A stretch of DNA of 64,000 nucleotides from Acutalibacteraceae bacterium (GCA_045537395.1 JAZSPI010000092.1:7169-71168); one strand, 5' to 3'. Positions 1-64,000 are shown, numbered from the stretch's first letter. Made by a program: numbers and translations. Notes: generated by a model from the sequence alone, not told the origin.

Positions 1-50357: not shown

Positions 50358-50909
50358 TTACACCCACCTTTGCATATAAATCAAATCCTGATATGTACCG
50401 TCTTTGAGTTTACATGCCTTTGGTTTAACAGAAACAATTTTAAATCCGAATTTCTCATAAAGTGCTTGTCCCCTGTTGTTCCCTTCAAGAAATTCGAGTT
50501 CAACAATTTCCGTATCTTTGTGTTCTTGTGCTGCTTCTATAAGTTCTGTGAACATAGCAGAGCCGATGCCCAGATTCCAATAATCCTTAATAATAGCAAT
50601 ACCCAATACTGCTCGGTGGAAAGTTTTGCTTCCACTCAAAAAGTTGATGTCGCAGTTTCCGACGATTTTTCCGTCAATATAACATGCTATAACCAAAGTT
50701 TTATCAGATTCCCGGACATCAGAAATCCATTTTTCTTCACTTTCTACTGTAACGCCGTCCCAATCCTCCAGATAACGGGAAAGGAAGTTCGTTTCTCCGC
50801 TTGAAGTTTTAATGCTGTTGAGAAGCATTTCGCCATCTTCGATTTGAGGAGTTTTAAGAATTGCCGTAATTCCGTTTTTCAGTTCGATTTCCTTTGGTTC
50901 AAAAATCAT
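50358..50909 (-). CDS. GNAT-family N-acetyltransferase
   Basis: The DYWNLGIGSAMFTELIEAA motif is present. 183 aa. Confidence 0.8.
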   Translation of the reverse strand: MIFEPKEIELKNGITAILKTPQIEDGEMLLNSIKTSSGETNFLSRYLEDWDGVTVESEEKWISDVRESDKTLVIACYIDGKIVGNCDINFLSGSKTFHRAVLGIAIIKDYWNLGIGSAMFTELIEAAQEHKDTEIVELEFLEGNNRGQALYEKFGFKIVSVKPKACKLKDGTYQDLIYMQRWV

Positions 50910-51200
50910 AATCTTGCCTCCATAAAAATAAAAAATGCGTCTCTGACCGTAAAATCAGAAACGCAAACTCAGTAAAAAGTTATAATTATCTGCACACGGA
51001 CAAAGTAATATCGGTTTTTTCTTTTATCACTCGCCACATCATTTTGTCCGCCTGCCTTTCAAATTTCTTTTTATTCAGTATAGCACCCTATTTTTTGAAT
51101 GTCAATAAAATCATATATTGTTATCTCTTTTTACTGTTGCACAACATATTCCCCTTACCTGGAAAAAATATTATTATTCTGTTACAAATCAACATAACTA

Positions 51201-51229
51201 TTGACAGAAAGGCCGTATTTTGGTAAAAT
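51201..51229 (+). promoter_or_regulatory. sigma-70 promoter of the 51.3-56.1 kb operon
   Basis: TTGACA, 17 nt, TAAAAT, with a TG extended -10. A 5' stem-loop (51261-51285, TTCGGGTGAGT/ACTCACCGAA) abuts the GGAGG RBS. Confidence 0.55.
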
Positions 51230-51298
51230 ATTTACAACTGCAATTGGTTGCAAAAGAATTTTCGGGTGAGTGCTTACTCACCGAAGGAGGATTATATC

Positions 51299-52060
51299 AT
51301 GATGACAGATGCAAAAACCTTGGCGTACATAAACATGTATGCTATTTTAGGTACTCTGGAAAACCTTTGCGAACTTGACAAAGAAGCAAGCGAGCTTGTT
51401 AAAACAAAGAAGCCTGTTTCTGTTGGTCTTGAAGTAAAAGACGGCCCCAGTGCTACCATCACCTTCTCAAACGGCAGATGCAGAATGGAACAGGGCACAG
51501 CAAACTGTGATGTTCTTCTTCCCTTCTCATCCTGCGAAAAATTCAACGGTCTTATCGACGGTACCGTTACTCCCATCCCCTCAAAGGGCTTTTCAAAGAT
51601 AGGCTTCCTTCTTAAGAAGTTCACTCCCCTTACTGATATTCTTTCAAAGTATCTCAAGGCTACGGACGAAGATCTTAAGGATGACAGATTCTTTGAAATC
51701 AGCACAAAACTTATGTTCTATGTTATCACCGTTGCCCTTTCACAGATAGGTAACAACGATGAAATCGGCAAGTTCAGTGCAAGTCTTATTCCTGACGGTA
51801 TTATCGACGTTTCCATTAAAGATTGCGTTTCCGCAACCATTCAGGTTAAGGACAGCCATATGATTACAATCAAAGAAAAGCCCGAAGCCTTCCGTTCACA
51901 GATGCAGTTCTGCGACATCCGTACTGCAAGAGCTCTCTTTGACGGCAAAATCAACGCCATCGCTTCCATCGGTGAGGGCAAGGTTGAAATGCACGGTCTT
52001 ATCAATATGATTGACAACGTTAACAGAATACTTGACAGAGTAGCACTCTATCTTGCATAA
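51299..52060 (+). CDS. protein of unknown function, tentatively SCP2-like (sterol/lipid carrier fold), paralog A
   Basis: 253 aa. The C-terminal pattern DIRTARALFDGKINAIASIGEGKVEMHGLINMIDNVNRIL resembles the SCP2 Gk-l-i-G-d tail. It is a paralog of the 55320-56123 product, with shared motifs LxFxSxExxNxxxxGxxTP and FYxxxxAxSQ. Confidence 0.45.
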   Translation: MMTDAKTLAYINMYAILGTLENLCELDKEASELVKTKKPVSVGLEVKDGPSATITFSNGRCRMEQGTANCDVLLPFSSCEKFNGLIDGTVTPIPSKGFSKIGFLLKKFTPLTDILSKYLKATDEDLKDDRFFEISTKLMFYVITVALSQIGNNDEIGKFSASLIPDGIIDVSIKDCVSATIQVKDSHMITIKEKPEAFRSQMQFCDIRTARALFDGKINAIASIGEGKVEMHGLINMIDNVNRILDRVALYLA

Positions 52061-52072
52061 GGAGGTACAGAT

Positions 52073-53338
52073 ATGAGTTTTCCCGTATACAAAACCGATA
52101 AAAGCAGAGAAATGTTCTCTCGCGCTACAAAAGTAATCCCTTCAGGTATCTACGGTCATCTCGGTCCTGCTGAAGGTCAGTTCATTCCCGTATCAAAATG
52201 GCCCATGTTTGCCGAAAAAGCAAAGGGTACATATGTATGGGACGTTGACGGTAACAAATTTATCGACTATATGTGTGCATACGGTCCCAATGTATTAGGT
52301 TACTGTGATCCCGATGTTGATGCTGCTGCCGCAAAGCAGATAGCACTCGGTAACTGCACCACACAGCCGGGCAAAGTTATGGTTGAATGTGCAGAACTTC
52401 TGGTTGACACAGTTGCTTGTGCTGACTGGGCTTTCTTTGCAAAGAACGGTAACGATGCCACACAGGGCGCTATTATGTGCGCAAGAGCACATACTCACAG
52501 AAAGAAAGTTATTATGTTCTCAGGTTACTACCACGGTGTTTCTCCCTGGTGCCAGAAGATTGACTATCCGGGCGTTCTTCCCGAGGATGTTGCTAACAAC
52601 ATTATGCTTCCCTGGAACGATATTCCTCTTCTTGAAAGAACTATCGAAGAAAACAAAAATGAAATTGCCTGTCTTATCGCTCAGCCTTATGATCACGGTA
52701 ATTTCCACGATAACGCTTTTCCCGAAGACGGTTTCTGGCCTAAAGTAAGAGAAATCTGCACAAAGAATGACATCGTTCTTATTATTGACGATGTTCGTGC
52801 AGGCTTCCGTCTTGATCTTGCAGGCTCTGACCACTATTTTGGCTTTGAGGCTGACCTTATCTGCTTCTGTAAAGCACTCGCAAACGGTTACAATATGTCG
52901 GCTATCTGCGGTAAGGAATTTCTCAAGGGTGCTATGAGTTCTCTTGCATATACAGGTTCTTACTGGCTTTCAGCAGTTCCCTTTGCAGCTTGTATTGCAA
53001 ACATCAATAAGATGAAGGCTCTCGACATCCCCACAATGTTCAAACAGAAGGGTGAGAAACTTTGCAACGGTCTTGTAAAAGCAGGTGCAGAACACGGTAT
53101 TGACCTTGTTGTATCAGGTGCTCCCGCACTCTTCTACTTAAGAATAGGCAACGATGACAGTATGCTTCTCCATCAGGAATGGATTGCTGAAATGGTTTCA
53201 AGAGGCATTTTCCTTGCTTCTCACCATAACCACTTCATCAATGCTGCTCTTTCCGACAAGGATATCAAGCACACTATCGCAGTTGCTGAGGAATGCTTCG
53301 GTATTGTAGCAAAGAATCATCCCGAACTTTTCAGATAA
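52073..53338 (+). CDS. class-III (GSA-aminomutase-like) PLP-dependent aminotransferase
   Basis: 421 aa. Motifs: DVDGNKFIDYMCAYGPNVLGY, IIDDVRAGFRL, and a candidate PLP-Lys in FCKALANGYN. Confidence 0.8.
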   Translation: MSFPVYKTDKSREMFSRATKVIPSGIYGHLGPAEGQFIPVSKWPMFAEKAKGTYVWDVDGNKFIDYMCAYGPNVLGYCDPDVDAAAAKQIALGNCTTQPGKVMVECAELLVDTVACADWAFFAKNGNDATQGAIMCARAHTHRKKVIMFSGYYHGVSPWCQKIDYPGVLPEDVANNIMLPWNDIPLLERTIEENKNEIACLIAQPYDHGNFHDNAFPEDGFWPKVREICTKNDIVLIIDDVRAGFRLDLAGSDHYFGFEADLICFCKALANGYNMSAICGKEFLKGAMSSLAYTGSYWLSAVPFAACIANINKMKALDIPTMFKQKGEKLCNGLVKAGAEHGIDLVVSGAPALFYLRIGNDDSMLLHQEWIAEMVSRGIFLASHHNHFINAALSDKDIKHTIAVAEECFGIVAKNHPELFR

Positions 53339-53402
53339 TTATGTAAATTTTCTCCTATTGAGAGGAGATTAATATTAAATTACTATAATGGAGGAAAACA
53401 TT

Positions 53403-54281
53403 ATGCCACTTTCAAAAAATGAATGGCTTGCTCTCGAAAAAAAGGCTTATGAACTTCGTAAGCTTACAATTCAGACAACTGTATGGGCAGGCAGCGGACA
53501 TCTCGGCGGCGGTATGAGCGTTATGGACCTTCTTACCGTTCTCTATCACAAGTATCTTAACATTAAAGTTGAAGATCCCAAATGGGAAGACAGAGACCGT
53601 TTCATCCTTTCAAAAGGTCACGCAGCTATTGCTTATGCTCCCGTACTTTGCGACAAAGGCTTCAACGATGTTGAACTTCTTAAGACCTTTAACCTTTCCG
53701 GTTCAAAGATGGGTATGCATCTTGACTCAAACAAGGTTGTAGGTGTTGACGCATCCACAGGCTCACTCGGCCACGGTGCTTCAATTGCTGCAGGTACTGC
53801 TCTTGCTGCAAGAGTTCTCAAAAAAGACTACCTTACATATGTTGTAACCGGTGACGGTGAACTCGGTGAAGGTTCAAACTGGGAAGGCTTTATGACAATG
53901 AATCATTACAATCTTTCCAACTGTATCGTATTCATCGACCGTAACCACTGCATGATCGACGGCCCCACAGAAGAAGTTATGAAACTTGAACCCGTCGCAG
54001 ATAAGATGAGAGCTTTCGGCTTCAATACTATCTGTGTTGACGGTAACAACATCGGCGCTCTCTGCGAAGCGATTGATGCTGCTATCGAAAGAGCAAAAGA
54101 ACCCTGCGCACCCACATGTATCGTTATGGATACAAAGAAGGGCGCCGGCGTTAAGACAATGGAAGGCGATTATCTCTGGCACTACGGTGCTATTGATGAT
54201 GTACTTTTCGAAAAGTTCAACAAAGAACTTGAAGAAGATTATAAAGCACGCTGTGCAAGAGCAGAAAAGGAGGGCAAATAA
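53403..54281 (+). CDS. transketolase-like enzyme, N-terminal (PP-domain) subunit
   Basis: Motifs: SGHLGGGMS, DRFILSKGHAA, STGSLGHG, VTGDGELGEGSNWE, IDRNHCMIDG, WHYG. Start set at MPLSK with a GGAGGAAAA RBS. Confidence 0.85.
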   Translation: MPLSKNEWLALEKKAYELRKLTIQTTVWAGSGHLGGGMSVMDLLTVLYHKYLNIKVEDPKWEDRDRFILSKGHAAIAYAPVLCDKGFNDVELLKTFNLSGSKMGMHLDSNKVVGVDASTGSLGHGASIAAGTALAARVLKKDYLTYVVTGDGELGEGSNWEGFMTMNHYNLSNCIVFIDRNHCMIDGPTEEVMKLEPVADKMRAFGFNTICVDGNNIGALCEAIDAAIERAKEPCAPTCIVMDTKKGAGVKTMEGDYLWHYGAIDDVLFEKFNKELEEDYKARCARAEKEGK

Positions 54282-54283
54282 TT

Positions 54284-55297
54284 ATGGCAGGCGGATTTGT
54301 TTATAACGCAGTTGACCAGACTTCTATTTCAACTGCTGAAATTTACGGTAAAACCTTATCCGATATTATCATTAATGACCCCAAGGTTGTTGCTATTACT
54401 CCCGACCTTGCAAAGTCAACAAAATTAGGTGACGTTCTCAAGGTTTGCCCCGAAAGAGTTTTCAACGTCGGTATCGCTGAACAGGATATGTTTGGTGTTG
54501 GTGCAGGTATGGCAAGAGCAGGTCTCATCCCCTTCATGTCAGGTTTCTCTGCTTTCACATCAATGAGAGCCTGTGACCAGCTTCACACAGATATCTGCTA
54601 TCAGAACGTAAACGCAAAAATCATTGCTACTCATGCAGGTACATCCTTTGGTCAGGCAGGTTCAACTCACCATGCAATTACTGACCTTGCTATCACAAGA
54701 GCAATGCCCAACCTTACCGTTATCGTTCCCGCTGACGGTATCGAAACTGCACATGCAGTAAGAGCAGCATATGAAAACCCCGGTCCCTACTACATCCGTA
54801 TCAACCGTGGTTTCGACCGTGTTCTTTATTCCGGCAACCAGGATTACGGCTTTGAAGTAGGTAAGGCTGTTGAACTTCACGAAGGTACAGATATCACAGT
54901 TATCGCTTGCGGTTCCTGTGCATTCCAGGCTCTTCAGGCTGCTAACTTCCTTGAAAATTCAGACGGTCTTAAGGTTCGCGTTCTCAATATGCACACCATT
55001 AAGCCTATCGACAAGGAAGCAATCATCAAGGCAGTTCTTGACACAAGAAGAATTATCACTGTTGAAGACCACAGCGTAATCGGCGGTCTCGGTTCAGCCG
55101 TTGCCGAAGTTATGGTTGAAGCAGGTAAGGGCTGTGCATTCAAGATGCTCGGTCATCAGGATAAGTTTGCTCCCATCGGTCTTCACGAAGACATTATGTC
55201 TGAAGTTGGTATTGATACTAACGGTATCATTGCTGCTGTTCGTGAAGTTATGAACAAAGACTTTGAAGAAGACGATAACTGGGACGACGAATTTTAA
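54284..55297 (+). CDS. transketolase-like enzyme, C-terminal (Pyr plus C-domain) subunit
   Basis: Motifs: PERVFNVGIAEQDMFGVGAGMA, ATHAGTSFGQAGSTHH, HTIKPID, VEDHSVIGGLGSAV. The usual N-terminal ATR motif reads STA. Confidence 0.85.
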   Translation: MAGGFVYNAVDQTSISTAEIYGKTLSDIIINDPKVVAITPDLAKSTKLGDVLKVCPERVFNVGIAEQDMFGVGAGMARAGLIPFMSGFSAFTSMRACDQLHTDICYQNVNAKIIATHAGTSFGQAGSTHHAITDLAITRAMPNLTVIVPADGIETAHAVRAAYENPGPYYIRINRGFDRVLYSGNQDYGFEVGKAVELHEGTDITVIACGSCAFQALQAANFLENSDGLKVRVLNMHTIKPIDKEAIIKAVLDTRRIITVEDHSVIGGLGSAVAEVMVEAGKGCAFKMLGHQDKFAPIGLHEDIMSEVGIDTNGIIAAVREVMNKDFEEDDNWDDEF

Positions 55298-55319
55298 TTA
55301 ATACAAGGAGGCAAAGATT

Positions 55320-56123
55320 ATGGCTCATACAAAAGAAGCCTTATACTCAAACAAAATTTTCCTTAATGCAGCTTTGCCGCTTGTAAAGGTTATTGCAAAC
55401 GACGTTCCTTCTCTTAAGAAAAAGTTTGAAAATGTGGAGGCAGTTATCCAGGTAAGTTGTCTTGACCCTGAAAGTGAAGACGGCAAGCAGGGCATGCACT
55501 TTATTGTAAACAAAGGTGAATGGCTTGTTCATACCTGTCTTACAGAAAACCCCGATATCGAACTTACTTTCAAGAGCATGGAAGCACTCAATGATTTCTT
55601 CAAGGGCAACATCACCCCGGCAGGCATTCCGAAAATCAAAGGCCTCAAGAAAGCCGGTGTTCTTGTATCATTTGTAATGGTACTTCTTAAAATGGCTGGT
55701 CTTTTAGGTGCTACAGAAGCTCCGAAGGATGAAGAGACAAAAGAACTTCTCGTTAAATGTTACTTCTATCTTCTTTCCAGCGCTATCAGTCAGCTCAACA
55801 AAATGGGACACACAGAAATCAGAGACTGGACCTCTAAGAGCCCTGACCGTGTTTATGCTTTCGCAGTTGACGGTTATCCTCAGGTTTCTGCTTACCTTCG
55901 TATTAAAGCAGGTAAGTCCCGTGCAGGCAGAGGCGAATATAAGAGAGCAATGCCCTTCTTCACCCTTCGCTTCAATAACCTTGACAGTGCACTCGGTATT
56001 CTTCTCAGCACTGACGATATGCTTGAAAGCACAAAGGCAGGCAAACTTATAATGGACGGTGCTCCCGAATTCGGTGCACAGATCGGCGGATTTATGCTGG
56101 AAATCGCCGCACTTGCTAAATAA
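55320..56123 (+). CDS. protein of unknown function, tentatively SCP2-like, paralog B
   Basis: 267 aa, homologous along its length to the 51299-52060 product at roughly 20-25% identity by eye. Confidence 0.45.
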   Translation: MAHTKEALYSNKIFLNAALPLVKVIANDVPSLKKKFENVEAVIQVSCLDPESEDGKQGMHFIVNKGEWLVHTCLTENPDIELTFKSMEALNDFFKGNITPAGIPKIKGLKKAGVLVSFVMVLLKMAGLLGATEAPKDEETKELLVKCYFYLLSSAISQLNKMGHTEIRDWTSKSPDRVYAFAVDGYPQVSAYLRIKAGKSRAGRGEYKRAMPFFTLRFNNLDSALGILLSTDDMLESTKAGKLIMDGAPEFGAQIGGFMLEIAALAK

Positions 56124-56139
56124 ATCATAAAAGAATAAA

Positions 56140-56170
56140 AGTAGTCGCAGTAAAATGCGGCTACTTTTTT
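56140..56170 (+). terminator. intrinsic terminator of the five-gene operon
   Basis: The AGTAGTCGCA/TGCGGCTACT stem is followed by a T6 run. Confidence 0.75.
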
Positions 56171-57203
56171 ACGATTTTTGTTTGAAAGTAATTTTTTGCT
56201 CTATAGTATCAACAGTTGCATCCACTCCGAAGGGGATGATACATCTTGGTAAAGCGTGTCCCACGTTTACATTATACACAATGGGAAGTGAAGGGTTGCC
56301 GATTACCTCAATAAGAACCTTTTTGTATTCTTCGTAATAAACTTCCTCTGCAGGTTTTCCTACTATGATTCCGCTGATTACATCGAAAATACCTGTATTT
56401 TTTAAAGTAATAAGAGATTCTTTGTATTTCTCGGGTGCTGGTTTCATTTCACTCGATTCGAGCAGTAGTATTCTGCCTTTCCAAAAATTCATGTTAGGGA
56501 ACAAACCGTATTTCCTGCATAGTTCAGGTGAATCCTTATACCACTCTCCTGTATACATATCGAACAAGGTTTCAATACATCCGCCGAAAATTTTACCGCT
56601 GAAAACACCTTTTCCCTGCAAAAGTTCAAAGCCCCTATTTTTGTGTTTCTTTAATGGTGTACCCATTTGTTCTTTGCTGAAATCGGTTCTGTTTTCATAC
56701 CATAAATCAGAAGGAGTTATTTCTTTGATTGTTCCCGTAGTGATAAGTTCTTCGAAATATTTGCCCGTATAGGGAAGAATATTATTTTCTAATTCACATA
56801 TATCCGCTAAAAAGGATTGACCGTAAAAGGTATTAAGTCCCACCTTGTTGAGCATAAAGTGGTTTGCTGTCGTATCGGAAAAGCCCAAAAAAATTTTTTC
56901 ACTTACAGCATTTTTTAATTCGTCGTTCTTGAATAGGTACGGTATTAGCCTGTATGTATCATCGCCGCCTATGGCACATAAAATCATATCGACTTCGTTG
57001 TCACTGAAAGCCTGTATAAGGTCTTCCGCCCTTTTTTCCGGATGGGCTTTCAGATAATCATGACCTTTAAGAGCGTTATCCATAAACTTGACCTTAAGAC
57101 CGTAATTTTTTAATCGAGATATTCCCAGTTCTATTTCGTGTCTTGCAAAATCTTCCCCTGCCGTTCCATGGGAAAGGCTGATTATCGCTACAGTTTTAAC
57201 CAT
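56169..57203 (-). CDS. S66-family LD-carboxypeptidase (MccF-like)
   Basis: The nucleophile motif is FLGFSDTT and a late GHALP His motif is present. Start set at MVKTVAI because a TTGATT-17-TATAAT promoter lies inside the longer track ORF. Confidence 0.8.
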   Translation of the reverse strand: MVKTVAIISLSHGTAGEDFARHEIELGISRLKNYGLKVKFMDNALKGHDYLKAHPEKRAEDLIQAFSDNEVDMILCAIGGDDTYRLIPYLFKNDELKNAVSEKIFLGFSDTTANHFMLNKVGLNTFYGQSFLADICELENNILPYTGKYFEELITTGTIKEITPSDLWYENRTDFSKEQMGTPLKKHKNRGFELLQGKGVFSGKIFGGCIETLFDMYTGEWYKDSPELCRKYGLFPNMNFWKGRILLLESSEMKPAPEKYKESLITLKNTGIFDVISGIIVGKPAEEVYYEEYKKVLIEVIGNPSLPIVYNVNVGHALPRCIIPFGVDATVDTIEQKITFKQKS

Positions 57204-57228
57204 AATTTTCACCTCATTTACTTTTTTC

Positions 57229-57257
57229 ATTATAACAAGTCGATGAGTTAAAATCAA
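57229..57257 (-). promoter_or_regulatory. promoter of the LD-carboxypeptidase gene
   Basis: Minus strand TTGATT (57257-52), 17 nt, TATAAT (57234-29). Confidence 0.5.
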
Positions 57258-57360
57258 GATTTAGAGTCAACCTGTGCGGGAGGACAAAAAAATAAAGCCA
57301 CGAACTGCATCCGCGACAACAACACTTCTACACTTTCCTATCTTAAATGTTCCCTAAAAT

Positions 57361-57420
57361 GAAATAACCCCCGAGACCGATGTTTCTTTACACATCTTAA
57401 CTGGTCTGGGGGGTTATTTC
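57361..57420. other. 60-nt extended hairpin in a gene-free divergent region
   Basis: GAAATAACCCCC-g-AGACC-GATGT...ACATC-ttaa-(c)TGGTCT-GGGGGTTATTTC. About 22 paired positions with small bulges. Confidence 0.6.
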
Positions 57421-57883
57421 TGTGAACTCTTGTTATCTAACATCTTTTGTTATCCTCTCTTTCTACAGAATGGATTTTCTTCATTTTTCAGATTCATCGG
57501 GCATCTTCTGTTTTTTGTTTTCATTCTTTCCTTTTAAATCTATATCTTCAATGCCGGATGTTTCTTATGAAGATTTTTTGGACTCTTTAGTTTTTCGGTT
57601 AAAGATTTTTAAAATGTTTTTACTTTAATTTTTTTAACCTTTAAAGAGTTCTTTGGATTTACCTGTACATTGGTATCACCTTTCCCTTTCTGTGACTATA
57701 ATATAACATATATTTTTACCAATTGCAATATCTAAATTGTACAAAGTTAACTTTAGTTTTTCGTATATTACGCAGAAACTATGAAAAATGCACAAAAAGC
57801 GTTGACTTTGCTTTTTGGATTTGATATTATAGATATGTTGGGGCGTTTATGCCCTGTTTTTATTTGACGAGATTTTGTCTGTC

Positions 57884-57912
57884 TTGACAAAAAGACCTCT
57901 TTCTAATATAAT
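57884..57912 (+). promoter_or_regulatory. consensus sigma-70 promoter of trpS
   Basis: TTGACA (57884-89), 17 nt, TATAAT (57907-12), 28 nt upstream of the ATG. Confidence 0.7.
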
Positions 57913-57940
57913 TATAGCACTATTGAAAGGACGATATAAT

Positions 57941-58975
57941 ATGGAAGATAAAATCATTACTCCTCAGGCAGAAGCCCCCGAAAAAAGAAAGAAGATACTT
58001 TCATGTATTCAGCCCTCAGGTATTCCCACTCTCGGTAACTACCTCGGTGCACTTAAAAACTGGAAACTTCTTTCCGATGAATTTGACAGCGCTTTTGCCG
58101 TTGCAGATTTGCACGCCATCACCGTAAGACAGGACCCGCAGAAACTTCGAAAGCAGATTATGGAGGTTTTTGCTCTTCTGCTTGCCATCGGTCTTGACCC
58201 GGAAAAAAACATAATCTTTATTCAGAGCCATGTTCCTGCACATTCTCAACTTGCATGGATTCTTAATTGCTACACAAAGTTCGGTGAGATGTCAAGAATG
58301 ACTCAATTTAAGGATAAATCTCTTTCACATGCTGACAATGTCAATGTAGGTCTTTTCTCCTATCCTGTGCTTATGGCGGCAGACATTCTCCTTTATCAGG
58401 CTGATCTTGTTCCCGTTGGTGCAGATCAGAAGCAGCATCTTGAAATTGCCCGTGATATTGCGAGTCGATTCAACGGTATTTATGGTAAGACTTTCACCAT
58501 CCCTGATCCTTATATTTCAAAGACAGGCTCTGCAAGAGTTATGTCTTTACAGGATCCCACAAAGAAAATGAGTAAATCTGATCCCAATCCTAAATCCTAT
58601 GTTTCTGTTTTTGATGCACCCGAAACCATTATGAAAAAAATCAGAAGCGCAGTTACCGACTCGGAAGGCGGCGTATATTACGGCGAGGGTAAGGAAGGCG
58701 TAAATAACCTTATGAGCATTTATTCCGCTTGCACAGACCTCAGTTACGATCAGATTCAGAAAGAGTTTGAGGGCAAGGGTTACGGAGACTTTAAAAAGGC
58801 AGTCGGTGAGGCTGTGGTTGAAGAGCTTCGTCCCGTAAGAGAAAGATATGAAATGCTGATGAAGGATCAGGCATATCTTAAGGAGCTTGCTGCAAAGGGC
58901 GCAGAAAGCGCAAACAGAGTGGCTAACAGAACACTCAGTAAGGCAATGAAAAAATGTGGATTTATTTTGCCGTAA
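57941..58975 (+). CDS. trpS: tryptophan--tRNA ligase
   Basis: SCIQPSGIPTLGNYLGA (HIGH-region equivalent), GADQKQHLEIARD and KMSKS. Start set at MEDKII with a GAAAGGA RBS downstream of the promoter. Confidence 0.93.
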   Translation: MEDKIITPQAEAPEKRKKILSCIQPSGIPTLGNYLGALKNWKLLSDEFDSAFAVADLHAITVRQDPQKLRKQIMEVFALLLAIGLDPEKNIIFIQSHVPAHSQLAWILNCYTKFGEMSRMTQFKDKSLSHADNVNVGLFSYPVLMAADILLYQADLVPVGADQKQHLEIARDIASRFNGIYGKTFTIPDPYISKTGSARVMSLQDPTKKMSKSDPNPKSYVSVFDAPETIMKKIRSAVTDSEGGVYYGEGKEGVNNLMSIYSACTDLSYDQIQKEFEGKGYGDFKKAVGEAVVEELRPVRERYEMLMKDQAYLKELAAKGAESANRVANRTLSKAMKKCGFILP

Positions 58976-59000
58976 AACATAAAACTGTATAGTATAGAAA

Positions 59001-59040
59001 CGGACAGGCTATGAAAAGTCTGTCCGATGTTTGTTTTTTT
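59001..59040 (+). terminator. intrinsic terminator of trpS
   Basis: The CGGACAG/CTGTCCG stem is followed by ATGTTTGTTTTTTT. Confidence 0.75.
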
Positions 59041-59310
59041 CGACTTTTTTCCTATATTCTCCGTGTTACAATAAATCTCTGTCGTCAAAAACGAATCTTT
59101 GCCATTTATATATCTTAAACAGAATTGTTTTTTCTAACAAACTACACAAATAATGTTAATCGTTTTTAATCAGTTTGTAACAAAATAACAAAAACTATTG
59201 AAATTTATTTTTTGGAGTGCTATTATGGTATTTGTAGAATTGTAAAGGTGGGGAGGTATGCCTTTCTCCCTTTAAAAATTACGAAATAGAATGTAAAAGA
59301 GGGTGAAAAA

Positions 59311-64000: not shown

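Follow-up and report, generated by a model that had tools for sequence, protein, structure and literature searches.

The window analysed here, i.e., a stretch of 64,000 nucleotides from an Acutalibacteraceae bacterium, contains five co-directional ORFs which encode a protein designated P1, a class-III aminotransferase, the two subunits of a split transketolase (TK), designated TK-N and TK-C, and a protein designated P5 (Table 1). The intergenic gaps measure, from 5' to 3', 12, 49, 2 and 22 nt; a first-pass annotation, made from the sequence alone, had given a range of 2 to 64 nt, of which the minimum agrees with our ORF calls while the maximum is 49 nt, and a gap of 64 nt would fit a start of TK-N at its second Met. 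For P1, we used the ATG preceded by a ribosome binding site, where a mechanical ORF list instead opens at an upstream TTG (51248). A scan of positions 50800-56400 yielded two top-scoring promoter sites, both matching the consensus equally well, i.e., the one given in Table 1 and one on the minus strand. The terminator, which is common to the operon and a convergent LD-carboxypeptidase gene, folds with -18.5 kcal/mol (z = -5.74; none of 200 shuffled sequences was equally stable). These data confirm that the five tightly packed genes form a real operon, placed, as had been proposed, between a good putative promoter and a clean terminator. Neighbours of the operon in the window encode two GNATs, AAA-type, radical-SAM and Acyl_transf_3 proteins, GlyRS, LD-carboxypeptidase, TrpRS and GlgB; in agreement with the first-pass annotation, neither a transporter nor a regulator was found among these annotated neighbours.

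Table 1. Features of the five-gene operon (positions counted from the first base of the window)
Feature	Position	Strand	Basis or remark
Putative sigma-70-type promoter, TTGACA-17 nt-TAAAAT, extended -10 TG	51201..51229	+	11/12 consensus positions; sequence read directly; consensus match only
P1, 253 aa, predicted tandem double SCP2-like protein	51299..52060	+	AF2 and Foldseek; ATG after GAAGGAGG
Class-III (GSAM/FumI-like) PLP aminotransferase, 421 aa	52073..53338	+	Pfam Aminotran_3; PDB relative FumI
TK-N, ThDP (PP-domain) subunit of split transketolase, 297 aa	53388..54281	+	Pfam Transketolase_N
TK-C, Pyr and C-terminal-domain subunit of split transketolase, 337 aa	54284..55297	+	Pfam Transket_pyr, Transketolase_C
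P5, 267 aa, predicted tandem double SCP2-like paralogue of P1	55320..56123	+	AF2 and Foldseek
Intrinsic terminator, 13-bp hairpin (56137-56168) followed by T/U run	56137..56174	+	Sequence read, folding

P1 and P5 share 33% identity across 125 aa (E = 2e-9; BLASTP) and can be aligned over their entire lengths with 21-26% identity, which indicates that the two flanking products are, as previously suggested, full-length paralogues. Each is predicted to represent an SCP2 lipid-carrier fold duplicated in tandem. With the AF2 model of P1 (pLDDT 91.6, pTM 0.88), all 24 Foldseek matches in the PDB with E <= 1e-3 were SCP2, UbiJ-SCP2 or alkylsulfatase SCP2 domains, and the N-terminal half of P1 matches its C-terminal half with 98.6% probability (E = 1.2e-15; hhalign). 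The P5 model (pLDDT 81) shows the same topology, with TT1886, UbiJ-SCP2 and SCP2 proteins as its best Foldseek matches, so that every significant match of the two proteins was SCP2-type and none pointed to a non-lipid family. The SCP2-like domains had originally been placed in the C-terminal halves; the likeness to SCP2 holds, but extends to both halves of each protein (Foldseek, hhalign). The C-terminal domain of Eis, an SCP2 fold that carries no lipid, was present among the weak Foldseek matches of P1. UbiJ/UbiT and the SCP2 domain of the alkylsulfatase SdsA1, which have the same fold and were among the top Foldseek matches, present hydrophobic substrates to soluble enzymes; these are single SCP2 domains, often fused to others, whereas the operon encodes a paralogous pair of unfused tandem doubles, P1 and P5, both of which remain under the Pfam SCP2 threshold. 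The P1 family comprises 688 clusters at 50% identity, and P5-type proteins form a separate deep lineage.

The aminotransferase matches Pfam Aminotran_3 (2e-40) and, judged by PDB searches, its closest solved relative is by far the aminopentol aminotransferase FumI of Sphingopyxis sp. MTA144 (PDB 6hbs/6hbv; E = 6.6e-82 for 6hbs, as compared to 1.8e-48 for the best glutamate-1-semialdehyde aminomutase). The alignment with FumI, likewise a class-III PLP enzyme, covers the full length and includes the CxxK PLP-lysine motif; identity is moderate and lower than the 52-59% shared with cassette orthologues from other phyla. The protein is under every NCBIfam equivalog cut-off (hemL, 210 vs. 527 bits), with "glutamate-1-semialdehyde 2,1-aminomutase" as its top name, and in the same comparison its subfamily also includes GntE and other non-lipid enzymes. 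Hydrolysed fumonisin B1, the substrate of FumI, is a sphinganine-mimicking long-chain 2-amino-3-ol, which the enzyme deaminates at C2 by transfer to pyruvate (PMC3136697). Unlike the enzyme described here, FumI is encoded with the carboxylesterase FumD in the fum cluster, and the publications consulted on FumI mention neither an SCP2 partner nor a transketolase.

TK-N matches Transketolase_N (2e-40), TK-C matches Transket_pyr (3e-39) and Transketolase_C (1e-25), and the two-subunit split TK of Carboxydothermus hydrogenoformans represents the best solved relative of both (6yak, 5e-62, and 6yaj, 2e-75, respectively). The ThDP/Mg motif, the cofactor-activating Glu and the catalytic histidines are retained, as are the SGHxGG, SKGH, GDGE...N and WHY motifs of TK-N. 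Conversely, TK-N and its counterparts in distant cassettes have GMHL in place of the canonical GHP, and the ATR...GEDG of C. hydrogenoformans and human TK reads STAE...GQAG in this family. Alignment to these two TKs places A18 of TK-C at human R318 (E. coli R358) and Q124-A125 at human E423-D424 (A125 at the position of E. coli D469), while S45, E66, H117, H129 and R175 are retained. In E. coli TK, R358 is involved in phosphate binding, and D469, which binds the sugar hydroxyl beside the cleaved bond, is responsible for stereoisomer selection (PMC11387542, PMC7661550). Of 68 close orthologues, 67 share the Ala at the A18 position and one has Ser; Q124 and A125 show no variation across 66, and all six distant cassettes retain A18 and A125, with Q124 replaced by Ala in one. 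The substrate channel is thus altered and has lost one sugar-phosphate-binding Arg and the sugar-hydroxyl-binding Asp; as three of the four phosphate-binding positions (S45, H117, R175) are retained, the substrate may carry an anionic group at its distal end. Although "transketolase" is the top NCBIfam name, the scores (225 and 238 bits) are far under the cut-off of 488 bits, and together with the near-invariant substitutions these scores indicate, in line with the first-pass annotation, that the split TK is not a standard pentose-phosphate enzyme. Canonical TKs function in sugar metabolism, whereas this TK is part of a five-gene module.

Among 83 gut Clostridia loci (Acutalibacteraceae/Oscillospiraceae), every sufficiently long locus carried the five genes in the same order, with differing flanks, and the order is also kept in Guggenheimella bovis, a Spirochaete, Mobilicoccus and further metagenome contigs, including non-host metagenome lineages. 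The cassette is thus conserved across three or more bacterial phyla (Clostridia, Spirochaetes and Actinobacteria lineages), which speaks for the first-pass reading, and a P5 homologue is located immediately 3' of TK-C in all complete cassettes. A VOC/glyoxalase-family gene, absent from the window, lies immediately downstream in 5 of the 6 complete distant cassettes; TetR regulators accompany three of the distant cassettes, and one carries a BaiCD/FadH-type ene-reductase. The only aldehyde dehydrogenase (ALDH) clearly belonging to a cassette is the MdlD/class-3-like enzyme of G. bovis, which is nearest to the benzaldehyde dehydrogenase MdlD at a score below cut-off (435 vs. 550 bits); the ALDH that adjoins the cassette of Mobilicoccus has the scores of a succinic-semialdehyde dehydrogenase and perhaps does not belong with it. 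One actinobacterium has a two-gene variant with P1 and the aminotransferase and without the remaining genes, which fits a deamination that is useful alone and a pairing of P1 with the aminotransferase. Overall, the accessory genes point to breakdown with an aldehyde product rather than to synthesis.

Tentatively, and with a probability somewhat short of even, we propose that the operon serves, as a self-contained module, to degrade or detoxify a hydrophobic long-chain 2-amino-alcohol, with sphingoid bases (i.e., sphinganine, sphingosine, phytosphingosine) or close analogues as the likeliest substrates. In the pathway that we infer, including its substrate, direction, order of steps and pairing of carriers with enzymes, P1 would hold the poorly soluble lipid amine in a hydrophobic cavity and deliver it to the FumI-like aminotransferase, which would transfer the C2 amino group to an oxo-acid (e.g., pyruvate) and yield a 1,3-dihydroxy-2-ketone, chemically a "lipid ketose". 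The split ThDP enzyme, probably an alpha2beta2 assembly of TK-N and TK-C, would then attack the C2 carbonyl and cut the C2-C3 bond to give a long-chain aldehyde, with the two-carbon glycolaldehyde unit kept on ThDP until its transfer to an acceptor aldose or its release. P5 would ferry the ketol or the aldehyde to or from the TK, and the aldehyde would pass to general enzymes in the organism studied here or, in some other taxa, to the in-cluster aldehyde dehydrogenase or ene-reductase. The first-pass annotation had suggested that the TK and aminotransferase, bracketed by lipid carriers, make or break a hydrophobic ketol or amino-diol; this suggestion gains additional support from the relationship to FumI, which acts on C2 of a sphinganine-like amine, and the accessory genes favour "break" over "make".

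A sphingoid substrate is further consistent with the confident tandem SCP2 folds of P1 and P5, whose matches are all lipid-binding, and with the loss of the R358 and D469 equivalents, as the predicted keto-sphinganine has neither a C4 hydroxyl nor a phosphate. On the other hand, the FumI substrate is 1-deoxy and gives a methyl ketone, whereas the product proposed here is a hydroxymethyl ketone, which a TK normally needs, and the genes next to the operon in the window include neither a ceramidase nor a lipid transporter nor one for aldehyde handling. Natural D-erythro sphingoid bases are 3R, and canonical transketolase donors are 3S; this mismatch would call for an epimerase, which the frequent VOC gene could encode, or for a changed stereo-preference.

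The automatic names would suggest chance neighbours, i.e., an ordinary pentose-phosphate split TK and HemL (glutamate-1-semialdehyde aminomutase) beside two unrelated hypothetical proteins. Scores far under the curated cut-offs, near-invariant active-site substitutions in TK-C and identical gene order in three phyla amid unrelated flanks make this hardly credible, and further haem-synthesis genes were absent from the annotated loci and from the operon's immediate neighbours. We also consider it very unlikely that the TK cleaves a steroid side chain in the manner of the steroid-17,20-desmolase DesAB of Clostridium scindens, with P1 and P5 as sterol carriers. The split architecture, the sterol carrier fold of SCP2 and the gut-dwelling organisms would suit such a role, and DesAB, itself from a gut Clostridium, has been called a steroid transketolase (PMC13639069) and is reported to cleave a hydrophobic alpha-ketol (PMC3735941, PMC13639069). 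However, no natural amino-steroid would explain an always-linked aminotransferase, no 20-hydroxysteroid dehydrogenase or desD-type transporter was found in any locus examined, and the cassette is not confined to host-associated lineages. DesAB and the sulfo-transketolase SqwGH, likewise split TK homologues recruited to non-pentose-phosphate substrates, are set apart from the TK described here by gene context, as their partners (an HSDH and a transporter, and sulfoglycolysis genes, respectively) include neither an aminotransferase nor SCP2 proteins.

A substrate other than a long-chain lipid, namely a smaller or aromatic amino-alcohol or an aminopolyol (e.g., an aryl-serinol or norephedrine-type compound or an amino-deoxy-alditol), with the SCP2-like proteins as scaffolds or binders of a moderately hydrophobic ligand, seems unlikely to us; the MdlD-like, if sub-cut-off, ALDH of G. 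bovis, the retained phosphate-site residues, non-lipid members of the aminotransferase subfamily and SCP2 folds such as that of Eis speak for it. Two dedicated tandem-SCP2 proteins per operon, kept across phyla, a far better match to FumI than to any soluble-substrate enzyme and, for polyols, the loss of the hydroxyl-binding Asp argue against it, and sugar or amino-acid transporters showed no consistent linkage in the annotated distant loci. An SPT-independent route to sphingoid lipids would result if the operon were biosynthetic, with the TK joining a fatty aldehyde to a two-carbon ketol donor (hydroxypyruvate or a ketose phosphate), the aminotransferase converting the 1,3-dihydroxy-2-ketone to a sphingoid-like 2-amino-1,3-diol and the SCP2 proteins holding the intermediates. 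Either reaction can in principle proceed both ways, the engineered TK-then-transaminase cascade cited in the first-pass annotation runs in this direction, and the operon in the window lies without a regulator amid housekeeping genes. We nevertheless regard synthesis as rather improbable: neither an aldehyde-supplying acyl-ACP/CoA reductase nor a product-using N-acyltransferase, kinase or head-group enzyme was found in any of about 90 loci, the TetR, ALDH, VOC and ene-reductase genes found elsewhere are typical of catabolism or detoxification, FumI is catabolic, and the variant with P1 and the aminotransferase only would make no sense for such synthesis.

According to the first-pass annotation, no characterised system with this gene set is known; a natural, conserved and biosynthetic pairing of a TK-like ThDP enzyme with an adjacent aminotransferase, which also counts in favour of synthesis, is however known from AniP/AniQ of the Streptomyces anisomycin pathway, which act on a non-phosphorylated hydrophobic substrate, with the phosphate-site and D469-site residues replaced as well (PMC11387542). 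AniP, which condenses an aryl-pyruvate, differs in that it is a single chain of >500 aa and lacks the TK histidine motif, whereas the TK in the window is split with this motif intact, and the anisomycin pathway has no SCP2 proteins. If correct, the breakdown module that we favour would represent a so far undescribed route for sphingosine-like lipids, in which the amino group is removed and the chain is then cut by an unusual TK; no publication describing such deamination with transketolase cleavage was found. Bacterial conversion of sphingoid bases as such is known from Pseudomonas aeruginosa sphBCD, which renders these antimicrobial compounds non-toxic (PMC11893366); this system relies on a cytochrome c and a periplasmic oxidoreductase of unrelated sequence class and has no aminotransferase, transketolase or SCP2 protein.

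The first-pass annotation had described a compact five-gene operon at positions 51201-56170, and this description held as written, with five ORFs on the + strand, a promoter-like site, a terminator, and Aminotran_3, Transketolase_N, Transket_pyr and Transketolase_C domains (Pfam) in the operon products. In order, the genes encode an SCP2-like protein (P1), a class-III aminotransferase (AT), the two subunits of a split transketolase (TK-N and TK-C) and a second SCP2-like protein (P5), and the successive intergenic gaps are 12, 49, 2 and 22 nt; we refer to this gene set as the cassette. The hairpin located 3' of P5 is also common to the convergent LD-carboxypeptidase gene. The operon's neighbours (two GNATs, an AAA-type protein, a radical-SAM protein, Acyl_transf_3, GlyRS, LD-carboxypeptidase, TrpRS and GlgB) include no transporter or regulator, as had also been noted at first reading. 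No riboswitch or other RNA element was detected by Rfam in the entire window, and no second transketolase or aminotransferase copy was found in the window or in the retrieved flanks.

Coordinates of the operon features in the window and of the VOC (glyoxalase-family) genes adjoining distant cassettes
Feature	Position	Strand	Remarks
Promoter-like site TTGACA-17-TAAAAT with TG extension	51201-51229		11/12 positions match
P1	51299-52060	+	253 aa; ATG start, GAAGGAGG just before
AT, class-III aminotransferase	52073-53338	+	421 aa
TK-N	53388-54281	+	297 aa
TK-C	54284-55297	+	337 aa
P5	55320-56123	+	267 aa
13-bp hairpin followed by U run, 3' of P5	56137-56174		-18.5 kcal/mol; z = -5.7; no shuffle equals
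VOC gene, locus L085	9300-9818
VOC gene, locus L086	13778-14380
VOC gene, locus L087	13745-14269
VOC gene, locus L091	13954-14652
VOC gene, locus L093	13713-14192

The 5' leader of P1 contains, at 51261-51286, a perfect 7-bp hairpin (GGUGAGU-GCUU-ACUCACC) a few nt upstream of the P1 Shine-Dalgarno sequence; folding of this leader was unexceptional (z = -1.9), and there was no Rfam match. Upstream of the operon and divergent from it, four small head-to-tail genes on the - strand (48642-50909) encode a GNAT, an AAA-type NTPase or kinase-like protein, another GNAT and a radical-SAM/4Fe-4S protein, with overlaps of a few bases at 3/4 junctions. The adjacency of this group to the cassette is not kept in other loci.

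A genome scan found a P1 relative in 243 GTDB species genomes, 80 of which were kept; all of these 80 were gut MAGs (Acutalibacteraceae, Oscillospiraceae or unclassified Clostridia), with sheep, goat, roe deer, yak, cattle, human and others as hosts. Wherever a locus was long enough, the five genes occurred in identical order, and the flanks varied. More distant cassettes were reached through distant P1 relatives (27-45% identity) by homology search and contig look-up, and the identical five-gene order was found in Guggenheimella bovis (GCA_054492335.1; a Clostridium available in culture), a Spirochaete MAG, a Mobilicoccus (Actinobacteria) MAG and three more metagenome lineages. Conservation of the gene neighbourhood, which had been put forward as a check on the operon, is therefore seen in Clostridia, Spirochaete and Actinobacteria loci. 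Identities between the distant cassettes and the window proteins were 52-59% for AT, 52-66% for TK-C, 49-56% for TK-N, 44-56% for P5 and 29-41% for P1. The two carrier paralogues thus differ greatly in evolutionary rate across phyla (29-41% for P1 vs. 44-56% for P5), with the enzymes at 49-66%.

The first reading had assigned SCP2-like character to the C-terminal halves of P1 and P5. Both proteins scored below the gathering threshold of the Pfam SCP2 family (PF02036), with a sub-threshold match in the N-terminal half of P1 (residues 20-75; 16.6 bits vs. a cut-off of 21.3; E = 0.01) and no match in P5; some distant homologues bear a precomputed, mostly "faint", PF02036 match. No NCBIfam model was found for P1 or P5, and sequence-only PDB searches with each returned noise alone (anti-sigma F, Fab chains). 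The AF2 models (pLDDT 91.6 and pTM 0.88 for P1; pLDDT 81.0 for P5) show a helix-helix-four-strand-helix unit that occurs twice in each protein. Foldseek searches of these models against the PDB recovered the alpha/beta SCP2 fold (long N-terminal helix, five-stranded sheet, C-terminal helix) with probability 1.00 and TM-scores (target) of 0.5-0.68. All significant PDB matches were SCP2-type lipid-binding domains, including UbiJ-SCP2, human, rabbit, yeast, insect, archaeal and Thermus SCP2, and the SCP2 domains of the alkylsulfatases SdsA1 and Pisa1. Moreover, a profile-profile comparison of the N- and C-terminal halves of 208 family members matched the two halves over 113 columns (98.6% probability, E = 1.2e-15). 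This match and the repeated unit show that the SCP2-like domain is duplicated in tandem within each of P1 and P5; the SCP2 likeness thus stands, and its restriction to the C-terminal halves was too narrow.

BLASTP aligned P1 with P5 at 33% identity over 125 aa (E = 2e-9), and identity was 21-26% when the proteins were aligned end to end; judged by these alignments, the two proteins are paralogous. They belong to a large family without a name. The 90% collection holds 2131 relatives of P1 and 1086 of P5, all "hypothetical"; at 50% identity the family forms 688 clusters, nearly all of them stand-alone proteins of ~250-270 aa, in which P1-type and P5-type proteins form separate deep lineages.

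AT belongs to the class-III aminotransferases (Aminotran_3, PF00202; 139 bits vs. a cut-off of 30.5), where it falls in the GSAM-like branch and scores far under every NCBIfam equivalog cut-off. It does not score as HemL (TIGR00713, 210 bits vs. 527; PRK00062, 224 vs. 398). Its best solved relative is the "aminopentol aminotransferase" FumI (6hbs/6hbv; E = 6.6e-82, full-length alignment), which exceeds the best PDB GSAM match (1.8e-48) by more than 30 orders of magnitude. The PLP-lysine motif of AT, CFCKALANGY, aligns with the FumI motif and is kept in six distant cassettes. [quoted passage not shown] The nearest characterised enzyme to AT therefore acts on a sphinganine-like long-chain 2-amino-3-ol, and by homology AT is a FumI-like aminotransferase that would putatively deaminate such a compound with pyruvate. 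The Sphingopyxis fum cluster might include a ThDP enzyme among its genes, a possibility that carries no weight in our reading.

TK-N and TK-C together contain the PP, Pyr and C-terminal domains of the ThDP transketolase superfamily in split form (Pfam), and PDB searches placed both subunits nearest to a reconstituted split enzyme, the Carboxydothermus hydrogenoformans transketolase (5e-62 and 2e-75, respectively); their NCBIfam transketolase scores were 225 and 238 bits vs. a cut-off of 488. TK-N carries the motifs GDGELGEG...N, SGHLGG, SKGH, MHLD and WHY. Alignment to the C. hydrogenoformans and human enzymes showed that the ThDP/Mg motif GDG...N and the cofactor-activating Glu (E66) are kept, as are the catalytic histidines (equivalents of E. 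coli H26, H66, H100, H261, H461 and H473; H117 and H129 in TK-C). With these residues retained, cofactor binding and ketol chemistry should be intact.

Under the human-to-E. coli numbering equivalences of the transketolase literature, TK-C has A18 in place of human R318 (E. coli R358) and Q124-A125 in place of human E423-D424 (D424 being E. coli D469), and S45, H117 and R175 (E. coli S385, H461 and R520) remain as three phosphate-site residues. In the E. coli enzyme, the residues that bind the phosphate of the substrate are R358, S385, H461 and R520, and D469 forms a hydrogen bond to a sugar hydroxyl, selects between stereoisomers and is a classic site for specificity-widening mutations (PMC11387542, PMC7661550). 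TK-C thus lacks the full phosphate set plus D469 of a canonical EC 2.2.1.1 enzyme, as the equivalents of R358 and D469 are both Ala. The motifs STAE and FGQAG(S/T)THH in TK-C and GMH(L/P)D in TK-N are family-wide among 66-68 close orthologues, with one exception (Ser for A18), and recur in six cassettes of other phyla, with Q124 replaced by Ala in one. As judged from these residues, TK-N and TK-C represent a distinct transketolase subfamily, with a predicted substrate channel that lacks one phosphate ligand and the ligand of the hydroxyl beside the scissile bond.

The operon thus combines a class-III aminotransferase, members of the transketolase superfamily and SCP2-fold proteins. We tentatively hypothesize, as a possibility rather than a probability, that the cassette encodes a new oxygen-independent breakdown of sphingoid bases, found in several phyla, by C2 transamination and transketolase-type C2-C3 cleavage of a "lipid ketose" with tandem-SCP2 chaperones. 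More generally, the parts are in keeping with a brief catabolic or detoxification pathway acting on a hydrophobic 2-amino-alcohol. The lipid would be presented by an SCP2-type carrier, and the FumI-like aminotransferase would convert C2-NH2 to C2=O. Given a 1-hydroxyl, as in sphingoid bases, the product HOCH2-CO-CHOH-R would formally be a ketose, which the transketolase could cut between C2 and C3 to release R-CHO; the glycolaldehyde unit would stay bound to ThDP until passed to an acceptor or set free. A substrate bearing CH2, rather than CHOH, at the next carbon would agree with the missing D469-type Asp, and an alkyl tail in place of a phosphate with the missing R358-type Arg. The gut is rich in sphingoid bases, and these are toxic for Gram-positive bacteria, which provides a plausible selective reason for the cassette; their source could be the host, the diet or Bacteroides. 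Their antimicrobial activity has been described (PMC11893366). Among the points that weaken the proposal, the substrate of FumI itself has no 1-OH, the 3R configuration of natural sphingoid bases differs from the 3S configuration of transketolase donors, and three phosphate-site residues persist in TK-C.

Genes beside the distant cassettes bear on this scheme. A VOC gene lies directly 3' of P5 in 5/6 complete distant cassettes, overlapping P5 in two, and none was found in the window or in the Acutalibacteraceae cassettes. The VOC proteins show only weak similarity to glyoxalase I (NCBIfam); in the pathway they could act as C3 epimerase or as ketol isomerase, and C3 epimerisation by such a protein might account for the stereochemistry, although the window itself has no VOC gene. 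TetR regulators occur beside 3 distant cassettes, and an MdlD/class-3-like aldehyde dehydrogenase (ALDH) beside that of G. bovis; an aldehyde product and catabolism induced by a ligand would agree with the ALDH and TetR genes of these clusters. Beside one distant cassette (L093, 14189-17240), a 757-aa BaiCD/FadH/bilirubin-reductase-like Fe-S flavin ene-reductase and a TetR gene lie 3' of the cassette; such an enzyme would be in keeping with a sphingosine-derived 2-enal, for example hexadecenal.

A biosynthetic direction is distinctly unlikely in our judgement. It has a parallel of sorts in AniP/AniQ of anisomycin biosynthesis, a natural transketolase-like and aminotransferase pair (PMC11387542), so that this pairing as such has precedent; AniP differs from the cassette transketolase in being single-chain, biosynthetic and without the histidine motif. 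We would give somewhat more room to a non-lipid or aromatic substrate, though it too is unlikely: the nearest relative of the G. bovis ALDH is a benzaldehyde dehydrogenase, making an aromatic amino-diol possible; the FumI kinship of AT speaks against such a substrate. A steroid role like that of DesAB, a split transketolase tied to 20-HSDH and transporter genes in cortisol side-chain cleavage, is very improbable, as no steroid gene occurs in any locus and the aminotransferase would be left without a role. No HSDH or desD-like gene was found in the window or the ~90 loci, and gene context thus sets the cassette apart from DesAB. The dirAB genes of a recent androgen paper are HSDH genes and were set aside as irrelevant. 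Likewise, no sulfoglycolysis genes were found near the operon or the cassettes at distant loci, and this context separates the cassette from SqwGH, a split transketolase within a sulfoquinovose-degradation cluster. Chance adjacency of housekeeping genes (a pentose-phosphate transketolase and HemL) was rejected and keeps hardly any weight, given the scores, the active-site changes and the synteny. By analogy, the proposed sphingoid-base cassette would combine the deamination of FumI with hydrophobic-ketol cleavage by a split transketolase, as in DesAB, and with lipid presentation of the UbiJ kind. A literature search (transketolase, aminotransferase, SCP2, sphingoid/sphingosine) found no published account of the five-gene set.

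Sphingoid bases serve both in signalling and as antimicrobial lipids of host defence, and their disposal by gut and environmental bacteria is, to our knowledge, largely obscure. Engineers gain aliphatic-aldehyde specificity in transketolase by mutating D469, R358 and neighbouring sites. One partly studied sphingoid-base system is sphBCD of P. aeruginosa, whose product is unidentified (PMC11893366). The cassette provides a concrete, testable candidate pathway for this disposal. If true, the proposal would add a non-phosphorylative alternative to the sphingosine-1-phosphate lyase route, the first natural transketolase demonstrated on a fatty ketol, a third natural example, following DesAB and SqwGH, of a split transketolase put to use on a non-sugar substrate and a new tandem-SCP2 family of lipid-presenting proteins; with Ala already at the D469 and R358 positions, it would also offer a natural template for aliphatic-aldehyde specificity. 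Many cassette-bearing MAGs come from livestock gut, and the cassette may bear on detoxification of sphinganine-analogue mycotoxins (fumonisins, AAL toxins) in this anaerobic environment.

Several loci depart from the common arrangement. An actinobacterial contig (L090, 9001-11041) carries a P1-type gene and AT alone, without transketolase or P5, among WhiB, MtrAB and LpqB, which suggests a minimal deamination-only module. Such a variant would be in keeping with deamination giving protection on its own, as with fumonisin; it further points to P1 as the partner of the aminotransferase and, from gene position, to P5 as that of the transketolase. The cassette at L089 (6232-10694) is decayed, with AT in two ORFs, TK-N truncated by a DDE transposase, and TK-C and P5 missing; one further locus has an orphan P1. 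At L087 (14296-18756), the only distant cassette with a sulfatase beside it, this gene lies 3' of the cassette with a GH20 hexosaminidase near; the head groups of glycosphingolipids (sulfatide, gangliosides) are substrates for both types of enzyme, and the proximity could be coincidence. In two related MAGs (L002, 15280-20759; L003, 5722-11201), a 9836-aa ORF with no recorded Pfam match starts ~440 nt downstream of the cassette.
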